From the sequence record OR995200.1: DNA of 64,000 bases; one strand, given 5' to 3'. Origin of the DNA: Escherichia phage JY01. Positions within the stretch are counted from its first letter, which is position 1. Each line of letters opens with the position of its first letter. A program made the position numbers and the translations under genes. Positions 1 through 64,000 of the stretch are shown here, piece by piece. The notes beneath the pieces were generated by a model. The model was not told where the DNA came from and searched no databases. It saw nothing but the letters and a program-made list of their open reading frames with translations.

Positions 1-1
1 T

Positions 2-424
2 GAATCTGTCGCCCTGGAACAACTCCAGATAGTTCATATATCATCTGAGGCAGACTTTAGTGCGGTGTATTCTTTCCGCCCTAAAAACTTAAACTATTTT
101 GTTGATATTATAGCATATGAAGGAAAATTACCTTCAACAATAAGTGAAAAATCACTTGGAGGATATCCTGTTGATAAAACTATGGATGAATATGCAGTTC
201 ATTTAAATGGACGTCATTATTATTCCAACTCAAAATTTGCTTTTTTACCAACTAAAAAGCCTACTCCCGAAATAAACTACATGTACAGTTGTCCATATTT
301 TAATTTGGATAATATCTATGCTGGAACGATAACCATGTACTGGTATAGAAATGATCATATAAGTAATGACCGCCTTGAATCAATATGTGCTCAGGCGGCC
401 AGAATATTAGGAAGGGCTAAATAA
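2..424 (+). CDS. t: Holin T, C-terminal part (5' end lies outside the window)
   Basis: Frame is open from the window edge. Translation ...ESVALEQLQIVHISSEADFSAVYSFRPKNL...AQAARILGRAK matches the recalled T4 holin periplasmic domain. Only plus-strand gene at this end. Confidence 0.8.
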   Translation, partial: ESVALEQLQIVHISSEADFSAVYSFRPKNLNYFVDIIAYEGKLPSTISEKSLGGYPVDKTMDEYAVHLNGRHYYSNSKFAFLPTKKPTPEINYMYSCPYFNLDNIYAGTITMYWYRNDHISNDRLESICAQAARILGRAK

Positions 425-697
425 TTATTTGTTCGTATACATCTCTAGATATCGATATACACCCTCAAAACCCTCGTTGAATTCGTCGATGAGGGTTTTC
501 TTATCTTCTTGAGTTAATTCAGAAACAATTTTACGGAATGAATTCTGATTTAATTTTCTACCTTCATGCGTTACTCCAATCTCATTCAGAAATGCAATAA
601 AATTAGCACGATTTTCAACAATATCTTCTCTGGAAAATTTAATCAAAATAGACGCAACAGTAATAATTTCACGAACTGTATCAATGTTTTTATTCAT
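425..697 (-). CDS. asiA: Anti-sigma70 factor AsiA
   Basis: 90 aa, MNKNIDTVREIITVASILIKFSREDIV...YLEMYTNK, matches recalled T4 AsiA. ATG start. Confidence 0.85.
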   Translation of the reverse strand: MNKNIDTVREIITVASILIKFSREDIVENRANFIAFLNEIGVTHEGRKLNQNSFRKIVSELTQEDKKTLIDEFNEGFEGVYRYLEMYTNK

Positions 698-709
698 TAA
701 CTATACCAC

Positions 710-862
710 TCAATTAGTTGACTTTGTTATAATATCATCAGACGCTTGATTTGTAAACTGGTCTGTGTTATTTTCTTCAAAAATTTTTTCTACGAATTCC
801 TTGAACGACTCGCGTTCCTGAGCTGCATTATGCTCGATTACCTTTTCAAGATTATGACTCAT
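710..862 (-). CDS. Small acidic hypothetical protein (about 50 aa, not in ORF track)
   Basis: Manual translation MSHNLEKVIEHNAAQERESFKEFVEKIFEENNTDQF... ATG overlaps the arn stop (ATGA). Weak Shine-Dalgarno. Confidence 0.3.
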   Translation of the reverse strand: MSHNLEKVIEHNAAQERESFKEFVEKIFEENNTDQFTNQASDDIITKSTN

Positions 863-1137
863 TCGAAATAATCTTCAATTTCGTAATCATGGACGTAAAT
901 CATTATAGTTTTTAATACATCATCAATACTTTTTCCTGGAGCTGGAATTACGTAAAAATATCCTGCTTTTGAGAGGTCTTTATAAGTTCCAACCAAGAAA
1001 TCATTATTCTCGAGATGTAATTCTTCAACTAATTCATTAACAATTGAGTGGTATAAATTTGGTAGAAACTTATACAGCTTTTCTAGAATATCAATTTTGA
1101 TTGTGTATTGAACCACAGACTGAGAATCAATAATCAT
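859..1137 (-). CDS. arn: Anti-restriction nuclease Arn (McrBC inhibitor) candidate
   Basis: 92 aa, same length as T4 Arn, at the asiA-motA position. Acidic protein. Assignment by length and synteny only. Confidence 0.55.
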   Translation of the reverse strand: MIIDSQSVVQYTIKIDILEKLYKFLPNLYHSIVNELVEELHLENNDFLVGTYKDLSKAGYFYVIPAPGKSIDDVLKTIMIYVHDYEIEDYFE

Positions 1138-1220
1138 AGACCTTCCCCTTATGTTTCTGTTTGCGATTAGATTCTTTAAACGCTTTCTTCTTATCCTTAT
1201 GAACAGAAGCTTTATTAAAA

Positions 1221-1439
1221 TTATGTTTTGCGACTAAATTGTTCATAATGCTGAATTACCTCTCTTAAACATTTGCATGTGAATGAGAACTTTTTAGCTA
1301 CACCACATTCAAATATATGTTCTCTTAAATCACGTGTATCAGTATATCCCATCTCAACAATAAAATGCCTTATTAGATTTTTATCTTTATCATTGAGAGA
1401 ATTAAAATAATCAGATTTTGAATTAATTTCCCTGGCCAA
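1221..1439 (-). CDS. Hypothetical protein (arn-motA intergenic block)
   Basis: 72-aa ORF with 2 CxxC-like Cys pairs. Synteny with T4 arn.x ORFs. Confidence 0.4.
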   Translation of the reverse strand: MAREINSKSDYFNSLNDKDKNLIRHFIVEMGYTDTRDLREHIFECGVAKKFSFTCKCLREVIQHYEQFSRKT

Positions 1440-1719
1440 ATTGAATCACCTTCAGTTGACGTTTTAATTCTTTTATCATTTCTTCGTTCATCGCAATATA
1501 AAGATCGCGTAAAGCAGGTTTTAGCATTCCATTTACCGGAGAACTAAATGGGCATACATAATCTTTTCCTACAAGCTTTTTGGTAAATTCCATATCACAA
1601 AATTTAAATGCTGGCTCATTCGCATAAATTCCCCAATTAGTTGACATCATTTTATTGGCATATTCCAGTGCCTGAATTTGATTCATAATTCCATCGATTT
1701 GAAACTTTTTAATATTCAT
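1423..1719 (-). CDS. Hypothetical protein
   Basis: 98-aa ORF packed head-to-tail with neighbours. Confidence 0.4.
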   Translation of the reverse strand: MNIKKFQIDGIMNQIQALEYANKMMSTNWGIYANEPAFKFCDMEFTKKLVGKDYVCPFSSPVNGMLKPALRDLYIAMNEEMIKELKRQLKVIQFGQGN

Positions 1720-2180
1720 TAGTAAAGGTCCTCAGAGTAAAGTTCTTTTTCACTACCACCACGTTCAATACGTACTTGTCCAGCGTAAGTTGCAATAATC
1801 ATTGCTTCTTCACGTGTCCAATAATTACTATATTGGTCAATAAACCCTTGGTCATCATCACAAACTTGTTGAGTAACTAATTGAGGTTTAACTACATCTA
1901 AAACTTCGGCCATATCTTTAGAATAATGACGAGCACCTGGAATAATAAGAGTTCGTCCATCTTTTAATTTAAAACGGTTGGCCGCGCAGACAATTCGTCG
2001 TTGATACTTTTGGTTTTCATCCCAATATGCAGTCTGCCAACATATTTCAGGAACTTCTTTTAGAATATCTTCTTCTGTGCATTTATAACCATGCGCTTTA
2101 AATTTTTCAGCAAGACTTTCTGGAGTTTCACGAGATAAAGGAACATTCAGCATTTTTAAACGATTGATAAATGGGTTCAT
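1719..2180 (-). CDS. Hypothetical protein
   Basis: 153-aa ORF. Its stop overlaps the next start. Confidence 0.45.
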
Positions 2181-2506
2181 TTAAACCATCCTTTAATACG
2201 TTGCCACAAAGTTTTCTGTTGAGCTTTGTTAACACCAATTGAGCGAATAACTGGTTGAGATTCCTGGAATTCTTTATAATCGGCAAGGTAAATTTCGTAA
2301 GCTGCATCTGTAAAGGAACTTATCGCTGCCATGAAATTATTGCGAATACCTACTGGAGCATCTTTACTTTCACGAATAATCATGTATTTACCAGTCTTAA
2401 TCTTTACAATAGTTCCAAGATAAGCTCCATGGTACCAAATATCCCAACCCTCTTGAGTAGGTTCTGCACAACGACGAAGTTCATTGATAATTTCTAACTT
2501 GTTCAT
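2177..2506 (-). CDS. Hypothetical protein
   Basis: 109-aa ORF directly downstream of motA in the same operon. Confidence 0.45.
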
Positions 2507-2516
2507 TATTTATTCC

Positions 2517-3152
2517 TCACAGTTCAGATGCTACAGTGATTACTGCTTCAATGTTTTCTTCCGAGCGTTTAATGTCAAGATACACATTACCGTTTTTAGC
2601 GATTTTACATGACATTCCGATATCAGTAAATTTCTGAATATGATGTTCCATCATTTTGTATCCAAAAATTCGCATATTTCCATTGTTGTTAATTTCAAAA
2701 TTACGAATTCCGTGAGTGCGTTTTTCTAAAATAGCGAGATAGTTACTACGATAAGTTTCGACCTTTTTAAGAACAAATCCATTTTCATCTAAAAGTTTTA
2801 ACATGAGGTCTTTATCTTCTTCCATATCAGAAGTAATCTCACGAGCTTTACGAGTTGCTCGTTTTTTCAGTAGTTCCGGAGCATTTTCCTGTGCGTATAA
2901 AGTTGCTGCATTTGAAATAATATCCTGAGCTTCACCAGTAATGATTAATCCATCACCTGATTTCTCCACCAGGCCTTTTTTAATCAACACCCCAATATTA
3001 CTATTAACTACTGCGTTACCTAAATCTGGATGCACCTCACGAACTTCTGCAGCTGTAATGAAATCTTTCTTAGCAATAGTAATTAAAATCGCAGCAGTTT
3101 TTTCATTCAGAACATCGTTAGAAGCTTTGATGATGTAAGTTACTTTAGACAT
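2517..3152 (-). CDS. motA: Middle transcription activator MotA
   Basis: 211 aa, MSKVTYIIKASNDVLNEKTAAILITIAKKDF..., matches recalled T4 MotA in length and sequence. Confidence 0.85.
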   Translation of the reverse strand: MSKVTYIIKASNDVLNEKTAAILITIAKKDFITAAEVREVHPDLGNAVVNSNIGVLIKKGLVEKSGDGLIITGEAQDIISNAATLYAQENAPELLKKRATRKAREITSDMEEDKDLMLKLLDENGFVLKKVETYRSNYLAILEKRTHGIRNFEINNNGNMRIFGYKMMEHHIQKFTDIGMSCKIAKNGNVYLDIKRSEENIEAVITVASEL

Positions 3153-3189
3153 TTTCTAATCTCCGTAATTCTGTATCAGTAGTTGATAG

Positions 3190-3225
3190 TTGTATAGTAC
3201 CACAGTATGCTTTGGTTGTAAACCG
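3190..3225 (-). promoter_or_regulatory. Early promoter cassette for motA
   Basis: Minus strand reads GTTTAC, 17-18 nt spacer, TGGTACTATA, then the conserved leader CAACTATCAACTACTGATACAG and a GGAG Shine-Dalgarno. Confidence 0.55.
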
Positions 3226-3247
3226 TTTTGTGAAAAAAATTTTTGAA

Positions 3248-3278
3248 ATAAAAAAAGGGAGAGCCGAGGCTCTCCCTA
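3248..3278 (-). terminator. Rho-independent terminator
   Basis: GGGAGAGCC-GAGG-GGCTCTCCC hairpin followed by T8 on the minus strand. Confidence 0.65.
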
Positions 3279-3282
3279 AAAA

Positions 3283-3432
3283 TTACTGCATGACTGTGAT
3301 AACTGTCATGATAACACGTTGAATGCCGAACGCAAGAAGACCTCCTGCTACGGCTGGAACAACACCTAAACCCGCCAGTAAAATGCTACCGGATACTAAT
3401 GCAGCGCTTGTAATACCTATGAATGGACTCAT
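3283..3432 (-). CDS. Small hydrophobic protein (about 49 aa, not in ORF track)
   Basis: MSPFIGITSAALVSGSILLAGLGVVPAVAGG... AGAGGA Shine-Dalgarno. ATG overlaps the gene 52 stop. Confidence 0.35.
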   Translation of the reverse strand: MSPFIGITSAALVSGSILLAGLGVVPAVAGGLLAFGIQRVIMTVITVMQ

Positions 3433-4757
3433 TTGATTTCCTCTAAATCTTTAGTGTATTCGGTAACTACATTAGTAGTTTTCCAATATTCGTTTTCTTC
3501 TTTCTTAGCTTTAGCTTCTTCAGCAAGTTTCTTTGCTTCGTCGGAAGTCATATGAAAAATATTCATTCCAACTAGTTTATCAACATAAGAAGAATACATA
3601 TCGATTTTCGAAAGTTCTTCGGTCAGTTCTTTGCGAGTTTTACCCTGCACAACGATTTCACCTGAAATTACTTTCTTAATGAAATGTGCCTTGGCAAAGG
3701 CTAAACGAAAAGCTGACTCAGTTTCTTTGATTTTGTTATCAATTCGTTTTTTGACATAAGTTTTACGAACTTCAACAAAGTCTTTAATTAAATCGACTAC
3801 GTTATCGTAAACTTGTAGTTTTCCTTTCTCATTAATAACCGTAATATTCTGAGAACGGCGCTCAATTAACCCAAAGTCTTTCATAATTTTTGCATGGCGT
3901 TCTTCTTCATTATCGCTCAAAGAATATTCTTTACGGAATTTAACTTTAAAGCCAAAACCATGCTCACCACAAGCATCATCCCATGTAATGAAGCCTTTAT
4001 CTTCAAGTGGGTCTAAGATTTTACTCACATAAGTTTCACGATCATACTTATACGGAATCTCAGTGATATGCATTTGAGTTCGTGAAGTAAACTTATATGT
4101 TCCACGAATTTCATATTGCCCATCAATCTCAACGACTTCACCACGAAATTCTGGGAATTCTACCTTCGGTTTAGTTACTTTCTTTCCTTGAAGAGCTTGT
4201 AATACAGCTTTCTTAACAGAAGAAACGCTATGAGGAAGAATGTAAGTTGCATAACCAGTTGCAATACCGGAAACGCCATTAAGAAGAACAGTAGGAATAA
4301 TAGGCAAATAGAAAGCAGGCGGAATGTGTTCTTTATCTTGATGTACCGGAGCATATTCAGTATCTTTATATACGTTATAGAAATTTTTACTTACACGAGC
4401 AAAAATATAACGACTTGCTGCTGCTTTTTGGACGGTACGAGAACCAAAGTTTCCTTGACCATCTAACAAAGGAAAGTTATTATTCCAAGTGTTAGCCATC
4501 AAAGCCCCCGCATCTTGTGCAGAGTTTTCACCATGATGATATCCAAGGTCAGCTACACCACCTGCAATAGAAGCAAGTTTGTGAAACTTATCTTTATTTC
4601 CTCGTGCTAAATCAAGGGCTCGAGCAATAACAAATCGTTGGACTGGCTTAAATCCGTCAATCATATTTGGAATGGCACGATTTTCAACCGTGTACATAGC
4701 ATAAGCCAATGCTTCATTATCAATGATACTTTTTAAATCGCGATTATTCAGTTGCAT
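3429..4757 (-). CDS. 52: DNA topoisomerase II medium subunit (GyrA-like)
   Basis: 442 aa as in T4 gp52. GyrA-type N-terminus. ATG start. Confidence 0.9.
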   Translation of the reverse strand: MQLNNRDLKSIIDNEALAYAMYTVENRAIPNMIDGFKPVQRFVIARALDLARGNKDKFHKLASIAGGVADLGYHHGENSAQDAGALMANTWNNNFPLLDGQGNFGSRTVQKAAASRYIFARVSKNFYNVYKDTEYAPVHQDKEHIPPAFYLPIIPTVLLNGVSGIATGYATYILPHSVSSVKKAVLQALQGKKVTKPKVEFPEFRGEVVEIDGQYEIRGTYKFTSRTQMHITEIPYKYDRETYVSKILDPLEDKGFITWDDACGEHGFGFKVKFRKEYSLSDNEEERHAKIMKDFGLIERRSQNITVINEKGKLQVYDNVVDLIKDFVEVRKTYVKKRIDNKIKETESAFRLAFAKAHFIKKVISGEIVVQGKTRKELTEELSKIDMYSSYVDKLVGMNIFHMTSDEAKKLAEEAKAKKEENEYWKTTNVVTEYTKDLEEIK

Positions 4758-4761
4758 AAAT

Positions 4762-4908
4762 TTACCATACTAGTGAATGTAGTGCCATAATAACATCAGA
4801 AATGAAAAGCACGACTTGAATTAATCCGAACATTACTCCATAATATAGTGCTACTAATAAAGTAGCAAGGGCTAATGAATAGCCCAAGATTTTCTTAATC
4901 ATTTTCAT
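4762..4908 (-). CDS. Small hydrophobic protein (about 48 aa, not in ORF track)
   Basis: MKMIKKILGYSLALATLLVALYYG... Start overlaps the 3' end of the ac-like ORF. Weak Shine-Dalgarno. Confidence 0.25.
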   Translation of the reverse strand: MKMIKKILGYSLALATLLVALYYGVMFGLIQVVLFISDVIMALHSLVW

Positions 4909-5047
4909 TTAATAGCCAAAACAATGATAAAATTGCTAATACGCCTTGAGCTGTTGCTTGTAAAAATACTGAAGTTTCTCCAGTTATTACTGTTCCGGCG
5001 AATAAAAAGGACCAGCAGAAAAAGGCTATACCATAAACAAATTTCAT
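4895..5047 (-). CDS. Small membrane protein at the ac position (about 50 aa, not in ORF track)
   Basis: MKFVYGIAFFCWSFLFAGTVITGETSVFLQ... Strong GAGGA Shine-Dalgarno. Lies between stp and gene 52 as T4 ac does. Confidence 0.4.
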   Translation of the reverse strand: MKFVYGIAFFCWSFLFAGTVITGETSVFLQATAQGVLAILSLFWLLNEND

Positions 5048-5054
5048 ATTTTCC

Positions 5055-5135
5055 TCACTGGCGTCCGAAGACGCCTTTAGTTTTAAAATTATTACGATAG
5101 AACTGCATCACATGTTCGTTATGGAAATTACTCAT
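5055..5135 (-). CDS. stp: Stp peptide (activator of the host PrrC anticodon nuclease)
   Basis: 26-aa [29 protein letters not shown], near-identical to recalled T4 Stp. ATG overlaps the ndd stop (TAATG). Below the ORF-track length cutoff. Confidence 0.6.
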
Positions 5136-5593
5136 TAATATGCCTGCAAAACGAATTTAAAGTTATCAGCCAACATACGGTTCATTTCTTCAAGTGTTTG
5201 ATACTCAGAATGATGATTACGAGTAAACGCTAAAGCTAACTGTCCTTTTCCAAATCCCGTCGTCAGAGGTTTCATCTTAGAAGCAGGCAGATAAAACACT
5301 GTGTATGGAACATTGTTATTTGCAATAGTACGTGCAAGCTGAGACCGACGTTGACGAATATGACTTAGAACTGCACTGAATCCTTGCTTAGAACGCTGAT
5401 TACCTACATAAAATCGTGCTGACACACATGGATTACTAAATGGACGACCATCTAATTTACTTACTAAAAAGTAAAATCCAGGTTTAGATAAAATATCTTT
5501 ATGCGGAGTTCCCAAAAACCACTCACCACCCTTGATTGTACCAATAACAGTAGCACCTGCATCATTCAGATCAGTAACAGTCATATATTTCAT
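5135..5593 (-). CDS. ndd: Nucleoid disruption protein Ndd candidate
   Basis: The track ORF starts at an upstream GTG. The ATG with AGAGGA Shine-Dalgarno gives about 152 aa ([13 protein letters not shown]...), the length and position of T4 Ndd. Confidence 0.55.
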
Positions 5594-5651
5594 ATTAATT
5601 TCCTCTAAATTATTTTCTACTCCAAGGCCGCATGAATACGCGGCCATTAAA

Positions 5652-5867
5652 TTAATCGTCGCAGTCGACACTCAATTCCCAAAACTCTTCTACGGTATAA
5701 GTTTCAGTATCATTTTCAATACAGAAACGTTCATTACTATTGTTTGCTAAAGTAGCGTTAACTGTCATTTTTTCGCTAGTGCTCTTAAGAGGTGAAATAC
5801 GAATTAACTGATCGCCGTTATCTAAACAAAAAATTTCACCAACTTTTAAATCTTTAAAGATTTTCAT
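5652..5867 (-). CDS. Hypothetical protein
   Basis: 71 aa, ATG with AGGTGA Shine-Dalgarno. ndd.x position. Confidence 0.45.
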
Positions 5868-5982
5868 AATTCACCTCAAGGAGTATAAAATCCGAATGCA
5901 GTTGTTGACCATCCCATCCAATATGGAAAATTTGCACCAATGTAAAACATAAGAATATAAAACCAACCGCTCAACAAATTCA

Positions 5983-6180
5983 TCATTTTACACCATTCCA
6001 AATTGTTTCAACCACAGATTTTAAACCATTTTGATGAATATCAATTCCGACTACTGTCATCAAATAGATTCCAACTACAACTGAACCTAAGACAAAAATC
6101 AGCATAAAAATGAATAAAGCCGGAAAAATATTATCGAAAAACCATTCAATAAATGTAAAAGCACTGCGTTTACGCTTCAT
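5983..6180 (-). CDS. Small membrane protein (65 aa)
   Basis: Track ORF trimmed to the ATG with GAGGA Shine-Dalgarno. MKRKRSAFTFIEWFFDNIFPALFIFMLIF... has one or two transmembrane segments. Confidence 0.45.
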   Translation of the reverse strand: MKRKRSAFTFIEWFFDNIFPALFIFMLIFVLGSVVVGIYLMTVVGIDIHQNGLKSVVETIWNGVK

Positions 6181-6187
6181 ATTTTCC

Positions 6188-6301
6188 TCACATAAATCCA
6201 AAGTAAACGTTTAATACATCAATCATTAAAACGATTGGGAATATACTCAAAACTATTAGTATTATAACTACATTCCATATAGCTTTAACAATCTTTTTCA
6301 T
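6188..6301 (-). CDS. Small membrane protein (37 aa)
   Basis: Track ORF (69 aa) reads through the promoter-leader cassette. The real start is ATG after the leader GGAGG: MKKIVKAIWNVVIILIVLSIFPIVLMIDVL... Confidence 0.35.
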   Translation of the reverse strand: MKKIVKAIWNVVIILIVLSIFPIVLMIDVLNVYFGFM

Positions 6302-6324
6302 TTTCTGTTCCTCCGTAGTTGATA

Positions 6325-6358
6325 GGGTAATAGTACCACGGAAGAACAGTCTTGTAAA
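6325..6358 (-). promoter_or_regulatory. Early promoter cassette
   Basis: GTTTAC, spacer, TGGTACTATTA, leader CAACTACGGAGGAACAGAAA-ATG (variant 2 of the repeated cassette). Confidence 0.5.
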
Positions 6359-6543
6359 CAACTTTTTAAAAATATTCGTAATAAATGTGAATACCAATCA
6401 CCACTGTTGAAACCTGTGCAACCCACCACGCACAAGCAATAAGTACAGAATTCAAAATTTTCATAATAACCTCATCACAAAAGTAAATGTTAAACAAATT
6501 AATGGAATACTAATTAACCAAACGAAACACCACCATAATGAAC

Positions 6544-6807
6544 TCATAGTTCAATCTCAGCAATTTTCATTTCATTACTATTAATAGCCGCTTTAAGACT
6601 ATCTGAAAGAATTACATCCCAGTGGTCATTCATATGACCATTAATTAAGCGTGTAATTTCTTCTGGAGTTGAAAAATAAGGCGTATCAGACTCCCAATGC
6701 GATAGTCCCAAGCGAGTATAAATCATACCTTCATCATCGCTAGAATATTCAACTGACACAAATTCATCAGTTATTTTATGTTTAGCGTAATAAAATTTAA
6801 ATTTCAT
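6544..6807 (-). CDS. Hypothetical protein (87 aa)
   Basis: Track ORF trimmed to the ATG following the conserved leader GGAGGAGCGGAAA. Confidence 0.5.
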   Translation of the reverse strand: MKFKFYYAKHKITDEFVSVEYSSDDEGMIYTRLGLSHWESDTPYFSTPEEITRLINGHMNDHWDVILSDSLKAAINSNEMKIAEIEL

Positions 6808-6833
6808 TTTCCGCTCCTCCGTAGTTGATAGTT

Positions 6834-6866
6834 GTATAGTACCACGGTCCTTGTGGTATGTAAACT
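6834..6866 (-). promoter_or_regulatory. Early promoter cassette
   Basis: GTTTACATACCACAAGGACCGTGGTACTATACAACTATCAACTACGGAGGAG on the minus strand. Confidence 0.5.
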
Positions 6867-6881
6867 GTTTTATGAAATTTT

Positions 6882-7439
6882 TTAAATAGAAAGATACCAT
6901 CCGTTGTAGTTGCTTTTTCTTACAACCTTACGAAGGTCTTCTCTATCACCGATGAATTTCGGAGTGTACTGGATGACACCTGGATGAATTTCTTTAGTGT
7001 TGAATATAATTATACAGTCAGCGACTTGATGATTTAGAATGGGCCCTAAATTTATTCCAGAACCATATGGATACTCTCCGCTGCATCCCGTTGTTACCGA
7101 AATCCAACGCGAGTCAGTTTGATGTGTTTTGACTTCTACACGAAGCCCGCAATATTTTGGATGCGCTAAAACATCCCATGCATACGTGTACGGATCATCG
7201 ACATTTTCTTGGCCTTTATTGACATATCCGCTTAGCCAATCTGCCACAAAAAACTCTGCGTACACCGCGATACGGCATCTTTCGATAACTTCTGCTTTAT
7301 CCTGGTTCGGGTTTTGTTTTAAAGAGTATCTTGCTGTATCAGCAATTTTGACCTTCATTTCACTAGTCAAGTCACTGTTCGATAGGGTAAATGTCGGAAT
7401 CTGAAATAGTCTCTGCAAACCCGGATTTGTTTTCTGCAT
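6882..7439 (-). CDS. denB: Endonuclease IV (DenB) candidate
   Basis: 185 aa, same length as T4 DenB, between rIIB and ndd. ATG start. Assignment by length and synteny. Confidence 0.5.
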   Translation of the reverse strand: MQKTNPGLQRLFQIPTFTLSNSDLTSEMKVKIADTARYSLKQNPNQDKAEVIERCRIAVYAEFFVADWLSGYVNKGQENVDDPYTYAWDVLAHPKYCGLRVEVKTHQTDSRWISVTTGCSGEYPYGSGINLGPILNHQVADCIIIFNTKEIHPGVIQYTPKFIGDREDLRKVVRKSNYNGWYLSI

Positions 7440-7480
7440 TTAAACTTTCCTTTATGTCGGAATCATAATTTCTCTTAAAA

Positions 7481-7497
7481 CAAAAGGGCCGAAGCCC
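7481..7497 (-). terminator. GGGC-UUCG-GCCC hairpin, bidirectional terminator-like
   Basis: GGGCCGAAGCCCC stem-loop flanked by T-runs on both strands, between the 64-aa ORF and denB. Confidence 0.5.
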
Positions 7498-7503
7498 CTT
7501 ATT

Positions 7504-7698
7504 TTATTTGAATTGTGCAATTCTTTTTTCTAAACACTCTGCGTAAGATTTCATTGAGATGAACTGTGAAAGTAGAAGTTCTTGCTCAACTGCACTAACT
7601 GTTAGAAACTTTGTGCTTTCTAAAAATTTGCTCAGTGCATTAATTTTGAGCATTAATTGATCGTATTCTTCTTTTACTCGTGCTTGATAACCTAACAT
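7504..7698 (-). CDS. Hypothetical protein (64 aa)
   Basis: ORF between rIIB and denB. Predicted helical. Confidence 0.4.
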   Translation of the reverse strand: MLGYQARVKEEYDQLMLKINALSKFLESTKFLTVSAVEQELLLSQFISMKSYAECLEKRIAQFK

Positions 7699-7707
7699 AA
7701 TTTTCCT

Positions 7708-7722
7708 TAGTTAAGGGCCGAA
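7708..7722 (-). other. UUCG-tetraloop RNA hairpin
   Basis: GGGCCGAAGCCC immediately 3' of the rIIB stop. No T-run on the minus strand. Confidence 0.4.
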
Positions 7723-7726
7723 GCCC

Positions 7727-8665
7727 TTATTTAAATTGTTCAGTAACGTCTTCAACTACTTCGTATTGGCAGGTACGCATTTTAGCGTCGTTGTAATCAA
7801 TCGGAATTGATACTACATCACGTGGATGTACTTTAACTTTTACAACTCGGCTGGTTGAACTGCCAAAGTGACGAATATAAGATTTAGAACACACATGCAG
7901 ACCACGAGAACAAGTTTGTGTATCATCATCATTCACACGAGTACGTGGCATTTTAACTACTTTACCCGGACTGTTATCAAAGGTGTTTGAGTGACAGTCA
8001 AAGTAGTTGTCACGAACTACTTTCCAAGCATAGAAGTAACCATCTTCGGTGATTTCAATATCGTTTGCTACCAAGAAATCAAAGAGTCGAGATACCGCTT
8101 TTTGGCTTGGGTTTTCCAGCAGATTTTCCAAGAACGGAAAATAAAATTCAAAGTTTTCGCCTTTTTCCATCGAGTCAAGAATACGATCAACCAAACCAGA
8201 CCGCAATTCAATATTTTGATAGAACAAGCTTCCACCTTCAATTCGAACATCACCGGAAATATATTTTTCAACAGCGCGACGAACATTAATTTTTTGTGCC
8301 GCTTCTTCCAACTTATCTGCTACAAGCAGATTAAGAATTTCCTGGAAGTTTGAATGAGTATTAGGAGTTGCGTTATAAGTTACACCGTCAACAGTAATTG
8401 AAATGAATTTTTTAGAAGCATTCCAAATAATATCAGATTTAGCAACTGGAGCAATAGCTACATCGCTATTAACTTTAACTGTAATATCACCGCTAATAGT
8501 AACTTTAGGGCGTTTAGCTTCTTCAGCATTTTTCAAAACACGACGGATTGTGTCAACCGATACATCCTTCCAATAAGCTAATTCCTGCTGAGTGTAATTA
8601 CCGCTTGAATACAATTTAACAATTTCAGCTTGTTCGTTTTTGGTCAGGCATTTAATATTGTACAT
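7727..8665 (-). CDS. rIIB: rIIB protein
   Basis: 312 aa as in T4 rIIB. Directly downstream of rIIA. Confidence 0.85.
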   Translation of the reverse strand: MYNIKCLTKNEQAEIVKLYSSGNYTQQELAYWKDVSVDTIRRVLKNAEEAKRPKVTISGDITVKVNSDVAIAPVAKSDIIWNASKKFISITVDGVTYNATPNTHSNFQEILNLLVADKLEEAAQKINVRRAVEKYISGDVRIEGGSLFYQNIELRSGLVDRILDSMEKGENFEFYFPFLENLLENPSQKAVSRLFDFLVANDIEITEDGYFYAWKVVRDNYFDCHSNTFDNSPGKVVKMPRTRVNDDDTQTCSRGLHVCSKSYIRHFGSSTSRVVKVKVHPRDVVSIPIDYNDAKMRTCQYEVVEDVTEQFK

Positions 8666-8676
8666 AATTTTCCTTA

Positions 8677-10854
8677 TTAGGCCGCAAGGGCCTTCATAGT
8701 TTTAGCGATTTGGGAAACTTCATCATCACTCAAAGAGTTACGATAACCGATGAAGTCGGAAACAATACGGAATTTCTTGGTAAACTCAGCAACCATTTTA
8801 TCACTATTTTTTGAAGCATTACGTGATAATTCATCAAAGAGATTAGTTACTGTCCAGATATCATGACCGATGGTATCTTTTCCACCATTGAAATACACAC
8901 CGCGTAATGAACTAACCATATTACCAAGTCGTGTATATTCTTCAGAAACTTCATCTGTACTGAAGTACTTCATCATAAAATCTAGTTCAGGATACTTGAT
9001 AATTTTATCAATATATCGTTGAGCTGAACTTGAATAACCTACATACTTATCATAATCTACATCATCAAAAGCATCTACATATAAATCACGCAAAGCTTCA
9101 AAAATACATTGGCACTGACCGAGTTCTTTTACCTTTTTCTGTAAAAGCGGACGAATAACATAAAATTCATTAATGCCAATAAGATTAGCCATACGAATCA
9201 AAATATTCATAGATGGATGACAAAGTGATGTAGTACCATCCATAGAGAAAATATCAGAACGATGCATATACGCTACATAACCAGTAATTTCATCTGCTTC
9301 TGACGTAAGTGTAAATAGTTCCTCTTTTTCCCATCGTCCATCTTTAATTTCAAATTTAAATGCTGTAGCAGCTTTAGGACGAGGAGCTTTACTTTTAACT
9401 ACCTTTGGAATATAGCTTTTAACTAAAGCTTCAATTTCTGACAAATAATGAATGTTAACTTCATCACTTTCAAACATTGCCATAATATCAGGTAGTAAAT
9501 CAATCTGCGATTCTACTTCCGGATTAATAAACAGAAGACGCTCATTGTGATGAATATTTAAAGTGTTATTAAATTCACTATCATCTAACGCATGCGCTAA
9601 TCCACGGACAATATTAACACGATTTTTAATATTATCAATAACGATATTAATTTTTGTTGTATTAATACCAAACAGACGATAACTTGATGCAACGGCTGAA
9701 GTTTCATGGCTTTGCTTAATGCGTTTCAGTCGAGGGTCAAGATTTACTTCATACACAACTCCTGCATTGCATAACTTACTATCAGGTTCAAACATGCTCT
9801 GCATCTTTTTATATGACAGATTTTTAGTCGTGAATTTGACTGAATTACTAATCATATAATCTCGAGCAGAATACCCCATCTTCATCAATTCACGATATGT
9901 GTGACGAGGAGATGTAGATTCTTTAAATCGTTTTACATCTTCATTAAATGCTTTCTCACTGAGTTCTTTAACTCGTTCAATGATATTTTTACGAGTGCGA
10001 TCATCTAGTGAAAGAGCCTCGCGAGATGGAGCAATATCAAGTGAACCCATTGGAAACTTAATGTAATTCACTTCATTGCGAATGCTTAGCCAGTTACGGT
10101 CTCTAATAACACCATCGATAGGATAAACAATACCGCCATAGATAGCATATAATCCACCGCGATCAGGCCAGTATCTTTCTGGATTTACGCCATAATAATC
10201 ATCAAAATCCGGAAAATAATCAATTTCGCGGTCAAGACCATTAATGATAGCCAAATCTTTGAATGGTCGCATGATATAAGAAACTTCATAAGCAAAGTTT
10301 CTAAAGTCTTTTTCTTCAACTGGAACTACGATTTCAATACCAGTTTTATCATTTGGACCCATTTCTTTTACGAATGTAGGTTTAATTTGTGGACCATCGC
10401 CATCCATGTAAGCTACATAACCACGAATTTCACCTTTATGATACGAAGTAATACTAAACGTATCAGTATAACTAAACGGAGATTTAGAACCTAAACCAAA
10501 TCCGCCAATAAAGTCATTAGATTCAGCCTTAGATGAACTGAAATATGAATTATACAGCCCAGGAGAATTATCATCACCCTGAATATCAAAATCACTCATA
10601 CCCGGACCAAAATCTCGACAAACAAATCGTGGATCTAAACGTCCAGGAACTTGAATGATAAATTTTTCAGGATTTCCATTGAGAGCATGGGCATCAATCA
10701 TGTTGGTAATCAATTCACGAACAACTGCGCGAATTTTGTTTGTATACAAATCAGATGACAGAATTTTAAATACTTTAGGAGATGCTGCGATGCTAAATGC
10801 TTTTGATTTAGAACCATTGCCAAGAATTGTTTCTTTTTCAGTGGTGATAATCAT
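8677..10854 (-). CDS. rIIA: rIIA protein
   Basis: 725 aa as in T4 rIIA. N-terminal GHKL-ATPase-like region ([10 protein letters not shown], GxGxG). Confidence 0.9.
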
Positions 10855-10864
10855 AATTTCCTCA

Positions 10865-11068
10865 TTAATTCATATTACGCTTAATAACTTCAGCAACTTC
10901 TAGTAGTTCATCTTTAGTTGCAGTGTCGGATTGAATTTTATCTCTAATATCTTTAAAGCGGTTTTTAAATTCTTCGGCTTCTCCCATATCGAAAAAGCGT
11001 TGAATGATTCTATATTCTCGATGAACTGCTTTATCAAAAAGTTCTAAATTTACTTTATATGATTTCAT
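10865..11068 (-). CDS. Hypothetical protein (rIIA.1 position)
   Basis: 67 aa, ATG start, just upstream of rIIA. Confidence 0.5.
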
Positions 11069-11091
11069 TTCAATATCCTCATTTGCCCAAT

Positions 11092-11123
11092 TAATTATAC
11101 CACATCCTTGTGGTAAAGTAAAC
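11092..11123 (-). promoter_or_regulatory. Early promoter
   Basis: GTTTAC, 17 nt, GTGGTATAAT on the minus strand, upstream of the rIIA.1-position ORF. Confidence 0.5.
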
Positions 11124-12943
11124 TACTGGCTCATCCATTCTTTACGAAGGTCAGCATTATCTCCCATGAGCATTTCAAAAAGATCTTTCCAGTTCTCAGG
11201 AAGTTTAACAACATCATATACTGGATTTTGAATCATCTCACGATATTCAGATTTTTCCAAAGAGCCAAGTCCCTTAATATAACGGATGCTATGTTTAGGT
11301 AGAGCATCTTTAGCACTCTCATATTCAGCGACTGTATAAAACCATTCTTGTTTTTTACCGACCTGGGCGATGATTACAGGAGTTTTGACAAAGCGAATTC
11401 GTCCTTGCTCAAACAATTCTGGCCAATTACTAAAAAATCCAAGAAGAGAAGGATAAATGCTTCCTAGACCATCATGGTCAGCATCAGTCATAATAGCAAT
11501 ATTATGATAATTCAAGTTTTCAGCTTTTTCACCAAGAACTAATCCAGTGATTGCGCAAATATCAAATAGTTCTTTGTTTTTAAGCATATCAGCATATGAC
11601 ATACCCCAACTGTTGAGAACTTTACCGCGCAATGGATAACCACCATGAAGTTCTTTATCACGAACATCAATAAGATATCCGATAGCAGAATCACCCTCAG
11701 TCAAGAAAAGAGTAGTATCAGCATCTTTACCGCAAAGATTCGCTTTGATATGTTTATGAACCTTTGCCTTAGAAGCCTTTTTAGCTGCTTTAGTTTCAGC
11801 TGCTTTTTCTGCTGCCAATTTACGAGCTAGTGCAGCTTCAATAATTGGCATCAGAATTGCTTCATTATTTAGAATAGCGCGTGAAATCTTTTTAGCGTCA
11901 AGTTGAATATGACTACGGATTTCACCAAATGGAGAAGTCAAACGCTCTTTAGTTTGAGAATCAAATCGCATGTTTTTCATATCACGAACAAACATAACGA
12001 TAGTCAAACATTCTTTAACACGTGCTTTAGTTACATCAATTTTGAACTTACGTTTGATTTGTGGAATAAGGTCTTCACAAATATCATCCATAACACAGTC
12101 AATGTGATGACCACCATTCTTAGTATGAATGTTATTGACGTATGTTAATTGACGAAAACCATCCGGTGAACGACCAACCGCAATAGAACAATTTTCTTGT
12201 TCTTGAACAATAGCATGCTCATCATATTGGCGTGCATATTTCTTAAAATTACCCTGAACCTTTTTACCGTTAAAGGTAAATTGAATATCAGGATAAACTA
12301 CTGCAAGTGTCTGGAGACGATCTAGTGTAATGTCAAGATAAACCTGAGATAGCTCATTAGTTTCAAATGACATAAAATCAGGAATGAAAGTAACACGAGT
12401 TCCTTTCCATTTTCCAGGAATATCTTCCCATGATTTATTTTCCATGCCATTTGAACAACGAACTACAATATTATTTTGACCGTCGCCAGTTTCACCGACA
12501 AACATAACAGAAAAAATGTTAGTTAAACTAGAGCCAACACCGTTCATACCGCCAGTGACGCGTTCTTTATCATCGCCGAAGTTACCACCTGCTTTTGGAA
12601 TAGTCCAGGCGGCAACAGGACCAGGAATTTCTTCACCAGTAGGTGTTTTAACCATCGCTTGTGGAATACCACGACCGTTATCTTCAACTGTTACTTGATT
12701 GTTTTTAATAGTAACGTTAATTTTATTTGCGAATTTAAACTTAGTACGAATACCTTCATCTACTGAGTTATCGATAATTTCATCAATAAGCTTAACAAGA
12801 CCAGGTACATACTGAACACTTTCCCATTTACCAAACAGAAAGCGCTCATGCATTTCATTAGCAGAAGAACCAATGTACATGCCGCTACGCTTTTTGATAT
12901 GTTCAATATCGCTCAGAATTTTAATTTCATTCTTAATCATCAC
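11123..12943 (-). CDS. 39: DNA topoisomerase II large subunit (GyrB-like), unsplit 39+60 form
   Basis: 606 aa with GyrB ATPase and TOPRIM regions in one ORF. T4 splits this into gene 39 plus gene 60; here it is continuous. Confidence 0.9.
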   Translation of the reverse strand: MMIKNEIKILSDIEHIKKRSGMYIGSSANEMHERFLFGKWESVQYVPGLVKLIDEIIDNSVDEGIRTKFKFANKINVTIKNNQVTVEDNGRGIPQAMVKTPTGEEIPGPVAAWTIPKAGGNFGDDKERVTGGMNGVGSSLTNIFSVMFVGETGDGQNNIVVRCSNGMENKSWEDIPGKWKGTRVTFIPDFMSFETNELSQVYLDITLDRLQTLAVVYPDIQFTFNGKKVQGNFKKYARQYDEHAIVQEQENCSIAVGRSPDGFRQLTYVNNIHTKNGGHHIDCVMDDICEDLIPQIKRKFKIDVTKARVKECLTIVMFVRDMKNMRFDSQTKERLTSPFGEIRSHIQLDAKKISRAILNNEAILMPIIEAALARKLAAEKAAETKAAKKASKAKVHKHIKANLCGKDADTTLFLTEGDSAIGYLIDVRDKELHGGYPLRGKVLNSWGMSYADMLKNKELFDICAITGLVLGEKAENLNYHNIAIMTDADHDGLGSIYPSLLGFFSNWPELFEQGRIRFVKTPVIIAQVGKKQEWFYTVAEYESAKDALPKHSIRYIKGLGSLEKSEYREMIQNPVYDVVKLPENWKDLFEMLMGDNADLRKEWMSQ

Positions 12944-12991
12944 TTATCCTCGTTTGGTTTCGGGAATATTATACTCCGGTAATCATAAAGC

Positions 12992-13012
12992 TAAAGGCCC
13001 GAAGGCCTTTTA
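12992..13012 (-). other. UUCG-tetraloop RNA hairpin
   Basis: AAGGCCCGAAGGCCTT stem-loop at the 3' end of the lipoprotein gene, upstream of gene 39. Confidence 0.4.
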
Positions 13013-13270
13013 TTTAAAACGGATAGTCGAATCCTTGAAGAATAGACCAGAACATACGGTTCCTTCTACTTTCTGCCCGGTAGGTCCAATAGCGCGAAAT
13101 CCAGTATGTTGGAAATCATTTTCAGAGCAACCGAACCAATTGTATCCAGTGATTTCAATATTAGTAAAACCGCTTGATGACAAAATTTTGGTTGCATTAT
13201 CAGCATCAGTACATCCTGCTAAAGACACTGCTAATACTAATGCTGCGATAGAACGATTAATATATTTCAT
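13010..13270 (-). CDS. Putative lipoprotein (86 aa)
   Basis: Track ORF trimmed to ATG. MKYINRSIAALVLAVSLAGC has a signal peptide and LAGC lipobox. Confidence 0.5.
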   Translation of the reverse strand: MKYINRSIAALVLAVSLAGCTDADNATKILSSSGFTNIEITGYNWFGCSENDFQHTGFRAIGPTGQKVEGTVCSGLFFKDSTIRFK

Positions 13271-13274
13271 AATT

Positions 13275-13646
13275 TCACTCAAATTTAATGGCTTGAAGAA
13301 GACTAATAATTCTCAAGCGACTTCTTTCATCTTTAACTGTAAAAGAAAGAGGGTCACCAGATTTCATAGTGATGATGCATCCAAAATCAAAATCTTCTGT
13401 AACTTCTTCGAAGAAGTCAAATTCTTCATCATAAATTAGAACATTACTCTGAAAGCTGTGAAGAATTTTTCCATCATTTCCAGATGCTGTACTAATCATT
13501 GTAACATTATGACCTTTCATATCTTCAACGATAAATTCGCTTGTAGATATTACTGCATTAATAGAACCGTTCCTATGAATAGCAGAAAATAGATATTTCT
13601 TTTCTTCACCTTCGCGAACACGATATTTCTTACCGATTTTAAACAT
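13275..13646 (-). CDS. Hypothetical protein (123 aa)
   Basis: ATG start in a TAATTATG junction with the upstream small ORF. Confidence 0.45.
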   Translation of the reverse strand: MFKIGKKYRVREGEEKKYLFSAIHRNGSINAVISTSEFIVEDMKGHNVTMISTASGNDGKILHSFQSNVLIYDEEFDFFEEVTEDFDFGCIITMKSGDPLSFTVKDERSRLRIISLLQAIKFE

Positions 13647-13648
13647 AA

Positions 13649-13825
13649 TTACCCTTTAAGTAAGTCGTAAAATCCACCATTCACATGCTTAGGAGCAGAA
13701 GGCCGACGAGTAGACAAACGATGACATTTAGGGCAAACATCATTTTCTCGTTCAGAAATCTTTTTAATTTTTTCATATTCATGCCCGCAATCTTCGGATT
13801 GGCATTTATAATCATACATTGGCAT
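13649..13825 (-). CDS. Zinc-ribbon protein, FmdB-like (58 aa, not in ORF track)
   Basis: Manual translation MPMYDYKCQSEDCGHEYEKIKKISERENDVCPKCHRLSTRR... has two CxxC pairs. AAGGA Shine-Dalgarno. Fills the gap between track ORFs exactly. Confidence 0.4.
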   Translation of the reverse strand: MPMYDYKCQSEDCGHEYEKIKKISERENDVCPKCHRLSTRRPSAPKHVNGGFYDLLKG

Positions 13826-13827
13826 AA

Positions 13828-14247
13828 TTATTCCTTAAAGTGTGCTTTCAACATCTGATACAAGGACCATGCCTGTTCATTATTTTCAATAGTAACTTTC
13901 ATGACTGGGAATTCTGTGAAATCTTCTATTTGTTCTTGCTCTTCCTGCTCTTGTTCTTCAGCTGCCTGATATGGATTTTCCACTTCATCAAAGAACCCAG
14001 CTTCGGTAGTAGAAAGCCAGATAAAGTTTTCGTCAAGGATATCACCATGTGTTGCATATCCAACTGTGCCAGTAGATGTCACAATTTTAGTAGGACGACC
14101 AAGATGGTCAACATCTAAAATTTTAAAAGGATGCATACCTAAACGGCGTGCATAGATTCCGTTATCAGTATGGTCTTTAATAAAATTTTCTTGAGCTTGT
14201 TTATTTTTAAATTGATACCATTTATTAACTTCAAATTTAATAGCCAT
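13828..14247 (-). CDS. Hypothetical protein with acidic EQ repeat (goF position)
   Basis: 139 aa, internal [10 protein letters not shown] low-complexity tract. Position and size resemble T4 goF. Confidence 0.45.
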
Positions 14248-14462
14248 TAATAAATTTCCTTCCAGTAAGTTGTGCCATCTTCAGTAATTTCACGAAATAC
14301 ACCGTAAATTGGTTGTTTATCACCAACCTTTTCATACACATAAACCGAAGTCAAGTGAGTAAACTTGATGGTGTGTTCCTTTTGAACTACTACCAAATCT
14401 GGATCGAATAATACATCTTCAAATTCGTCATTAGTGCAATTCTGAACAATTTTACGTTTCAT
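14247..14462 (-). CDS. Hypothetical protein (71 aa, cef position)
   Basis: Same length as T4 Cef and same relative position. Sequence not independently recognised. Confidence 0.4.
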
Positions 14463-14475
14463 TACAATTTCCTCA

Positions 14476-14745
14476 TTAATTGAACAGTGGAGCGATGCGT
14501 TTCAGAAGAGTAGCAGCACCTTTAGCGAATTTTACATCATGAAAAACAGTTTCTTCTTCCGTTACAACACGAACTTTAATGTTTTCACAATCCCAATTTT
14601 TACGAACAATCTTCAAAAGCTGCAGTAAATCTTTACATTCAGCAATATCGATAACACATCCACGAGAATCTTCCATTATCGCACGATAACCGTAAGCCAT
14701 ACCATAATCGTTGAAAGATTGCTCGATGATAATTAAGTTTTCCAT
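14476..14745 (-). CDS. Hypothetical protein (89 aa)
   Basis: Track ORF starts at a TTG inside the leader (MENKM...). The real ATG follows TTGGAGAATAAA. Confidence 0.5.
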   Translation of the reverse strand: MENLIIIEQSFNDYGMAYGYRAIMEDSRGCVIDIAECKDLLQLLKIVRKNWDCENIKVRVVTEEETVFHDVKFAKGAATLLKRIAPLFN

Positions 14746-14764
14746 TTTATTCTCCAAGTTATTT

Positions 14765-14845
14765 TCTGTATCAGTAGTTGATATTGATATAGTACCATAA
14801 TCAACTACTGATGTATATAGTTTTATGAAAAAATTTTAAACTTTA
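14765..14845 (-). promoter_or_regulatory. Promoter-leader cassette with atypical -35
   Basis: Conserved TGGTACTATA and leader CAACTACTGATACAG are present, but no canonical GTTTAC at -35. Confidence 0.4.
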
Positions 14846-14852
14846 TGCAAAT

Positions 14853-15272
14853 TTATGCTAAAGCTGCTTCGCACCATTTTTTAATTTGGAATTCAGGAAC
14901 TACCATGAACTGGCCTGCAAAAACAATATTGTAGAGCTTGACACCATCTTCTACCCAACGGTCCGAAATAAAACCAGCGACTTGATTCGTTGTCCATGGA
15001 GTTCCATCTGTTGCCGCCGCAATTGTGAATTTATGGTCTTTTACAACTAAAACTGAAGAACAAAGTTTCCATTTAAATGCGCTTTCTTCTGGCTCAATGA
15101 ACTGACTTGAGACATAACCAATGTTACCATCAGCGTCACGAACTTTAACCTCGTTACGACCAAAAACTGGATCACTTACAGAAAGAACTTCAACCAGCTT
15201 TCCTGCAACTTTAGAACGAGAAGCAACGGATACATATACGTAATCACCAGTAGAGAGATTTACAATATTCAT
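14853..15272 (-). CDS. MotB-family paralog A (139 aa)
   Basis: Shares N-terminal VxVASRSKVAGKLVEV and C-terminal D-x-W-V-EDG-x-K-L-Y-N-I-V-F-x-G-x-F motifs with the two upstream genes. Confidence 0.5.
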   Translation of the reverse strand: MNIVNLSTGDYVYVSVASRSKVAGKLVEVLSVSDPVFGRNEVKVRDADGNIGYVSSQFIEPEESAFKWKLCSSVLVVKDHKFTIAAATDGTPWTTNQVAGFISDRWVEDGVKLYNIVFAGQFMVVPEFQIKKWCEAALA

Positions 15273-15281
15273 AATAATTCC

Positions 15282-15755
15282 TTAAGCTTTACGAGGAGAA
15301 GCATAACGAGTGATTTCAGATTCTTCAACAACCCGGAAGTCACCTAAGAATACGATATTGTAGAGCTTTTCACCATCTTCAACCCATTGGTCTGTGATGA
15401 AGCCACACATCCTATCAGTTTTACTTGGACCAGCGAAATCATCAATATAATCGAATTCTTCATCAGTTACAAATTCAACGCCTTTACACAACGCCCATTT
15501 AAATTGTGCATTAGACTCAGTGGATTCAACTTCTTCAACAGAAGCAAAATGAGAGCTAACACGAGTTTCCAGAAATTTAGGACTTACGTAAGCGTACTGA
15601 GTTTCAGTTTTTCCAGAACTAGGAATGATTCGAACTTTAACTTCTATAACACGACCAGTACCATTAGTACGAAGTCCTACCACTTCAACTAGACGACCTG
15701 CAGCTTTAGAACGAGATGCAGACGATACACGCTTAATTTCACCGATAGTAATCAT
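15282..15755 (-). CDS. MotB-family paralog B (157 aa)
   Basis: SSASRSKAAGRLVEV ... FITDQWVEDGEKLYNIVFLGDF. ATG start. Confidence 0.5.
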   Translation of the reverse strand: MITIGEIKRVSSASRSKAAGRLVEVVGLRTNGTGRVIEVKVRIIPSSGKTETQYAYVSPKFLETRVSSHFASVEEVESTESNAQFKWALCKGVEFVTDEEFDYIDDFAGPSKTDRMCGFITDQWVEDGEKLYNIVFLGDFRVVEESEITRYASPRKA

Positions 15756-15793
15756 AATTTTTCTCTCTTTATTGTTAAGATTTATTCTCCATG

Positions 15794-15828
15794 AGAGCCA
15801 TTATAACAGGCTCTCTATAAAGTAAACT
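15794..15828 (-). promoter_or_regulatory. Early promoter with inverted repeat around the -10
   Basis: GTTTAC, spacer, GAGAGCC-TGTTATAAT-GGCTCTC, then a 5-codon mini-ORF ATGGAGAATAAATCTTAA before the paralog B start. Confidence 0.45.
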
Positions 15829-16322
15829 TAATTAAGGATATTAATTACTGCACTACGTGGAACTACACTAAAATCACCTGCATGAACAACGTTCAGAAGT
15901 TCAACACCGTCTTCAATCCACTGATCAGTTACCCATCCACTCACTGGACCTGCGAACGGACGTCGAATTGAAACAGCTTTACACAACAAATCAGTAGGCT
16001 CAATAGGCTTAACCAGAGTACCGTACATACAAGCGATATCCATATCAATACAGATGTCTTTAACGGGTTCTACTTCTTCAATCAACAGTTCAAAGTCGGT
16101 GCTTGGAAGGGCGGTAGTAGAAATTGTACCGTATGAATTTTTAATTTCTAAGAATAACCAAGAGCCTTCAACTTGTTTGATGAAGTTAACAATAGTGAAA
16201 CTATTACCTTGAGTGGCGCCTAAAATTTCACAAAACTTTTCATAAGCTCGCACTGAAGCACCATACCAGTTGATTTGCTTTTCGTCTTTCAGGATGTAAG
16301 TAGCTGTAGTACTGATATTCAT
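15828..16322 (-). CDS. MotB-family paralog C (164 aa, motB position)
   Basis: C-terminal WVTDQWIEDGVELLNVVHAGDF. Size and position resemble T4 MotB (recalled as 162 aa). Confidence 0.5.
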   Translation of the reverse strand: MNISTTATYILKDEKQINWYGASVRAYEKFCEILGATQGNSFTIVNFIKQVEGSWLFLEIKNSYGTISTTALPSTDFELLIEEVEPVKDICIDMDIACMYGTLVKPIEPTDLLCKAVSIRRPFAGPVSGWVTDQWIEDGVELLNVVHAGDFSVVPRSAVINILN

Positions 16323-16334
16323 GATGTTTTCCCC

Positions 16335-16838
16335 TTAATCTAAGGTAATAAAGCCTTTTAATTCGGCATGTGACTTGCGGAACATTACTTGATGACCGCC
16401 AATGATAACTTGGTCATCAGGTACTTCGTATACAGCGAGATAAAATCCTTTAGAAGCTAATTCTTCACGCTCTTCTCGTGTGAACCATCTCATCATATCA
16501 TATTCGCTAGCGAAAGCAAAATGATAAAGAGCTATAAACCATCCTGGAATATAGTGATCTACGCCTACATATTCTTCTTTCTCAAAATTAGTATTAATTG
16601 CTATATTAGCATTTTTAACTAATAGTTTGTCTTCGTGCGGAAGAGGAATTCTTTTATTATCATTACTATGATGCATAAAATTAGGTCTGTCATAACCTAC
16701 GTGTAATAACCACTCTTCACTCCATGAATCTATTATACTCCTGTACGGAGTTATTTGAACACAAAGATCTCGACGTATTGTTATAGCATCTTCATAATTA
16801 AGAATACTAAATGATGATTCAACACGATAAATTTTCAT
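16335..16838 (-). CDS. Hypothetical protein (167 aa)
   Basis: Track ORF starts at a TTG inside the promoter -10. The real ATG has a GAGGA Shine-Dalgarno. Confidence 0.5.
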   Translation of the reverse strand: MKIYRVESSFSILNYEDAITIRRDLCVQITPYRSIIDSWSEEWLLHVGYDRPNFMHHSNDNKRIPLPHEDKLLVKNANIAINTNFEKEEYVGVDHYIPGWFIALYHFAFASEYDMMRWFTREEREELASKGFYLAVYEVPDDQVIIGGHQVMFRKSHAELKGFITLD

Positions 16839-16861
16839 TTTATTATCCTCAGTAGCTATGG

Positions 16862-16895
16862 TGTTATAATACCACAACTAACCGAGGAAGTAAAC
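16862..16895 (-). promoter_or_regulatory. Early promoter
   Basis: GTTTAC, 17 nt, GTGGTATTATAAC on the minus strand. Confidence 0.5.
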
Positions 16896-16901
16896 AACTT
16901 T

Positions 16902-17585
16902 TTATCGTTTTGTTGGAAGAGACAGAGGATCGCACTCTTCCTCTGACGGAGCATCTTCAAGACCCATAGCGTATCGCAAAGCATACTTCATCATCAGGAT
17001 GTCTTTCGCGCAGTCATGAATAGAATCATGTGCAACGAATCCATCTAAAGTTCCTTTTGGAAGAGGACACGTGGTCATATCACGAACAAGCAGAAGTGCT
17101 TCAATTCTGGTACGAATATCACGCTGATTCCAGAATTTACAAGGTTCTAACTTAAATGTATCAAGCTCATTCTCGGAAACGCCGTTAAGACGTTGAATAT
17201 CGCGAATGAGATCGACTAAAATTGGAAAATCAAACGACATTCCACGGCACCAACCTTGAGATTTCCAAGGATCGATATTATGCGCATTGATGTAATCATT
17301 AAATTTTGCAATACCATCGATAGTGCTTACATCTTCATCTGATGGCGCAATATTTTTTCGAGCTTCAGGAGATTGATTCTTCCACCATTCGATAGTGCTT
17401 TTAGTAAAAAGACGATGTCCTTTTTGACTTTTTAAGTCAAATTTAATTTTAATGCCACGTGAAACTAGTTCATCGAATGTTTCAACAACTTCCGGGTTAG
17501 GGTCAAAAGCAATTACAGCCAAATCAATAACAGCTGCTTTTTCACCGCTTCCCATCGTTTCAAAATCTATAATAAAATCAAACAT
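16902..17585 (-). CDS. dexA: Exonuclease A (DexA), DEDD 3'-5' exonuclease
   Basis: 227 aa as in T4 DexA. N-terminal FDFIIDFETMG resembles exonuclease motif I. Confidence 0.8.
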   Translation of the reverse strand: MFDFIIDFETMGSGEKAAVIDLAVIAFDPNPEVVETFDELVSRGIKIKFDLKSQKGHRLFTKSTIEWWKNQSPEARKNIAPSDEDVSTIDGIAKFNDYINAHNIDPWKSQGWCRGMSFDFPILVDLIRDIQRLNGVSENELDTFKLEPCKFWNQRDIRTRIEALLLVRDMTTCPLPKGTLDGFVAHDSIHDCAKDILMMKYALRYAMGLEDAPSEEECDPLSLPTKR

Positions 17586-17827
17586 TAAACTTTCCTCGCT
17601 AAATCGCGAATTTGACCTACAGTATAATCTTGGATATAAACTTTATTAATGGGCTCATCAATAAATTTTGCCATAGATTCAATATCTTTTTGCATCTCTT
17701 CAAGACTGTATACTATCTTTGAAGCTTTTTCACGAATAGTTACATTTTCAGGTCCTGGATTTTCTTCAATGACAGCTTTAACATTTGCCATAAGAGATTT
17801 AAACTGATACCAACTTAATTCAATCAT
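17585..17827 (-). CDS. Hypothetical protein (80 aa)
   Basis: ORF between dda and dexA. Confidence 0.4.
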   Translation of the reverse strand: MIELSWYQFKSLMANVKAVIEENPGPENVTIREKASKIVYSLEEMQKDIESMAKFIDEPINKVYIQDYTVGQIRDLARKV

Positions 17828-18080
17828 TAATAATCGCCTTATAAAGATGGCTAATTTCGCCTAAAACATAATCACTGATTGTAACAGTTTTCACTTCACC
17901 ACAAAAGAATTCTAACGCAATTAAATCTCGTTCAATTTCTTCTAATTGAAGCATTAACTTGCCAGATTCAATTTTTACATTTCTACGATTTTTACTATAA
18001 GCTATTTCATAAATTTCGCTCACATTATCTTGAAGCAGATAAAACTGGTCTTTAGTTATTTCCACGAATAGCTTCCTCAA
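17820..18080 (-). CDS. Hypothetical protein (86 aa)
   Basis: ORF between dda and dexA. Overlaps neighbours by a few nt. Confidence 0.4.
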   Translation of the reverse strand: MRKLFVEITKDQFYLLQDNVSEIYEIAYSKNRRNVKIESGKLMLQLEEIERDLIALEFFCGEVKTVTISDYVLGEISHLYKAIIND

Positions 18081-18312
18081 ATTTAATTAGTAATTTACAG
18101 ACACTTTCATCTAGTGTAATTACCGTATCTGTATTACTGTGATATGATTGTTTTTCAATTCGTTTAATTGCTAATATAGTATCACTTATAAGATAAAGCT
18201 TATGAAGGAGCTCAGCTCCTGTTACCATAACATCGAGATTATCTTGCTTATTAGTATGCTTCCTTATACCATCTATTAGACGATTTAAATATTTTGAATT
18301 GATGTTAATCAT
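18052..18312 (-). CDS. Hypothetical protein (86 aa)
   Basis: ORF directly downstream of dda. Start codon uncertain. Confidence 0.35.
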   Translation of the reverse strand: MININSKYLNRLIDGIRKHTNKQDNLDVMVTGAELLHKLYLISDTILAIKRIEKQSYHSNTDTVITLDESVCKLLIKFEEAIRGNN

Positions 18313-18318
18313 ATAGCC

Positions 18319-19638
18319 TCACACATAAAACACATCATAACGACCACGTGTTACACCAACATAAAGAAGCTGCTGAGCTAGTTCAGCATCTGCATAATGA
18401 ATACAAGGCGTATAAATGAAAGCACGGTCTACAGACATACCCTGGGCTTTATGGAATGTTGATGCAGGAAGTGCTTTCACTTTACTAAACTGTGATTTAG
18501 CATCCCAAAAATCACTCCACGGAGCCTTTCCGCCTTTATTCCAATTTTTATAAGTTTCTGCCGTTTTACCTAAAAACAGGTTAAACTTATATAGCTCTTC
18601 ATCAGATGAAATTATTTTAATCTTTTCACGATAATATTCATCATCGCCGTAAGTTTCTACTGTTAAATCCCAATGACGAATTAAGTATTCTCCAGGAACA
18701 CCACGAGCTTTAACAAACGTTGATGTATACTCTGCTTCTATAATACGAACTAATTGTCCGTTATTAAAAATAATTTCTGATACCGGTTTTCCGTCAATTT
18801 TATACGTTTTAATTAACGGTTCTTGCATTACAATAATTTCACCGACAATAAAATCTTTATCAGTTTCAAAAATCTTTTTACGAATAATGCTATTTAACTT
18901 GTCAACAGATTTATTCGTAAATGCCATTACGCGATTTTCAAACAAATCATCTAATGATTTTACGATTGAAAAATAATTTACCATAAAATCGCGTAAAGCG
19001 GTATCACCAGTAAATCCACGTACTCCATGCCCGTCAACAACTTTATCATAAATCCACTTACCGTTGCGAACATCAGTAGCTACATCAATAATAGGAGCAT
19101 TACTGCGTTTAACTTCAGTAAGTTCACACTGATAAAAATCTTTGTGTGTAAAGAATGGACTGATATAAGCAGTATTTTCTCCTGGATCAACAGGTCTAAT
19201 TTGCTTATTATCACCTATTCCAATTATAGTACACCACGGCGGGATAGTTGAAAGCAGAATTTTAAATAGCTTTCTATCATACATTGACACTTCATCGCAG
19301 ATTAATACTCTGCATTTAGCTAAATCTGGTACTTCTTTTTGTTCAAAAAGAACGTTTTCTTCATATGTTACCGGGTTAATTTTAAGAATGCTGTGAATAG
19401 TACTCGCTTCTTTCCCTGATAGTTTTGAAAGAATCTTTTTAGCTGCATGTGTAGGAGCTGCTAAAATAATACCAGTTTCACCCGTAGATATTAAAGCTTC
19501 AATGATGAATTTAGTAAGAGTAGTCTTACCGGTACCAGCAGGTCCATTAATAGTTACATGATGTTTCTTTTCTTTAATAGCCTTCATAACAATGTTAAAG
19601 GCATTTTTCTGGCCTTCGGTCAAATCATCAAATGTCAT
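18319..19638 (-). CDS. dda: Dda DNA helicase (SF1B)
   Basis: 439 aa as in T4 Dda. Walker A GPAGTGKTT. Confidence 0.9.
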   Translation of the reverse strand: MTFDDLTEGQKNAFNIVMKAIKEKKHHVTINGPAGTGKTTLTKFIIEALISTGETGIILAAPTHAAKKILSKLSGKEASTIHSILKINPVTYEENVLFEQKEVPDLAKCRVLICDEVSMYDRKLFKILLSTIPPWCTIIGIGDNKQIRPVDPGENTAYISPFFTHKDFYQCELTEVKRSNAPIIDVATDVRNGKWIYDKVVDGHGVRGFTGDTALRDFMVNYFSIVKSLDDLFENRVMAFTNKSVDKLNSIIRKKIFETDKDFIVGEIIVMQEPLIKTYKIDGKPVSEIIFNNGQLVRIIEAEYTSTFVKARGVPGEYLIRHWDLTVETYGDDEYYREKIKIISSDEELYKFNLFLGKTAETYKNWNKGGKAPWSDFWDAKSQFSKVKALPASTFHKAQGMSVDRAFIYTPCIHYADAELAQQLLYVGVTRGRYDVFYV

Positions 19639-19946
19639 CGGAAAGTCCCTGCAATTGGAATACTAACAATACGCCCAGTATCTAGAATTCGTTGATATAA
19701 TCTTTGTGTATCTACATCAGGCTTAACATGTTTAACTTCTATTTTATTAAACCAAAACTTGCGTGGAGTCTCAACTAGTCTTGGAATTCCCATACCTAAA
19801 GCTAGTTTATATTGGTCTTTGAGAGTAGTAAAAACTCTATCAGCAATCTCTCTTTCAAAAAACACAGCAGGACGATGTTCATCAAGTGGAACTGGCGCCG
19901 TAAATCCGTCTTTGTCTCGGTAAACTATCGCATATACATAAACCAT
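19635..19946 (-). CDS. Hypothetical protein (103 aa, dda.1 position)
   Basis: Stop overlaps the dda start. Confidence 0.45.
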   Translation of the reverse strand: MVYVYAIVYRDKDGFTAPVPLDEHRPAVFFEREIADRVFTTLKDQYKLALGMGIPRLVETPRKFWFNKIEVKHVKPDVDTQRLYQRILDTGRIVSIPIAGTFR

Positions 19947-19947
19947 A

Positions 19948-20694
19948 TTATCCTCGGATAAGTTTAAAAATTGAACAATTTAGCGGGTATCCTCTTTTCA
20001 GTTTAAGTTTATCAATAAAAGACAAGTTTTGATACCGCTCTACACCTTGAATAATTTTATCACACATGTCATATTGCATTTCTGCTTCTGACAACTTTTT
20101 CACAATTTTCCAATCCGAGCCTTTAAGAAGAACGTTCAGTTTAACAACTTCAGCGCCTTCTGCTATGCGAGAACCATCAATACGAGCTTTAAGTGCTATA
20201 ATCCTTAGCTTAATGTCAGAGGTCTGTTTTGATTTAGAAAGCTGAGAAATGTGTTCAATTCGATTTTCACGCTTTTTCTGTATAGCTTTAATTTGATTAT
20301 AAGTCTTTTTGATTTTAGCCCATTTCTTTTCATCTAAATTTAGTTTATGAACTTTTTTCGCAGATGAACGACCAATTCGCAAAGCAAATAAATCCCGTTT
20401 TTCAATCAACTCTTCTAAAGTATAATCAGAACGAAATGTATTATACTTTTTCTTTACTGCAATAACGTTCCCTTTAATGTATCCAATGTTATTATCAAAA
20501 CGTTCTAATGATAATTTCTCTCCTTCAATACGATTATCAAAAGGTTCTCCCGAGTAAGCACAAACTTTTTGATCTAAAATGTTCTTAATGTAATTGAAGT
20601 CTAAGTTAAAATCTTTAGAACGTCTTTTTGCAGATGCCTGAGTGTGCTCTAAACGACGTTTAATTTTACGAATTTGATTATTAGACAGTTTCAT
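19948..20694 (-). CDS. Basic 248-aa protein at the srd position
   Basis: Size and position between modA and dda match T4 Srd. Contains CAYSGEPFD...LSLERFDNNIGYIKGNVIAV, which resembles a degenerate HNH-like segment. Identity unverified. Confidence 0.45.
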   Translation of the reverse strand: MKLSNNQIRKIKRRLEHTQASAKRRSKDFNLDFNYIKNILDQKVCAYSGEPFDNRIEGEKLSLERFDNNIGYIKGNVIAVKKKYNTFRSDYTLEELIEKRDLFALRIGRSSAKKVHKLNLDEKKWAKIKKTYNQIKAIQKKRENRIEHISQLSKSKQTSDIKLRIIALKARIDGSRIAEGAEVVKLNVLLKGSDWKIVKKLSEAEMQYDMCDKIIQGVERYQNLSFIDKLKLKRGYPLNCSIFKLIRG

Positions 20695-20723
20695 ATTTTT
20701 CTCACATCTTACGGACGATTGAC

Positions 20724-20760
20724 TACTATACTATAACATTTTTACCTTAACTTGTAAACA
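20724..20760 (-). promoter_or_regulatory. Early promoter
   Basis: GTTTAC, 17 nt, GTTATAGTATAG on the minus strand, upstream of the srd-position gene. Confidence 0.45.
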
Positions 20761-20815
20761 ACTTTATGAAAAATGCTTTAAAACTTTCATGGTATAATGA
20801 ATCTAAGTCCTTCCA

Positions 20816-21418
20816 TTATAGATTAAATCCTTCAAAATCAAGAGTATAGATAGTGTATGTTGAATACTTTTTATACTCATATCTATCTGCAATTCTAAAT
20901 ACACTTCCAGCTGGTATCATTACTTCTTGTTCATCTGAAACTAATTCCATATTACGATAACGATGGCTATCCGGAAACTTAAAGTTTGGATTGTATTCTT
21001 TACAACGTAGAGCTTTTATAGCATACTCCTGGAAATTGAATACCATAGGAGCTTTGAATTCAAAAATAACCTGTGTGTTATACTCTAAACCGGAAGCAAA
21101 ATGTAGAGCTATATTTTTATCATATGAAGCTGATACGACTTTATCAAATGTAATAATATCAATTCCTTGATTTAACACCTGCTTAGTCTCAATTGGAACA
21201 CCTCTCCAAAGAGGTTTATCGTTTGGAACCAAACGAGATTTAATTATTTCATTTAACCAAGTATGGTCATCTGGTTTGTTGGTAATACAATGAATTAAAA
21301 GTTCAATTTCAGATAAATTAAACCCTTCAGAAAGTAATTCTTCACGAATAGAAGCACGCACCGATGCATCCATTGATTTTATTTTAAAATCTTTTAGTTG
21401 CATTACTGAGTATTTCAT
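20816..21418 (-). CDS. modA: ADP-ribosyltransferase ModA candidate
   Basis: 200 aa, same as T4 ModA. Paralogous to the adjacent 207-aa gene; both show an R...S...E-type ART pattern. Confidence 0.6.
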   Translation of the reverse strand: MKYSVMQLKDFKIKSMDASVRASIREELLSEGFNLSEIELLIHCITNKPDDHTWLNEIIKSRLVPNDKPLWRGVPIETKQVLNQGIDIITFDKVVSASYDKNIALHFASGLEYNTQVIFEFKAPMVFNFQEYAIKALRCKEYNPNFKFPDSHRYRNMELVSDEQEVMIPAGSVFRIADRYEYKKYSTYTIYTLDFEGFNL

Positions 21419-22038
21419 TCAACTACCTCAATATCATAAACTTTAAATGTTCCAAATGAATCGTGTAATTTTTCTTTTGAAATAGAAGTTATTTTATACT
21501 TTCCAATTGGAATCATCCATTCTTGTTCACGCACAATCATCATTAAGTTATCAGTTCTTTCTGAATCTAACCCGTCAGTATCTTCATACGTGTACTTAAA
21601 CTCAGTATTAGGAGAAGAAAGTATAATATCGCTGATATGGTCAGAATAATTAAAAGCTTTATCAGTTTTTAAGCGAAAAATTATTTCAGTGAAATACTCA
21701 AAATAAGAAAAACCACATGCTGTGTGCAAACTAGTAGTAAATGAATCTACCCTGTTCGTTGAAAACACTTCTCCAACTTGTAAATCTTTAATAAGTTCTT
21801 TTGTCGATTTTGATATACCACGATATAATTGATAAGGCGATTTAGTTAAATGCTTTTTAATGATTTTATTCAATTGCCGATGAAGAGCTTCATTCTTTTT
21901 GGCTTCCATACATTGCCAAAGAACAGACTGCTCAAAGTCAGTAAATTTTTCACAGACTTTTTTATACATATCATATTGAAAATCAACGCTTTCAGCTTTT
22001 ATAGATAACTGTTCAACATCTGCAAGATTAATAATCAT
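21415..22038 (-). CDS. modB: ADP-ribosyltransferase ModB candidate
   Basis: 207 aa, same as T4 ModB. Tandem with modA, 4-nt overlap. Confidence 0.6.
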   Translation of the reverse strand: MIINLADVEQLSIKAESVDFQYDMYKKVCEKFTDFEQSVLWQCMEAKKNEALHRQLNKIIKKHLTKSPYQLYRGISKSTKELIKDLQVGEVFSTNRVDSFTTSLHTACGFSYFEYFTEIIFRLKTDKAFNYSDHISDIILSSPNTEFKYTYEDTDGLDSERTDNLMMIVREQEWMIPIGKYKITSISKEKLHDSFGTFKVYDIEVVE

Positions 22039-22061
22039 GATAGCCTCCGTATACTTCAGAA

Positions 22062-22096
22062 GCTATCATATCATCGTTAGAAAGGAAAGTAAACAA
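22062..22096 (-). promoter_or_regulatory. Early promoter
   Basis: GTTTAC and a TATGATA -10-like element on the minus strand, upstream of modB. Confidence 0.4.
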
Positions 22097-22105
22097 CTTT
22101 TTGAA

Positions 22106-22288
22106 TTATTTTGCCCAGGGAGCCCAAGGCGGAGGGTCAAGATGGTATGAAGCTAGTTCTTCTAGAAGAGCATCTGGGGCTTCAATTCCATAATTCTGTA
22201 ATACTATACGGTATTCTTTCTTATAATCACTAGAATCATTCTGGATATTCGTAGAATGATTATCTTCTAACATCTCAAATAAATCCAT
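22106..22288 (-). CDS. Hypothetical protein (60 aa)
   Basis: Acidic small ORF upstream of modB. Confidence 0.35.
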   Translation of the reverse strand: MDLFEMLEDNHSTNIQNDSSDYKKEYRIVLQNYGIEAPDALLEELASYHLDPPPWAPWAK

Positions 22289-22296
22289 ACTAATTC

Positions 22297-22767
22297 CTAG
22301 CGATAAAAACCAAAGTAACGATTAGCTTCAATAATCTTTCTTTCTTCTTCGGACATTCTCCAGCGTAGTCCAACATCAAAATGAGCCCAGACCATCTTAA
22401 CAAATGCATTTATATCTTTAATATCTTCAATAATGAATGTTTTACTTTTAGAAGGTTGACTCGCTAATTTAACTTTATCGTCTTCAAACATGTCAAAAAG
22501 ACCATATTCATGAGCTCTTTTATAGCCTTTAATAGTTAAAGCTTCAGAAGAAGAAAACGGTGAATCAGTATTCTGCAAAATATCTTCAGTATGCTTTATA
22601 ATTAGAATAACATTTTCTGGATATTTTCTTTCTTTTATATCTTTAATTAAAATATCCGGATTTTCTGCTAAAGGAATAATTAATGAGCACTTTTTATCAA
22701 GTGTATTTACTGATTTACCTTCTTTGGACATAAATTCTATTGAATAATGTTTTGCTACTTCAATCAT
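22297..22767 (-). CDS. Hypothetical protein (156 aa)
   Basis: ORF in the modB-soc interval (T4 mrh region). Confidence 0.45.
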
Positions 22768-22920
22768 GTGATTTCCTTTTGCCTACTAATGGACCGTCAG
22801 GAATTTTATTTTCCTGAATGTATTTTTCATTTTCTTCCATCATTTTACTGCCAATTTTAAGAAGCAAATCCAAAGCTTCATTTGCTTTAGCCTTTGCCTC
22901 TTCTAACGTCATATCTTTGG

Positions 22921-23124
22921 TCATGATTTATCACCATAGATGTCTCTCATCAATTTAAGCGCTGAGCGTTCTAATTTCTTTTCTTTCTCAGCACTAATCA
23001 TTGATTTCATCCATTCTTCTGACTCGTTCTGCATTTCTTTATTTGCTTGTTCAACCCAACCATCATCAATATACATTGAGTTTGGTCTATTGAACCATTC
23101 AAGCATTTTCTTTAGGACTTTCAT
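22921..23124 (-). CDS. Hypothetical protein (67 aa)
   Basis: Charged helical ORF. Confidence 0.35.
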
Positions 23125-23605
23125 TCATTTTACCTAAAACAATAGTAGGAGCATCGTCAAATTTATGAATTTTTAGCAAATTTGGAGTTAATTTATTCCA
23201 TAAAGAAGTAATAAAATATGATAGCGCAATTTCTTCCGCAATTATGAATTTATTTCCCTTATCTCCCTTATCTATTTTCCAGTCATGTACTGAATCATAT
23301 GAATAGAAGGACAACGGTTTATTGTTATAAAATGCTTCACCAGCATCAATATAGTTAGATTTAGTAAATGCTTGAATTGACGTAAATGGAGAATTTTGTA
23401 CAGTTTCAATAATTCCGATCTTTTTAAGTTTTATTTCAACATCTTCTGGAACTGGCATTGAAATAAAATCTTCTACTAGATACATGCTATTGTCATATCT
23501 TTTGTCAATCATTACTGCTACAGTAATTGGAACATCCTTGACAAACACCGTACTAATACTATTGATAAACATTTCAAACAAAATTGCTTCCATAATTTTC
23601 CTCAA
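23099..23605 (-). CDS. Hypothetical protein (168 aa)
   Basis: ORF in the modB-soc interval. Confidence 0.45.
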
Positions 23606-23940
23606 TCACAGGATGTAGATGAACAACTAGAATCACAAGAACTTCCACATGAATCGCCCGTCCATACATGAACAGGAACATTAGTATCATATGAATCAGA
23701 ACTAGACTGTGTATTCTGTGTGTTAGATGATGTAGGTACTGACCAGCGCCAAGGATTTTTATAATATTCTTGGGCTTCTTCATAAGTCATAGTAACTTCT
23801 TCAACTGTTCCATCTCCCATATAAACATACTCAACTACAGTTAAAGGAAGGTAGTCATTTGAAATAGGAACTACACCTTCTCCCGGAGTTGTAGAGAAAA
23901 AATCTGTAAAGAAATTTTTAAACCAATTAAAGATAAACAT
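23602..23940 (-). CDS. Hypothetical protein with Cys/Ser-rich C-terminal tail
   Basis: 112 aa ending [18 protein letters not shown], with an S/T/Q-rich linker. Confidence 0.45.
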
Positions 23941-24146
23941 TACAAAAAGCCTCTTTTGAATTCGACTTGCTTCTCACCATAATCATACCTAATCTCTGCA
24001 TTAAATTCAACAGAACCATCTGCGTACATCATAAATGAATGCACAACAACTTCTGTAGACCATGGCTGCAGTTCATATTTCTTCATTACATGTCGTGAAA
24101 TGATAATATCTAAATCTTCATTTGGTTTAATCCAACGATTTAACAT
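23940..24146 (-). CDS. Hypothetical protein (68 aa)
   Basis: ORF just upstream of the soc terminator region. Confidence 0.4.
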   Translation of the reverse strand: MLNRWIKPNEDLDIIISRHVMKKYELQPWSTEVVVHSFMMYADGSVEFNAEIRYDYGEKQVEFKRGFL

Positions 24147-24216
24147 AGTGCTCTCCTCTATAAGATAATTCTATTATACCATACTCATTTTGATATGTAA
24201 ACCGGTAAAATGAAAA

Positions 24217-24240
24217 AAGGAACCCCGAAGGATTCCTTAA
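24217..24240 (-). terminator. Rho-independent terminator downstream of soc
   Basis: AGGAATCCTTCGGGGTTCCT hairpin followed by TTTTTCATTTT on the minus strand. Confidence 0.55.
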
Positions 24241-24244
24241 ATTA

Positions 24245-24481
24245 TTAACCACCTATTTCTGTAGGTGTAAACATCGCAGCATTCTTAGTTTTCCAGTCAG
24301 CTGCATCAGAAACTACAGTAGAATATGCCGCCTTTTCAGAAGGAAAGGTCTGATAATGAGAATCTGCAATACGATGCTCGTTAGAATAGATTTCAAATGG
24401 AACAGAAACTTCCATACCTTTAACTTCTTTGCCTTCACCTGCTGGATGAGTAAAGGTCTTGATGTTAACGAAACCACCCAT
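24245..24481 (-). CDS. soc: Small outer capsid protein Soc
   Basis: 78 aa, FVNIKTF...HYQTFPSEKAAYSTV matches recalled T4 Soc motifs but is diverged from it. Confidence 0.8.
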   Translation of the reverse strand: MGGFVNIKTFTHPAGEGKEVKGMEVSVPFEIYSNEHRIADSHYQTFPSEKAAYSTVVSDAADWKTKNAAMFTPTEIGG

Positions 24482-24512
24482 AATAAACTCCTTTATTGTT
24501 TAATTACAGGTG

Positions 24513-24520
24513 TATTTATA
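24513..24520 (-). promoter_or_regulatory. Late promoter (TATAAATA) for soc
   Basis: Exact TATAAATA on the minus strand about 30 nt upstream of the soc ATG, with an AAGGAG Shine-Dalgarno. Confidence 0.5.
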
Positions 24521-24522
24521 AC

Positions 24523-24663
24523 TTATAATTTAGCGGCTTTCCAGAGTTGTTCAATAATCTCTTGGTCTATTTCTTTAGTTATTTCATTACGTAATAAAGC
24601 AGTAAGGGCTTTCGCCCTTTTCTTATTCAACTTTTTGAGTTGACGTTTATTTAAACGAGACAT
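24523..24663 (-). CDS. Small basic protein (about 46 aa, not in ORF track)
   Basis: MSRLNKRQLKKLNKKRAKALTALLRNEITKEIDQ... ATG overlaps the gene 56 stop (TAATG). Confidence 0.3.
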   Translation of the reverse strand: MSRLNKRQLKKLNKKRAKALTALLRNEITKEIDQEIIEQLWKAAKL

Positions 24664-25181
24664 TAATAACCTCGGTCTTGACGTGCGAAATTTTCAGCAT
24701 TTTTCAGGTAATAAAGTTTAAAGATTTCTTCTGCTGTAAGACCAAGACCTTGGAACATATTCAGAACGAAATGGAGAATATCAATCATTTCAAATTTAAT
24801 TTCCAGTTGGTCTTGTGGAGACAAATCAGTAATCAGAGTTTCACGACGTTCACCATGCTGCGACTTCCAAGGTTTCCATACAGCAGATGCATCTTTTTCA
24901 CCATTGCTCATACCACCAAGAGAAGTCAGAAGTTCGCGGAATTCATCATCAATATAATCTTTCTGATTACGCATCCAATCAACAACTTCACCTGCAGTAG
25001 CCAAATCATCAGGATGACGGTTATATTCAGGTTTATCTTTAGCTAAACGAACCTGTAAAGATTTCTGCATATCAAGCATAACTTGCAGCGGGTCTTTTTC
25101 ATCACCGAGAATATCCCAATATTCATTTTGAGCTTTATCAGCGCCTTCAATCAGTTGTGAACATTCGTTAAAGTAAGCCAT
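24663..25181 (-). CDS. 56: dCTP pyrophosphatase (MazG-like)
   Basis: Track ORF trimmed to the ATG with AAGGAAA Shine-Dalgarno, giving about 172 aa versus 171 in T4 gp56. Confidence 0.8.
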   Translation of the reverse strand: MAYFNECSQLIEGADKAQNEYWDILGDEKDPLQVMLDMQKSLQVRLAKDKPEYNRHPDDLATAGEVVDWMRNQKDYIDDEFRELLTSLGGMSNGEKDASAVWKPWKSQHGERRETLITDLSPQDQLEIKFEMIDILHFVLNMFQGLGLTAEEIFKLYYLKNAENFARQDRGY

Positions 25182-25252
25182 TATTTTTCCTTTCAATTCA
25201 TGGGTTAGTAGATTAATTATACAATAAATATATAAAGCAATAAGGAGGACAT

Positions 25253-25453
25253 ATGGTACAAAAATTAATGGCACTTGTTAATGCCATCAAAGGTAATAAG
25301 AAACGTATAGCTTTTACTATTTCTGCTATGGTAGGAATTTTACTCTGGAACTTTATTTTATCACCAATTGCAATTGCACATGGTGTTAATATTCCAGTAG
25401 TTACTCTTGATACATTTGTAGATTTAGCATTTGCTTTAGTTGGGTTAATTTAA
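25253..25453 (+). CDS. Small hydrophobic protein on the plus strand (66 aa)
   Basis: Strong AAGGAGG Shine-Dalgarno 5 nt before the ATG. Two predicted transmembrane segments. Convergent with and overlapping the primase stop. Confidence 0.55.
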   Translation: MVQKLMALVNAIKGNKKRIAFTISAMVGILLWNFILSPIAIAHGVNIPVVTLDTFVDLAFALVGLI

Positions 25454-26478
25454 ATCTTAGCATATTTAGATAACCGCATTTTAGCCATCAACCCCTGGGC
25501 AATATTATTTTTCATATATTCCATAATTTGTTCAGGGGTTGCACCTTCCTTTCTAATCATATCATTAACATCTTTTGATTTCCAGGGAGATTTATCCCAA
25601 AACATAACCCTTTCTCCTGCATCAACTAATTTAGTCATTCGCTTAATAGTGTCAGGATGACGAGGTTCATTATCTAAGACCCACACACGCCTATCTTTAA
25701 ATGGAACAACTTCTAGGTCTAATTGACCACCCGTAATAGCTATACCATTTTCAATAAAAAGTGAATCTATAGGTCCTTCTAAAACATATACATCACCATC
25801 TTTAACTCGTTCGACTCCATATATTTTTGTTGCCTCAGGATAAGCTTTGATGGTGATATATTTTTGAGGAGCATCTTTCTTTAATGCACGCCCTTGAAAC
25901 GACTCGGCTTTTCCATTAGCATTATAAATTGGAATAACAAGACGAGGCTCAGAAATTTCCTTTTTGTATGTTCCCGGTGCTATGCTATTAACTAATTTAG
26001 GCCATTCGGTTGTAAACCAAAGATATTTCCATTTATCCTTTGGAATACAACGAGCTTTTACATATTTTATAATTGGATGGTCTTCCACCAGTTTATCTAA
26101 TCTAACACATGACTGAAGAGATTTAATTATTTTCTTCTCAGGATGTTTAGGAAGTTCTTTAGGTTTTTCTACTGGACGACTTTTACCTTTTTCTTTTCTT
26201 ATTTCAAAGATATACTCACGATATAAATCAGGTTCAAACTCCTTTAAATATATTCCGATTGGTGCATGATAGTTACAGTTATAACAATGAATATTTCCTT
26301 CATTATTATCACCGTAATACCATCCACGGGCTTTATTCTGGTCGGTTTTTGAATCTCCACAAACAGGGCATCTAAACCGTAATTTAAAAGTTGAACTATT
26401 ATTTACTTGTGTGAATTTAGGTAAATGAGCTAATGCACGATACGCAAACTCATTATCAATCCAAGGTATTGATGACAT
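25450..26478 (-). CDS. 61: DNA primase
   Basis: 342 aa as in T4 gp61. N-terminal zinc ribbon CPVCGDSK...CYNC. Confidence 0.9.
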   Translation of the reverse strand: MSSIPWIDNEFAYRALAHLPKFTQVNNSSTFKLRFRCPVCGDSKTDQNKARGWYYGDNNEGNIHCYNCNYHAPIGIYLKEFEPDLYREYIFEIRKEKGKSRPVEKPKELPKHPEKKIIKSLQSCVRLDKLVEDHPIIKYVKARCIPKDKWKYLWFTTEWPKLVNSIAPGTYKKEISEPRLVIPIYNANGKAESFQGRALKKDAPQKYITIKAYPEATKIYGVERVKDGDVYVLEGPIDSLFIENGIAITGGQLDLEVVPFKDRRVWVLDNEPRHPDTIKRMTKLVDAGERVMFWDKSPWKSKDVNDMIRKEGATPEQIMEYMKNNIAQGLMAKMRLSKYAKI

Positions 26479-26480
26479 TT

Positions 26481-26645
26481 TTACTCTTCTTTTTCTTTAG
26501 ATTCCTCTTTTTTCTTTTTAGGAATCTGTTCAGGACCTTTATTTACTACAGCGCCCGACGTTGTTCCAGTAGAGATATTTTCAGGATTACCACCTGAATC
26601 TCCAGCTACCATATCTTCTTTAATAAATTCTTTATATGTTTTCAT
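26481..26645 (-). CDS. Small hypothetical protein (54 aa, not in ORF track)
   Basis: MKTYKEFIKEDMVAGDSGGNPENISTGTTSGAVVNKGPEQIPKKKKEE... AGAGGT Shine-Dalgarno. Fills the gap before the primase gene. Confidence 0.35.
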   Translation of the reverse strand: MKTYKEFIKEDMVAGDSGGNPENISTGTTSGAVVNKGPEQIPKKKKEESKEKEE

Positions 26646-26646
26646 A

Positions 26647-27003
26647 TTAACCTCTATTCATAAAAGCATTAAAAATTTGGTCATCAATAGATGGAATAGC
26701 AACCTTTTCGGCATCATTTAGCAAATCATTAATTTCATCAGATAGCATAACACATGTGCCTTTATTTCCTGTAATTGTTACTGCGCAATTACGAACGTTT
26801 TCTTTATCAAATTTTAGGTTAATATTTTCGTAGTGAAAATCCTTTAATGCCGAATATATCTTTAAAATGAAATTGTCTTTTACTACAATAAACCCAACCT
26901 CACTATTAAAACGTGGTTCATGGAAACTGTAATAAACCTTTTCATCTATAAAATCGTATGAAATTTTTTCCATTTTTAAATATGAAAATTCAGAACTATA
27001 CAT
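26647..27003 (-). CDS. Hypothetical protein (118 aa), paralogous tail with the next gene
   Basis: C-terminus SIDDQIFNAFMNRG. The 3' coding DNA is repeated at 27001-27045. Confidence 0.5.
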   Translation of the reverse strand: MYSSEFSYLKMEKISYDFIDEKVYYSFHEPRFNSEVGFIVVKDNFILKIYSALKDFHYENINLKFDKENVRNCAVTITGNKGTCVMLSDEINDLLNDAEKVAIPSIDDQIFNAFMNRG

Positions 27004-27004
27004 A

Positions 27005-27646
27005 TTAACCTTTATTCATAAAAGCATTAAAAATTTGATCGTCAATAGAAACTTTTACTTTAGGCTGTTCTTCAAACGGTAATTCATATCCACATATTAC
27101 AATTTTGTGATCAATATCAAAATACACAGAAGAAATATGATTAATGATGTTTTCAGTAAAGTCTAAATCAACATCAATATCTTTTTGACCACAGCCCAAA
27201 GGATAAATAATGCGAGTAATTCGATTATCTTTAACAAATATTCCACCGACATACTCTGTGCTGCGTTTAAAGTTTACACGTTTCCTAAATGAAAAATATT
27301 CAGGCTCTCTATGAGCTCGGCTCATAGGACACAACGAGTAACTAGAATAAGAGATGTCAAATCCTACACCTTCAATATGAGCCAACGCGTCATGATTAAA
27401 CCAATTATAATCGTACGCCAAATCCATTATATTGTAATATGTGAAAGGCACCGGATTAACATCATGCGTTGTACCTTTAAAATCTGCCCAGGCAACGATT
27501 TCGTTATCTTTAACAATTACAAAAATTGTGCCAATAAGATATCCACGGTTATTTTCATCAGGCGTTATATTATAACATTGTGCACCAGGAAATTTACCGT
27601 ATTTAAACGGTGGATTTTTGTGCATATAATAAATCATATTATTCAC
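27005..27646 (-). CDS. Hypothetical protein (213 aa)
   Basis: C-terminus SIDDQIFNAFMNKG, shared with the downstream 118-aa gene. Confidence 0.5.
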   Translation of the reverse strand: MNNMIYYMHKNPPFKYGKFPGAQCYNITPDENNRGYLIGTIFVIVKDNEIVAWADFKGTTHDVNPVPFTYYNIMDLAYDYNWFNHDALAHIEGVGFDISYSSYSLCPMSRAHREPEYFSFRKRVNFKRSTEYVGGIFVKDNRITRIIYPLGCGQKDIDVDLDFTENIINHISSVYFDIDHKIVICGYELPFEEQPKVKVSIDDQIFNAFMNKG

Positions 27647-27932
27647 CTGTGATTTCGGTTACGATATCTTTGTTATTAAAGTTTTTATCGCAATACAAAA
27701 CATAATTATACTGCATTACACCACCAGACTTAAGCTGTTTTTGCACTTCAGCTTTCATTTCAGGACGATCGCGCTCAACAATATTCATAATATCCGCTTC
27801 AATTTGAGTTTCAACTTCAGTCTGATCCGCAGTCATAGACCATTCACACAAATCTTTATCATAACCTGCCATAGCAGGCTGAGCAGCACAAGAAGCTAAA
27901 GCAAAAATTGTAGCAAAAATAAATTTTTTCAT
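27639..27932 (-). CDS. sp: Spackle (periplasmic superinfection-exclusion protein)
   Basis: 97 aa with a cleavable signal peptide (MKKFIFATIFALASCAAQPAMA), in the 61-41 interval, matching T4 Sp in length and position. Confidence 0.7.
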   Translation of the reverse strand: MKKFIFATIFALASCAAQPAMAGYDKDLCEWSMTADQTEVETQIEADIMNIVERDRPEMKAEVQKQLKSGGVMQYNYVLYCDKNFNNKDIVTEITGE

Positions 27933-27992
27933 GATAATCTCCTCAGTAGTTTATGTTTATATAGTATCTCAATTTCCAACAAAAGTAAATAG

Positions 27993-28250
27993 TTATTTTA
28001 AAACTTCTGCATAATCACATGTTACAAACTGTTTCTCTAACTTAACGATCTTACGAAAATATCTTTTGCATTGACGAATCTGCCTCTTCGTAGGACGTAC
28101 AGCAAACTTAATAAATTCCACTCGACCAAATGGAGGGCTTTCTTCTGCTGGAATATCTAACACCAATTCCCACGTTTCTGCAATAAGTGCTTTGAATTGA
28201 GTATTTTTCCTGACGTTATACGGAGTAGGTTTAAATAAAACAATATGCAT
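27993..28250 (-). CDS. Hypothetical protein (85 aa, 61.4 position)
   Basis: Basic ORF adjacent to dmd. As I recall, T4 61.4 has been reported as a ToxN inhibitor (TifA); homology here is unverified. Confidence 0.45.
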   Translation of the reverse strand: MHIVLFKPTPYNVRKNTQFKALIAETWELVLDIPAEESPPFGRVEFIKFAVRPTKRQIRQCKRYFRKIVKLEKQFVTCDYAEVLK

Positions 28251-28251
28251 A

Positions 28252-28434
28252 TTATCCTCGGCAATCTACTTCACATACTTTCTTGTCATCAATGAAAGCT
28301 TTAACTAATGCTTTATTAACTTCAGCATATTGAGTAGTAGCCCATTGAACGTCATCTTTCATCATTGTGGTTTCTTTAGTAAACATGCTTTCATTCTTAA
28401 ACCACCCCATAAAAACTACCTTTACCAATTCCAT
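28252..28434 (-). CDS. dmd: Dmd, antitoxin against host RnlA/LsoA
   Basis: 60 aa, MELVKVVFMGWFKNESMFTKETTMMKDDVQW..., matches recalled T4 Dmd (gene 61.5) in length and position. Confidence 0.65.
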   Translation of the reverse strand: MELVKVVFMGWFKNESMFTKETTMMKDDVQWATTQYAEVNKALVKAFIDDKKVCEVDCRG

Positions 28435-28461
28435 AACAATCTCCTCATTTAACCAACAAGA

Positions 28462-28494
28462 CTACTATACCATAGTCTTGTCAGCTTGTAAACT
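28462..28494 (-). promoter_or_regulatory. Early promoter upstream of dmd
   Basis: GTTTAC, 17 nt, TGGTATAGT on the minus strand. Confidence 0.5.
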
Positions 28495-29920
28495 AAAATT
28501 TTAATTCATTTGCCAAAGCATCTAACTGAGCTCGAGTGGATTCATTTCTTTGATAGCGATTCTGTTCAGCCTGAATCTGTTGTGAACCTGCTACTTCACT
28601 CACTTCAGTTGGAGTAGAATCTTGTTCAATTTCTACCCATTTTTGATTTCCTTTTTGAACACCCATCAAAAACTTATTCCACTTATTCTTATCACCATAT
28701 CGTGATTTGATTTGCTTAATGAGTTGTTGTTCAGCAGCTGCTAGCTCCTCGGTTTCAATGACCGCAAGCATAAAATCAGCTGTTGCTGGAAGACCAGCAG
28801 ATTCTGCAATATCACTCATGTTAACATCAGAAGAGTCCCAAGCTTGTTTACCGACCTGTGCTGCAGTCCAAAGAACAGTTTCGGTTTCAACAGCCAGAGC
28901 ACGTAATTCCTCTGCAATAGCTTTAACAGTTGTGTAACTATTTTCTGAATAAACTCTAATGCGACAAGATTTACAAATACCTAGATAGTCGACAATAATG
29001 ATCGTTGGAACAAAATTCTTTTTGAGCTTCAATTCATTCAAGAGAGACCTGAATGTATTAGCGTCTGCTCCACCAGTGGGATACTGTTTAACGATTAAAC
29101 GACCGAGAGTAGATTTCTCACGCCATTTTTCCATTTTTCCTTTATACTCGGCGTAAGAAATATGTCCATCATCAATATCGTCAAGAGAAACATCGAGCAT
29201 GTTAGCATCAATACGTTTAGCACAGACTTCTTCTGCCATTTCCATGGAGATATAAAGAACGTTATGACCAAGCTGTAAATAATCCGCTGCTAATGAACAA
29301 AGTCCTAATGATTTACCAACGTTAACGCCAGCCATTAAAACGTTCAGTGTTCCTGTCTCAGCTCCGCCTTTAGTAATTTTGTTTAGAATTCTGAGTTTAA
29401 ATGGAACTTTACGAGCTTTATTCATATAAGATAGCCAGCGTGCTTCGTAGTCATCCATCCAATCATGACCAACGTAGCTATCAAATGAAATTGATAATGC
29501 TTGACGCATGATATCAGGAATAGCACCTACATCTGGCATTTTCTTATTTCGTTTTTCCGGAGGAAGCTCAGCATTAGTTTGAATTTCGATTATTTTAGAC
29601 GTAGCATTAAACATCGCCCTTTGCTGAACATATTTTTCTGTTTCTTTTACTAACCAACTGTGGTCTTCTGGAGAATCGGCTAGTTTTGAAATAAGTGTTT
29701 TTACACCAGAATATTCTGTTTCAGTAAATGAACTATTTTCTAATGCAACATTTAACGCATTAATAGATGGAACGCTATGATACTCATTAACATGAGATTT
29801 AATTAATTTGAATGTATTTTTAGCTGGACCACTTTCAAAATATTCTGAATCCATATATGGCCAAACTTTTGAAAAATAAGCTTGATCAAATATAAGATGA
29901 GAAAGAATAATTTCTACCAC
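28493..29920 (-). CDS. 41: Replicative DNA helicase (DnaB family)
   Basis: 475 aa as in T4 gp41. Walker A GVNVGKS. GTG start codon. Confidence 0.9.
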   Translation of the reverse strand: MVEIILSHLIFDQAYFSKVWPYMDSEYFESGPAKNTFKLIKSHVNEYHSVPSINALNVALENSSFTETEYSGVKTLISKLADSPEDHSWLVKETEKYVQQRAMFNATSKIIEIQTNAELPPEKRNKKMPDVGAIPDIMRQALSISFDSYVGHDWMDDYEARWLSYMNKARKVPFKLRILNKITKGGAETGTLNVLMAGVNVGKSLGLCSLAADYLQLGHNVLYISMEMAEEVCAKRIDANMLDVSLDDIDDGHISYAEYKGKMEKWREKSTLGRLIVKQYPTGGADANTFRSLLNELKLKKNFVPTIIIVDYLGICKSCRIRVYSENSYTTVKAIAEELRALAVETETVLWTAAQVGKQAWDSSDVNMSDIAESAGLPATADFMLAVIETEELAAAEQQLIKQIKSRYGDKNKWNKFLMGVQKGNQKWVEIEQDSTPTEVSEVAGSQQIQAEQNRYQRNESTRAQLDALANELKF

Positions 29921-29929
29921 ACTTACTCC

Positions 29930-30274
29930 TTAAAAGAATTTAAATTTTTTCTTTGACCTTTTATTAAATGCATCTTGTAGTTGCATTGTAATACATTTTT
30001 CTACATGAGGAGCTAACTCAGCTTTTCTTTCTTGGTCAAGAACAGCAAAGTCCATTACGACTTTTCCATCAACCCAATCTAATTTTGTCACATACACAAT
30101 GTGTGTAGAACCATCTTCTAGTTTAATGACAATCTCCTGGATAACATTTTCCATGGCAGATTTAATTATCTTAAGAGATTCATTAAAAAGACGTTCTTTT
30201 CTTTCTTCTTCCCCCTCCGAAGAGGGGGATTCATCGATAATTTCTAGATCTAAGTCTAAATCATCTTTATTCAT
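29930..30274 (-). CDS. 40: Head vertex assembly chaperone gp40 candidate
   Basis: Between uvsX and 41. The track ORF starts at a GTG inside uvsX; the first ATG gives 114 aa. Start uncertain. Confidence 0.5.
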   Translation of the reverse strand: MNKDDLDLDLEIIDESPSSEGEEERKERLFNESLKIIKSAMENVIQEIVIKLEDGSTHIVYVTKLDWVDGKVVMDFAVLDQERKAELAPHVEKCITMQLQDAFNKRSKKKFKFF

Positions 30275-31448
30275 TAAATTCTTCCATATCACTTAACTGT
30301 TCGAGGTCAGTTTCTAAATCAGCAGCTGATTTACTTTTACTTTCTGGAGATTTAAATTTTTCAACCTTTGAGTTAATCAATTCATCAACTTCAGCTTCAA
30401 CAATTTCATTACTATCAATAGCACCTAACTGATAAGCACGTTTAATAGCATCTCGGAATGGTTGATGCTTAAATAAAGGACCCCAGAATGTAGTGCAGTT
30501 AGTATCTTTTGCACGCCAAGATTTTTCTTCGCGAATCATCTCGCCGGTTTCTTCTTCAAGAAATTCACGAGCATACCAACCATTCTTAGGTTTTACTACA
30601 AATCCTAATTCTAGAGCCATATCTAACAATCCAGAATAAGGATCGATACCACCGTCAAATTTAACATCAATAAAGAATTTACTTTTTTCTTTAACGGTAC
30701 GAGATTTTTCTACATTTAGAACAAATTGATACCCCTGAAGATCAGAACCATCTTTAATCTGACGCTTACCGATAATGAATACAGTATCAGCCGAATACAT
30801 TACGCCTGTACCACCTGTCATCACGGTTTTACTAAACATTTCAATTGTTTCAATTGTATGGTTAACCGCAACACACGGAATATTTTTAATGCTAAAATAA
30901 GGAGTAACGATACGGAATAATGACTTCAGTGATTTAGCACGAGTCATATCTGCAACAGATTTTTCATTCAAGGCATCTTCCGTTTCTTTCTTAGAAGCCA
31001 TATTACCGATTGAGTCGATGAATACAATAACCTTTTCGCCACGCTCAATAGCTTCAAGCTGATTCACCATATCAATTTTCAGCTGTTCAACTGATTGAAT
31101 TGGCGTATGAATTACACGTTCCGGGTCAACTCCCATGGATCGCAAATAAGCTGGAGTAATACCAAATTCGCTATCATAGAATAGACAAACCGCGTCAGGA
31201 TATTTGTTCAAATATGCCGCAACCATAGTCAAAGACATATTTGATTTAAAGTGTTTAGAAGGCCCTGCGAAAATAGTTAAACCAGACTGCATACCGCCAT
31301 CAATCGCACCAGAAATAGCGATATTAAGCATTGGGATTTTTGTACGAATTACATCCTTTTCATTAAAGAATTTAGATGTAGTCAGTTCGGCAGTCATTTT
31401 AGAAGTGGAAGCTTTAATCAAACGGGATTTTAAATCTGCAATAGACAT
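30267..31448 (-). CDS. uvsX: UvsX recombinase (RecA-like)
   Basis: 393 aa, Walker A GPSKHFKS. Similar to recalled T4 UvsX with scattered substitutions. Confidence 0.9.
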   Translation of the reverse strand: MSIADLKSRLIKASTSKMTAELTTSKFFNEKDVIRTKIPMLNIAISGAIDGGMQSGLTIFAGPSKHFKSNMSLTMVAAYLNKYPDAVCLFYDSEFGITPAYLRSMGVDPERVIHTPIQSVEQLKIDMVNQLEAIERGEKVIVFIDSIGNMASKKETEDALNEKSVADMTRAKSLKSLFRIVTPYFSIKNIPCVAVNHTIETIEMFSKTVMTGGTGVMYSADTVFIIGKRQIKDGSDLQGYQFVLNVEKSRTVKEKSKFFIDVKFDGGIDPYSGLLDMALELGFVVKPKNGWYAREFLEEETGEMIREEKSWRAKDTNCTTFWGPLFKHQPFRDAIKRAYQLGAIDSNEIVEAEVDELINSKVEKFKSPESKSKSAADLETDLEQLSDMEEFNE

Positions 31449-31525
31449 TCATTTTTTCCATAGGCATCATTATATTTTCCTCACTGGTTAAAGATAGAGT
31501 AATTATAACACAATAAATTTAGGCA

Positions 31526-32368
31526 TTAATCAACTGCTATTGGATGAATAGCATTAAACTTATGAAACGCTTCTGATTTTTCTTTGCGCGAAACACACAT
31601 GCGAAGAACCTTTAATGGCTCGTCTTCTTCACCCAACGATTTTCTCTTTTCAATATTCGATGTTTTCCAACGAGCTTGCTCTGGAAACTCTCTATTGATT
31701 TGCTCAAGCGCTCTATTATGTTTAGAATTACTACGAATTGAACTACATCCGCCAGGAGCTTGTGCTTTTCCAGATACAACCAGATATTTGAACAGGGCCA
31801 AATGCGGATAACCTTGACTAATTAAATTGAGAAATGCATACATATCTTCGCATAAATCAATTTTTCCATACCCAATTTGTTCTGTCGTAAGTTTTCCGAG
31901 GTCATACCATGTATTCGTGAATCCATATGAATTTTCACGATAATTACCCCAAGATGAAGTAATTTTAAAAATAGGTAGACGAGCATGGCCATGATAATAC
32001 CCGCAATCCATGGCATCCTCAACATATTGAATCAATTCATAGAACTGTTCACGAGTCAATTGATTGACTTTATCTACGCAACGACGATCATCTCTTTTTC
32101 GCATTGAACTCATACGAATAGTAGTATCATCGTCAATCATCCAGATTCGTTGACCTGCATATATATCGGTAATTGCTTTACGAGTACCGGCAATTCCGTT
32201 TACATCATCAGGAATAGTTATAATTTTAGCTCTAGACCCATAAGCGTCATGATAAGCTTTTTCTTCATGTTCACGCACTACAATATGGGGTTCATAATCA
32301 GTCGGAAACATATCAAGGGCAGAAACTGCCCCGACACGCTGATAACTTGGAATTACGAATTGAATCAT
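31526..32368 (-). CDS. Putative DNA hydroxymethylcytosine glycosyltransferase, GT-A-like
   Basis: About 280 aa at the locus where T4 has bgt (351 aa). IWMIDDDTTI has a DxD-like motif. ATG overlaps the gene 42 stop. Resembles the T2/T6 arrangement by position only. Confidence 0.55.
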   Translation of the reverse strand: MIQFVIPSYQRVGAVSALDMFPTDYEPHIVVREHEEKAYHDAYGSRAKIITIPDDVNGIAGTRKAITDIYAGQRIWMIDDDTTIRMSSMRKRDDRRCVDKVNQLTREQFYELIQYVEDAMDCGYYHGHARLPIFKITSSWGNYRENSYGFTNTWYDLGKLTTEQIGYGKIDLCEDMYAFLNLISQGYPHLALFKYLVVSGKAQAPGGCSSIRSNSKHNRALEQINREFPEQARWKTSNIEKRKSLGEEDEPLKVLRMCVSRKEKSEAFHKFNAIHPIAVD

Positions 32369-33105
32369 TTCCACTCACCGTTATAATCTTTTTTCACAAT
32401 ATGAGTTTCGCCAGTATTCCACCAATGATCAACCAAGTAAAAATGACGAGAATATACATGAAGACTTCCAACATTCCATATAATAGAACCTGCTTTATAC
32501 TGACGAGTTGAATCGCCGGCATTCAAATCAGATACTAATTTATCTAATACGTATTTTTGCCATGCATAATCATTACGGAATCCGAAGACCACGTCATTTG
32601 AGCGCATGCTTACTACTGCATTGACTTTCTTATCACGAATCAGATACTGTACGGTATTCGTACACATGAAATCTGACATACCATCTTTATTGTAGTCAAA
32701 TTGCATGGATGGACGAGTATAAATCATGATACCACGTCGAGAATCAGGATTTTGACCAAGTTCAGCTAAACACATATCATACTGGGCATAGTTATCTTCT
32801 GACCAGATAGCCCAACCATAATTCGAGTTAATTTCGCCTTTAGAAGATGCTACCTGCTGCCAAATCTTTGGTGTTTCACCTGGAATATCTTTAACAAACA
32901 AGCTCTTAGATTTATACCATTCAAGTTCGCGCTGAATGTATTCATCATTAAGAGCGCCAAAAATAAACGGTTCATCTGCTACAAATGATGCGCCAATAAT
33001 TTCAATAGTTTTAACACCAGTTTTATCAACTACGAAATCTTTTTCTTTTAATGCAAGCCCCAAATGAAGACGGATTTCTTCAACTGTCATAGAGTCACTA
33101 ATCAT
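32365..33105 (-). CDS. 42: dCMP hydroxymethylase
   Basis: 246 aa as in T4 gp42. Thymidylate-synthase-like fold expected. Confidence 0.9.
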   Translation of the reverse strand: MISDSMTVEEIRLHLGLALKEKDFVVDKTGVKTIEIIGASFVADEPFIFGALNDEYIQRELEWYKSKSLFVKDIPGETPKIWQQVASSKGEINSNYGWAIWSEDNYAQYDMCLAELGQNPDSRRGIMIYTRPSMQFDYNKDGMSDFMCTNTVQYLIRDKKVNAVVSMRSNDVVFGFRNDYAWQKYVLDKLVSDLNAGDSTRQYKAGSIIWNVGSLHVYSRHFYLVDHWWNTGETHIVKKDYNGEWK

Positions 33106-33258
33106 TTAAACCTCAATTGATACATTCATATTTAACTTGTAACAGTAATAAGCTCCAACCTAAAATAATAGTTGGAATCATAAGAGGAACCGTTACACTA
33201 TAGTATATACTTATTATAATCATCAAGATTAAAAGCAACACTGTTATAATTTTGCTTT

Positions 33259-33510
33259 TCATTCCTTCTCTCTGATGATAATTACCTGATTTGGTTGTGC
33301 AGACTTTTTAGTTTCACCCGCAATTGACCAAATAAATGTAATAAACCAACCAATAATTGACCAGTTAAACAGTAAAGATGTGAAAAAGATTCCTACTGTC
33401 GATTTTGACCCACGCATCAAAGCAATAAACCATGGAAGCATGTATATAATAATAGCCAACACACCTGAAACTAAAACCATAAAAATTGAACCTGCTACTA
33501 AAGTTTCCAT
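33259..33510 (-). CDS. imm: Immunity protein Imm (superinfection exclusion)
   Basis: 83 aa with two transmembrane segments, between 42 and 43 as in T4. Confidence 0.7.
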   Translation of the reverse strand: METLVAGSIFMVLVSGVLAIIIYMLPWFIALMRGSKSTVGIFFTSLLFNWSIIGWFITFIWSIAGETKKSAQPNQVIIIREKE

Positions 33511-33516
33511 ATTTCC

Positions 33517-33897
33517 TCACTTAGTCAAATTTTTTACGCATGAATTATAAGAATTCACTACATACTCCATCGGAGCATTTTTACCAGTACGCCATTGGTA
33601 ATTATTAGCCCAATTAGCCCAAATTTCGGCGCAGTAGTTTTCAATTTTTTCTTCGCGTGTAATTACATCAGAATTACGATATGCTTGAGCAGATTCATCT
33701 GGACGAATAGCTTCGTCAAAATTTGCCTGCATTTGTTCTACTGTTTGCTTTGGAGCTTCTTTATAACACTTGACATTAGGATTATAAAACTTGCTTGAAC
33801 AGTTTACAATTTTTCCTACATCAGACTGATTTACTACCGGTCCTTGAGCCACACAACCAGTAAGACCTAATGCAATAACCAAAATAGCGATTTTCAT
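33517..33897 (-). CDS. Putative lipoprotein (126 aa)
   Basis: MKIAILVIALGLTGC signal peptide with lipobox. Confidence 0.5.
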   Translation of the reverse strand: MKIAILVIALGLTGCVAQGPVVNQSDVGKIVNCSSKFYNPNVKCYKEAPKQTVEQMQANFDEAIRPDESAQAYRNSDVITREEKIENYCAEIWANWANNYQWRTGKNAPMEYVVNSYNSCVKNLTK

Positions 33898-33907
33898 AAT
33901 AATTTCC

Positions 33908-34144
33908 TCAAATGCAAGTAGTAATTACTCCAGTAGTGCTTATACAGGTATTACCCATTTGCACACCTAAAGATCCATTTGTATTCACATGAAGATTATC
34001 ATCAATTTTAACTGATATTTTACCATTAGTGTGAATAACGGTGCTAGATTTAATCACAGGTTGAGTATCATTTTCAACACTAACAAATGGAACTGCTACT
34101 AATGCAACTAAACAAACTGCTAAACATCCCATAACAATTTTCAT
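33908..34144 (-). CDS. Small secreted protein (78 aa)
   Basis: Track ORF trimmed from the TTG in the leader to the ATG. MKIVMGCLAVCLVALVAVPFVSVEN is a signal peptide. Confidence 0.5.
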   Translation of the reverse strand: MKIVMGCLAVCLVALVAVPFVSVENDTQPVIKSSTVIHTNGKISVKIDDNLHVNTNGSLGVQMGNTCISTTGVITTCI

Positions 34145-34179
34145 TTTATTCTCCAAATCTGTATCAGTAGTTGATAGTT

Positions 34180-34222
34180 GTATAGTACCACAGAAGAACA
34201 GTCTTGTAAACAGTTTTGTGAA
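34180..34222 (-). promoter_or_regulatory. Early promoter cassette
   Basis: GTTTAC, spacer, TGTGGTACTATACAACTATCAACTACTGATACAGATTTGGAGAATAAA-ATG. Confidence 0.55.
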
Positions 34223-34287
34223 AATTTTTTAGGGAATTCTAAAGGTCCAGAATCATCTGTTTTTCATAAGTATAGATTTATATTACT

Positions 34288-34312
34288 TGTATGAAAAAGG
34301 GACCCGGAGGTC
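34288..34312 (-). terminator. Rho-independent terminator downstream of gene 43
   Basis: GGGACC-UCCG-GGUCCC hairpin followed by a T-run on the minus strand. Confidence 0.55.
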
Positions 34313-34327
34313 CCTAGATTTATTCTA

Positions 34328-37024
34328 TCAGCCAAACAGGAAGTCTAACGAAGCTTTTTCTTCATAGTCCATACCAGCCGATTCACACATGCCTGCAAGC
34401 GGTTTAACAAACGATTTTTGGAACAAAGTTGAGTAGTCAATCCAAGACAGTACGTCAGAACGAATTTCTTTTGGAAGTTCTGTACCCGACGGCCAAGCAA
34501 TGCATTTGTCACCAAATGGATTTCCTTCACGCAATGGAAGAACCATTACTTTATTTCCATCCAAAATTGGAGCTACACCTAAACCGCTAACAGCTCGACG
34601 ATAAGTTAGCACACCACGAATATGGAACGGACATTTAAATCCTGGCCAACCTTTATCATCATATTTCGCTATATCGTTCGCAGTTTTTACTTCAGCAATA
34701 ACTTTATAGTCAAGTTGACGATATTCTTTCTCGAAGTTCTTGTAATATTCTTGGACAGACTCTTCACCTTCCTGAAGAATACGACGGATACTTTCTTCAA
34801 GAGCTTCTTGGACCGCTTTAGGCGTTGAACTTTGCTGAGTTTCCATACCCATGATTTTTAGATGCGGTTCAGCAAATCGCTTATCTTCCATATCATAAAC
34901 GTTCAGAGCATAACGTTTTTTCGCTTTCCAAAATCCACCAACACCCTTTGAACCAAGTGGAGGGCAAGAAATAGCTTCACGGTCCATATGCATCAGATGC
35001 TCGCGGTTATTCATATAATCACATAACTCACGATATGCAACATCAATCATAGGTTCCATCTTTTTCTTACCGAACTGATTCATGAATTCAACTAAATCGT
35101 TCTGCTCTTTGAATCGGTCAAGACCAACTTTTTCAATAACTTTATCTACACAAACATATACCGAATCAGTATCACCTGCTGCGATGAAATCTTCGCCATT
35201 AGTTCCACATACTTTATTCAGATACTCATTAATTTTACGAGCAATCCACTGAATACCGACTTGACCAAAAATTGTAATAGCAGTAGCATTTCGCAAATCA
35301 TAGTAGCGGAAATGAATATTACCAAGAGCACCGTAAAGGCTGTTAATAAGAATTTTACGGTTCAGCTGATTTGTATTAGCAAGTGTAGCCGCTTTTTCAC
35401 ATTCTTCAATCAAACTATTGAGAACAGATTCAGTATAATTCGATAGTTCATTTAAGAAATCATCACTGAACTTAACATATCGTTTAACTTCAGGTTTAGT
35501 TGAACAAGACCCTGCGCCTTTCATAATAATCTTTTTAATAGCTTCGGCATTCATTTCTTCAGCGAACATTTTCTTTTTCCAATCTTTACGCTGGAAAAAT
35601 ACTTTAGCGATTTCCTTTGGAATGATACCTTCTTGATGCTTATCATACATCCATCCATTCGGAGAACAAGAATATTCATCACTCGGTTTAGGAGCTGTTC
35701 CTGCGATATATTCATGAATTGGATGAACTTTAAACTGACCACGAATAGTCTCAGGACTAATGTTAACCTGACGAATAATGCTCGGATACAGAGACGTCAA
35801 GTCAAAACTCATAATATATCGACGAGCAATTGGTTTAGGTTCAAATACAAATGCACCCGGAAAACTTTGTTTAACGTGCGAACCTTGTTGAGGAATAACC
35901 TTATGTTCACCTTTCAATGAGTTAAAAATAATAGCATCCCAAGTTTTAATAGGACTCATTACACCAGAAAAAGGCATTTTAGCATAATAAGACATACTTA
36001 AAACTAGATCGATAAACCCGCGAATTTTATCAATTGCTTGAACTGATTCTACGTCAATGATGTTATAACTAATGTATCGTTGATGATTAGTCTCACGAAG
36101 TTTATTAATAGGACCGTCGTATGGTAATTTACCTTTTTTGGTTTCATGCTGAGCAACTGATTCCAAAGAGAATGACGGCAAATTAGTAAATGCGAATTTC
36201 TTATACAAATCTAAATAATCAAGAATAGATACGCCATCAATAGAATAAATTTCTTTGCTACCGTACATATTTTGGATAAGTTTAGATTTTACTCGACCGA
36301 TTGGAGAGAAGCGTTTCATACTGCGTTCACCAAGAACCATTTTAACACGATTCATGATATACGGAACGTCAAATCCCTCAATATTCCAACCAGTAAAAAT
36401 AGCAGGTCGTTTCTGTTCCCAAAGATTAATATATTCCATGAGCATATCACGCTCATTATCGAATGGCATATAAATTACTCGGTCAAGAATTTCTTGAGGA
36501 ACTTCATCACCACCTTCACAGTCAAGCTTAGCAGCTAACTTTGCATCCCATTTTGATACTGAACCGTACATTGAATTCAAAAGGTCGAAAACATAAAAAC
36601 GATCATCAATTGAATCGTAATGAGTGATAGCATCAATTTCATATTCAGCTTTCATTGGGTCAGGAAATTTATCACCAGTAACCTCAATGTCACAGTTAGC
36701 TACACGAACAAATTTTCGGTCATAAACAATTTCTGAACCATATGTATCACTGATATAAGCGAGTTTAAAATCGTTCATACCGAGAGCTTCGAGACCGATG
36801 TCTTCCATTCGTTTCATCCAATCTCGAGCATCTTTCATTGATGGAAATTTTTGAGGAGCACAGTTTTTACCATAGATGTCTTTGTACTTTGACTCTTCCT
36901 TACAATGTCTAAACATAGTTGGAAGATATTCTACTTCACGAGTACGTTCCTTTCCGTTTTCATCAATATAACGTTCAACAATGTTATTTCCGACTGTTTC
37001 AATAGAGATATAAAATTCTTTCAT
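34328..37024 (-). CDS. 43: DNA polymerase (family B)
   Basis: 898 aa as in T4 gp43. Exonuclease and polymerase motifs present, including DTDS. Confidence 0.95.
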   Translation of the reverse strand: MKEFYISIETVGNNIVERYIDENGKERTREVEYLPTMFRHCKEESKYKDIYGKNCAPQKFPSMKDARDWMKRMEDIGLEALGMNDFKLAYISDTYGSEIVYDRKFVRVANCDIEVTGDKFPDPMKAEYEIDAITHYDSIDDRFYVFDLLNSMYGSVSKWDAKLAAKLDCEGGDEVPQEILDRVIYMPFDNERDMLMEYINLWEQKRPAIFTGWNIEGFDVPYIMNRVKMVLGERSMKRFSPIGRVKSKLIQNMYGSKEIYSIDGVSILDYLDLYKKFAFTNLPSFSLESVAQHETKKGKLPYDGPINKLRETNHQRYISYNIIDVESVQAIDKIRGFIDLVLSMSYYAKMPFSGVMSPIKTWDAIIFNSLKGEHKVIPQQGSHVKQSFPGAFVFEPKPIARRYIMSFDLTSLYPSIIRQVNISPETIRGQFKVHPIHEYIAGTAPKPSDEYSCSPNGWMYDKHQEGIIPKEIAKVFFQRKDWKKKMFAEEMNAEAIKKIIMKGAGSCSTKPEVKRYVKFSDDFLNELSNYTESVLNSLIEECEKAATLANTNQLNRKILINSLYGALGNIHFRYYDLRNATAITIFGQVGIQWIARKINEYLNKVCGTNGEDFIAAGDTDSVYVCVDKVIEKVGLDRFKEQNDLVEFMNQFGKKKMEPMIDVAYRELCDYMNNREHLMHMDREAISCPPLGSKGVGGFWKAKKRYALNVYDMEDKRFAEPHLKIMGMETQQSSTPKAVQEALEESIRRILQEGEESVQEYYKNFEKEYRQLDYKVIAEVKTANDIAKYDDKGWPGFKCPFHIRGVLTYRRAVSGLGVAPILDGNKVMVLPLREGNPFGDKCIAWPSGTELPKEIRSDVLSWIDYSTLFQKSFVKPLAGMCESAGMDYEEKASLDFLFG

Positions 37025-37040
37025 AGATATTCCTTAGTTT

Positions 37041-37062
37041 ATAGCCCGAGTTATTAGGCTCT
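37041..37062 (-). promoter_or_regulatory. gp43 translational operator hairpin
   Basis: The mRNA reads AGCC-UAAUAACUC-GGGCU immediately 5' of the AAGGA Shine-Dalgarno. The AAUAACUC loop is the known gp43 autoregulatory operator. Confidence 0.55.
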
Positions 37063-37081
37063 TGATATATTATACTCCAAA

Positions 37082-37098
37082 TAAGGGGCCGAAGCCCC
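37082..37098 (-). other. UUCG-tetraloop RNA hairpin
   Basis: GGGGCCGAAGCCCC between the 78-aa ORF and the gene 43 leader. Confidence 0.45.
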
Positions 37099-37104
37099 TT
37101 TGCT

Positions 37105-37341
37105 TTAAATTTCTATTGTACGACGCGATATAACGGACTTGCCATCTTTATTTGTGGTTTTGATAATCGCATGAAATACGCGTTGGCGTGGGTAAACTAA
37201 TCGTTGGAATTCTTTTTGGAATTCTATTTGTTTATCTTCCGGGAGGTCAAAAACTAGTTGGGTAGAAGACAGACCATATGTTTGTTTTAGATTTTCGAAT
37301 ATTAGAAAAGCTTCGGTAAACTGAATCTCTGATTGTGTCAT
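37105..37341 (-). CDS. Hypothetical protein (78 aa) between regA and 43
   Basis: Track ORF trimmed to the ATG with AAGGT Shine-Dalgarno, 10 nt after the regA stop. Confidence 0.45.
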   Translation of the reverse strand: MTQSEIQFTEAFLIFENLKQTYGLSSTQLVFDLPEDKQIEFQKEFQRLVYPRQRVFHAIIKTTNKDGKSVISRRTIEI

Positions 37342-37351
37342 ATAATTTACC

Positions 37352-37720
37352 TTAATTACCAATCGTATATTTAGGAACGAGTTTCCATTCGTGCTTTTGT
37401 TTAAAAGAAATAACTCGGAAGTTATTAGTTAAATCTTTCATAAAAGTTCTTTGTCCAGGAACGATTTCAATTAGTCCCCAATCTTCTAACAGCCATGCAA
37501 TCGAATCACGACGAACTTCATCTTCTTCTGTCATTTCAACTTGGCGACCATCCATACGAAGCATTTCTTTAAAATGAACGATATAGTATAGTCCTTTTTT
37601 CTGAAGAATATGACAGGACTGATACAGAACTTTATCTTTATTATTAGCAATTCCCATACGAGTCAAAGTTTCTTTTACTTTCAGAAAATCTTCAGGTTTT
37701 TTAAGAGTAATTTCAATCAT
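37352..37720 (-). CDS. regA: Translational repressor RegA
   Basis: 122 aa as in T4 RegA. Position downstream of 62. Confidence 0.8.
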   Translation of the reverse strand: MIEITLKKPEDFLKVKETLTRMGIANNKDKVLYQSCHILQKKGLYYIVHFKEMLRMDGRQVEMTEEDEVRRDSIAWLLEDWGLIEIVPGQRTFMKDLTNNFRVISFKQKHEWKLVPKYTIGN

Positions 37721-37721
37721 T

Positions 37722-38285
37722 TTACCATTCCAATGCTAGTTTTTTGAGTTGTTTCTGTTCTTTTACGTTCTTAGTCACTTCTTTCAAAAAATCATCCGTG
37801 ACTAAACCTTTTAGTTCTTTTAATACTAAAGGAAGTTTTCCATTTTTAGTAAGAATTGATTTATAGTTAATTGCATCATTTGTGTTAACTTGATACCGCT
37901 TAGCAAGTAACTTAATAATCAATACTTCGGTGGAATCTTCAACTAGTTTTGCCCATTTACCATATCTTTTACCACGAGGAACTGCAGCCATTAGATAATT
38001 AAAATGAGCTTCATCGCTTAAGCCTGATCCAATTAAATTCATAGCATATACAGCTGGCATGCACTCTGGAAATTGTGATAATGCATTTTCAACCATGAAT
38101 TTTGAATAATCTTTTTGAGCAATAGAGCATTTAGTTTTATTATTAATAGCTCCAATTATTTCAAAAAATTCATTTTCAGCTTTTTCTTTAAAAGAATCAG
38201 CAGCGGATTGGACAGCTGTCCAATCTTTTGAATACCAAGCAACTTGATGCTCGTTTAATTGAATATCATCTTCAAATAAGCTCAT
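37722..38285 (-). CDS. 62: Clamp loader small subunit
   Basis: Trimmed to [22 protein letters not shown]... (187 aa as in T4 gp62). Confidence 0.85.
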
Positions 38286-38286
38286 A

Positions 38287-39246
38287 TCACTTCCACTGCA
38301 TTTCACATGCTAACTGAATGAAAAGATAAACTAGATGCAATTCAGTATTAGCTGCAATACCATGATACTGATTATTTTCGCCGACAATTTCGTACATACG
38401 AATAATACTCTGTGGAGTTACACGTGAATAGATTTCTTCGGCAAGTTTACCCACGAACCACGAATAATCGGCTGCATATTTTGGTGCTAAAGCTCTGAGT
38501 TGTTTAACATCTTTATTTTTGAGAGACTCAAGAACATCATCAATAGCACCACGATCGTTAGTAACCAGTGATAAAATACCAGCATCCAAAACACCTTTAG
38601 ATGAATAACTATCGAGCTCGCCAATAGTTTTACGAAAATCAGGAAAATTCTTTTTAACCAAAGCTGCTACAACTTTCATATCAGCTATAGCAATTCCTTC
38701 ATGCTTACAGATTTCAGTCAATCGACGAATCATCTGCTTCATCATTTCAATTTTATCTTCATCGGTCGGTTGACCGAATGTGATAACTCGGCAGCGTGAC
38801 TGAAGCGGTTTAATAATACCATCAATATTGTTAGCAGTAATAATAATACTACAGTTCGAACTATAAGCTTCCATAAAGGAACGAAGATGTCGCTGAGACT
38901 CTGCTAATCCTGAACGGTCAAATTCATCAATAACGATTACTTTTTGACGACCGTCAAATGAAGCGGCGCTGGCAAAATTAGTCAAAGGACCGCGAACGAA
39001 ATCAATTTTACAATCTGATCCATTCACAAACATCATATCAGCATTTACATCATGACACAATGCTTTTGCTACAGTTGTTTTACCTGTTCCTGGAGAAGGA
39101 GAATGAAGAATAATATGTGGAATCTTACCTTTACTTGTAATAGATTTAAAGGTTTCTTTATCAAAGGCGGGAAGAATACATTCATCGATAGTAGATGGAC
39201 GATATTTCTGTTCAAGAATGTGTTCTTTTTCATTTACGGTAATCAT
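38287..39246 (-). CDS. 44: Clamp loader large subunit (AAA+)
   Basis: Trimmed from the TTG to the ATG with GAGGA Shine-Dalgarno, giving 319 aa as in T4 gp44. Walker [11 protein letters not shown]. Confidence 0.9.
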
Positions 39247-39277
39247 AATTTCCTCATTCAAGTTTTAGTGTAAATTA

Positions 39278-39294
39278 TAAAGGGCCGAAGCCCT
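39278..39294 (-). other. UUCG-tetraloop RNA hairpin between genes 45 and 44
   Basis: GGGCCGAAGCCC followed by a U-rich tract on the minus strand. Attenuator or RNA stability element. Confidence 0.45.
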
Positions 39295-39297
39295 CTA

Positions 39298-39984
39298 TTA
39301 AAAATCGTGGGTAGAATCAGCTTCAAGAGCTACTACATAATTCGCGTGTTCACCTTCAAATTTAGCAGCACCTTGTTTACCTTTTGCCCAGAGCAGAAGT
39401 TTATAATTTCCTGGTTGCATTTTCATATTTGCCATATTGATAATGAAATTAAATGTATTTTCACCATCATAATCACCAAGAGTCAAAGAATATTTAACAC
39501 GGGTCAGAGCAGAATCTTCTACTTTATTAAAACCGTTAATTACGATTTTACCTTCTTTTACCGTGATAGCAATTGTATCAATCTGCAGACCACGAGATAC
39601 ACGCAACAGCTGTTGAAGGTCTTCAGCTTTAATTTCAGTAACAACAGATGCTACTGGGAATGGAATTGGTTTATTAGGAGCAACTACTGTACTCGGATCG
39701 GCTGCTGGCCAAAAAATTGTTGAACGGGCATCAGCAATTTTAATATTTCCATCTTCTGACTGGGAAATTTCTGCATCATCATTAACTAAAGACAGAATAC
39801 CGAGAAAACCATTCAAATCGTAAATTGCTACATCAAAATCAATAGTGTCAGAAATATTTGCTTCCGCATAAGTTGTACCATTAACTGCACGAGTCATAAT
39901 AAATTGACCGGATTTAAGCATAATACCAGAGTTAATAGTAGCGAAATTTTTAAGCAGAGCAGTAGTATCTTTAGACAGTTTCAT
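39298..39984 (-). CDS. 45: Sliding clamp
   Basis: 228 aa as in T4 gp45. Confidence 0.9.
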   Translation of the reverse strand: MKLSKDTTALLKNFATINSGIMLKSGQFIMTRAVNGTTYAEANISDTIDFDVAIYDLNGFLGILSLVNDDAEISQSEDGNIKIADARSTIFWPAADPSTVVAPNKPIPFPVASVVTEIKAEDLQQLLRVSRGLQIDTIAITVKEGKIVINGFNKVEDSALTRVKYSLTLGDYDGENTFNFIINMANMKMQPGNYKLLLWAKGKQGAAKFEGEHANYVVALEADSTHDF

Positions 39985-40039
39985 GTAATTTCCTTCAATT
40001 CAAATGAGATTTAATTTTATAACTAATTTAATAAAGCAA

Positions 40040-40429
40040 TTAACGATTAAAATCAGCAGCAATTGTTTCCGCAACAATTTGAGCAGCAACAATTAGACGT
40101 TCATCTGCATTACCGCAATAATCATCTTCAAGGCGTTCACCGCATGAAGTCATAATAAATTTAGCACCAGCATTTAGAGATTCTGTCGTATGTTTGCGCA
40201 TTAGTTCAATCCATTTATTACTTACTTCACGATCGATAGCTTCATAATATGCATGACGAGCAGGTGCAGATTTAATTTTGTTCTGAATAACTTCCATTGC
40301 GTTATCAGAAAGAGACAAAACCCATGCGCGACGAATTTTATTTTGGTTTTGCGGATTTGAGTCAGAACGCACGTGTTTTGGCTGAATATCTTTTACATCA
40401 ACAGTATAATTCACAGTAATTTTAGTCAT
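40040..40429 (-). CDS. rpbA: RNA polymerase binding protein RpbA candidate
   Basis: 129 aa, same length and position (between 46 and 45) as T4 RpbA. Confidence 0.55.
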
Positions 40430-40438
40430 AATACACCT

Positions 40439-40627
40439 TTAGTCATAATAATCAGTAACAGTCCAAGCTTCATTTCTATTGGACATTATTTTTGTATATT
40501 CTGCTTTAAATGCATTCCTAAGCATAGATTCAGTAACTATATGCTCTTCATTAGAAAAATTATTTCTCAGAATATATCGTTTTATTTCAGGAATAGTTAA
40601 TAGATGCTGTCCAGTTGAATATTCCAT
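40439..40627 (-). CDS. Hypothetical protein (62 aa)
   Basis: ORF between 46 and rpbA (45.2 position). Confidence 0.4.
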   Translation of the reverse strand: MEYSTGQHLLTIPEIKRYILRNNFSNEEHIVTESMLRNAFKAEYTKIMSNRNEAWTVTDYYD

Positions 40628-40682
40628 GTTTTTCCTCCATAGAGATTATACTCTAATAAATTAAAGCATAATCTCTTATAAA

Positions 40683-42365
40683 TTAAACCATTACAGTAAA
40701 TCGACCAACTTTCTTCATTTGAAGATGCTGACCGTATGCTTGCGGGTCATGGTCTCTATGCGAAATAACAAAAACATTAGTATTTTTTAAACTATCTAAA
40801 ATAGTTGAAATAGCTTTTACACCTTCAACGTCGGTCGCTGAATCAAAAACTTCATCAAGAATTAGTGTGTTTATTTTAACGCCTGAAACTTTTTCAGCAA
40901 TATCACGCCAAGTAAATAAAAGAGCAATATCAATTCGCGCTTTTTCACCTTGACTGAATGAAGCATAACTAAAATCTTCACGACCACGTGATTTAATTGT
41001 CTCATTAAATTCTTCATCTAATGTAAACACATAATCCGCTTCCATTATTTTAAGATAATGGTTAATCTGCTTATTAAATAATGGAATGTACTTTTTAATA
41101 ATAGCACCTTTAATACCAGAATCTTTGAGCATATCAGTCAAAATTCCTCGGTGGTATTTTTCCATTACTAAATTAGTTTTTGTCTTAACAATTTTATCAA
41201 GTTCTTCTTGAAGCAGTGCTATTTCATCAGCATGGTCAATAAACTCAGAAGATGCTTTTTCTATAGCCGCTTTAACCTTTTTAGCTTTATCTACTGCTGC
41301 GATCAGAGATTGCTTTTTATTGCGAATATCATTTGCCAACGACTGCTGGGTTTTAATATTATCTCGGTATTCATCAACAAGAACTTTTAAATTATCACGA
41401 TGTGTTGAAAGCTGTTCAAACGAATGCGTACATTCAGAAACTTTATCTTTAATTTTAGAAACAACTTTATCACCTGAACTTAATTGTGACAAGCAGGTTG
41501 GGCATAATCCACCTTCGTGATACATATTAATGACTTTATTATACGAGTCAATTTTTGATTTAATTAAAACTGCTTCTTGACCGATTTTATTAAATGCATC
41601 AGTCGGGTCTTCATCTAAAACAATATTAACTAATCTTTCATTAGCTTCTTCTATTTCCGATTTTAGCGTTCTAGCTTCTTTTGCCAAATCATCATACATA
41701 TTTTGAAGACGAGTAAGGTTGTCACCCGTTAATTTTTTCTGGCGTTCAACGTTATCATTATATATTTTAATTTGTTGGATAATACTATCTTTTTTAACAT
41801 CAAGCACTTGGTTTTGTGAATTTAATTCACGTATTAGTGCTTTATTAAGCTTATCCATTTCAGCTAATGTTCCTACCTCAAGCAGGTCTTCCACAAGCTT
41901 TCTTCGCGCAGGGGTCGACAAACCCATGAAAGGGGTATACCCTGCTGTACCAAGGACAACAATCTGCTTGAAACTGGCATATGACATTCCGATAAGCTGT
42001 TCAAATTCTGCTTGGAAATCTTTACTGCTGGCAGATTCATTAAGACGTGTACCGTTAACGGTGATTTCGAAAACGTTTGGTTTTTGTCCTCTTTTGATAT
42101 AGTACTTTTTCTCATCATATTCCATCCACAGTTCAACTAAAAGTTCTTTCTTATTTGTGCTGTTTATTAATTGACCTTTCTTTACATCACGAAATGGCTT
42201 GCCAAAAAGCCCAAATGTGATGGCTTCTAACATAGTAGACTTACCACCGCCATTTCGTCCAGTAATAAGAGTTTTTTGAACCTTATCTAATTGAATGCCA
42301 ATAGGATTTCCACCTACTGACATTATATTTTGATACCTAACTCGGTTTAGTTTAAAATTCTTCAC
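40683..42365 (-). CDS. 46: Recombination endonuclease subunit (SbcC/Rad50-like)
   Basis: 560 aa as in T4 gp46. Walker A GRNGGGKST, central coiled coil, C-terminal LILDEVFD. GTG start. Confidence 0.9.
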   Translation of the reverse strand: MKNFKLNRVRYQNIMSVGGNPIGIQLDKVQKTLITGRNGGGKSTMLEAITFGLFGKPFRDVKKGQLINSTNKKELLVELWMEYDEKKYYIKRGQKPNVFEITVNGTRLNESASSKDFQAEFEQLIGMSYASFKQIVVLGTAGYTPFMGLSTPARRKLVEDLLEVGTLAEMDKLNKALIRELNSQNQVLDVKKDSIIQQIKIYNDNVERQKKLTGDNLTRLQNMYDDLAKEARTLKSEIEEANERLVNIVLDEDPTDAFNKIGQEAVLIKSKIDSYNKVINMYHEGGLCPTCLSQLSSGDKVVSKIKDKVSECTHSFEQLSTHRDNLKVLVDEYRDNIKTQQSLANDIRNKKQSLIAAVDKAKKVKAAIEKASSEFIDHADEIALLQEELDKIVKTKTNLVMEKYHRGILTDMLKDSGIKGAIIKKYIPLFNKQINHYLKIMEADYVFTLDEEFNETIKSRGREDFSYASFSQGEKARIDIALLFTWRDIAEKVSGVKINTLILDEVFDSATDVEGVKAISTILDSLKNTNVFVISHRDHDPQAYGQHLQMKKVGRFTVMV

Positions 42366-42625
42366 AAAAGATTCCTTTTAATGTATCTTTTAGACCATTC
42401 TATCATATCATCATAATCTAAAAAGTATTCATCAAATTCAGCCATGCAAACAACACCTTGTGCTACTTTTGATGTGATATAAATTATTCCAACATATCTA
42501 GAATCTTCTTCGGTATAATCAATATTTGCTATGAATTCATCATTAATGTCAAATGTCGAAAACTTCACAGTATGCATCCTTAATACAAGATACAGCCATA
42601 TCTTGTAATGATTTAGGTGTATCAT
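42362..42625 (-). CDS. Hypothetical protein (46.1 position)
   Basis: 87-aa ORF overlapping the next ORF in another frame. Start uncertain. Confidence 0.35.
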   Translation of the reverse strand: MIHLNHYKIWLYLVLRMHTVKFSTFDINDEFIANIDYTEEDSRYVGIIYITSKVAQGVVCMAEFDEYFLDYDDMIEWSKRYIKRNLL

Positions 42626-42812
42626 TATCTAAAATGTTGAAGTTAAAAGATACGGCCCAATCAGTGCATACCGTAACCTTTTTAATACAATTATCTTCAA
42701 CCTCTAACGGTTCAAACCAATATTCAATAATTTCTTTATGCCCAATATCATCTTTTACTTCGCATTCAAAATGCTGACTCATCATAACATTTTTAAATTC
42801 ATCAAAAGTCAT
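42549..42812 (-). CDS. Hypothetical protein (46.2 position)
   Basis: 87-aa ORF. ATG overlaps the gene 47 stop. Confidence 0.4.
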   Translation of the reverse strand: MTFDEFKNVMMSQHFECEVKDDIGHKEIIEYWFEPLEVEDNCIKKVTVCTDWAVSFNFNILDNDTPKSLQDMAVSCIKDAYCEVFDI

Positions 42813-43828
42813 TGTGTTGCCTCTACATATAACTGATTTGCATATTGAATAAGTGCTTCGCGATCAGAATCAGTGATGTCTGGAATTGCATTAATGTATT
42901 CTTCCATCAATGTCTGAAGAGATTGAACTTCAACTTCTTCACTATCATCTGACTCAACAGAGTTATCAATCTTTGACACAACTCGTAATGAATGCACAAC
43001 TTTTTCTAGTTCAGATTCGAACTTCGTTAAATTTTTGTCTACTTCAGTTACTATAACACGCACTGATAGATTTGTAAAATCTTTATAGTCAATTTTTCCT
43101 TTAAATGGATAATGAATTCTACGATGCCAGGTAGTATTGTTTGGAATAAATTCCATTCGTTCTGTTTCTGTATCAAACATCCAGAACCCACGAGGGTCAT
43201 TCTCGTCACCTGCAGTTAGTGTCCATGGTGTCCCAATATATCTAACGTTAGCAGCCTCAGAGATAGTATGGAAGTGACCAGACCACACTTCTTTATAAGT
43301 CTTAAGGAAATCAGGTTCAAGACCATGAGATTTCATTCCTTTATAAAAATAAAATCCATTCAGTTCCCAGTGACCAACACAAAAAGAAGCAGATGAAGTT
43401 TTGATGTGTTCAAGAATTTCACCAGTATTTTCTTCACACATCCAAGGAATCAAATCAATCAAACACCCGTCAAAATCTACTGTAGTAGGCTTATCATATA
43501 CTTTAACATTAGGATATTTAGCCAAAAGCTCAGTAGAAGCATTTGGATGCATTACATTTTTGTAGTGAAGATCGTGATTTCCTACAATAGTATGTAGGGT
43601 AATACCAGCATCATCAAGCATTTGAACTATTTCACGAGCAAACTCCATAGTTTTATGCGTGATCGCTTTTCGCACATCAAAAATATCACCGTATTGAATC
43701 CATACCGTAATTCCATTTTTCTTAGAATATTCTATCGCTTGCTTAATTCCATCAATTTGAATACCGCGAATCCACTCATCATCAGCTTTAACGCCTAAAT
43801 GCCAATCACCTAAATTTAAAATTTTCAT
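42809..43828 (-). CDS. 47: Recombination endonuclease subunit (SbcD/Mre11-like)
   Basis: 339 aa as in T4 gp47. N-terminal GDWHLG phosphoesterase motif. Confidence 0.9.
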   Translation of the reverse strand: MKILNLGDWHLGVKADDEWIRGIQIDGIKQAIEYSKKNGITVWIQYGDIFDVRKAITHKTMEFAREIVQMLDDAGITLHTIVGNHDLHYKNVMHPNASTELLAKYPNVKVYDKPTTVDFDGCLIDLIPWMCEENTGEILEHIKTSSASFCVGHWELNGFYFYKGMKSHGLEPDFLKTYKEVWSGHFHTISEAANVRYIGTPWTLTAGDENDPRGFWMFDTETERMEFIPNNTTWHRRIHYPFKGKIDYKDFTNLSVRVIVTEVDKNLTKFESELEKVVHSLRVVSKIDNSVESDDSEEVEVQSLQTLMEEYINAIPDITDSDREALIQYANQLYVEATQ

Positions 43829-43965
43829 ATATCAAGAACCGTCATTGAAATGCAAAATAAAATTATTGAAATAAACCCATCTGGTGTGCTAAAGAACCCA
43901 ATCCAACATGCTCTAGTGAATAGATAAAATGCGAGAAAAAGTATCACATATCCAAGAAATATCAT
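43825..43965 (-). CDS. Small hydrophobic protein (about 46 aa, not in ORF track)
   Basis: MIFLGYVILFLAFYLFTRACWIGFF... Stop overlaps the gene 47 start. GGAG is 12 nt upstream. Confidence 0.3.
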   Translation of the reverse strand: MIFLGYVILFLAFYLFTRACWIGFFSTPDGFISIILFCISMTVLDI

Positions 43966-43989
43966 TATATCAAACTCCGTATAAAGCTA

Positions 43990-44006
43990 AAGGGCCGAAG
44001 CCCTTT
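43990..44006 (-). terminator. UUCG-tetraloop hairpin, terminator-like
   Basis: GGGCCGAAGCCC followed by a T-rich tract on the minus strand at the end of the 400-aa gene. Confidence 0.45.
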
Positions 44007-45207
44007 ATTTTGTAATAATGTCAAACTGTTCTTTAAAACAGAAGCTTGAATCTTGATGCTGATACAAAAATTCATAAGCTTTTTCACGTTCGCGGTCATA
44101 AAGAGCTCGGTCAGATGACAGTTCTTTAATACGTTCAAATGTTGATTCCATATCATTTTCATCAAACCAAATGATACCGCTATCATGCGAGGTCAAAGGA
44201 GTATTATCAACACGGAATTTTAAATTTTCGCCAGTAGATTTCCAAAATACCGGAATTGTTCCACATGCACCAAGCTCGAGATGAGTATATTCTAAAGAAC
44301 GTTGTAGATATTTTTTATCCAACTTACTCAACTGATAACCAAAACCGGATTTACTCATACGTTCAAGCATTTCGCTATTTACATAACGGTCAAGAATTTG
44401 CGTTGGCAAATTAGGAGCAATTTTAATTTGGTCTACTTGATGAAGACGATAATACTCGTATGGAATTCCTTTTTCTTTAATAGGAATGAACGCTGGAGAA
44501 CGTTCCAGACCTTCCATAATAGTACTTAGTCCTGCAGGTTTAAGATGTTTTTCATGAAAATCAAACATCTGATAAAAACCTTTCCATGTAGTCGTACGAC
44601 CAATCCAACGGTTAACATTCATGTTAACTTCAGAAACATCTTTCCAGTAGGTTGACCGAACCTTCGCAATATCCATAGGAGGCTGAAAGTTATATACTGT
44701 CGGTGCTTCTTCAATATCATCAAACAGAGAAACAGTTTCTGGATACCATTCTTTCATCAGAACTTTATTAAAATCGCCATTATCAGAATGGCTAAAAATA
44801 ACATCAGCTCGACGAACAGTTTCTTCTAATCCCAAATTTCGACGCAAAGAAAGAGAAGAATGGTCATGCTGATAAACTACAACACGAACAGAAGGTTTAA
44901 TGTTATCAATAATTTTTTTATAGTTATTAATAGTGTCTTCTTCAACCGAAGTAGCAGGAACTGAATTGATAATTAGAATATCACAATCATTTACCAGCTT
45001 AAGTGTTTTATCGTATTCTTTTGCCAATAAAACCGGAATTGAAAATGATTTATAATCATGCGCACAATTACGAGTAAATGATTTATCTTTAGCATAAACC
45101 AAAGTTACTTCATGACCATTTTTAATAAACCAATCACGTTGCTCAAGAGAAAATTTAGTTACACCACAACCTTCAAGACCTCGAGCCATAAAAATACATA
45201 CTTTCAT
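44005..45207 (-). CDS. agt: Alpha-glucosyltransferase candidate
   Basis: 400 aa, same length and position (between 55 and 47) as T4 a-gt. Not verified by motif. Confidence 0.6.
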   Translation of the reverse strand: MKVCIFMARGLEGCGVTKFSLEQRDWFIKNGHEVTLVYAKDKSFTRNCAHDYKSFSIPVLLAKEYDKTLKLVNDCDILIINSVPATSVEEDTINNYKKIIDNIKPSVRVVVYQHDHSSLSLRRNLGLEETVRRADVIFSHSDNGDFNKVLMKEWYPETVSLFDDIEEAPTVYNFQPPMDIAKVRSTYWKDVSEVNMNVNRWIGRTTTWKGFYQMFDFHEKHLKPAGLSTIMEGLERSPAFIPIKEKGIPYEYYRLHQVDQIKIAPNLPTQILDRYVNSEMLERMSKSGFGYQLSKLDKKYLQRSLEYTHLELGACGTIPVFWKSTGENLKFRVDNTPLTSHDSGIIWFDENDMESTFERIKELSSDRALYDREREKAYEFLYQHQDSSFCFKEQFDIITK

Positions 45208-45261
45208 TTAATATCCTCTTTGTTTTGGTTTATTTTACCAAAAATTTATAAAGCAATATAG

Positions 45262-45276
45262 GAGCCGAAGCTCCTA
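45262..45276 (-). other. UUCG-type RNA hairpin
   Basis: GGAGCCGAAGCTCC stem-loop. Confidence 0.4.
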
Positions 45277-45447
45277 TCCGCATAATACACCGTATAGAGG
45301 CTCATTAGAGCTTCTAAATTTTATACGCTTATATGTTATAGTTCCTTCTGCTTTAGCTTTATCATGAGACTCTTTAAAGCGTCTCATCATTTCCTTTTTA
45401 GAGGAACGAATTTTATTATAATCTATTTCAGAAGTCTGGATGTTCAT
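45274..45447 (-). CDS. Small basic protein (about 57 aa, not in ORF track)
   Basis: MNIQTSEIDYNKIRSSKKEMMRRFKESHDKAKAEG... Starts 4 nt after the upstream stop. Confidence 0.3.
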   Translation of the reverse strand: MNIQTSEIDYNKIRSSKKEMMRRFKESHDKAKAEGTITYKRIKFRSSNEPLYGVLCG

Positions 45448-45450
45448 CTT

Positions 45451-45657
45451 TCATAACTGCCACCATTTTTTGACTTGATAAGAATCAACCCACACTTTCA
45501 TATTAGGGTCTGCTCTTACAATAGGAGGATTAACTTCTTTAATTGAACTATCATGGTATTCTTTTTCAGAAATTTTCACACAAAGATGACCATTCAAAGA
45601 TTCAGTAAATCCTGCATTAATTTTAAGACGCTTGAATTTTACATGTGTAAGCATCAA
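45451..45657 (-). CDS. Hypothetical protein (68 aa)
   Basis: ORF in the 55 to a-gt interval. Start uncertain. Confidence 0.35.
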   Translation of the reverse strand: MMLTHVKFKRLKINAGFTESLNGHLCVKISEKEYHDSSIKEVNPPIVRADPNMKVWVDSYQVKKWWQL

Positions 45658-45940
45658 TCATATCCTCAATCTGCGATCTAGTAGTCTTCCAAAGAATACT
45701 AATAAGTTCATCGTTATATGGCTGTTTTAGAATATCCCGACTTTTCTTGATAGCATATTCGTATTGAGCAAAATTATTATTTTCAGCTGCAATCTGAGCG
45801 TGCTTATAAAGACGATTCAGTTCGCGTTTGTTTTTAGACAATAACTTATTTGCTTTTCTTTCTGCTTCAAGACGGTTCTTTTCTTCAATAGAAGAAATAA
45901 GCTTTTCCACTTCATCATTAATTTCGGGTTTATCAGTCAT
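45623..45940 (-). CDS. Hypothetical protein (105 aa)
   Basis: Helical, charged ORF. Confidence 0.45.
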   Translation of the reverse strand: MTDKPEINDEVEKLISSIEEKNRLEAERKANKLLSKNKRELNRLYKHAQIAAENNNFAQYEYAIKKSRDILKQPYNDELISILWKTTRSQIEDMIDAYTCKIQAS

Positions 45941-45941
45941 A

Positions 45942-46160
45942 TTATTTCTCTAATATAAAATAAAAATCATCATCTGTTAAATGATACCGATAGTTTAATT
46001 CTACACCATTAGATTTAAAAGCGGTATCATACGGATTTTCTGGATCAATATCAATGTCAAGAGCTAAAACTTCCCTGAGATACATTTTAAGTAAATAGGG
46101 AATAGCTTCAACTTCAGGTATTTCTTCCAAGAATCCGGAGAGGTTAATCGTTAGCCTCAT
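45942..46160 (-). CDS. Hypothetical protein (72 aa)
   Basis: ORF directly downstream of gene 55. Confidence 0.45.
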
Positions 46161-46701
46161 ATAAAAAATCCAAACTAGGAGAATCGTCTACAACACTTTT
46201 CTTTTCAGCCCCCGGTGTTCTATAGGTTGATTCTTCGTAATGCGTCATTTTATCATAGATGTCTTGAATAAAAGTTTCATCTACTAACGCAACCATATCG
46301 TCGTCACGGCTGTCATAGACATTGTGAACGAAGTAACTATATTTCTTTGCAACTTCCTTACGTTCTTTTTTAATACGCTGGACGAATGCATTAAAACAAG
46401 CTTGAGTTATATATGCATGTGGGTTTTTATATTTCGTTTCATCAAAATTATGAAGCCCCTTAATAGAAGCTTCTATACCATCTGCAATCATTTCTTGTTT
46501 CCAAGACTGGGTGTATCCTGAAAAGTTGAAACGTTTAGATAAGCCTTCTGCAATAAGCATAATGGCTAATCCGATAGTATCATTCTGACGAACTACTTTA
46601 TTTGGGTCTTTATTATTTGCTAATTCTGTTTTCCAATCAATAATAGCTTGTAAAAGCTCTTTATTGTTTACGTAATTATATTTAGGCTTAGTTTCTGACA
46701 T
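46144..46701 (-). CDS. 55: Late-promoter sigma factor
   Basis: Trimmed to [24 protein letters not shown]... (185 aa as in T4 gp55). AGAGGTGA Shine-Dalgarno. Confidence 0.85.
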
Positions 46702-46728
46702 TTTCACCTCTTAGCTCAATTCATAGAT

Positions 46729-46768
46729 CTATTATATCATAATATTTGAAGATCTATCTTAAAGCATA
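46729..46768 (-). promoter_or_regulatory. Candidate MotA-dependent middle promoter for gene 55
   Basis: Minus strand has a MotA-box-like TATGCTTTA about 12 nt upstream of a TATTAT/TATAAT -10 region. Confidence 0.35.
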
Positions 46769-46779
46769 GAGGATATCAG

Positions 46780-47049
46780 TTATCTAAGTAAACAGTATGC
46801 TTGGAACACTTTCTCCATCATCTTTTTAAATTCATGAATATCTATGTAATGATCATTAATATCAGCGCGATATAAAAAGTCTAAAAACTTTTTATGGGTA
46901 TTAGAATATTTACTTCCAGTTAATTCAGAAACATGGCTTTCCCAATATCCAACACCAGTTTTATTTGGGAAAAATGAAATTTTCATGTATTGGTCAACAT
47001 AGAAAATACCAAAATTTTCAATAGCAATAGAAATATTAATTAATTTCAT
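46780..47049 (-). CDS. Hypothetical protein (89 aa)
   Basis: ORF upstream of gene 55. Confidence 0.4.
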   Translation of the reverse strand: MKLINISIAIENFGIFYVDQYMKISFFPNKTGVGYWESHVSELTGSKYSNTHKKFLDFLYRADINDHYIDIHEFKKMMEKVFQAYCLLR

Positions 47050-47267
47050 ACATTCATCAACTTAGCCGCTTCAAGAGCTGCATCTAGTGAATCAAATTGG
47101 TCAACATATTCAATTAATTCGCCGTAATTAGCGTATAACCACCATTGGCTAAATTCATACTCAAGGATGAATCCGTTTCCTTCAATTTGAGTTAAACCAA
47201 TGCCATTTGTATTTACTTCGTATCCGGCAAGACGCAAATCGTTAATAAGAGATTCGTTCATATTCAT
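47046..47267 (-). CDS. Hypothetical protein (73 aa)
   Basis: Acidic ORF. Stop overlaps the next start. Confidence 0.4.
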   Translation of the reverse strand: MNMNESLINDLRLAGYEVNTNGIGLTQIEGNGFILEYEFSQWWLYANYGELIEYVDQFDSLDAALEAAKLMNV

Positions 47268-47590
47268 ACCTTAGCAATTTTCAGGTCAGCAAATTTTTTC
47301 TTGCGTTGATTTTTCATGCGACGAATAGTTTTATCGGAAATTTCATGCTTTTGATAAGCTTTAGATTCTACACCAAAAGCTTTAACATCAAATTCTGACA
47401 AGATATATTGAACCAACAATTCACGGACAGTATTGCGTCCAATTTTCTGATCATTCTGTTTCATCGTCTGATGAAGTTCTTTTTCCCATTTATCCAAAAT
47501 TTGAGGAGTTACAATATCGCCTTTTTCTAGCAAAGAAACTACTTTATCATATGCGTAAGAATTGATGGCGTTTTTAATTTGAATAGTCAT
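47264..47590 (-). CDS. Hypothetical protein (108 aa)
   Basis: ATG start. Basic C-terminus. Confidence 0.45.
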   Translation of the reverse strand: MTIQIKNAINSYAYDKVVSLLEKGDIVTPQILDKWEKELHQTMKQNDQKIGRNTVRELLVQYILSEFDVKAFGVESKAYQKHEISDKTIRRMKNQRKKKFADLKIAKV

Positions 47591-47629
47591 ACATTATCCT
47601 CAATTGCATTAAAAATTTATTATCCAAAA

Positions 47630-47644
47630 AAGGGCCGAAGCCCT
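47630..47644 (-). terminator. UUCG-tetraloop hairpin terminator
   Basis: GGGCCGAAGCCC followed by CTTTTTT on the minus strand. Confidence 0.5.
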
Positions 47645-47844
47645 TAGCTAAACTTTTTGGCACCCTTCCAGCCTTCATACATCATTGCGGCTGATATTAA
47701 TATTGCTCCTGAGCAACTTGAATATTTGTGATTCCAAAACCAGTTTAGAAAAACTTCGTCATCAATACCTTGTGCTATCATATTTTCAAAGAACTGACGA
47801 CGAGCTTCTGCAATTCGCTGCGATAATTTAGATTCAGGATTCAT
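47644..47844 (-). CDS. Hypothetical protein (66 aa)
   Basis: ORF with ATG start. Confidence 0.4.
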   Translation of the reverse strand: MNPESKLSQRIAEARRQFFENMIAQGIDDEVFLNWFWNHKYSSCSGAILISAAMMYEGWKGAKKFS

Positions 47845-47976
47845 TTAAATTTTCCAATTACCGTTTTCATCAATGAATTTAATCCAGTCATTTACTGACC
47901 ACTTAGTTGTATCGCCTTTTGGAGTAACATTTAAAGTATATAGCCCTTGCTTAAAAAGCATTCGTTTGATATTCAT
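47845..47976 (-). CDS. Small hypothetical protein (43 aa)
   Basis: Track ORF trimmed to the ATG with strong GAGGAAAAT Shine-Dalgarno: MNIKRMLFKQGLYTLNVTPKGDTTKW... Confidence 0.4.
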   Translation of the reverse strand: MNIKRMLFKQGLYTLNVTPKGDTTKWSVNDWIKFIDENGNWKI

Positions 47977-47983
47977 ATTTTCC

Positions 47984-48277
47984 TCAGCTGTAACGATAAC
48001 ACTCGTTTGATTTACGTTTAGCAACTCGTTGAGAAGTATTATAATCAAAATCATCGTCAATGTAAACTGATTTTTTCAACTTTCTTACTTCACCGCGTAA
48101 TTGACGATTTAACTCATCTTTAACTTCTGAATCAATGCCTTTCATTCTACGCCATTTATCTGAGCGAAAAATGTTTTCAACCATATCTTTATGACTTACA
48201 CCGTCTGGAGCTTTACGCTTTCCAAAATAGTCATAATCACGCACTTTTAAGTCTTTACGACGATACGTTTTACCCAT
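47984..48277 (-). CDS. Basic hypothetical protein (97 aa)
   Basis: Track ORF trimmed to MGKTYRRKDLKVRDYDYFGKRK... with AAGGA Shine-Dalgarno. Confidence 0.45.
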   Translation of the reverse strand: MGKTYRRKDLKVRDYDYFGKRKAPDGVSHKDMVENIFRSDKWRRMKGIDSEVKDELNRQLRGEVRKLKKSVYIDDDFDYNTSQRVAKRKSNECYRYS

Positions 48278-48446
48278 GGAGTTTAATTTCCTTAGCAACT
48301 GAACTAAATACAGCACGATCACAAATCATACGTTTGTTCCATTTAATCACAGTATAATGAACATCTAAATCATCGACTGCTGTAACAATAACGATATGTC
48401 CGTTAACACGATAGTACTGGTCAATTTTAATCTCTTTATCAACCAT
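48270..48446 (-). CDS. Small hypothetical protein (58 aa, not in ORF track)
   Basis: MVDKEIKIDQYYRVNGHIVIVTAVDDLDVHYTV... GAGGA Shine-Dalgarno. First gene after the promoter at 48475-48507. Confidence 0.4.
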   Translation of the reverse strand: MVDKEIKIDQYYRVNGHIVIVTAVDDLDVHYTVIKWNKRMICDRAVFSSVAKEIKLHG

Positions 48447-48474
48447 ATCAATTCCTCAAAGGTAATTCATATGT

Positions 48475-48507
48475 TAATAATACCACGGTTTGAACTTCTT
48501 GTAAACA
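48475..48507 (-). promoter_or_regulatory. Early promoter
   Basis: GTTTAC, 17 nt, GTGGTATTATTAAC on the minus strand. Confidence 0.5.
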
Positions 48508-48587
48508 ACTTTGTGAAAATTATTTTAGGGAATGATAAGAAGGGAACGATAGCTTAGAATGGTAATATACAGAATGTAAGAAAGAAA

Positions 48588-48602
48588 GGCCCAGAGGGCC
48601 CG
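48588..48602 (-). terminator. Hairpin terminator downstream of nrdH
   Basis: GGGCCC-UCU-GGGCC stem-loop followed by a U-rich tract on the minus strand. Confidence 0.45.
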
Positions 48603-48604
48603 TC

Positions 48605-48928
48605 TTAGTCTTCTATGATATCTCTATCATATCCAAGTGAAATGAGAGTTTCTTTGAAGTGTTTAATGTTCTTTTGTCTAGAATCATTAATGAAAATGAC
48701 TGGATAACGAATGTTAAGAGATGTGAATCCAGCGCGTTTAGCAAGAGATACAATCAGCGGACGATCATACTCAATCTTACCATTATTTGTAAGAACTTTA
48801 TAGAAAGTAAAAGGAGCATTGAGCTCCTTTAGAAGTTTTGTAACTGATTGACATCCAGGACAACGACCAACTTCATCTGGAATTCCGTAGACTTCAATCT
48901 TATTCTTTAAGTTCGAGTTTTGTTCCAC
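48605..48928 (-). CDS. nrdH: Glutaredoxin-like protein NrdH candidate
   Basis: CPGC redox motif (KIEVYGIPDEVGRCPGCQ). The track start is an upstream ATG overlapping the neighbour; likely starts at an in-frame GTG. Start uncertain. Confidence 0.5.
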   Translation of the reverse strand: MEQNSNLKNKIEVYGIPDEVGRCPGCQSVTKLLKELNAPFTFYKVLTNNGKIEYDRPLIVSLAKRAGFTSLNIRYPVIFINDSRQKNIKHFKETLISLGYDRDIIED

Positions 48929-49211
48929 GAGAAATAATTCCTTGGTAAGCCCAATAAGGAGGATTAACAGAATCCTCACCAGAGTTTTCTTCAGGAAAAT
49001 AAACCTGGATAACGAAGCCGGATTCATCAAAGGTGAAATAAGTAGTAGGCAGTTCACCTAACAAATCGGCACGAGCGTTGATTTCTTCGAGGTCTTGTTC
49101 ACGTCCAGCCCAGAAGCTTGGGTTCAGACTACATTCATAGAAATAATAGTCATTACCGAACATATCAAAACCATTCCAACTCTCTACTACATACCGCTCA
49201 AAACTAATCAT
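48900..49211 (-). CDS. Hypothetical protein (103 aa)
   Basis: ORF between nrdG and nrdH. Overlaps the nrdH 5' end. Confidence 0.45.
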   Translation of the reverse strand: MISFERYVVESWNGFDMFGNDYYFYECSLNPSFWAGREQDLEEINARADLLGELPTTYFTFDESGFVIQVYFPEENSGEDSVNPPYWAYQGIISRGTKLELKE

Positions 49212-49213
49212 AA

Positions 49214-49429
49214 TTAAGCCTTTTTATCAAGAACAGCATTCAGCTTGTTAGTAATTTTATCCAGACGCTCATTGAACTCACTAGAAGATAAGCCTTTTTC
49301 TGGAGAAATTAAGCTAATCACGAAAAATACAACAATAAAAGGAATAAGGAAAATAGCTCCAACTGCCATAAACAGAAAGAATGTTACAGTTGTAAGAAAA
49401 TCAGCTAAACCTTTACGAAATTTATACAT
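49214..49429 (-). CDS. Small membrane protein (71 aa)
   Basis: Two predicted transmembrane helices (LTTVTFFLFMAVGAIFLIPFIVVFFVISLI). Confidence 0.45.
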   Translation of the reverse strand: MYKFRKGLADFLTTVTFFLFMAVGAIFLIPFIVVFFVISLISPEKGLSSSEFNERLDKITNKLNAVLDKKA

Positions 49430-49549
49430 ATTTTACCCTTAATTGATTAACCAAGCATTGATAAGCACTAAACTATATTGGGAATAAAATTCTGGACCAA
49501 AATGAAAAATCATATCATTTATAGTATCCATAATATAATATAATTCAAT

Positions 49550-50020
49550 TTAATCATGTTTCCACACCCCATCGGTATTTGACCAAAGTCGCTGATTGTC
49601 TGATCCTCGCCACAGCTTTTTGGTCGGAAGATTTTTCTCATACTTCCCATCAATAATAACATCAACATATTTAAGCATTTCTAGTTGTTTAATATCTTCA
49701 AACTTATATCCTGTCCACAACCAAATGCTTTTATTGGGATAAAGATTTTTTACTGTTTGAACGATGCAATGAATAACATCTCGGTTATCAGGATAGAGAG
49801 GGTCACCTCCGGTTATAGTCAATCCTTCTATATAATCATTATTCAAACATTCAATCAATTGTTCTAGTGTTTCACCAGTGAATGGAATACCATTTCTAGC
49901 ATTCCATGTTGATTTATTATAACACCCTTCGCATTTATGCAAACAACCTGTGACGAAAAGAACGACCCTGCATCCAGGGCCATTCACAAAATCACAGGGA
50001 TAAAATCTATCATAATTCAT
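49550..50020 (-). CDS. nrdG: Anaerobic ribonucleotide reductase activating protein (radical SAM)
   Basis: 156 aa as in T4 NrdG. Cys cluster GCLHKCEGC. Confidence 0.85.
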   Translation of the reverse strand: MNYDRFYPCDFVNGPGCRVVLFVTGCLHKCEGCYNKSTWNARNGIPFTGETLEQLIECLNNDYIEGLTITGGDPLYPDNRDVIHCIVQTVKNLYPNKSIWLWTGYKFEDIKQLEMLKYVDVIIDGKYEKNLPTKKLWRGSDNQRLWSNTDGVWKHD

Positions 50021-51834
50021 TGGTGTTTAACCCTATGCATGATTTCTTTATTTTTACCGAGATTAAATCCGCGTTCGTTCGGATTTCCCAAATAACCACA
50101 TGTTCTTCTTATGGTATTCATCTTTTTAGGATCAGTTTCTCCGCAAATAGAACAAACAAATCCGTTTTCAGTAGGAGTCATTTCATGGGTACTTCCACAT
50201 GTAAAACATTTATCTACTGGCATATTAACACCAAAATAATCTAAATGTTGTGCGGCATAATCCCATACAGCCTCAAGACCTTTTAAGTTATTTTTCATAT
50301 CAGGAAGTTCAACATAAGAAATGTGACCACCTGTCGCAATGAAATGATATGGCGCTTCACGAGAAATCTTTTCAAACGGAGTAACATTTTCTTCTACTGA
50401 AACGTGGAAACTGTTAGTGTACCAGCCTTTATCAGTAACATCCTTTACACTTCCATATTTTTCTGTATCAAGTTTACAGAAGCGATAGCAAAGGTTTTCA
50501 GCAGGAGTAGAATACAAGCTAAAAGCAAATCCAGTTCTTTCAGTCCACTGTTTAAGATGAGCATTCATTTTAGTTAAAATTTCTTGCCCAATATCACGAC
50601 CGACAAGAATATTCAATTCGTGAATACCAATGTATCCTAAAGACACTGAACTTCTACCGTTTTTAAATAACTCAATTATGTCGTCATCAGGTTTAAGACG
50701 AACCCCGAATGCACCTTCTTGGTAAAGAATAGGAGCAACAGTCGCTTTAACTCCTTTTAAGGAACTAATTCTACACATCAAAGCTTCAAAACATAAATCC
50801 ATTCGCTCATTGAACAATTCAGTAAATTTCTGTTCATTGAACTGTGTTCCAATATAAGAATCTAACGCAATACGAGGAAGATTCAGTGTTACAACACCAA
50901 GATTATTACGTCCATCAAGAATTTCATTGCCAGTCGAATCTTTCCATACGCTCAAGAAACTACGGCATCCCATCGGGGAAACAGGAACAGATGAACCAGT
51001 GATAGCTTTATTGTTCTTAGCTGAAATAATATCAGGATACATCCTTTTGCTTGCACACTCTAAAGCAAGCTGCTTAATATCATAGTTCGGATCGTCTTTA
51101 TAAAGATTAACACCTTCTTCAACAAACATAACAAGCTTAGGGAAAATAGGAGTTATCCCATCACGACCAAGACCTTTAATACGATTTTTCAAAATTGCTT
51201 TCTGAATCATTCGTTCAGTCCAGTCAGTTCCTGTACCAAATGTAATTGTTACAAAAGGAGTCTGTCCGTTTGAACTAAAGAGAGTATTTACTTCATATTC
51301 ATAAGCTTGGAATGCATCGTATACGTCTTTTTCTGTTTTAGATTGGGCATAATTCAGTGCATCGGCGATTTGCCATTTTTCTGCGTCTTCGATATGTTTT
51401 GCATAGGTGCGTTTAACATAAGGAGAAAGTACTTTATCTACATTAGCAAAAGTCGTTCCGCCATATTGATGGGAAGCAACTTGCGCAGTAATTTGTGCCA
51501 TAATTGCAGTAGCAACACCGATTGATTTAGGAGTTTCAATCTGCGCATTACCAAGCTTAAATCCGTTCTCAAGCATTCCTTTTAAATCTACTAAACAACA
51601 ATTAGTAAATGGAAGAGCAGGGGAATAATCAATATCATGAAAATGAATAATTCCGCTTTCATGCGCTTTCATAATAAAAGACGGGACCATATTTTTGGCA
51701 ATGTGTTTAGACACAATACCAGCCATAAGGTCCCGTTGAGTTGGAAAAACACGAGAATCTTTATTAGCATTCTCGTTTAAAAGGTCTTTATTAGTTTTAT
51801 GAATCAATCCTTCAATTTCTTTTTCAATTGTCAT
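50017..51834 (-). CDS. nrdD: Anaerobic ribonucleotide reductase, intronless
   Basis: Continuous 605-aa ORF with C-terminal glycyl-radical motif RTCGYLG and a Cys-rich tail. Confidence 0.9.
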   Translation of the reverse strand: MTIEKEIEGLIHKTNKDLLNENANKDSRVFPTQRDLMAGIVSKHIAKNMVPSFIMKAHESGIIHFHDIDYSPALPFTNCCLVDLKGMLENGFKLGNAQIETPKSIGVATAIMAQITAQVASHQYGGTTFANVDKVLSPYVKRTYAKHIEDAEKWQIADALNYAQSKTEKDVYDAFQAYEYEVNTLFSSNGQTPFVTITFGTGTDWTERMIQKAILKNRIKGLGRDGITPIFPKLVMFVEEGVNLYKDDPNYDIKQLALECASKRMYPDIISAKNNKAITGSSVPVSPMGCRSFLSVWKDSTGNEILDGRNNLGVVTLNLPRIALDSYIGTQFNEQKFTELFNERMDLCFEALMCRISSLKGVKATVAPILYQEGAFGVRLKPDDDIIELFKNGRSSVSLGYIGIHELNILVGRDIGQEILTKMNAHLKQWTERTGFAFSLYSTPAENLCYRFCKLDTEKYGSVKDVTDKGWYTNSFHVSVEENVTPFEKISREAPYHFIATGGHISYVELPDMKNNLKGLEAVWDYAAQHLDYFGVNMPVDKCFTCGSTHEMTPTENGFVCSICGETDPKKMNTIRRTCGYLGNPNERGFNLGKNKEIMHRVKHQ

Positions 51835-52304
51835 TTTAAACTCTTTCTAAGCTGCTTCTTAAATGAAGCTATTAATTGTGTTTTAGTGTCAGATTCATTA
51901 TATTCAAATCCTCTTTGAAGCATCTCGGCCATCATTTCCTCTTTTCCTAAACGAGAAAATTCCTTTGATTTATCTCCAACAAAGTTAGGGTGAATATTAT
52001 TTTGGGTGTAATCGGATTTTAAATAAGTAAGTAAATTTTCTAACCATTCAAGATAATCAACACCTTGTCCCTTTAAGCCAGAACGATTAAATTTATGCTT
52101 CATTTGACCTTCTGCGGCATTGCATAGATTACAAAGCAATCCACGTACCTTTCCTGCTTTTGGTCCATTTAATTCATGGTCATGATCAAGATGATTAGCT
52201 TGAACATCAGGATTTAGTTCTCGTTGGCAAATTAAGCATTTACCGTTTTGTGCATTATAAAATTTTTGTTTTTCTTCTTTGTATAATTTGCCAGTCAATA
52301 ACAT
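51831..52304 (-). CDS. 49: Endonuclease VII (Holliday junction resolvase)
   Basis: 157 aa as in T4 gp49. Zinc-binding CLICQ...HLDHDH...CNLC. Confidence 0.85.
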   Translation of the reverse strand: MLLTGKLYKEEKQKFYNAQNGKCLICQRELNPDVQANHLDHDHELNGPKAGKVRGLLCNLCNAAEGQMKHKFNRSGLKGQGVDYLEWLENLLTYLKSDYTQNNIHPNFVGDKSKEFSRLGKEEMMAEMLQRGFEYNESDTKTQLIASFKKQLRKSLK

Positions 52305-52346
52305 AATAAAACCCTTACCTTAAATAGATAAGGGTATTTATTATTT

Positions 52347-52523
52347 TTAAGTATTGTAAAACATTCGATGCAATCGTTTATACTGTCGAATCATCTTTTT
52401 AGTAGGACGAGAATAGGTTCCTACGCAAGTGGTCATATGAGGGTCCGTAGAATGTCCTTTAATAAAAAGTTTCCAAACCTTACCGCCATTTAACTTTTCA
52501 GTATAAACCAATTCGGTTTTCAT
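52347..52523 (-). CDS. Small ORF (58 aa) that is a partial duplicate of the upstream gene's 3' end
   Basis: MKTELVYTEKLNGGKVWKLFIKGHSTDPHMTTCVGTYSRPTKKMIRQYKRLHRMFYNT. The last 14 aa and about 45 nt of DNA repeat the end of the 167-aa gene. Confidence 0.35.
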   Translation of the reverse strand: MKTELVYTEKLNGGKVWKLFIKGHSTDPHMTTCVGTYSRPTKKMIRQYKRLHRMFYNT

Positions 52524-52559
52524 TAAAATGTCCTGTCAGAAAAAGAATTTTGAGTTTTT

Positions 52560-53063
52560 TCAAGTATTGTAAAACATTTGATGCAATCGCTTATATTGCC
52601 GAATCTTTTGGTCAGAAAAAGAAATTTGAGTTTCAAGCCATTCAATGTACTCTGCGGCAGCTTGCATCAGGTTACCTTCATAGCCATCGTTATTTTCTTG
52701 CGCAGCTAATTTAGCTAATGCGTATGAAATACGTTCACCTTGAAAAGCGGCTTTAGGATTCTGAACATCTTGGCTAGTTCTCTCTACAACTTCTTCAATT
52801 TCGCCATTTTCAACGGATTCAGTATTCCACAAACACCAGTATGTAATTGGCTTATCATAGATGTTAATAATCTTTCCGTCGGAAAGTTCAATTTCAATAA
52901 TTCCAGTATCAGGTTCTATATCATCTTCGCATTCTTTTGCAAGTTCACGAACTTTAAAGACAGTACCTGCACTAAGTTCCGGCCAGTAATTACATAGCCC
53001 TGTATCAACACGATTAATTCTAAACCACTTATCTACTGTAATCATGTCCCATCTCCATATCAA
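52560..53063 (-). CDS. Hypothetical protein (167 aa)
   Basis: ORF upstream of gene 49, ending ...KIRQYKRLHQMFYNT. T4 pin lies near here but identity is not established. Confidence 0.45.
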   Translation of the reverse strand: MIWRWDMITVDKWFRINRVDTGLCNYWPELSAGTVFKVRELAKECEDDIEPDTGIIEIELSDGKIINIYDKPITYWCLWNTESVENGEIEEVVERTSQDVQNPKAAFQGERISYALAKLAAQENNDGYEGNLMQAAAEYIEWLETQISFSDQKIRQYKRLHQMFYNT

Positions 53064-53167
53064 TTAAGTCATTTATCGTTGGTTCATTATATACTGTTTC
53101 TTCATCAGTGTAAACCGGTTCTTCCGGCTCTGGCTCTACAGTTTCCCATCTAGCCGCCCACCAAGGT

Positions 53168-53377
53168 TTAACCCCGAAGCTTATTAAGTTCTTCATAATC
53201 AATCCAGGATTCTAATCCTGATGGCAGGTCACATTCAATTTCCCAAAGAAGTTCTTCAATTTTATGAAGACGATCTAATTCTTCAACAGGAATAGTAACC
53301 ATTGATGGAGCTCTTGCTGCACTAATATCGTATATCATATTTACCCCAGTTTGACCATGCAATCGCCGTATTTCCAC
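53168..53377 (-). CDS. Hypothetical protein
   Basis: 69-aa track ORF. An internal ATG (MIYDISAARAPS...) would remove the overlap with the upstream gene. Confidence 0.35.
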   Translation of the reverse strand: MEIRRLHGQTGVNMIYDISAARAPSMVTIPVEELDRLHKIEELLWEIECDLPSGLESWIDYEELNKLRG

Positions 53378-53556
53378 TTAGAAATAGACTTTTCACCATT
53401 AGAATAATAAACTTCGAGTTTAGCACGATTATTTTTAATTTGAATAACCTTGGCTGTCATCAAAGTTCCATACCCATAATAAACTGCAACTTCATCACCT
53501 ACATATACCGCGCTTCCGCGGTAATCATGAATATAGTCAGTTCCTTCGAGCATCAT
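53341..53556 (-). CDS. Hypothetical protein (71 aa)
   Basis: ORF directly downstream of nrdC. Confidence 0.4.
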   Translation of the reverse strand: MMLEGTDYIHDYRGSAVYVGDEVAVYYGYGTLMTAKVIQIKNNRAKLEVYYSNGEKSISKWKYGDCMVKLG

Positions 53557-53816
53557 TTAAAATATTCTCGCAGTTGGTCAAATCCACCAATATGACTTCC
53601 ATCAGGAGCAAATACCTGAGGCATTGTCAAGCCGATTTGAGTATCACGACCTAGTTTAGTCAGAAGCTCAGCGATTTTCTCATCATCAAAAACACCTTTT
53701 TCCGGCATAATGTTGATAAATTCAAACGGCTGTTTCTTCACAGTCAAAAGACGTTTTGCATTATCGCAATACACGCATTTATGAATGTTGCTATCATAAC
53801 CATATACTTTAAACAT
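53553..53816 (-). CDS. nrdC: Thioredoxin/glutaredoxin NrdC
   Basis: 87 aa, MFKVYGYDSNIHKCVYCDNAKRLL..., matches recalled T4 NrdC including the CVYC active site. Confidence 0.8.
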   Translation of the reverse strand: MFKVYGYDSNIHKCVYCDNAKRLLTVKKQPFEFINIMPEKGVFDDEKIAELLTKLGRDTQIGLTMPQVFAPDGSHIGGFDQLREYFK

Positions 53817-53817
53817 A

Positions 53818-54060
53818 TTATTCCTTAATTCCTAGTACTTGTTTAAAAGTCTCGTCGTAATCAAGACTTTGGCCCGTTTGTTCTTTATGTTTGTATATAA
53901 TATCACTTACTTCTGATAGCATATTTTTATATGAACGAGTTAAAGCAGATTTAAGCACGCTGTATCTATCAGGAAATTTACCGTGTTCATTATAATAAGC
54001 TATTGCTAATTCACGGACTGCCTTTTCAGCAGCCTCCATATATTCTTTACGCTTGGTCAT
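53818..54060 (-). CDS. Hypothetical protein (80 aa)
   Basis: ORF tightly packed upstream of nrdC. Confidence 0.45.
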
Positions 54061-54062
54061 TT

Positions 54063-54452
54063 TTAATCCAAAATATTATTAGGCATTGGTTGAACACTCA
54101 CAAGTTCTTTAAAGAACTCAGTAGAGTCAGGCAATTTAACCATTTCCGGAGCATGCTTACTGAATTTATGTTTACATTGACGGCATTTATATTCAAGCTC
54201 TGGTTTACGCCAGTTAATCAACTGAACTTGTTCAGTACCGCATTCAGGGCAATTAGGAACGTTTTTAGAAGCTCTTTCACGTCGTTCAACCATAGCCATA
54301 ATAGCATCCCATGCTGGAGGTTTAAAATCTAAATCGTCGCAGCCGTGAATCTTTCCACGCATTTCCATATCATCTTCCTCACCAGCCATAATAATTTTAA
54401 TTAAACTGGAATTACTTGAAGCTGCAATGTCTTCTAATAAACGCTTTTTCAT
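54063..54452 (-). CDS. Zinc-ribbon hypothetical protein (129 aa)
   Basis: C-terminal CPECGTE...CRQCKHKF has four Cys. Confidence 0.45.
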
Positions 54453-55378
54453 TTCAATACCTCAATAGCATTACGTAAACCATTTGCTTTTGCATTAAGA
54501 GCTTTTAACAATTTGGTGTGTTCTGCAATTTGGGCTTCAACTTCAATCAAACGGGCATTGAGATATTCACGTTCTTCACTCAGATTATCAACCTTTTCTA
54601 CTTTAGGCTCTTTTACAACTGTCTTATATGTATTAGGGTTCTTCAGTTTAATTAGAATGCGTGAACTGTATAACATTGAACCATTATCTTCGGTTTCGTC
54701 ATACATTTCCACTACGTCCATAATTTTTAACATCATGCGGAGTTTATAAGACAACGAACGAATAGTTTTGTTGTGCTTATTAATTTCTTTAGCTGTCATG
54801 GTGCCAAGATTACGTGAGTAATAATAAGGAACCTGGATATTAATTAATACTGATGAACCACCTGGCTTGTGTGTTACTTCATCAGCAATAACCCAGTCCT
54901 TAACATGAACTGTATTTGTACGGTCATCGCCCGCGGTAAATAGTTTGCGAGCATGCTTAAAAAGCATATTCACTTGGTCATTGAATTGACAAGCAAATTT
55001 ATCAGCAAATTTAGTTTCAGGAATGGTAGAAAACCAATCAGCCAAATGAGTCTTTTTAACATCATTAACAATAGTAAATTCAACCAAATCGGTTATAGAT
55101 GTCTCAGATTTAATGAAGCTTGGCTTCATAAAGTTTTTAATGTTCTCATGAGCTACAGTAGAAGATAACATACGAGAACGTTTAAACCATTCAAGCAAAT
55201 TTCCTAACGAATGAGAATAAGCATTCTGAGTATCTTTACAGATATGATTTTCCTGCCCAACATATTGAAGAAAATCACGAAGAATATTATTAACTACTGC
55301 TCTGTGCCCTATCTGATAATTACGATGTTTAGTAATAAGACTGTCAAAATAATCAATATAATGTTTACGAGTTTTCAT
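54449..55378 (-). CDS. Coiled-coil-tailed hypothetical protein, paralog 1 of 4
   Basis: 309 aa, starts MKTR. C-terminal about 45 aa is a predicted coiled coil (LSEEREYLNARLIEVEAQIAEHTKLLKALNAKANGL). Confidence 0.5.
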   Translation of the reverse strand: MKTRKHYIDYFDSLITKHRNYQIGHRAVVNNILRDFLQYVGQENHICKDTQNAYSHSLGNLLEWFKRSRMLSSTVAHENIKNFMKPSFIKSETSITDLVEFTIVNDVKKTHLADWFSTIPETKFADKFACQFNDQVNMLFKHARKLFTAGDDRTNTVHVKDWVIADEVTHKPGGSSVLINIQVPYYYSRNLGTMTAKEINKHNKTIRSLSYKLRMMLKIMDVVEMYDETEDNGSMLYSSRILIKLKNPNTYKTVVKEPKVEKVDNLSEEREYLNARLIEVEAQIAEHTKLLKALNAKANGLRNAIEVLK

Positions 55379-55430
55379 ATTCTTCTCACTTGGTTAATGA
55401 TTTATGCTCCAAGCCATCCTTGGCTTTAAA

Positions 55431-56432
55431 TTACTTAATTAACTGTAAAGCTTGTTCAAGACGATCTAGGCGATTAACAGATTCTTCCCAAATCCTTTTA
55501 GCCTGTTCATATTCTTTTTGCGCTTTATTAGAAATTTCTAGAACTTCTTTATAAGCTTTTTCCAGTGCAATAACTTCTGGACGAATTTCTACCGGTTCAG
55601 GTGAATCGTCAAGATTATCCATTAGTTCCTCAAGGGTAGTTTCTTCTTTAGGAGTATTCACAATTTCCTCACATTTTTGTTGGTAAATTTCTTTATCAGT
55701 CGGTGAGTACGCACACTTTACTTCACGAAGGCTAATTATAATTTTATATCCTTCCCAACCGCATATATTCTTAAAAGGATAAGTATGAATATTTTCTACT
55801 GTTTCCATACAAAGTAATGCGGTCTCTAATTGACGAGTTATAGTGCTAGCAATTGAGAAAAATTTATTAATGTTCTTTTGGTTAGTTTCTGGTGTAAAAA
55901 ATCCATAATTCACAAAAATAGCTACTTTATTTTTATCAAGCTCATATTCTTTTACGATAATCATATCAGAAGCTAAAGGATGAATTTGACGATAATCACC
56001 ATAACATAATTTAGAAGCTGATTTTAAAATTTGTCCTTTAAAAAGTCTGAAATTACTAATCCAACGACGAGTAAAAATATTCTCAGGGTCTTCTTTATTA
56101 TTAAGATGATAAGAATTAACATCACCGAACCAATTATATCCTACTACATCTTTGGTTCGTTTAATTTCTTTCCCAAAATTACCAAGAATATCCCGATTAA
56201 CCAAATATGAAAGAAGACGAGACTCTTTAAAGGTTTTCTTGATAACATCTTTATCTACACGGCTAGAAATTTTACGAATTTCATGAATAAATTTAGTAGA
56301 AGAAACAATACTTGCATCAACACTATTGAGCCATTGATTGATAATAGAAAGAACGATATTTTGACCAAACATCGGTATAGCTTTATCATCAATAACGCTA
56401 TTGAATGATTTGATATATTCGTTACGAGTCAT
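55431..56432 (-). CDS. Coiled-coil-tailed hypothetical protein, paralog 2
   Basis: Track ORF trimmed to MTRNEYIKSF... with GAGGAG Shine-Dalgarno (333 aa). Core RRWISNFRLFKGQILKSASKL. C-terminal coiled coil. Confidence 0.5.
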   Translation of the reverse strand: MTRNEYIKSFNSVIDDKAIPMFGQNIVLSIINQWLNSVDASIVSSTKFIHEIRKISSRVDKDVIKKTFKESRLLSYLVNRDILGNFGKEIKRTKDVVGYNWFGDVNSYHLNNKEDPENIFTRRWISNFRLFKGQILKSASKLCYGDYRQIHPLASDMIIVKEYELDKNKVAIFVNYGFFTPETNQKNINKFFSIASTITRQLETALLCMETVENIHTYPFKNICGWEGYKIIISLREVKCAYSPTDKEIYQQKCEEIVNTPKEETTLEELMDNLDDSPEPVEIRPEVIALEKAYKEVLEISNKAQKEYEQAKRIWEESVNRLDRLEQALQLIK

Positions 56433-56459
56433 AATAATCTCCTCAGTAGAAAGTAAGAA

Positions 56460-56491
56460 CATTATACCACATCCTTGTGGCGAAGTAAACT
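56460..56491 (-). promoter_or_regulatory. Early promoter
   Basis: GTTTAC, 17 nt, GTGGTATAATG on the minus strand. Confidence 0.5.
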
Positions 56492-57494
56492 AGTTCAGTG
56501 CATTTAGTGCGTTGTTCAGTTTAGAACGTTGCTTTGTCAGATTTTGAACTCTTGACTGCGCTTGTTCTAGCACCTTTTCAGCTTCTAGCATTTCATTGGT
56601 TGCTTTAACGAGTTCATCATCTACTGCTTTAAGAGACTTCTCAATCGCATCGGCGTGCCATTTTTCTACAGGTTTAAAATTTGAATTTTCAGTAGGAAGA
56701 AAACTCACTTTATTAAGTTTCCATGCATCTGTACTACTTGAACTGTACATCCAACATTTAGGATCGTTGGATGAGCAATTAGTTTGAGGTTCAGGTTTTT
56801 TCTCTTGCGTAACTTCGTCCTTTCTCAAAAAATCGTATTTAAATGAAACGATCATATCAAGTTCATATGTTGTCGTATCTAACTTAAATCGTTCAAAACG
56901 AGGTAAAATCTTAGATTGAACAGCAGAAACAACATCCATATACTTAAATGCTTCTGTCAACTGTGATTTAAGGCATTCACAAATTGAAAGAGAATTTTTT
57001 GTATTAGGTTTAAAGCTAATTCGTGCAGTTCTGTTATTTTCTTTTAATGGTCTTACTTCCATCTGAAGAGTATAACCATCAAATTTCAGATTCTTTAAGT
57101 TAATGTCAGAGCCTTTTAATCGACTAGCTGTGGACAAAATTTGCTTTAATTGTCTACGGAACAGAGCAATAAATCTCCATTCAATACGATAATGATTTGG
57201 ATTGAAAAATCCAGATGATAAATCGACCTTACTTTGACCAACGCCTTGAACAAATAGAGGATTTTTATAATCAATAGTTTTACAGAAATCGGTGAGCTGT
57301 TCACGAGCAGTCATTTGTGTAATATACCCCGCTTTACTAAAATGACGTAACCATTCACTGCTATTCATATATTTAAAGTGAATATCACGATTAACTTTAT
57401 CAGGGTCTAAATTATTTTGGCACAAAAATGTCATAACATCACGAGTATAGCTGGCATTACGAACCATATCTTCAATTTGAGAACGAGTTTTCAT
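56490..57494 (-). CDS. Coiled-coil-tailed hypothetical protein, paralog 3
   Basis: 334 aa, starts MKTR. Core RIEWRFIALFRRQLKQILSTASRLKG. C-terminal coiled coil. Confidence 0.5.
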   Translation of the reverse strand: MKTRSQIEDMVRNASYTRDVMTFLCQNNLDPDKVNRDIHFKYMNSSEWLRHFSKAGYITQMTAREQLTDFCKTIDYKNPLFVQGVGQSKVDLSSGFFNPNHYRIEWRFIALFRRQLKQILSTASRLKGSDINLKNLKFDGYTLQMEVRPLKENNRTARISFKPNTKNSLSICECLKSQLTEAFKYMDVVSAVQSKILPRFERFKLDTTTYELDMIVSFKYDFLRKDEVTQEKKPEPQTNCSSNDPKCWMYSSSSTDAWKLNKVSFLPTENSNFKPVEKWHADAIEKSLKAVDDELVKATNEMLEAEKVLEQAQSRVQNLTKQRSKLNNALNALN

Positions 57495-57502
57495 GGTGTT
57501 CC

Positions 57503-58390
57503 TTAAGATTTAAGTAAATCAACAATTTTAATTAATTTTTCACGCTCAGATTTAGCTTTACTACTCAATCCAGATAGTCTAAAAATTTCATCATCATATT
57601 GTTGAATAGAAATATTCAGCTCTTCAATCTGCTTATTAAAATAATCAATTTGTTCAGAATGTTTTTCGTTACTACGAACTGGTACAGGTTTTGTAGGCAA
57701 TTTAGTTGAACTGGATTCATCCGGGCGATAAATTAAAATACAACTTGAACCAATTGGACATTTTGCACCAGATGAATATTCTAATGTTCCAGATTCTTTT
57801 AAAACTTCAAAAGCTAAACAGAGATGATGACCCATATTGACATAATCAGTAGAGCGAGCTCTGATGTAATAATCATCTCCACGAGTACTAAATTTAAAGC
57901 ATTTAAGGTCTTCTGTATTATTGGTCTTAAAAATCATTTGTTTATCTAGACCTTTAGCTAATCGAGCGCCTAATGCTAATAATCGTCGTTGATTTTCCCA
58001 CAAATCTGCAATCATTTGGTCAAATGATAATTTTGGCATTAGTCGACCATAAAGGTCATATCCTTTATTATAATTACGAAGAATTTCACTCGCATTAATA
58101 CGAGACAATGCTCCAATTTTATTAAGGGCTTTCATGATGCGATTAGATAAACTCATTCCAGATCCGTTTGTTCGCTGTAAATGTTTTTCTAATCCAAATC
58201 CAATATCAACTTTAAATTTATCTAAAATTTCAGCATGAACATCTCTGTCAATAACATTCAAATCCAAAGTTGGGTTAAATCTATGAAAAAATTTATCTGG
58301 CTCTCCACGACGAAGTACAGTCCATTCATTCAATTTTTTATTAACTAAAGATTTAATTACTGTATTGACATTATTAATTACTACTGACAT
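57503..58390 (-). CDS. Coiled-coil-tailed hypothetical protein, paralog 4
   Basis: Trimmed to the ATG with GAGGA Shine-Dalgarno (295 aa). Core DLWENQRRLLALGARLAKG. C-terminal coiled coil. Confidence 0.45.
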   Translation of the reverse strand: MSVVINNVNTVIKSLVNKKLNEWTVLRRGEPDKFFHRFNPTLDLNVIDRDVHAEILDKFKVDIGFGLEKHLQRTNGSGMSLSNRIMKALNKIGALSRINASEILRNYNKGYDLYGRLMPKLSFDQMIADLWENQRRLLALGARLAKGLDKQMIFKTNNTEDLKCFKFSTRGDDYYIRARSTDYVNMGHHLCLAFEVLKESGTLEYSSGAKCPIGSSCILIYRPDESSSTKLPTKPVPVRSNEKHSEQIDYFNKQIEELNISIQQYDDEIFRLSGLSSKAKSEREKLIKIVDLLKS

Positions 58391-58397
58391 ATTTTCC

Positions 58398-58805
58398 TCA
58401 CTCAATTTCAATTTTACTAAATACACAGAATATGATGGAAAAGACTATATAAGCACCGCATACAGATTGAACTAATACCATTCCAAAGAACCAAACGATA
58501 TTATCAAACAATGTCTGTTTTACGTCGAAAGGACGTAAACTTACAGTAATATTATCACCTTTTTCTATTGAAGAATACATCTCTGGGGAAATATATTCAC
58601 TAAATCTATAACCGTCTTTGAGTTCATATACGGCAATAAACGATAAACTAGACCCCTTTCCTTGAGTTCCTGTAATGGTATTAACTACAGTAACATCATA
58701 ATCTTTATAATGCATATAATCATTAATAGCATAATAACCATATGCAATTACTATACATAAACAACATATCAATAAATTCAATCTTTTAATTATCAACTGT
58801 TTCAT
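58398..58805 (-). CDS. Membrane protein (135 aa)
   Basis: N-terminal and C-terminal transmembrane helices around a soluble domain. Confidence 0.5.
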   Translation of the reverse strand: MKQLIIKRLNLLICCLCIVIAYGYYAINDYMHYKDYDVTVVNTITGTQGKGSSLSFIAVYELKDGYRFSEYISPEMYSSIEKGDNITVSLRPFDVKQTLFDNIVWFFGMVLVQSVCGAYIVFSIIFCVFSKIEIE

Positions 58806-58860
58806 AATAATCTCAATTAAAAGGGCTTAGAACCATTATACCATCCTTGGTATAAAGCGG

Positions 58861-59388
58861 TTATGCGAGTACCGTCTTTAACCGTTCTTCAAATTTCCGA
58901 AGAGTGTTCTGGCGTTCAGCTCTTTGCTTTTTGTAAGTTTCAATACGCTCTGAAATGAGAGTGTATCGTTCATTTACTGATTCTTTCATAAAATCAGGAA
59001 TTTCACGAGAAGCTTTAATCTCATCAAATTTATCAATAACAGCTTGCTCTTCAGCAATTAAGTTATCATACATTAAAATATCTTTCTTGATGAACTCAAT
59101 ATCTTCTTGAGTTACACGAGATAATTTAGATGCTTTATCCTTTTTGTACTGTTCGTTAGTATCACGAGACCAGTGTAATGTACGATTTTTATTCGTATTT
59201 TTGTAAATTTCTACAATACCAATTTCATCAATAATAACGATCCAATTCCAACGGGATTTGTAAATTTGTCCTCCATCAACAGTGATTTCACCTCCGATTG
59301 AGATGTCGTTAAAGAACTTGCTTTGTGCTTCAGATTTAAATTTACCATCGTTGTAATTTACCAAGTTGAAAATATCTTTAGCGTTCAT
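58861..59388 (-). CDS. Hypothetical protein (175 aa)
   Basis: Track ORF trimmed to the ATG following the leader GGAGGAACAGAAA. Charged, helical C-terminus. Confidence 0.5.
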   Translation of the reverse strand: MNAKDIFNLVNYNDGKFKSEAQSKFFNDISIGGEITVDGGQIYKSRWNWIVIIDEIGIVEIYKNTNKNRTLHWSRDTNEQYKKDKASKLSRVTQEDIEFIKKDILMYDNLIAEEQAVIDKFDEIKASREIPDFMKESVNERYTLISERIETYKKQRAERQNTLRKFEERLKTVLA

Positions 59389-59413
59389 TTTCTGTTCCTC
59401 CGTAGTTGATAGT

Positions 59414-59447
59414 TGTATAGTACCACAGAGGAACAGTCTTGTAAACA
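59414..59447 (-). promoter_or_regulatory. Early promoter cassette
   Basis: GTTTAC, spacer, TGTGGTACTATACAACTATCAACTACGGAGGAACAG. Confidence 0.5.
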
Positions 59448-59448
59448 A

Positions 59449-59763
59449 CTAAAAGAAACTTCTTTCACAATTTTTTCCACTGAACCAAGCGCTCACTGCT
59501 TTCTTAGTCTCAGGAGCAGTGTTATCCATAAACCATTCAAAGGCAGCCTTTTTATGATTCTGGAGGGCTTCTCGGGCTTTAATCTGCTCACGGTCTATTA
59601 ACACTAACATATGAGCCTTTCTTGTCACCAAGGGCTTCTTATGATTCTTGGAGTATTCCCAGTCATTTGTCCAACGCATTGTCGTTGCGAACTGAAATAC
59701 TGCTTCTTTAATTTTAGTTTCGTAAATTTCACGAGCCTTTGAGTATAACATCATTACCTCCAT
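59449..59763 (-). CDS. Hypothetical protein (104 aa)
   Basis: ORF whose 3' end runs into the promoter cassette. Start uncertain. Confidence 0.35.
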   Translation of the reverse strand: MEVMMLYSKAREIYETKIKEAVFQFATTMRWTNDWEYSKNHKKPLVTRKAHMLVLIDREQIKAREALQNHKKAAFEWFMDNTAPETKKAVSAWFSGKNCERSFF

Positions 59764-59852
59764 TTACCAGTTTAATTCTAGTCATCTTTTTGATGGCAGT
59801 CCATATAATCTATTTCTGAACTGCCTTTTTGTCATAGAAGGCCTCTTATGAA

Positions 59853-60821
59853 TTATTTCAGAAGAGTAACCTCAGCAATTTCTTCCCAACCGTTTTTGTC
59901 GGTCATAATAAAGTCAGCAAGATAAAGAGCAGTACGCAGTGAAACATTGCGTAAACGATTAACATTGACTTTCATCCATGATAATGCTTTATAAGTTTCT
60001 TCATCAGAAAGACCGCGCTTTTGCATCATGTCAGTTGAAAGAATAACATCTTCAACCCTGACCATAATTTCTTCATTAGTGTGAACACCCAAATCCAAAT
60101 AAACTGAGCGGGACACTAATGCTTGTAAATGTGGAGCAAGTTTAGTACCACGGTCTAATTCGCGGTCAATGTCAACGTTTGTGATAAAAACAATCGTTCC
60201 TTTAAATTCAAACTCACGCTCAATGCCTTTTTCTTCTAAGTAAGAAGATGCAGTGCTCCAGCAGACTTTACGGGTCTCTCCAGTGTCCAGAGCGGCTTTT
60301 AGAAGATTAAGAATATCCATATCAGAGAAAACATCCACATCATCAATCAAAAGGACAGAATTCTCTTCACGATTATTCCAAAGCTGCTCATAAAGACCGA
60401 TACCGGAGATTTTACCGTTAATGCTTTTATATTCAATGTATCCAATATCATTTGCTTTATTTAAAGCTTTATCTAAAGAATACGTTTTACCAATACCTGC
60501 TGCACCAGAGATAATTAATGAACGAATGTTTCCGTTAATAATACCATTCGTCATCATTCCCATAACATTAAATCTTTTATTAATGCGGGTTTTCATATCT
60601 TCATACGATTCTTTAACTTCTTCAACTTTTACACCATCATATGAAATGTCTGATTTGTAAACCCAAACACCGCGACGTTTACCGTCAATTTCAACAAAAA
60701 CTTTACCATCTCCTTGTGCATCTACCGGAGCATTATCTGGGAACCATTCGCCTAAGAGCTCAAAAGTTCCAGAGATTTCTTTACCGAAGTAGATACCCTT
60801 ATTGATAGTTACAGTTTTCAT
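59853..60821 (-). CDS. AAA+ family ATPase (322 aa)
   Basis: Walker A SGAAGIGKTYS and Walker B VLLIDDVD. Track ORF trimmed from the TTG in the leader to the ATG. Confidence 0.6.
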   Translation of the reverse strand: MKTVTINKGIYFGKEISGTFELLGEWFPDNAPVDAQGDGKVFVEIDGKRRGVWVYKSDISYDGVKVEEVKESYEDMKTRINKRFNVMGMMTNGIINGNIRSLIISGAAGIGKTYSLDKALNKANDIGYIEYKSINGKISGIGLYEQLWNNREENSVLLIDDVDVFSDMDILNLLKAALDTGETRKVCWSTASSYLEEKGIEREFEFKGTIVFITNVDIDRELDRGTKLAPHLQALVSRSVYLDLGVHTNEEIMVRVEDVILSTDMMQKRGLSDEETYKALSWMKVNVNRLRNVSLRTALYLADFIMTDKNGWEEIAEVTLLK

Positions 60822-60856
60822 TTTATTCTCCAAATCTGTATCAGTAGTTGATAGTT

Positions 60857-60889
60857 GTATAGTACCATAAAGCTTTATGATTGTAAACC
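60857..60889 (-). promoter_or_regulatory. Early promoter cassette
   Basis: GTTTAC, spacer, TATGGTACTATACAACTATCAACTACTGATACAGATTTGGAGAATAAA-ATG. Confidence 0.55.
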
Positions 60890-60907
60890 GTTTTGTGAAA
60901 AATTTTT

Positions 60908-60932
60908 GAAATAAAAAAGGGAGCCCGAAGGC
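60908..60932 (-). terminator. Rho-independent terminator
   Basis: GGGAGCC-UUCG-GGCUCCC hairpin followed by TTTTTTATTT on the minus strand. Confidence 0.6.
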
Positions 60933-60938
60933 TCCCTA

Positions 60939-61952
60939 TCATTTATAATAACTTCGGTGGTTTTCAAGATAGACCTTCTCAAGGAAGTCATCCCAGAAAC
61001 TCATGTCTACTGTTTTAGGCATACCGTTCTTAGAAGCTTCAGTAGATGCTGCTTCTACTTGATCGACCACATCTTCTAAAAACTCTTGAACCGTTTTAAA
61101 TGGATGCTTACCCAACTTCACGTCGAGAATAAATGGAGCGTCTTGAAGTGGATAAATCAAGTCGCCAGTTTTGTAAATTTCCAATAGTTGAAGTCCACCA
61201 CGACAGGCATGACTCAGAGCTTTCCAGTCAATGCCTTCATTGGCTTCGGCCTTACGAGCACGTTCACCATATTCAGCATCTAATTTGTTCAGTGACTGCT
61301 TAAGCTCAATAAGAGAAAGCGTTGTCTGATATTTACGACCCAATACAGTGTAGAACGTTTGTGGACCTGTTTTCTCATGATTATGGAATACCCATTCACA
61401 GAACTCGTTTTCTGGAAGACGATGCTTAATATCTTCAATTTTAGTGCGACGTTGTCCTTGTGTTCCATCTTCTCGGTAGACATTCCGTTGATCAGGAATT
61501 TGATTAACTACTTTCAATACATCACGTAATGCAGCCAAACGAGAACCCTTGACACCGTATTTAGAAGCTTGCTTGCGGACATATCCTAAATAGGATTTCA
61601 TGTTAGTCGTATAAAAACGAGAACGGTTGTCTTGAATAAACTTCCACACATCAGGCAAATCGGATTTAACCACTAGTTCAGGTGGAGTGTGAAGCATATC
61701 CAATGCTACAGTTTCACCATCTGCTGCTAATTTAAAGAAATATTTAAGACTGTATAGTTCATGGTCAATATCATCTTTAGTGTTTTTAGATGATGTGTTG
61801 TTAGTGTTTTTACTCATATGCTCTTTAACATTTCCGATAAGAATATCGCGAGCACGAGGAACAAAGATTTCTTTAAAATCTACATCAGATTCTGGAGTAG
61901 AAGTTCCATAAAGATGACTACCAAAATAGCTTTTCATTACTGTTTTCATCAT
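60939..61952 (-). CDS. Nucleotidyltransferase-motif protein (pol-beta / MNT-type), 337 aa
   Basis: N-terminal FGSHLYGTSTPESDVDF fits the GS-x(9-13)-DxD nucleotidyltransferase signature. The rest of the protein is not recognised. Confidence 0.5.
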   Translation of the reverse strand: MMKTVMKSYFGSHLYGTSTPESDVDFKEIFVPRARDILIGNVKEHMSKNTNNTSSKNTKDDIDHELYSLKYFFKLAADGETVALDMLHTPPELVVKSDLPDVWKFIQDNRSRFYTTNMKSYLGYVRKQASKYGVKGSRLAALRDVLKVVNQIPDQRNVYREDGTQGQRRTKIEDIKHRLPENEFCEWVFHNHEKTGPQTFYTVLGRKYQTTLSLIELKQSLNKLDAEYGERARKAEANEGIDWKALSHACRGGLQLLEIYKTGDLIYPLQDAPFILDVKLGKHPFKTVQEFLEDVVDQVEAASTEASKNGMPKTVDMSFWDDFLEKVYLENHRSYYK

Positions 61953-62410
61953 TCAGCCTTATATTCAATAACAGGACATACTTTAGCTTTACGGGCTTTT
62001 AAAAATTCGACGATAATAGATTTCTTGGGTTGAATAGGAGGTAAACCTTTATACGCCCTATCAATATTTTCTACATGTAAAGCATAATCCTTTTTCCATT
62101 TATAATCTTTATATTTTTCATGCAGTTGTGCAGGAATAACAAATGAACCAATAATAAGTAAAACAAGCAAAATGGCAAGTATAAATGCTGATGGAATAAG
62201 AGTCCATAAACTACCAAAAATAAGCCATTTCTGCATGATTTCTGCACAGATAATAGTTAGACCTGCGAGTATAGTACATCCGAAAAAAGAAACGAAAAAT
62301 GTAGGAATAACAACAGACCAAAAATACGCGCATAGTGTCTTAGGTCGTTGCCATTCATCGTTAAACAATTTGAATAATTTATAGTGCCAAGAGTTTTCAT
62401 TAATAATCAT
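61949..62410 (-). CDS. Polytopic membrane protein (153 aa)
   Basis: Three or four hydrophobic helices. Stop overlaps the nucleotidyltransferase start by 4 nt. Confidence 0.5.
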   Translation of the reverse strand: MIINENSWHYKLFKLFNDEWQRPKTLCAYFWSVVIPTFFVSFFGCTILAGLTIICAEIMQKWLIFGSLWTLIPSAFILAILLVLLIIGSFVIPAQLHEKYKDYKWKKDYALHVENIDRAYKGLPPIQPKKSIIVEFLKARKAKVCPVIEYKAE

Positions 62411-62412
62411 AA

Positions 62413-62934
62413 TTATCCTTTCATTGAAGGCGTAACGGTTGTTAAATACTTAATCATAGCTTCAGCTTCTGATTTTGATAATGAAATTTCTTCATTGTTT
62501 TGACGAATAGAAATAAAATCCGGATGACGGTCACCACCAGCTTTTAAAACACACATATAAGTATCGACTTCGCCTTCAATATTTGAAATGATTGAAGCAG
62601 TTCCGCATGAATGTGGTTTTTGATAAATCAATACAGCTTTTCTTCCACCGTTTGACTGTTCATAGGCTTTTAATACATCAAGCAAATCAGTTCTTTTATC
62701 AATAGCTAAAATGTTATTTTCATCTTCAATGTTAAATCCTTCGGATACTTCATAAAGTGTTACCCATAAATCACCGATGTCAATAACAGCATTTACTTTT
62801 CCACGACTTTCAAGAGTATGACAAATTTTCTTGATTTCGTCATAACTCATTTTAATAATATCATCTCCTTGACTAAGGAAGATGTCATTTTTAAATTCAA
62901 CACGAATTAAACCGCTTCCACTTGAAATAAACAT
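62413..62934 (-). CDS. Hypothetical protein (173 aa), tandem paralog a
   Basis: C-terminal SKSEAEAMIKYLTTVTPSM resembles the end of the upstream 184-aa gene. Confidence 0.45.
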   Translation of the reverse strand: MFISSGSGLIRVEFKNDIFLSQGDDIIKMSYDEIKKICHTLESRGKVNAVIDIGDLWVTLYEVSEGFNIEDENNILAIDKRTDLLDVLKAYEQSNGGRKAVLIYQKPHSCGTASIISNIEGEVDTYMCVLKAGGDRHPDFISIRQNNEEISLSKSEAEAMIKYLTTVTPSMKG

Positions 62935-62940
62935 ATTTCC

Positions 62941-63495
62941 TCACTTTGAAATCATAGTTGGAATGACAGAATCAAGATAAGTCTTTAGTGCAATAGCTTC
63001 GTCTTTGGTAAATGTGACAATATGTGATCGAAAATCGTCAATTTGACGAATAGATACTATATCTCCCTCTTCATAGCATTTTGAAACATTTAAAATAGTT
63101 TCATCATTCTGATTACAGGAGTTAGTAATAATAGCATTACATTTTTTAAACCATTTTAAATTATGTTTTCTTTTAGTAGAATCATAAAAATATTTAATGT
63201 TAGTTATAAAATTATCCCAATTATTAATTGATAAGCACATTGACTCGCTTTTAATATTAAATCCTGGGCATGAAGAATAAAAATGAATTTTATGCTCATC
63301 ATTAATGCTTACAATTTTATCAGTGTAAGCATATTCAATTTGGGTTAAATGAACAATTTCACTAGACGTAAAATATAACATATCATCTTCTTGCGTCAAA
63401 CGATACATGTTATTTACTTTTTCTATAGCCAATTCACCAAAAAGCACACTATCTTCTAATACTAATCGTTTCATATTAATCCTTTTTATTGGCAT
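62941..63495 (-). CDS. Hypothetical protein (184 aa), tandem paralog b
   Basis: C-terminal TKDEAIALKTYLDSVIPTM. Confidence 0.45.
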   Translation of the reverse strand: MPIKRINMKRLVLEDSVLFGELAIEKVNNMYRLTQEDDMLYFTSSEIVHLTQIEYAYTDKIVSINDEHKIHFYSSCPGFNIKSESMCLSINNWDNFITNIKYFYDSTKRKHNLKWFKKCNAIITNSCNQNDETILNVSKCYEEGDIVSIRQIDDFRSHIVTFTKDEAIALKTYLDSVIPTMISK

Positions 63496-63754
63496 GAATT
63501 TGTTCTAAAATTTTAGAGTATTCCTTTGTATCAGATTTACGTACAATCGATACACTATACGGCATACTATCGGTGTCTTTTATAAAGCGTTCCAAATGAC
63601 ATTCTAATAAAATTTCTGGATTATAAATCGTGTACATCAAATTACCTGTTGCTCCACGATATTGACAGATTTCTACTGATTGAACACCATTCCATAATTT
63701 TGTTAAGACCAAATCACCTACTTCTAATTTAGGAAAGCCCATGTTATTCACCAA
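63476..63754 (-). CDS. Hypothetical protein (92 aa)
   Basis: ORF overlapping neighbours by a few codons. Confidence 0.4.
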   Translation of the reverse strand: MVNNMGFPKLEVGDLVLTKLWNGVQSVEICQYRGATGNLMYTIYNPEILLECHLERFIKDTDSMPYSVSIVRKSDTKEYSKILEQIHANKKD

Positions 63755-63929
63755 TTAAAGTTTCAATATAAGAATCAAGATTTACTTTAGCTTCTTCCAT
63801 AAGAGTTTTGTATTTAATCTTGTTGGCATGTCCGGAGAAAGCTGATTCATCAATAATTGTTGATGTATGAACAGCTTTACTATACGTCTCAATTAATTCT
63901 CTTAATTTAAAAGCCTGCTCACTTGTCAT
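63744..63929 (-). CDS. Hypothetical protein (61 aa)
   Basis: Small ORF at the window end. Confidence 0.35.
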   Translation of the reverse strand: MTSEQAFKLRELIETYSKAVHTSTIIDESAFSGHANKIKYKTLMEEAKVNLDSYIETLIGE

Positions 63930-64000
63930 TACATACTCCTTTGAATAATATCAATAATGTTGTTCACCAAATTATAAGTAAACATTGGGTAATTATATTG

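Follow-up and report, generated by a model that had tools for sequence, protein, structure and literature searches.

Why do two neighbouring genes of a T-even phage, encoding proteins of different length, end in almost the same DNA and in the same C-terminal peptide? The question arises from sequence OR995200.1, of which a stretch of 64,000 nucleotides (the window) was analysed. The window is of Tequatrovirus type, with 97-99% nucleotide identity to ECML-363/RB51. Two ORFs on the minus strand, 26647-27003 (118 aa) and 27005-27646 (213 aa from GTG), are both present and end in ...SIDDQIFNAFMNRG and ...SIDDQIFNAFMNKG, in agreement with an earlier note that had described their common tail. This note had further taken the N-terminal parts of the two proteins to be unrelated and had suggested either recombination-mediated domain swapping or a shared interaction tail.

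The gene order in the window is 41-dmd-61.4-sp-61.2-ORF033c-61.1-61, as in Tequatroviruses. The AdfA-family locus is conserved in T-even phages, with sp directly upstream and 61.1/61 downstream. Srikant et al. named the locus (dmd, tifA/61.4, adfA) the 'anti-toxin island'. The genes of interest are:

27639-27932, minus strand: sp (spackle), the upstream neighbour; Pfam T4_Spackle, E 3.5e-45
27005-27637, minus strand: adfA (T4 61.2, anti-DarT factor A), 210 aa; Pfam PF23813, E 4.6e-136, full length; phrog_3781
26647-27003, minus strand: short one-domain AdfA paralogue, 118 aa (RB32ORF033c type); Pfam AdfA, 34.1 bits; phrog_4122
26481-26645, minus strand: gene 61.1, 54 aa; the tail codons R-G of the short paralogue contain its ribosome-binding site GAGG
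25450-26478, minus strand: gene 61 (DNA primase), which P61-type transcripts would serve

Two tandem genes of the AdfA family

The longer gene is adfA. AdfA, the anti-DarT factor A, is gp61.2 of T4 (LeRoux et al., as cited in PMC11257639). The 213-aa version starts with GTG at 27646, within the end of sp; relatives annotate ATG 27637, which gives 210 aa. The gene matches the Pfam model AdfA (PF23813) over its full length with 451 bits, and its orthologue is annotated as 'anti-DarT factor A' in PV857777 and as 'gp61.2' in RB51. It is a full-length family member with the His allele: in the alignment the residue corresponding to RB69 R164H, which is part of the AdfA body and not of the tail, is His. 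R164H controls the binding of DarT1, and the His allele is associated with DarT1 neutralisation (PMC11257639).

The 118-aa gene, located between sp and 61.1, matches the C-terminal half of the same model (positions 113-211) with 34.1 bits against a gathering cut-off of 27, a score that comes partly from the tail. In profile-profile comparisons (hhalign) the short body without its tail aligned with the C-terminal half of AdfA at E 2.3e-4 and with the N-terminal half at E 8.6e-4, and the two halves of AdfA, again without tail, aligned with each other at E 1.8e-3; these scores are weak, with probabilities of 15-45% across the body comparisons. Foldseek against viral models returned AdfA (212 aa) and a 145-aa protein of phage VR25, with the signal again partly due to the tail. 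The RB51 record notes the short gene as 'similar to gp61.2', and the bodies of the two genes are about 30% identical. The homology of the bodies is thus weak but consistent, and the N-terminal parts cannot be called unrelated. Judged by these comparisons, the two genes are probably tandem, diverged AdfA-family paralogues. AdfA would then consist of two copies of a beta-rich domain of ~100 residues, whereas the 118-aa gene has one such domain. It also differs from AdfA in having no His at the position aligned to R164H, where Asn or Cys is found, depending on the alignment.

The short gene is found in roughly 300 sequenced Tequatroviruses, including T2. T4 has adfA only and T2 has the short gene only; T2 has been described as lacking adfA (PMC11257639). 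For work on DarTG counter-defence the short gene is a candidate AdfA relative that is present even in a phage regarded as adfA-less. A third body type, a 145-aa gene, occupies the identical locus in Gaprivervirus and Dhakavirus and has the same tail. The comparison with related phages that the note had proposed gives three body types with the same tail at this locus; the bodies of the pair in the window are weakly homologous.

The C-terminal peptide

The tail peptide DDQIFNAFM(N/K)(R/K)(G/D) is the near-invariant C-terminal end of the family, with 14 residues shared. It was present in every full-length member examined, these coming from several genera of T-even phages and representing three body types, and the divergent short members P0026 and P0029 retain DDQIFNAFMNRG. 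For the codon comparison 27 copies of the tail were used, drawn from six phage lineages, of which four are named genera and two are unclassified. In the codons for DDQIFNAFM none of the 18 first and second positions varied, whereas 7 of the 8 degenerate third positions did. A constant peptide with variable third codon positions indicates selection on the peptide, and by this codon pattern DDQIFNAFM(N/K)(R/K)(G/D) is under strong purifying selection. No other part of the family is as conserved as the C-terminal peptide, which should be of interest for studies of DarTG counter-defence.

An exhaustive profile search of 1.84 billion proteins returned only 10 representative clusters and did not reach the 145-aa family; word-indexed protein searches yielded no more than 16 and 5 close relatives, none of them with a new architecture. 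In the literature searched we found no paper that treats the short paralogue or the tail and no discussion of the shared C-terminal peptide, nor, in the papers searched, any mention of a promoter inside the conserved C-terminal codons of the AdfA family.

AlphaFold placed a short tail helix at the end of the chain with low pLDDT in both models (short paralogue: 83.6 overall, above 90 in the body, ~55 in the tail helix). In AdfA this helix is preceded by a low-confidence linker, and the linker varies in sequence and length across the family. The hydrophobic moment of the tail is ordinary. It is reached by 29% of shuffles, and the idea of an amphipathic helix was therefore dropped. On the basis of these models and of the presence of the peptide in every full-length member examined, the 'shared interaction tail' proposed earlier is our best guess at the function of the peptide, and the role we favour is that of a tethered docking helix.

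Signals within the 49-nt repeat

At the DNA level, the earlier note had estimated about 45 near-identical nucleotides around both stop codons and had made its case dependent on a repeat of at least 20 nt. Alignment gives a slightly longer repeat of 49 nt, 46 of them identical, with a spacing of 358 nt:

26643-26691, minus strand: repeat copy A at the end of the short paralogue; codons 26650-26691, TAA 26647-26649, one T, ATG of 61.1 at 26643-26645
27001-27049, minus strand: repeat copy B at the end of adfA; codons 27008-27049, TAA 27005-27007, one T, ATG of the short paralogue at 27001-27003

Each copy comprises the 14 final codons and the stop codon TAA, then one T, and ends with the start codon ATG of the gene that follows. 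The join between sp and adfA is the same TAA-T-ATG junction. In the 64-kb window only these two copies occur (0 expected, 100 shuffles), and when the 3.3-kb region was Markov-shuffled 100 times the top 49-nt match reached no more than 33/49, which rules out chance or low complexity as the origin of the repeat. Of the 12 degenerate codons compared between the copies 10 are identical, where 6.5 are expected from identical amino acids and the codon bias of the phage (P about 0.03, marginal). Hence the identity of the peptide accounts for most of the DNA identity. The repeat is real, yet it is assembled from known parts.

One of these parts is probably a promoter. MotA is the activator that middle promoters require, and the phage encodes it. 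The following elements are relevant here:

26644-26670, minus strand: middle promoter by sequence geometry, orthologue of T4 P61 (copy A); MotA box AATGCTTTT 26662-26670, spacer ATGAATAGAGGT 26650-26661, -10 TAATAT 26644-26649
27002-27028, minus strand: second, predicted middle promoter (copy B); MotA box AATGCTTTT 27020-27028, spacer ATGAATAAAGGT 27008-27019, -10 TAATAT 27002-27007
2517-3152, minus strand: motA; Pfam MotA_activ, E 4.7e-61, and MotCF, E 2e-66

The MotA box coincides with the codons N-A-F. It is followed by a spacer of 12 bp and by TAATAT, in which the stop codon and the single T are joined to the first two letters of the next ATG. Box and -10 are alike in the two copies, and the spacer differs at one position. 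Both copies read TAATGCTTTT and agree with the MotA consensus (a/t)(a/t)(a/t)TGCTTtA at 9 of 10 positions, the final A being replaced by T. The consensus is centred near -30 at a distance of 12+/-1 bp from the -10 element, and single deviations are tolerated by MotA (PMC2988021). TAATAT conforms in both copies to the sigma-70 -10 pattern TAnnnT, 12+/-1 bp downstream of the box. Within the window the MotA-promoter motif was found 22 times against 4.7 expected, a 4.7-fold enrichment.

Copy A corresponds to the 61.2/61.1 junction of T4 and is identical to it across all 49 nt, including the MotA box, the 12-bp spacer and the -10 element of P61. For T4 P61 the start site 19122 is given (Marshall, Sharma and Hinton 1999, as listed in Table 1 of PMC2988021). 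The first T of TAATAT lies exactly 12 nt away from this start, so that positions -12 to -7 fall on this hexamer (T4 19134-19129). T4 has no counterpart of the second copy, which in the window lies 358 nt upstream. Phage Lutter annotates promoters at both tails, the one at copy A with 27 nt.

Taken by its sequence geometry and the published T4 start site, copy A in Tequatrovirus is most likely a MotA/AsiA-dependent middle promoter. Its predicted +1 at 26637 is within 61.1, and the transcript would thus serve the primase gene 61. Copy B is predicted to be a second MotA/AsiA-dependent middle promoter. Its predicted +1 at 26995 is 8 nt past the A of the ATG of the short paralogue, so that the predicted transcript would start without the start codon of this gene. 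In other phages box or -10 are degraded, as in the RB69-type (TGCATTT), in Gaprivervirus (TGCCTTC) and in some Dhakavirus (TGATAT). The promoter is thus not a property of the whole family.

Besides the promoter, the repeat contains the ribosome-binding site and the start of the downstream gene. Both this translation start and the promoter, whose geometry fits T4 P61, had been missed by the earlier reader. If the promoter assignment is right, a single stretch of 49 nt would hold a selected peptide, the middle promoter of the primase gene and a translation start, an example of the signal density of T4-type phages.

Early promoters with a stem-loop have reportedly been described for T4-type phages by Arbiol et al. 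in 2010 as PeSL (promoter-stem-loop) cassettes. PeSLs are intergenic, are repeated at gene boundaries and have been proposed as mediators of modular shuffling. They share with the present repeat that both are repeated regulatory sequences at gene boundaries. However, the repeat is coding and has a middle promoter, so it was not assigned to the PeSL type. A consensus scan of the repeat gave neither a sigma-70 -35/-10 pair nor a terminator-like hairpin, and an early promoter or intrinsic terminator inside it was rejected; the number of promoter-like (sigma-70) matches in the region equalled the shuffle expectation. A search of 26300-28000 for structured RNA, up to E 1, matched no Rfam family.

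Probable exchange between the two copies

The two copies are direct repeats that bracket exactly one gene unit of 358 nt. T4 and vB_EcoM-101112UKE3-1, which have no 118-aa gene, show single 358-nt gaps relative to the window with junctions within the repeat; the best-scoring alignment puts the gaps at its 5' edge and ~12 nt inside. Since the repeats are one gene unit apart, homologous recombination between them would add or remove the short paralogue cleanly, without damage to the reading frame of adfA, to the promoter or to the start of 61.1, and this would explain the presence/absence pattern among close relatives. The duplicated stretch could thereby serve as a clean break-and-join point for the gain and loss of anti-toxin genes. 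The N-terminus of adfA is itself mosaic (T4-type or RB32-type), and each N-terminal type occurs both with and without the short gene.

Two-site haplotypes of the D codons, GATGAC and GACGAT, were found at both copy positions in different genomes, and in slur14 the two copies are identical at 48 of 49 positions. Paralogous tails within a genome differ at 1-4 of 36 nt; orthologous tails of the short paralogue in Tequatrovirus and Gaprivervirus differ at 4-6 of 36 (few genomes). Taken together, these sequences suggest that the copies exchange occasionally. Of the recombination proposed earlier, the 358-nt gaps and the haplotypes common to both positions thus support exchange, whereas swapping between unrelated N-terminal domains is not supported for this pair, as the two genes are probably diverged paralogues.

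The chimeric tail of UKE3-1 is ambiguous as proof of a crossover within the repeat, as the downstream copy of Sf21 has the same haplotype; the case is based on the exact 358-nt gaps instead. The T2-type loss of adfA did not occur via the 49-nt repeat: about 11 nt of the tail end are left, and there is no clean microhomology at the junction.

Srikant, Guegler and Laub (bioRxiv 10.1101/2022.04.14.488369) reported recombination between short homologies in the dmd-tifA-adfA region of T4. As here, anti-toxin genes of the same island are gained and lost via flanking repeats. Their homologies were 2-10 bp long and acted under laboratory selection, whereas the repeat described here comprises 49 nt and is functional in both genes, and the polymorphism occurs among natural isolates.

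Why the 49 nt stay alike

We consider it likely that three layers keep the 49 nt alike in these tandem AdfA-family paralogues while their bodies drift to about 30% identity. Purifying selection acts on the tail peptide and leaves synonymous changes free. The same DNA would function as middle promoter and, for the downstream gene, as ribosome-binding site and translation start, with transcripts beginning 8 nt past the A of the next ATG and providing middle-mode mRNA for primase gene 61. Finally, the copies would sometimes exchange sequence.

The similarity could also be a matter of DNA only, caused by recent gene conversion between the tails or by their unequal crossing-over, with no special role for the peptide. 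The haplotypes found at both positions, the slur14 copies, the position of the 358-nt junctions in the repeat and the ability of T4 to amplify and delete via short homologies in this gene island (bioRxiv 10.1101/2022.04.14.488369) all agree with this. Yet genomes with a single gene (T4, RB69-type, Dhakavirus, L023, L026) keep the peptide unchanged with no donor copy, and synonymous sites differ between genera where the amino acids are the same. The single-copy genomes largely refute conversion as the sole cause, and we regard this explanation as unlikely. Alternatively, the conserved object could be the DNA of the promoter and the translation start, which would merely happen to encode the peptide. 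Indeed box, -10, ribosome-binding site and ATG together take up 28 nt at the 3' end of the repeat, 27 of which belong to promoter elements, the last being the G of the ATG. None of the three positions at which the copies differ falls in the MotA box or the -10, and the listed start of T4 P61 fits the geometry. However, the 5' half of the repeat (S-I-D-D-Q-I-F) is outside the promoter core, and here DDQIF is invariant in 27 of 27 tail copies and the residues before it vary only conservatively. Moreover, third positions in the MotA box are not constant across genera (GCT/GCC/GCA, TTT/TTC, AAT/AAC), and several genomes have a broken -10 (TGATAT, TAAAGA), in both cases with unchanged amino acids. 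Of the explanations discussed here this one seems to us the least probable.

The tail could also be a portable cassette which was recombined onto unrelated N-terminal bodies. This would account for the three body types with the same tail at one locus, and the mosaic N-terminus of adfA would fit as well. The 145-aa type, which has no Pfam match, showed no significant similarity to AdfA or to the short body outside the tail (hhalign E 0.04-0.15). Nevertheless, Foldseek connects the 145-aa protein with the short paralogue (E 7.6e-4, TM 0.47-0.57). Together with the homology of the pair in the window this makes divergence of paralogues simpler than a fusion of unrelated parts, and we consider such shuffling very unlikely.

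A possible role of the tail

In the role that we favour, the helix at the chain end would dock all family members on one conserved partner, and the variable bodies would bind different DarT-type toxins. Extending this, the C-terminal helix might be a portable docking peptide that tethers all three body types to the same partner, the bodies recognising different toxin variants, and recombination at the tail could swap anti-toxin modules between co-infecting T-even phages. As the 49 nt contain the promoter and the start of the next gene, such a swap would spare primase expression. This extended proposal is speculative and in our view rather doubtful. Candidate partners would be a replisome component, e.g. 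the gp45 clamp by analogy with the gp43/gp55/gp33 tails, or else some conserved surface on toxins of the DarT type.

The C-termini of T4 gp43, gp55 and gp33 are epitopes that bind the sliding clamp gp45 (PMC2988020). They share with the AdfA tail a short, conserved hydrophobic/acidic peptide at the extreme C-terminus, a divergent linker of variable length in front of it and differing bodies. What the AdfA tail shares in sequence with SLDFL(F/Y) of gp43/gp55 in the window is limited to S-[IL]-D and to its content of aromatic residues, with no ungapped alignment beyond S-[IL]-D. The likeness is meant as an analogy of architecture and not as a claim of membership. The gp43 of the window ends in ASLDFLFG; the AdfA tails, about twice as long as the gp45 epitopes, begin with (P/V)SID and contain spaced aromatic residues.

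Setting of the repeat

The C-terminal peptide of the AdfA family, the promoter P61 and the boundaries of a gene presence/absence polymorphism coincide in one repeated DNA segment. The component parts are already known: AdfA as a family, P61 as a promoter of T4, and the paralogue from a GenBank note. In the literature searched, we found no description of the conserved peptide and P61 as the same DNA, of two copies of this DNA in a phage of this type, or of the copies as boundaries of this common polymorphism.

The genome is that of a Tequatrovirus, and the segment is on its - strand, in a 4.6-kb region with 97-99% identity to ECML-363, SfPhi01, RB51, AR1 and many others. Annotated relatives have the order 41, dmd, 61.4, sp, 61.2, RB32ORF033c, 61.1, 61. 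In the window the genes are:

27639-27932, - strand, sp
27005-27637, - strand, 61.2 (adfA), 210 aa from the ATG at 27637, the start used by annotated relatives
26647-27003, - strand, 118-aa gene (short paralogue)
26481-26645, - strand, 61.1, a 54-aa gene
25450-26478, - strand, primase gene 61

The 213-aa protein of the earlier note is a valid reading frame from a GTG at 27646, but this GTG overlaps the end of sp and is not the start in relatives. A TAA-T-ATG junction is used three times in succession, at sp/adfA (27637-27641), adfA/short paralogue (27001-27007) and short paralogue/61.1 (26643-26649). In a distant T4-like contig (L026 4613-5077) 61.1 is not a separate 54-aa gene (phrog_2086); its peptide (…EDMVAGDAGGNP…VVNKGP…) is the C-terminal part of a 154-aa protein.

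Copy A of the repeat (26643-26691) spans the short gene/61.1 junction and copy B (27001-27049) the adfA/short gene junction. They are 358 nt apart, the length of the short gene plus its one-base spacer. The near-identical DNA, put at about 45 nt in the earlier note, is real and not due to chance: alignment gives 49 nt with 46/49 bases identical, not a repeat below 20 nt or none, whereas 100 shuffles of the region gave at most 33/49 over that length. No further copy was found in the window (0 expected by chance). Its coding-strand sequence is TCT ATT GAY GAY CAA ATT TTT AAT GCT TTT ATG AAT ARA GGT TAA T ATG, which comprises the final 14 codons with their stop, a single base, and then the ATG that opens the next gene. 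With amino acids fixed and the window's own codon usage, 10/12 degenerate codons are identical versus 6.5 expected (P about 0.03), so that peptide identity in this A+T-biased genome accounts for most of the nucleotide identity, with a small excess left.

Relationship of the protein bodies

The view that the parts preceding the shared tail are unrelated was not borne out. Pfam AdfA covers the 213-aa protein over its full length (E 4.6e-136), and the 118-aa protein matches model positions 113-211 above the curated cut-off; PHROG cross-matches are concordant for both. BLASTP aligned the two at 34% identity over 106 residues, with only E 0.017 once the tail was removed. In profile-profile comparisons of family alignments trimmed of the tail, the short body matched both the C-half (E 2.3e-4) and the N-half (E 8.6e-4) of AdfA, and the halves matched each other (hhalign, E 1.8e-3); every alignment crosses the same [IV]VKDNxI strand pair. 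The AlphaFold model of the short protein (pLDDT 83.6; body >90, tail helix about 55) shows five strands, helix, strand, helix and tail helix. The AdfA model (pLDDT 68.5) has the same order in its C-half, followed by a low-confidence linker (residues about 175-196) and the tail helix (198-207). Our reading is that AdfA probably arose by internal duplication of a roughly 100-residue domain, the 118-aa gene encoding one such domain followed by the tail. The RB51 record annotates this gene as 'similar to gp61.2'.

A 16-nt direct repeat inside adfA (27225-27240 and 27504-27519) codes for the VKDN motif of each half and is compatible with an ancient internal duplication of the domain. The gene is also mosaic: its first ~170 nt (27470-27637, -) are of T4 or RB32 type, versions that are barely alignable, and the other ~420 nt are 92-96% identical between the window, T4 and slur14.

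Conservation of the tail peptide

The locus was compared in T4, T2, Sf21, VR25, VR20, Yersinia phage P8, RB69-type and JS98/VR5-type contigs and two more distant T4-like contigs. Each gene occupying the position after sp ends in (S/A/T)(I/V/T)DDQIFNAFM(N/K)(R/K)(G/D). The check for variable bodies with the same tail, suggested in the earlier note, turned up three body types:

Two-domain AdfA, 208-216 aa, in Tequatrovirus and RB69-type phages
One-domain short form, 116-125 aa, in Tequatrovirus, Gaprivervirus and two distant contigs
145-aa form (phrog_8539), in Gaprivervirus and Dhakavirus

The 145-aa body has no significant sequence similarity to the other two; by Foldseek this form matches the short-protein model (E 7.6e-4). 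It is a narrow family: ten clusters came out of an exhaustive profile search covering 1.84 billion representatives. Its most conserved feature is the tail. Among the DDQIFNAFM codons of 27 tail copies, 0/18 first and second positions vary but 7/8 degenerate third positions do, the signature of selection on the peptide and not on the DNA.

A predicted P61-type promoter within the tail

In the record of phage Lutter, both tails bear a 27-nt 'promoter' annotation, consisting of AATGCTTTT, a 12-nt spacer and TAATAT. This arrangement fits the rule for T4 middle promoters, in which a MotA box, (a/t)(a/t)(a/t)TGCTTtA, is followed after 12+/-1 bp by a sigma-70 -10 (PMC2988021). Table 1 of that review, crediting Marshall, Sharma and Hinton 1999, gives 19122 as the P61 start site. 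T4 has the stop of 61.2 at 19134-19132 and the ATG of 61.1 at 19130-19128; thus -12 to -7 relative to 19122 is exactly TAATAT, with TAA from the stop codon, T from the one-base spacer and AT from the start codon. Copy A equals T4 over 49/49 nt and is therefore the P61 orthologue. Its predicted start, 26637, falls inside 61.1, which accounts for the naming of the promoter after gene 61. In copy B the box and the -10 are unchanged, one spacer base differs, and the predicted start is 26995. TGCTTYW-N11-13-TANNNT occurs 22 times in the window versus 4.7 expected, 15 times on the - strand (e. g. 25216-25239, 33213-33237, 40014-40038), and the MotA gene is at 2517-3152.

Conservation of the tail could reflect this promoter. 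However, RB69-type and Gaprivervirus tails have TGCATTT and TGCCTTC at the MotA box, the -10 is TGATAT in several tails from Dhakavirus, and in one distant contig the next start codon is shifted away, with the peptide unchanged throughout. This argues that the promoter is an overlay and not the cause of conservation. Within Dhakavirus-type contigs (L017-L022, around 2510-2565) two tail haplotypes occur: in one the MotA box and TAATAT are intact, in the other GCC and TGATAT leave both elements degraded; there is also one intermediate, and the peptide is identical in all.

The R/K-G codons of the tail also supply the next gene's ribosome-binding site (GAGG before 61.1). Before 61.1 or 61.4-like genes the site is AGAGGT or CGAGGT. 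Before the short paralogue it is always weakened, to AAAGGT (window 27005-27013), AGAGAT (slur14, L029 1050-1061) or CGAGAT (Gaprivervirus, L006 2485-2496), which points either to poor translation of the short paralogue or to a relaxed constraint.

Possible role of the tail

AdfA neutralises DarT1 through binding, and R164H, a specificity-changing residue, is in the body (PMC11257639); the window AdfA has His there. The tail closes the chain and packs poorly in both models, in AdfA after a linker of variable length. This placement, together with a sequence kept constant on bodies diverged beyond recognition, suggests a peptide that docks onto a conserved partner. Within this phage, the clamp-binding C-termini of gp43, gp55 and gp33 come closest as an architectural analogy (PMC2988020); window gp43 (34328-37024) ends in the known epitope ...KASLDFLFG, and the C-terminus of gp55 (46144-46701) is likewise a known epitope. 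The resemblance of (P/V)SIDDQIFNAFM to the gp43 and gp55 ends is slight, only S-[IL]-D and the aromatic spacing being common, and we consider this reading, an argument by analogy, unlikely.

Proposed gain or loss of genes at the repeat

Global alignment with the window gave a single 358-nt gap in both T4, at the 5' edge of the repeat, and vB_EcoM-101112UKE3-1, about 12 nt inside it. Neither gap disturbs the adfA frame, the promoter or the start of 61.1. Amplification and deletion via short homologies are known for this island, termed an anti-toxin island (bioRxiv 10.1101/2022.04.14.488369).

Gene architectures in the phage collection (rough counts; some records are RefSeq/GenBank duplicates)
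Matching the adfA plus short-gene query: 634 records
Both genes contiguous: 157
Short gene at >=60% identity: about 298
Short gene only: about 140 (298 minus 157)
adfA only: about 335 (634 minus 298)

Both T4-type and RB32-type adfA N-termini occur alongside the short gene and also in its absence. Of the two-site D-codon haplotypes, GATGAC and GACGAT are each seen at either copy position when different genomes are compared. The slur14 tail copies are 48/49 identical, and tails of within-genome paralogues differ at 1-4/36 nt versus 4-6 for Tequatrovirus-Gaprivervirus short-gene orthologues. In this small sample, these patterns point to exchange between the copies.

T2 has been described as naturally adfA-less (PMC11257639), and its 118-aa gene matches Pfam AdfA. 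In T2-type phages (L004, T2, 2430-2545; L030, AV121, 860-925) adfA is lost and about 11 nt of its tail end (TTAGAGGTTAGTATG) persist before the short paralogue. In the T2 RefSeq record an extra A truncates the C-terminus of sp (NKNNHR*), a change absent from AV121.

Follow-up and report, generated by a model that had tools for sequence, protein, structure and literature searches.

The dmd-tifA locus of a Tequatrovirus genome: a probable early operon for two independent inhibitors of host toxin-antitoxin RNases

Two small genes follow gene 41 on the minus strand of the window (by which we mean the whole 64-kb stretch of DNA that was analyzed). They very probably constitute the dmd-tifA early operon of a Tequatrovirus, the group of T4/T2-like phages, and encode two small proteins that inhibit toxin-antitoxin (TA) RNases of the host independently of each other. 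None of the observations speaks against this reading. The present analysis establishes which genes these are, how the operon is built, that the residues assayed in published work are conserved and that the pair is single copy; the mechanisms of binding and inhibition are taken from published experiments with T4 and RB69. It should be noted that the gene identities, the operon structure, the mechanism and the concept of an island of anti-TA genes are all already published, and that no biology is added here beyond that of Srikant et al. (2022) and Guegler et al. (2023).

Identity and genomic context of the locus

An earlier note on this DNA had placed a pair of antitoxin-type genes downstream of gene 41 at 27993-28434, and the placement is exact: the interval consists of exactly two minus-strand ORFs, of 60 and 85 aa. 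The features of the region, in the order of transcription, are as follows.

28493..29920, minus strand: gene 41, the replicative helicase and upstream neighbor; a 475-aa ORF, identical to T4 gp41 at 474/475 residues.
28464..28492, minus strand: putative sigma-70-type early promoter of dmd-tifA, with -35 TTTACA, a 17-nt spacer and a TG-extended -10 TATAGT; it lies in the gap that separates gene 41 from dmd.
28252..28434, minus strand: dmd (61.5), 60 aa.
27993..28250, minus strand: tifA (61.4), 85 aa.
27639..27932, minus strand: sp (spackle, 61.3), the downstream neighbor; Pfam T4_Spackle (E 3.5e-45), and spackle in the annotations of related phages.
27005..27637, minus strand: adfA (61.2), anti-DarT factor A; Pfam AdfA (E 4.6e-136), 77% identical to T4 gp61.2, and so annotated in ECML-363.
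26647-27003, minus strand: a 118-aa ORF, a half-size single-domain paralog of AdfA; Pfam AdfA (34.1 bits against a cutoff of 27), phrog_4122.

Thus, dmd is the first gene downstream of gene 41, behind the putative early promoter, with tifA immediately after it, an arrangement that is also that of T4. The product of sp is a periplasmic inhibitor of the gp5 tail lysozyme, and serves in superinfection exclusion.

The DNA of 27600-28520 is collinear with that of T4 and 97% identical to it, and over 27600-28600 there is 100% identity with Escherichia phage ECML-363. Matches to this 1-kb region (27600-28600) occur in 657 phage records, of which nearly all are from T4-like phages that infect enterobacteria. 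Together, the collinearity with T4, the identity with ECML-363 and the many T4-like records place the window in a Tequatrovirus genome, and as sequence matches to T4 and its relatives they are far beyond chance. Neither a second copy nor a segmental amplification of dmd or tifA was found when the whole 64-kb window was examined; the pair is present in single copy.

Expression signals

In T4, dmd and tifA form a two-gene operon with an early promoter upstream of dmd (PMC9391042). The corresponding TTTACA/TATAGT site in the window has the best promoter-like score in 26300-28700 (10/12 matches, with the TG present), and both of its hexamers are identical to those of T4. The promoter assignment rests on this identity because the scan of 26300-28700 was not enriched over shuffled sequence, giving 12 sites against 12.5. 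The other promoter-like sites of that region, being at the shuffled level, were dropped, and only the T4-identical one was kept.

Each gene of the pair has a Shine-Dalgarno sequence. That of dmd, GAGGAG at 28441-28446, lies 6 nt upstream of the ATG, and that of tifA, GAGGA at 28255-28259, lies within the last codons of dmd. Between dmd and tifA the scan found neither a promoter-like nor a terminator-like site, and the terminator scan found no intrinsic terminator anywhere in 26300-28700, including after dmd-tifA. The stop codon of dmd and the start codon of tifA are 1 nt apart (TAAtATG, 28248-28254, minus strand), because of which tifA is probably coupled translationally to dmd.

The junction of sp and adfA (27635-27641, minus strand) also reads TAAtATG, which suggests coupling within the island of anti-TA genes discussed below. 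The likely start of adfA is the ATG at 27637, which is the start in the ECML-363 annotation and the one that we prefer because it fits the TAAtATG junction better; the GTG at 27646 is a start only in the sense of the longest ORF.

A strong RNA hairpin of about 15 bp is also present at ~28451-28486 (minus strand), in the gap that separates gene 41 from dmd, and the -10 hexamer of the dmd promoter overlaps with it. The 66-nt stretch that contains it has an MFE of -19.8 kcal/mol (z -4.2 vs. shuffles). It is not followed by a T-run and was not called by the terminator scan. The hairpin would be present only in transcripts that read through from gene 41, and may serve as a 3′-end stabilizer or a processing site for the gene 41 mRNA.

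The 60-aa ORF encodes Dmd

The earlier note had recognized Dmd in the 60-aa ORF, and the recognition holds: 59/60 residues are identical to those of T4 Dmd (NP_049653; PDB 5HY3_B, "Antitoxin Dmd"), and the Pfam family PF17587 (Dmd) is matched over residues 1-60 of 60 with 153.5 bits (E 1.8e-45; cutoff 27). The ORF also belongs to phrog_2102 (E 5.2e-39). NCBIfam offered no model for Dmd, nor for TifA or the 118-aa ORF. Identity to the Dmd of RB69 is 57%.

The sole difference from T4 Dmd is I22T. The exact Dmd sequence of the window, T22 included, is encoded in 99 phage records; T22 is thus a common natural allele, and its being identical in so many records suggests that it is maintained.

Dmd inhibits two HEPN RNase toxins, RnlA and LsoA, in the manner of an antitoxin; its binding site, according to published work, is the groove of LsoA/RnlA between the NRD (the second TBP-like domain, TBP2) and HEPN domains (PMC8266594).

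The 85-aa ORF encodes TifA

The second gene had been assigned to the 61.4 position, and alignment with T4 gp61.4 (NP_049652) bears this out: 83/85 residues are identical, the two changes being D25E and I83V. The note had also given gp61.4 of T4 as a reported ToxN inhibitor called TifA, which is indeed the name of this inhibitor of the type III toxin ToxN in published work (PMC9391042; PMC10853763). The ORF matches Pfam DUF7279 (72.4 bits, E 2.8e-20; cutoff 24.5) and phrog_2375 (E 4.9e-38). A search of PDB sequences with TifA returned no relative, even at E 10.

The name was given by Srikant et al. (2022, eLife), who evolved T4 on toxIN-positive E. coli and repeatedly obtained segmental amplifications that included tifA (PMC9391042). 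TifA alone neutralizes the toxicity of ToxN and restores plaquing of T4; at its native level, the tifA of T4 suffices against toxIN on the chromosome but not on a plasmid (PMC9391042). Guegler et al. (2023, NAR) found that TifA binds RNA through a basic C-terminal helix and that it also binds ToxN (PMC10853763). The P53-T54 helix cap and K55, R56 and R59 are required for RNA binding, for co-precipitation of ToxN and for rescue; the mutants P53A/T54A and K55A/R56A/R59A have lost function, whereas F41S and F41H strengthen T4 TifA (PMC10853763). The contact with ToxN is made by the interior of an L-shaped fold, the ToxN-TifA interface being known only from AlphaFold models of medium confidence (PMC10853763).

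The TifA of the window retains P53, T54, K55, R56 and R59, that is, every residue tested by Guegler et al. (PMC10853763), and has F at residue 41, the weaker, T4-type allele. Six homologs were aligned: those of the window, T4, RB69, IME08, Enterobacter phage CIP9 and Pectobacterium phage PM2. The stretch P53-T54-K55-R56-Q57-I58-R59 (PTKRQIR) is invariant in all six, down to 31% identity, and the loop with residue 41 is variable. This pattern agrees with published descriptions of the protein, in which the RNA-binding helix is conserved and specificity is set by a loop. AlphaFold2, run on the single sequence of the window protein, gave strands at 2-6, 27-32 and 46-49, followed by a helix at 55-70, the same order of secondary structure as published (three strands, then a helix), but with a mean pLDDT of 45 and a pTM of 0.34 the model carries no weight, and because of that pLDDT we do not use it as evidence.

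Could the inhibition of ToxN be a side effect, TifA being mainly a general RNA-binding protein that protects RNA from other RNases or modulates the ribosome through 16S rRNA? We consider this unlikely. Specificity is the first difficulty: the TifA proteins of T2, T4, T6 and RB69 are effective against closely related ToxNs alone, a restriction that points to a specific protein contact, although more distant homologs neutralized none of the ToxN or TenpN proteins tested (PMC10853763), as might be said to favor a broader role. The binding of RNA, ssDNA and dsDNA by TifA without clear sequence specificity, and its co-purification with 16S rRNA (PMC10853763), would also fit such a role, as would the fact that it is the RNA-binding helix, and not the ToxN-contacting loop, that does not vary within the family. 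However, the ToxN escape mutations and the F41S/H gain-of-function changes map to the predicted interface (PMC10853763), and it was toxIN selection that amplified tifA time and again.

There is also very little chance that the ORFs, although intact, specify natural alleles (D25E/I83V in TifA and I22T in Dmd) whose activity is altered or lost relative to T4. Single substitutions can shift the potency of TifA strongly, position 41 being an example, but both TifA changes in the window are conservative and lie outside the PT cap, the basic cluster and residue 41. The suggested maintenance of Dmd T22 in the 99 records speaks against altered activity as well. Because the TifA proteins of T2 and T6, which are >96% identical to that of T4, also neutralize ToxN (PMC10853763), it is a safe inference that the window allele is active. 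That E25/V83 of TifA and T22 of Dmd might be tuned to different toxin variants is a weaker possibility than the role for an AdfA paralog considered below.

A shared operon, not a joint machine

The earlier note had suggested that the pair may be a compact anti-TA module. As a description of gene organization this stands, given the published two-gene operon and the "anti-TA island" proposed for dmd, tifA and adfA (61.2) (PMC9391042); what does not stand is any implication of interdependence, as Dmd and TifA have different toxins as their targets and act on them independently.

The distribution of the genes is instructive in this regard. Adjacency of dmd and tifA is found in Tequatrovirus (T4 and the window), Mosigvirus (RB69) and Dhakavirus (IME08). 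In Kanagawavirus CIP9 (of Enterobacter) and Mosugukvirus PM2 (of Pectobacterium), the interval between genes 41 and 61 has a DUF7279/TifA homolog after sp, and among the annotated ORFs of these two 41-61 intervals, to which the scan was confined, none matched Pfam Dmd. Dmd was detected in more phage records than TifA (800 against 674). Thus, co-occurrence in these intervals and record counts is not that of an obligate two-gene module.

That Dmd and TifA cooperate physically or functionally, in acting on the same toxin or in needing each other, is scarcely tenable: the tight linkage with its 1-nt stop/start spacer and the adjacency kept in three genera would agree with it, but the gap is 141 nt in IME08, CIP9 and PM2 have a TifA homolog in intervals with no annotated ORF matching Pfam Dmd, the record counts differ, and the single-gene experiments, in which TifA sufficed for rescue and overexpression of dmd did not rescue T4 on toxIN (PMC9391042), have already largely refuted it. 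Since dmd fails against toxIN and, in more distant T4-like phages, TifA homologs occur with no Dmd found beside them, the two genes share a transcription unit but are not parts of an interdependent machine. In sum, what dmd and tifA have in common is a promoter, within an accessory region that is hypervariable; as inhibitors they are independent.

How the two inhibitors would act

With two independent inhibitors, the course of events can be pictured as follows. The early promoter just downstream of gene 41 would be fired by the host RNA polymerase right after infection, and the one transcription unit would supply both Dmd and TifA, each directed against a different abortive-infection RNase (RnlA/LsoA and ToxN, respectively). 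When host gene expression is shut off, the labile host antitoxin would disappear, and Dmd would stand in for it by binding RnlA/LsoA directly in the NRD-HEPN groove. TifA would contact RNA with its basic C-terminal helix (P53, T54, K55, R56 and R59) and ToxN with the variable loop near residue 41. ToxN would thereby be trapped on abundant cellular RNA, for the most part 16S rRNA, as an inactive ribonucleoprotein complex, and as a consequence of the trapping phage transcripts would be spared.

From the F41 allele and the single gene copy we infer that the phage would behave like wild-type T4, that is, it would beat toxIN at the chromosomal level but not at the plasmid level. The predicted host range is accordingly one of resistance to rnlAB, lsoAB and chromosomal-level toxIN, and of sensitivity to plasmid-level toxIN, the latter because the F41 allele is the weaker one and is present only once.

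A paralog of AdfA in the island

Next to adfA, the window has the 118-aa ORF listed above. Over 106 aa it is 34% identical to AdfA, in the C-terminal half of the latter, and both proteins have the C-terminal motif SIDDQIFNAFMN(K/R)G. The ORF occurs in about 330 phage records, T2 and RB68 among them, and its annotation is always hypothetical. It is a candidate for an extra member of the island, and might be an anti-toxin or anti-defense factor with a target of its own, although we regard such a role as rather unlikely.

Annotation and neighboring differences from T4

The 85-aa "hypothetical protein" can be renamed TifA. Its ortholog is 'hypothetical' or unnamed in every phage record among the matches listed (e.g., AP018814.1, which is T6, and OK272473.1), and the published name is absent from the annotations of the phage records among those matches. 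In a few records a wrong label stands over or near TifA: T6 (AP018814) has 'DNA primase/helicase', and JLBYU31 has 'putative DNA polymerase' within the 1-kb region.

Two differences from T4 were seen elsewhere in the window. In T4, dam adjoins the primase gene 61. Across the 64-kb window, a 626-nt part of T4 dam had no match by blastn or tblastx, and gene 61 is followed by a 66-aa ORF on the opposite strand (25253-25453, plus strand) and then by gene 56. The region of the 66-aa ORF (25242-25453) is a 96% match to the dam-61 spacer of T4. The second difference is at ~31436-32383, where the T4 segment with the segA homing endonuclease and beta-glucosyltransferase is not collinear in the window and has been replaced. 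ECML-363 has a beta-glucosyl-HMC-alpha-glucosyl-transferase annotated beside uvsX, which is the T2/T6-type arrangement.

Comparison with known systems

The closest known counterparts are those of T4. Like T4 Dmd (gp61.5), the Dmd of the window has 60 aa, matches the Pfam family over its full length, is encoded first after gene 41 and has the same promoter hexamers upstream; it differs in having T22 where T4 has I22. TifA, likewise, is of the same length as T4 gp61.4 (85 aa) and is co-operonic with dmd, but has E25 and V83. With laboratory-evolved T4 clones the contrast is in dosage: these carry a roughly tenfold amplification of dmd-tifA, whereas the pair in the window is single copy.

RB69 TifA, a stronger ToxN inhibitor, is of the same family, has the same invariant PTKRQIR at the start of the helix and is likewise encoded directly downstream of dmd. 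The two proteins are 59% identical, and RB69 has H41, which is linked to stronger inhibition, in place of the F41 of the window.

Finally, the segment between genes 41 and 61 can be compared with the proposed anti-TA island. The window has dmd, tifA, sp and adfA in the order of T4, and hence all three published members of the island, and adds to them, between adfA and 61.1, the 118-aa ORF that is absent from T4.

What the first reader, a model, noticed from the sequence alone, without database searches (positions are those of the whole stretch)
31526..32368. Short GT-A-type glycosyltransferase at the bgt locus
A protein of about 280 aa with a DxD-like motif sits between uvsX and gene 42 where T4 encodes the 351-aa beta-glucosyltransferase. 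The hydroxymethylcytosine sugar chemistry in this phage may therefore differ from T4 (for example glucosyl-glucose or another sugar), which bears on resistance to modification-dependent restriction.
Basis: inference. Interest (0 to 1): 0.45.

Follow-up and report, generated by a model that had tools for sequence, protein, structure and literature searches.

The report
T2/T6-type second DNA glucosyltransferase (βα-gt)

The parts
31526..32368 (-). βα-gt (ggt / TAGT): beta-glucosyl-HMC-alpha-glucosyltransferase, 280 aa
   Evidence: ORF. 98.2% identical to T2 and about 98% to T6. Pfam PF20691 at 1.4e-10. PHROG 842 at 7.8e-88. Annotated as this enzyme in the closest genome, ECML-363.
32126..32134 (-). 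Codons for D79-D80-D81, the DxD-type motif of the GT-A fold
   Evidence: Invariant in alignment A1, 10 sequences down to about 30% identity. It follows strand E74-77 in the model, as in GT-A enzymes. A role in binding metal and the UDP diphosphate is inferred from the fold.
32365..32379 (-). Translation start region: GGTGAG (32374..32379), a 5-nt spacer, then ATG overlapping the gene 42 TGA as ATGA (32365..32368)
   Evidence: Read directly from the sequence. T2 has the same 4-nt overlap. Translational coupling to gene 42 is inferred.
32365..33105 (-). Gene 42, dCMP hydroxymethylase, which makes the hmC precursor
   Evidence: 100% identical to T2 gp42 and 97% to T4 gp42. Pfam thymidylate synthase family.
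44005..45207 (-). α-gt, the DNA α-glucosyltransferase that makes the α-glucosyl-hmC acceptor for βα-gt
   Evidence: 99% identical to T2 α-GT and 91% to T4 and T6 α-GT over 400 aa.
24663..25181 (-). Gene 56, dCTPase/dCTP pyrophosphatase, which keeps unmodified C out of phage DNA. The start coordinate is approximate.
   Evidence: Position mapped from the ECML-363 annotation 'dCTP pyrophosphatase' onto the ORF that ends at 24663. Not tested further.
30267..31448 (-). uvsX recombinase, the downstream flank of the locus
   Evidence: 90% identical to T4 UvsX. Pfam T4_UVSX_C and RecA.
31524..31548 (-). Last 25 nt of the βα-gt gene region, stop codon included, also kept in T4 just upstream of segA
   Evidence: 24 of 25 bases match T4 (L003 4239-4263), E = 5.6e-6 in a 3-kb by 4-kb comparison.

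Best explanation
The ORF encodes the T2/T6-type beta-glucosyl-HMC-alpha-glucosyltransferase (βα-gt, ggt or TAGT). The pathway has four steps. Gene 56 and gene 42 replace dCTP with hydroxymethyl-dCTP. The replisome then puts hmC into the DNA. α-GT (44005..45207) adds an α-linked glucose to hmC in the DNA. This GT-A enzyme then uses UDP-glucose, bound through its DDD motif, to add a second glucose in β-1,6 linkage to the first. The product is gentiobiosyl-hmC. The virion DNA is therefore predicted to hold a mixture of bare hmC, α-glucosyl-hmC and gentiobiosyl-hmC, with no β-glucosyl-hmC. The second sugar hides α-glucosyl-hmC from defences that read or remove it, such as the Brig1 glycosylase and the BapA deglucosylase. 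Shown here: sequence identity, family, fold, gene context and the absence of b-gt. Taken from the literature on near-identical enzymes: donor, acceptor, linkage and the protective effect. Inferred: the protein is active, and the DNA is T6/EH2-like (mostly gentiobiosyl) rather than T2-like.
Against: Nothing here contradicts it. There are four limits. No DNA chemistry exists for this particular phage. The C-terminal half of the model is of low confidence (residues 126-150 and 203-211 are below pLDDT 50), and the Foldseek E-values are weak (best 2.3e-3). No solved structure exists for the family. The share of diglucosylation cannot be read from sequence: T2 and T6 enzymes are about 98% identical, yet their DNAs hold 5% and 72% gentiobiosyl-hmC.
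Confidence: 0.93

Rival explanations
1. Same enzyme, but weakly active as in T2. The DNA would be mostly α-monoglucosylated, with only a few percent gentiobiosyl-hmC.
For: The neighbouring genes are T2-like: gp42 is 100% and α-GT 99% identical to T2. Durham phages with the same gene set range from about 1:2:2 (hmC: mono: di) to almost no monoglucosyl form, so the ratio varies between close relatives.
Against: Both T2 records carry R11H and P251S, at an invariant and a nearly invariant column. The window protein keeps R11 and P251, as do T6 and EH2 (high gentiobiosyl). The causal role of these residues is untested.
Confidence: 0.15
2. A TAGT-family enzyme that transfers a different sugar (arabinose or another), or that acts directly on hmC rather than on α-glucosyl-hmC.
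For: The TAGT family is diverse. Some members pair with β-GT and some occur without any α- or β-GT. Mosigviruses arabinosylate their DNA.
Against: The protein is 98% identical to enzymes with known activity. Gene 42 is the T4/T2 hydroxymethylase type, 97-100% identical, not the Mosigvirus 5-hydroxy-dCMP synthase. Only about 270 bp separate the rIIA-sized ORF (8677..10854) from the next large ORF (11123..12943), which leaves no room there for the second Mosigvirus arabinosyltransferase described. These ORF identities were judged from size and T4 gene order only.
Confidence: 0.02
3. A functional replacement for T4 β-GT that puts a single β-glucose directly on hmC.
For: It occupies the same position in the genome.
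Against: There is no sequence similarity and the fold class differs, GT-A against GT-B. Phages with this gene set lack β-glucosyl-mdC by LC-MS.
Confidence: 0.01
4. An intact-looking gene that is inactive, or is decaying under laboratory passage.
For: Both deposited T6 genomes carry a lesion in this gene: an amber codon at codon 10 in one, and loss of one Asp of the DDD motif in the other.
Against: The window ORF is full length, keeps all 42 invariant residues including DDD and R11, and keeps the coupled start.
Confidence: 0.03

Closest known systems
Phage T2 and T6 beta-glucosyl-HMC-alpha-glucosyltransferase (βα-gt / ggt / ba-gt)
   Same: Same length (280 aa), same locus between gene 42 and uvsX, same 4-nt overlap with gene 42, 98% identical in protein sequence, and the same partner α-gt.
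   Different: Five substitutions against T2 (R11H, H40Y, I69M, S184N, P251S, written window-to-T2). Against T6: H40N, D55G, I69M, R106H and S184N, besides the lesions in the two T6 records. H40, I69 and S184 are absent from all the T2, T6 and EH2 sequences compared.
TAGT of Durham-collection phage EH2 (OZ034684), with LC-MS-characterised DNA
   Same: 277 of 280 residues identical, with the same locus. EH2 DNA is about one-third hmC and two-thirds gentiobiosyl-mdC.
   Different: H40Y, I69M and S184N. No chemistry is available for the window's phage.
Pfam PF20691, TET-associated glycosyltransferase (TAGT) family
   Same: Full-length match (profile positions 2-205 of 205) above the gathering score. 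Conserved IPSY-x-R and DDD motifs.
   Different: The family name comes from members next to TET/JBP-type dioxygenases. Here hmC is made at the nucleotide level by gene 42, and the window part examined (about 20-46 kb) shows no TET/JBP gene.
T4 β-glucosyltransferase (b-gt, GT-B fold, CAZy GT63)
   Same: Same position in the genome, and both use hmC-DNA-linked substrates.
   Different: No sequence similarity. The fold is GT-B rather than GT-A. It is 351 aa rather than 280. It adds one β-glucose directly to hmC rather than a second glucose to α-glucosyl-hmC.
GT-A glycosyltransferases of cells, mostly CAZy GT2 (BcsA, K4CP, TarP/TarS, RmlT)
   Different: Only 6-16% sequence identity. The acceptor is a sugar on duplex DNA. 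The C-terminal acceptor half has no confident model or match.
Mosigvirus (RB69, Bas46/47, NP) DNA arabinosyltransferases
   Same: Second-step sugar addition that gives disaccharide-modified cytosines in T-even relatives.
   Different: They use a different base precursor (5-hydroxy-dC), a different sugar and different loci. Nothing in the window points to them.

Membership tests
T2/T6 βα-gt (beta-glucosyl-HMC-alpha-glucosyltransferase) | Full-length, high sequence identity to the T2 and T6 enzymes | tested here: met
   98.2% over 280 aa to T2. 98.1% over 261 aa to the annotated T6 product. Residue differences are listed.
T2/T6 βα-gt (beta-glucosyl-HMC-alpha-glucosyltransferase) | Located between gene 42 and uvsX, in place of T4 b-gt | tested here: met
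   Homology with T4 breaks at window 32383 and 31436.
T2/T6 βα-gt (beta-glucosyl-HMC-alpha-glucosyltransferase) | Same genome has an α-glucosyltransferase that makes the acceptor, and the hmC pathway (genes 42 and 56) | tested here: met
   α-gt at 44005..45207, 99% identical to T2. gp42 is 100% identical to T2. Gene 56 is placed by synteny with ECML-363.
T2/T6 βα-gt (beta-glucosyl-HMC-alpha-glucosyltransferase) | Transfers glucose from UDP-glucose in β-1,6 linkage to α-glucosyl-hmC in DNA, giving gentiobiosyl-hmC | not testable with these tools
   Known for T6 from deletion mutants and for near-identical phages from LC-MS. Not measured for this phage.
Pfam PF20691 TAGT | Score above the curated gathering threshold | tested here: met
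   41.9 bits against 27.5, covering profile positions 2-205 of 205.
GT-A fold glycosyltransferases | Single Rossmann-like α/β/α nucleotide-sugar domain | tested here: met
GT-A fold glycosyltransferases | Conserved DxD motif at the end of a central β-strand | tested here: met
   D79-D80-D81 are invariant and follow strand E74-77. Metal dependence was not tested.
T4-type β-glucosyltransferase (GT-B) | Sequence or fold similarity to T4 β-GT | tested here: not met

The most novel reading that the evidence does not exclude
The ratio of mono- to di-glucosylated hmC among T-even phages may be set by a few substitutions in this enzyme. T2, the classic 5% gentiobiosyl phage, carries R11H and P251S at otherwise conserved sites. 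The window's enzyme keeps the consensus residues, so it would give T6-like, mostly gentiobiosylated DNA. If this holds, the modification phenotype, and with it sensitivity to Brig1/BapA-type defences, could be predicted from this one gene. That the window enzyme itself has a new specificity is essentially excluded.
Probability: 0.3. Interest if true: 0.3.

Novelty: already known. Interest (0 to 1): 0.08.

Why it matters
The gene tells us what the phage DNA looks like: bare hmC, α-glucosyl-hmC and gentiobiosyl-hmC, with no β-glucosyl-hmC. That pattern predicts which host defences can act on it. GmrSD/BrxU-type enzymes still cut such DNA. The second glucose partly blocks Brig1 and BapA. McrBC-type enzymes may see the unglucosylated fraction. 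This is useful for annotation and for choosing phages for therapy. It is not a discovery: the chemistry dates from 1960-62, the gene is annotated under this name in many of the several hundred phage genomes that carry the locus, and papers from 2024-2026 re-examined it by genetics, LC-MS and structure prediction.

Tried and rejected
- A sequence search of the PDB found no relative; the best hit was E = 1.1 to an unrelated protein. No solved structure exists for the family, so I used AF2 plus fold search.
- NCBIfam has no model for the βα-gt or the α-gt.
- The promoter and terminator scan around the locus did not exceed the shuffles: 15 promoter-like sites against 12.0 ± 3.3, and 1 terminator-like site against 1.4. 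I make no claim about a dedicated promoter.
- The homolog search returned only 11 clusters, so the AF2 alignment was shallow, which probably explains the poor C-terminal model. I ran no further search on it, because the fold had already been published.
- IMG/VR scans for the T2-type His11 codon context and the Arg11 context found 2 and 4 loci. Only two of them, both Arg11, were real βα-gt genes. That is too few to say how rare His11 is.
- The arabinosyltransferase and β-GT-replacement readings are rejected; the reasons are given under Rival explanations.

Full report
**Observation**

The window carries a minus-strand ORF from 32368 (ATG) to 31526 (stop included), 280 aa. The mechanical ORF list extends it by two codons to a GTG at 32374. 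The ATG is the better start for three reasons. It forms ATGA with the stop codon of the upstream gene. GGTGAG sits five bases in front of it. The same 843-nt gene is annotated in T2, EH2 and ECML-363.

Upstream lies gene 42 (32365..33105), which is 100% identical to T2 gp42 and 97% to T4 gp42. Downstream lies uvsX (30267..31448), 90% identical to T4 UvsX. The DxD-like motif is D79-D80-D81 (window 32126..32134). T4 has the 351-aa b-gt, followed by the homing endonuclease gene segA, at this position.

**What it is**

The window is a Tequatrovirus genome segment. It is closest to ECML-363 (98.7% over 24 kb), then wV7 and SfPhi01. The ORF's DNA occurs in 574 phage records, 449 of them at 95-99% identity. 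Many of these records annotate it as 'beta-glucosyl-HMC-alpha-glucosyltransferase'.

- The protein is 98.2% identical to the T2 enzyme. It is 98.1% identical to the annotated T6 product over 261 aa.
- It differs at only three residues (H40Y, I69M, S184N) from the ortholog of Durham-collection phage EH2.
- It matches Pfam PF20691 (TET-associated glycosyltransferase, TAGT) over the whole profile, at 41.9 bits against a cut-off of 27.5.
- It matches PHROG 842, 'beta-glucosyl-HMC-alpha-glucosyltransferase', at 7.8e-88.
- BLASTP against T4 β-GT and α-GT gives nothing better than E = 3.8. tblastn of T4 β-GT against all 64 kb gives nothing better than E = 1.4. The window therefore has no b-gt.
- The window does have α-gt (44005..45207), 99% identical to T2's.
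- It also has gene 56 (dCTPase), placed by synteny with ECML-363.

**Fold**

The homolog search returned 11 clusters ranging from 98% to 28% identity. In the alignment of ten sequences, 42 columns are invariant. These include I6-P7-S8-Y9, R11, D79-D80-D81 and G206-G207.

The AlphaFold2 model built from that alignment has mean pLDDT 70.4 and pTM 0.72. Residues 1-120 are mostly at 70-95. The segments 126-150, 203-211 and 261-280 are poor.

- Foldseek finds the same classes, but weakly, with a best E of 2.3e-3.
- No GT-B enzyme, and neither T4 α-GT nor β-GT, appears in the listed hits.
- No member of the family has a solved structure.
- PMC13216743 reaches the same GT-A assignment from an AlphaFold3 model of the T6 TAGT.

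**How it works**

This part rests on the literature for near-identical enzymes. In T2 and T6, α-GT puts an α-linked glucose on hmC in the DNA. The βα-GT (TAGT) then adds a second glucose to it, giving gentiobiosyl-hmC, which is β-1,6-glucosyl-α-glucosyl-hmC (citing Lehman & Pratt 1960, Kornberg et al. 1961 and Kuno & Lehman 1962).

- Deleting ba-gt in T6 leaves only α-glucosyl-hmC and makes the phage more sensitive to the Brig1 glycosylase (PMC11078745).
- T6 Δg-gt DNA, unlike wild-type T6 DNA, is deglucosylated by BapA.
- HPLC/MS of ten Tequatrovirus isolates that carry α-GT plus TAGT and no β-GT found hmdC, α-glucosyl-mdC and α-gentiobiosyl-mdC, and no β-glucosyl form. EH2 and six others had about one-third hmdC and two-thirds gentiobiosyl-mdC (PMC13390438).

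Two things are my inference: that the window's enzyme is active, and that its DNA resembles EH2's. The first rests on the intact ORF, conserved motifs and coupled start. The second rests on the three-residue difference from EH2. Positions 40 and 184 are variable columns of the alignment, and position 69 is mostly M.

**How common it is**

T4-type β-GT homologs are found in 126 phage records, and only 29 of them are at 90% identity or more (T4 and close kin). The βα-gt locus is found in 574 records. PMC13216743 reports that only 6 of 753 phage genomes carry both α-GT and β-GT. It also reports that the vast majority pair α-GT or β-GT with a TAGT. T4 is therefore the unusual phage, and this window shows the common arrangement.

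**Verdict**

The 'glucosyl-glucose' option is right and the 'another sugar' option is not. The feature is already known in every respect that can be checked here. Interest is low.

**Side observations, not part of the finding**

- Both T2 records carry R11H and P251S in this enzyme. R11 is invariant and P251 nearly invariant in the family alignment. T2 DNA classically has only about 5% gentiobiosyl-hmC, against 72% in T6. These substitutions are a candidate explanation, untested. I could not check whether this has been published.
- The two deposited T6 genomes each carry a different lesion in the gene. MH550421 has an amber codon at position 10, and its CDS is annotated from Met20. AP018814 has lost one Asp of the DDD motif in frame.
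- T4 keeps 24 of 25 bases of the 3' end of the βα-gt gene, stop codon included, just upstream of segA. This suggests that T4's b-gt/segA cassette replaced a T2/T6-type gene.

Noticed in passing
L002:4283-5125 (T2 AP018813) and L005:2286-3128 (T2 MH751506), compared with window 31526-32368: Both T2 records have R11H and P251S in the βα-gt, at an invariant and a nearly invariant column of the family alignment. The window, T6 and EH2 keep R11 and P251. This may explain why T2 DNA holds only about 5% gentiobiosyl-hmC against 72% in T6.
   Followed up: partly
L001:4138-4980 (T6 MH550421) and L004:2135-2974 (T6 AP018814): The two deposited T6 genomes carry different, probably disabling lesions in this gene. 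One has a TAG codon at position 10, with the CDS annotated from Met20 (261 aa). The other has an in-frame loss of one Asp of the invariant DDD motif (279 aa). These may be laboratory-stock mutations or sequencing errors.
   Followed up: no
window 31524-31548 = L003:4239-4263 (T4, just upstream of segA): T4 keeps a 25-nt remnant (24 of 25 bases) of the 3' end of the βα-gt gene, stop codon included, between b-gt and segA. Homology between the window and T4 otherwise breaks at 32383 and 31436. This fits a T4 b-gt/segA cassette that replaced a T2/T6-type gene.
   Followed up: partly
H100/H101 (Serratia phage PS2), H108-H114 (Salmonella phages STP4-a, STML-198, Melville); protein P0010: In some T4-like phages outside Tequatrovirus, a TAGT homolog (48% identical in PS2) lies in a genome that has a β-GT homolog, and in several it appears to be next to it. 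The acceptor there would be β-glucosyl-hmC, so the family probably holds more than one acceptor specificity, as PMC13216743 also notes.
   Followed up: no
window 32316-32332 (-): A GC-rich hairpin, GGGGCAG-TTT-CTGCCC(T), followed by a T-rich stretch, lies inside the first 50 nt of the βα-gt coding sequence. It was the only terminator-like hit in the region, and the count did not exceed the shuffles. It is also present in T6.
   Followed up: no

Follow-up and report, generated by a model that had tools for sequence, protein, structure and literature searches.

T4 PinA is cited in PMC8835725 as an inhibitor of both the ATPase and the proteolysis of Lon. The T4 protein TifA (gp61.4) binds RNA and inhibits ToxN, a type III toxin (Srikant et al. 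2022, PMC9391042; Guegler et al. 2023, PMC10853763); according to PMC10853763, both its binding of RNA and its neutralisation of ToxN depend on a Pro-Thr cap and on K55, R56 and R59. In the published TifA work, homologues outside the T2/T4/T6/RB69 group neutralised none of the tested ToxN; thus, membership of the family is no predictor of the target. Two kinds of rearrangement have been described for small genes of such phages. In T4 evolved under toxIN selection, dmd-tifA was amplified head to tail as whole genes (PMC9391042). In T4-type phages, small non-essential ORFs are gained and lost in a hyperplastic region through recombination at short direct repeats, a modular shuffling mediated by PeSLs and involving mini-circles (Arbiol et al. 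2010, PMC2839356; PMC4122927).

The locus considered here lies in a 64,000-nt stretch of DNA (the window, meaning the whole stretch analysed) of the T4-like (Tequatrovirus) genome type. A small gene, ORF58, stands between pinA and gene 49, and two short direct repeats, A/A' and B/B', are found at pinA and ORF58. The features are as follows.

52608..53045, minus strand: pinA core, codons 1-146, encoding the Lon protease inhibitor PinA (Pfam Inhibitor_I24; PF10465, phrog_2167, identity to T4 pin)
52611..52633, minus strand: repeat copy A, the pinA codons for ETQISFSD directly before the fusion point (96% identical to 52535-52557)
52560..52607, minus strand: repeat copy B, pinA codons 147-161 and the TGA stop, the apparently captured ORF58-type tail (42/48 against 52347-52394; residues 147-161 match phrog_3272)
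52555..52559, minus strand: junction J2, the A-run from the pinA stop to A' that joins long pinA to the ORF58 cassette (identical in 113 records)
52523..52557, minus strand: A' and relic, the non-coding remnant of a short pinA allele's 3' end, ETQNSFSDRTF and stop (its TAA overlaps the ORF58 ATG as TAATG, as in short-pinA phages)
52531..52534, minus strand: Shine-Dalgarno-like AGGA within the relic, 7 nt upstream of the ORF58 ATG (read from the sequence)
52347..52523, minus strand: ORF58, a 58-aa DUF7279 (TifA-family) gene, predicted beta-beta-beta-helix, basic, pI 10.2 (PF23945, phrog_3272, dN/dS, AF2)
52347..52394, minus strand: repeat copy B', codons 44-58 of ORF58 and the TAA stop, its native C-terminal helix (tail conserved in homologues of five genera)
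52311..52342, minus strand: gene 49 leader, with a AATAAATA box resembling a late promoter and a strong hairpin over the gene 49 ribosome-binding region (terminator-like hairpin 52335-52311)
51831..52304, minus strand: gene 49, endonuclease VII, 157 aa (ORF; same annotation in all relatives)
27993..28250, minus strand: tifA (T4 gene 61.4), a distant paralogue of ORF58, between dmd and sp (PF23945 2.8e-20, 72.4 bits; phrog_2375 5e-38)

The original prediction had placed a direct repeat of about 45 nt and about 90% identity at 52350-52400 and 52563-52612. Alignment recovers it as an ungapped match of 42 bases out of 48 between 52347-52394 (B') and 52560-52607 (B), and a repeat search returned 52330-52392 against 52543-52605 (63 nt, 83%, spacing 213). 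Each copy encodes I-R-Q-Y-K-R-L-H-(R/Q)-M-F-Y-N-T and a stop, so that the common C-terminus claimed for the two genes indeed closes both pinA and ORF58. A third copy with at least 30 of 48 matches was not present elsewhere in the 64-kb window on either strand; shuffled 48-mers gave 27.6 matches on average and 31 at most. A second repeat, A/A', had been overlooked: 52535-52557 and 52611-52633 are identical in 22 of 23 positions (96%) at a spacing of 76. The 23 nt standing ahead of the tail within pinA (A) reappear directly past the pinA stop (A'), and the order along the gene strand is pinA, A, B, stop, A', ORF58 body, B', stop. Of this, only 48 and 23 nt occur twice (spacings 213 and 76), the 137 nt of the ORF58 body being present once. 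A tandem or segmental gene duplication, in which entire units would be copied head to tail, is not seen at the pinA/ORF58 locus.

Junction J2 reads ACTTGAAAAAACTCAAAATTC and is identical in the window, JB75, G9062 and SG1, as well as across 113 phage records; it holds three A residues beyond the product of a simple exchange at the shared CTTGAAA. The relic that follows has the sequence of the live end of the 148-aa pinA in IME340, PEC04, EcNP1 and UFV05. Between 52340 and 52640, no promoter- or terminator-like sites were found except the gene 49 hairpin downstream of B', and the RNA of the pinA-ORF58 junction has no notable fold (z = +1.27). The gene 49 leader folds at -25.5 kcal/mol (z = -3.76); it comes after B' in the window and after B, directly past pin, in T4. 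Its hairpin is presumably the published T4 gene 49 hairpin (Barth et al. 1988). The heptamer A AAA AAC at the pinA stop is not taken for a frameshift site, since it starts within the stop codon.

The larger gene carrying the repeat, described in the original prediction as having 167 aa, is pinA; its start is the ATG at 53045 and its product has 161 aa, in agreement with the annotation (pin) in T4 and relatives. The core is 94% identical to T4 pin in nucleotides, and the protein, which has the 161-aa fused form like that of T4, is 93-95% identical to T4-type PinA. It matches PF10465 over residues 4-141 (E = 4e-47, 159.9 bits, gathering cutoff 27) and phrog_2167 over residues 1-146. The PinA family models end at about 141-146, leaving the last 15-20 residues outside, and residues 147-161 match positions 44-58 of phrog_3272, the ORF58 family. 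PinA outside the T4 lineage ends in SFSDRAF and stop, lacking an IRQYKRLH-type tail; a natural tail-less PinA of 148 aa occurs in about 74 records, and shorter forms exist in other genera. The T4-type protein of 161 aa corresponds to residues 1-146 of short PinA followed by residues 44-58 of ORF58, the difference being an exact in-frame deletion of 137 nt, and the T4 junction GACCGA/ATGATT joins the left side of short pinA to ORF58 from codon 44 onward. Between the B copy of long pinA and the common short-allele B' there are 1-2 nt differences, and between it and the B' of the window 5-6. Judged by these alignments, T4 PinA, the reference Lon inhibitor, is a chimera whose residues 147-161 come from a neighbouring gene of the TifA family. 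The tail comprises the distal part of the ORF58-type helix only, without its PT-KK cap. The tail seems to drift instead of being conserved, with five non-synonymous changes to one synonymous against two to three in ORF58, a difference that is not statistically significant.

ORF58 itself was found intact at 52347-52523 on the minus strand, next to gene 49 as predicted. It matches Pfam PF23945 (DUF7279) over residues 7-56 (3e-17, 62.7 bits, gathering cutoff 24.5) and phrog_3272 (3e-34), and it has no similarity to the PinA core. Homologues with the same C-terminus stand directly upstream of gene 49 in Tequatrovirus, Dhakavirus, Gaprivervirus and Mosigvirus. In Gelderlandvirus S16, which has no pin, the homologue lies just past a 49.1-type gene, and gene 49 is not adjacent in the stretch read; Mosigvirus Shf125875 carries a homologue at gene 49 and likewise no pin. 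The ORF58-type tail is retained in the homologues of all five genera. An intact 58-aa ORF at an identity of at least 99% is present in 110 records. The dN/dS of ORF58 is 0.1-0.2, which denotes purifying selection, and that of its antisense frame is about 0.6-1.7. An antisense ORF of 41 aa (52368-52493, plus strand) is open in several phages; it showed no protein-level constraint, has a stop in CLB_P2 and was not accepted as a gene. An exhaustive profile search returned 9 proteins only; by Pfam, the long ones among them (P0014, P0017-19) are noise of repetitive or low-complexity sequence. On this sequence evidence, ORF58 is an old, conserved relative of TifA and the source, not the product, of the shared tail; a decoy or truncated paralogue, as it had been called, it is not, being a complete DUF7279 member.

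Relatives of the window differ at this locus. The arrangements were counted by junction-specific BLAST in the phage collection, since an IMG/VR scan for the gene 49 start gave just 2 loci, not enough to survey a population; coverage counting with a 111-nt query was set aside because it merged separate pieces into one place. Four arrangements occur in all (about 252, 113 and about 74 records plus a few). In the T4-type arrangement (about 252 records), pin is followed by 41 bp and gene 49, and ORF58 is absent. In the short-type (about 74 records, for example IME340, PEC04, EcNP1, UFV05 and GRNsp7), a 148-aa pinA overlaps ORF58 through TAATG. In the window-type (113 records), long pinA is followed by the fossil of a short-pinA end and then by an intact ORF58. 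The number of tails in relatives, one or two, had been suggested as a check; it is one in the T4-type and short-type and two in the window-type. Copies of the ORF58 module of the window-type are almost clonal, with at least 99% identity in 87 of 115, and the T4-type and short-type alleles are more diverse. In SG1, J2 is identical though the 3' half of ORF58 is of the short-allele type. The identity of J2 in the 113 records and in SG1 points to a single origin of the junction and later homologous shuffling. Flanking genes could not be used for assigning parental lineages: gene 49 is too uniform (97-99%) and the pinA core too mosaic.

The repeat is best read as what two recombinations between pinA and ORF58, adjacent early genes of T-even phages, have left behind. 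Comparison of these alleles shows an ancestral state in which a short pinA (148 aa, ending SFSDRAF and stop) is translationally coupled via TAATG to ORF58, with the gene 49 leader behind it. In a first event, also shown by the alleles, an in-frame deletion of 137 nt removed the last 2 codons and the stop of pinA together with codons 1-43 of ORF58, fusing pinA codon 146 to ORF58 codon 44; the outcome was the 161-aa PinA of T4 and the loss of ORF58. In a second event, the anatomy of which can be read in the window, a non-homologous join at the A-run past the long-pinA stop would have put a complete ORF58 cassette downstream, still carrying the last 35 nt of short pinA. The route may have been an unequal crossover between both allele types or the integration of a circularised cassette via the shared tail. 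The product would be the window arrangement, with B/B' (48 nt) and A/A' (23 nt) left behind. ORF58 would now be translated from its own AGGA site. The order of the events is read from a handful of sequenced alleles and outgroups, and part of the T4-type alleles could have been derived secondarily from the window-type via B/B' recombination. This two-recombination history of the pinA/ORF58 repeat, together with the function proposed below for ORF58, is considered the best explanation and is quite likely correct.

Similar events are found elsewhere. Mosigvirus has a second, independent fusion of a tail to pinA, at an ACGTTT microhomology (3 isolate genomes and 1 metagenome contig). In Shf125875, two DUF7279 copies recombined through their tails with loss of pinA; L021 and L022 have a read-through fusion of DUF7279 and pinA, and teqsoen has an ORF58 deletion. 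The independent fusions and deletions in Mosigvirus at the same locus indicate a recombination hotspot.

Several other explanations should be considered. The original prediction saw a duplication of the pinA 3' end that created a new 58-aa ORF downstream, either a young chimera or a decoy or truncated paralogue of pinA; the tails are indeed about 88% identical in DNA, and the larger gene is closely followed by the small ORF. The direction is nevertheless the reverse, with pinA having gained 15 codons from an ORF58-type gene. ORF58 is a full-length member of DUF7279 dissimilar to the PinA core, it is kept with its tail in five genera, including phages without pinA, and it is under purifying selection, whereas the tail is missing from short pinA alleles and from the PinA of other genera; a pinA duplication is therefore very improbable. 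The term "recombination scar" holds, but the fusion is not very recent, since most of Tequatrovirus, with T4 among them, carries the fused pinA. The shared sequence might also reflect not common descent but a cis-acting need before the gene 49 late promoter and hairpin, given that in T4 and in the short-allele phages the AATAAATA box and hairpin always come right after the tail. This is hardly credible: copy B is intact in the window though A', not the gene 49 leader, comes next; RPTKKxIRQxKR is a protein motif that occurs also in TifA at an unrelated locus; the differences between B' alleles are synonymous; and the 3' half of the tail in copy B has no notable fold. As for a collapsed or mis-joined repeat, nothing specific speaks for such an artefact of assembly or sequencing except that repeats may mislead assemblers. 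The same arrangement with the identical junction in 113 independently sequenced records from many laboratories and hosts, beside the 110 records of the intact ORF, reduces its chance practically to nil.

A reverse order of events deserves more attention, while still being unlikely. According to it, the window-type is the intermediate: a template switch or duplication in a short-pinA phage made A-B upstream of A'-ORF58-B', after which deletion between B and B' gave the T4-type and deletion between A and A' the short-type. Both deletions would be simple homologous events between the direct repeats observed, repeat-mediated crossover demonstrably removes segments at this locus (Shf125875), and the occurrence of the A' variant (ETQNSFSD) in the A copy of G9062 and of several long pinA alleles suggests A/A' exchange. 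However, every sampled T4-type tail matches B through its TGA stop, no B/B' hybrids being seen among them, and B is nearer the common short-allele tail than the window's own B'. A single deletion in a short-type genome yields the T4 junction exactly, and the near-clonality of the window-type ORF58 module against the diversity of the other two types also argues for deletion first and re-insertion afterwards, as in the two-recombination history.

The probable function of ORF58 is suggested by its comparison with TifA. In the window, tifA has the synteny 41-dmd-61.4-sp, as in T4, and its product is near-identical to TifA-T4 in Table S2 of PMC10853763. TifA and ORF58 have the motif RPTK(K/R)xIRQxKR in common: R39-P40-T41-K42-K43-M44-I45-R46-Q47-Y48-K49-R50 of ORF58 aligns with R52-P53-T54-K55-R56-Q57-I58-R59 of TifA, and the TifA Pro-Thr cap and K55/R56/R59 fall on P40/T41/K42/K43/R46. 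These cap and basic-cluster positions are invariant or nearly so in 11 sequences. The AF2 model of ORF58 consists of strands 2-9, 15-22 and 31-37 and a helix at 42-56, connected by short turns only; its mean pLDDT is 81.7, one of five models being confident (81.7 vs 52-63) from an alignment of 10 sequences. Thus modelled, ORF58 probably folds like TifA, as a three-stranded sheet with a Pro-Thr-capped basic helix. Foldseek with this model gave nothing at E <= 0.001 against the PDB; the non-significant top matches include dsRNA-binding domains and were not relied on. A PDB sequence search with PinA, ORF58 and TifA gave no match. The probable role of ORF58 is that of a minimal, RNA-binding counter-defence protein of the TifA kind.

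ORF58 is a minimal (58-aa) TifA paralogue carried by several hundred T-even phage genomes and not by T4. Since it lacks the loop thought to set ToxN specificity, it is an obvious candidate for counter-defence against some other target. The chimeric PinA of T4 and the natural tail-less alleles provide a ready-made comparison for the contribution of the C-terminus, and the polymorphism of four arrangements, interconvertible via short repeats, is a convenient model of fusion, loss and re-acquisition of a small phage gene. Current understanding is not overturned: what is resolved here to the nucleotide is phage mosaicism of the ordinary kind. It is a more speculative and rather unlikely suggestion that PinA and ORF58 form a two-part anti-toxin-antitoxin module, in which PinA blocks Lon-dependent turnover of the antitoxin and ORF58 neutralises the RNase toxin on RNA, and that capture of the helix by the acidic PinA was adaptive, for example through RNA or ribosome tethering or tuning of Lon binding. 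If true, this would explain the independent fusions in Tequatrovirus and Mosigvirus, the full read-through fusion of DUF7279 and PinA and the predominance of the fused allele, and the published biochemistry of T4 PinA would have been done on a chimera.

Compared with known systems, the pinA of the window is an orthologue of T4 PinA (Inhibitor_I24) and shares its fused form of 161 aa; the present comparison adds the captured origin of residues 147-161 and the natural tail-less alleles. ORF58 resembles TifA in belonging to DUF7279, in the predicted three-stranded sheet and C-terminal basic helix of the published TifA model, in the Pro-Thr helix cap followed by K/R residues, and in being a small early gene beside a counter-defence gene (tifA-dmd; ORF58-pinA). 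It differs in its length (58 aa vs 68-100 aa), in its position at the pinA/gene 49 locus instead of next to dmd, in lacking the C-terminal extension of TifA, and in an identity of only about 26%, mostly in the helix. It is also gapped at a loop of about 20 residues (15-25 extra residues in TifA homologues) that is the predicted ToxN contact and specificity element; without it, the ToxN target is probably not the same. None of the TifA homologues assayed in the published experiments was pin-adjacent. As in PeSL shuffling, short direct repeats recombine here, and the repeat-bounded cassette could leave the genome as a small circle and insert again at another site. Unlike PeSL cassettes of promoter and stem-loop, the repeats are coding (a gene tail and the 23 nt before it), and neither a strong sigma-70-like early promoter nor a stem-loop terminator, which flank PeSL units, was found in or beside them. 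The amplification of dmd-tifA likewise changes, by short-homology recombination, how many copies of a TifA-family gene there are or in what context they stand; at the pinA/ORF58 locus, in contrast, just 48 and 23 nt are duplicated, seemingly as by-products of fusion and re-insertion, and have become fixed in natural lineages.

The window is a T4-like genome (genus Tequatrovirus). Its segment 51800-53100 is matched by 735 phage records and is 99.5% identical to that of Escherichia phages ECO07P4, a51 and others. Every gene of the pinA/gene 49 region lies on the minus strand.

Features of the region in the order of transcription
53553-53816, minus strand, nrdC
between nrdC and pinA, minus strand, three small ORFs
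52560-53045, minus strand, pinA (Lon protease inhibitor), 161 aa counted from ATG
52347-52523, minus strand, ORF58, 58 aa
between ORF58 and gene 49, hairpin
51831-52304, minus strand, gene 49 (endonuclease VII)
50017-51834, minus strand, nrdD, a single uninterrupted 605-aa ORF

The interval between nrdC and pinA (53029-53556, minus strand) holds ORFs of 57, 69 and 71 aa, at the place of T4 genes 49.1, 49.2 and 49.3, and its gene content varies among the close relatives examined. A group I intron with the gene for I-TevII interrupts nrdD in T4, and nrdD of JB75 is split around a homing-endonuclease gene; the window carries the intron-less allele.

The direct repeat claimed in the original prediction is present. 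The two copies align over 63 nt at 83% (52330-52392 and 52543-52605), and their coding cores, B' at the ORF58 end (52347-52394) and B at the pinA end (52560-52607), are identical at 42 of 48 positions. Shuffled 48-mers reached at most 31/48, and no other position on either strand of the 64-kb window reached 30/48 against the core. Translated, each copy gives IRQYKRLH(R/Q)MFYNT and then a stop, as had been proposed for the C-termini of the two genes; the larger gene exists too, its predicted 167 aa being counted from an upstream TTG. A second repeat joins A (52611-52633, 23 nt inside pinA, just upstream of the tail) to A' (52535-52557, directly after the pinA stop codon) at 96% identity. On the gene strand the order is pinA with A, B and stop, then A', 12 nt, the ORF58 body X (137 nt minus overlap), B' with stop, and the gene 49 leader. 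In the frame of pinA, A' and the 12 nt translate as ETQNSFSDRTF and end in a TAA that overlaps the ORF58 start as TAATG.

B' is followed by the box AATAAATA and a strong hairpin (52311-52342; -25.5 kcal/mol, z = -3.76), under which the ribosome-binding region of gene 49 lies. The same box and hairpin sequence directly follows pin in T4, and we take it to be the hairpin known to regulate gene 49 in T4 (Barth et al. 1988). At the pinA-ORF58 junction, fold prediction gave no notable RNA structure, and no promoter-like or terminator-like site was found; the repeats are therefore not PeSL cassettes. B' itself (52352-52392, minus strand) contains a short inverted repeat, ATTCGA...TCGAAT, which the RNA fold prediction shows as a small hairpin; these positions are mutated in B (ATTCGG...TCAAAT). 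The pinA stop and the following A-run (52554-52562, minus strand) read TG-A-AAA-AAC, the classic pattern of a -1 slippery heptamer in the zero frame. Frameshifting here is unlikely because the heptamer begins inside the stop codon, and the motif is probably merely the recombination joint. A plus-strand 41-aa ORF antisense to ORF58 (52368-52493) is uninterrupted in several genomes of Tequatrovirus and Gaprivervirus. It was rejected as a gene for its dN/dS of about 0.6-1.7 and a stop in CLB_P2, and is probably a by-product of sense-strand codon content.

Four lines of evidence show that the tail common to both genes is native to ORF58. This protein matches Pfam DUF7279 (62.7 bits, cutoff 24.5) and phrog_3272 (3e-34) over its full length. 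Its homologues in other genera, 54-61 aa long, all carry ...RPTKKMIRQ(Y/F)KR(L/F)HRxFYN... and share the gene neighbourhood, directly upstream of gene 49 in Dhakavirus (CLB_P2, IME540), Gaprivervirus (VR26) and Mosigvirus (RB69 ORF087c, Shf125875). In Gelderlandvirus S16 the homologue follows a 49.1-type gene, gene 49 not being adjacent within the stretch read. The pinA gene is absent altogether from IME540, Shf125875 and S16. PinA of these genera and of the short-pinA (type 2) Tequatrovirus phages listed below ends in ...SD(R/E)(A/V)F or ...LERRLS, without the tail. In the window PinA, residues 1-146 are covered by PF10465 and phrog_2167, and residues 147-161 match positions 44-58 of the ORF58 family model. 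In nucleotide terms, the T4 junction, in which TCTGACCGA is joined to ATGATTCAGCAA, is exactly the type 2 sequence minus 137 nt, from GCGTTTTA through ORF58 codon 43. Because 137 = 3n+2, this deletion turned the -1-shifted ORF58 frame into that of pinA. Other long alleles have the junction variants CAAATG and CAAAAG, which are as long as that of T4 and differ from it by point substitutions only; this supports a single fusion event.

The original prediction is thus borne out in part: the recombination scar exists, its polarity is reversed, and ORF58 is not a decoy or a truncated paralogue. Across genera its pairwise dN/dS is 0.05-0.28 at dS up to about 2, the tail included in the constraint, and by this measure ORF58 is a real gene. 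In Dhakavirus and Gaprivervirus (loci L003 1322-1495 and L004 1322-1764) 'pinA' is only 57 aa long and matches PinA's helical C-terminal portion (Pfam positions 88-136); in VR26 an additional 89-aa ORF (phrog_17711) is inserted between it and the ORF58 homologue.

Four arrangements of the pinA-gene 49 junction were found within Tequatrovirus.

Junction arrangements and example phages
Type 1: 161-aa long pinA, gene 49 41 bp on, without ORF58 (T4, e11/2, wV7)
Type 2: 148-aa short pinA ending ...ETQISFSDRAF, TAATG overlap, ORF58, gene 49 leader (IME340, PEC04, EcNP1, UFV05, GRNsp7)
Type 3: long pinA, A' relic, ORF58 (the window, JB75, G9062, SG1)
Fourth type: short pinA, ORF58 cleanly deleted at AAT microhomology (teqsoen)

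Junction-specific searches of the phage collection gave 113 records of type 3. The long-pinA fusion junction occurred in 365 records, leaving about 252 of type 1, and ORF58 at Tequatrovirus-level identity in 187, leaving about 74 of type 2.

The most economical history runs from type 2 to type 1 to type 3. Type 1 would have arisen from type 2 by deletion, and an illegitimate join of a type 1 genome with a divergent type 2 genome would have produced type 3. The now non-coding A' relic holds the last eleven codons of short pinA, its stop and the TAATG coupling signal, and it shows that the ORF58 cassette of the window came from a type 2 genome; so ORF58 keeps its AGGA ribosome-binding site (52531-52534) within the relic. 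The B copy of long pinA differs by 1-2 nt from the tail common in type 2 and by 5-6 nt from the window's own B'. The ORF58 body of the window is about 10% diverged from the sampled type 2 copies (dS 0.23-0.27), although gene 49 next to it shows 97-99% identity in every comparison. The reverse order, with type 3 before type 1, is less probable, as every type 1 tail sampled consists of B sequence alone, the stop codon included.

The cassette is joined to long pinA within the A-run that follows TGA (52555-52559). The junction ACTTGAAAAAACTCAAAATTC, present in the 113 records, does not differ between the window, JB75, G9062 and SG1. SG1 combines it with a type-2-like 3' half of ORF58; therefore the junction arose once and its flanks were later shuffled by homologous recombination. 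Equivalently, an A'-X-B' cassette could have formed a circle and integrated by way of the homologous tails, much as PeSL mini-circles do (PMC2839356). A simple exchange at the common heptamer CTTGAAA predicts three A residues fewer than observed, and both routes to type 3 are therefore candidates.

The captured piece begins at ORF58 M44, i.e. after the PT-KK cap, and T4 PinA has Q at the equivalent of R46. Tail changes are five non-synonymous versus one synonymous within long pinA alleles, and two versus three in the ORF58 context. This suggests relaxed constraint on the PinA tail, the counts being too small for significance. No solved PinA structure was found; in the AF2 model the tail is a low-confidence continuation of the C-terminal helix 122-159, basic on an otherwise acidic protein (pI 4.5). 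T4 PinA, the reference Lon inhibitor, is a chimera.

Judging by parallel, independent events in Mosigvirus, the pinA/ORF58 locus is a hotspot. In RB69, pinA is flanked by two DUF7279 copies, the upstream one frameshifted by an extra A in an A-run; the annotated 38-aa RB69ORF089c (locus L007, 607-776) is its 3' remnant. The upstream copy is intact in Shf125875, where a crossover between the two tails within ACTTTTATA removed pinA, and in metagenome contig L023. This contig (protein P0047), vB_EcoM-ZQ3 and two other isolates carry pinA fused at ACGTTT microhomology to the nine 3'-terminal codons of the downstream copy, the product ending in ...LERR joined to FHRDFYNVY. In metagenome contigs L021 (2834-3409) and L022 (1510-2085; protein P0046) a one-base deletion removed the stop of the upstream copy, which is thereby fused to the N-terminus of Mosigvirus-type PinA in one 191-aa read-through ORF, and the downstream copy is deleted. 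The finding as a whole is of a known kind, a TifA-family paralogue along with gene fusion and mosaicism in a T-even hyperplastic region.

A profile built from ORF58 homologues gave one further match in the window, 27993-28250, whose product is also DUF7279 (2.8e-20) and which is T4 gene 61.4 by synteny (41-dmd-61.4-sp), length and sequence.

The tifA cluster (27639-28434)
28252-28434, minus strand, dmd, downstream of gene 41
27993-28250, minus strand, tifA/61.4, between dmd and sp
27639-27932, minus strand, sp

The two DUF7279 genes of the window each lie beside another counter-defence gene, tifA with dmd and ORF58 with pinA. Sequence and profile searches showed an otherwise tiny family confined to T4-like phages. 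The literature search found no mention of DUF7279 or ORF087c, a fold search with the ORF58 model gave no significant match, and no solved structure was found for the family. Gene 61.4 is tifA, whose product inhibits the type III toxin ToxN (PMC9391042). TifA binds RNA via a Pro-Thr-capped basic C-terminal helix, and its P53A/T54A and K55A/R56A/R59A mutants neither bind RNA nor neutralise ToxN; the AlphaFold model of TifA has a three-stranded sheet, the C-terminal helix and, on the side of ToxN, a loop of about 20 residues, and none of the homologues assayed was of the pin-adjacent type (PMC10853763). ORF58, unlike TifA, is without this loop and the C-terminal extension. Its P40-T41-K42-K43-x-x-R46 aligns with the TifA residues mutated in PMC10853763, its AF2 model (pLDDT 81.7 in the best model, 52-63 in others) has strands 2-9, 15-22 and 31-37 and helix 42-56, and the protein is strongly basic (pI 10.2). 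From this alignment, model and charge we therefore infer that ORF58 is an RNA-binding protein like TifA in minimal form and probably serves in counter-defence, which makes it a testable candidate gene of this kind.
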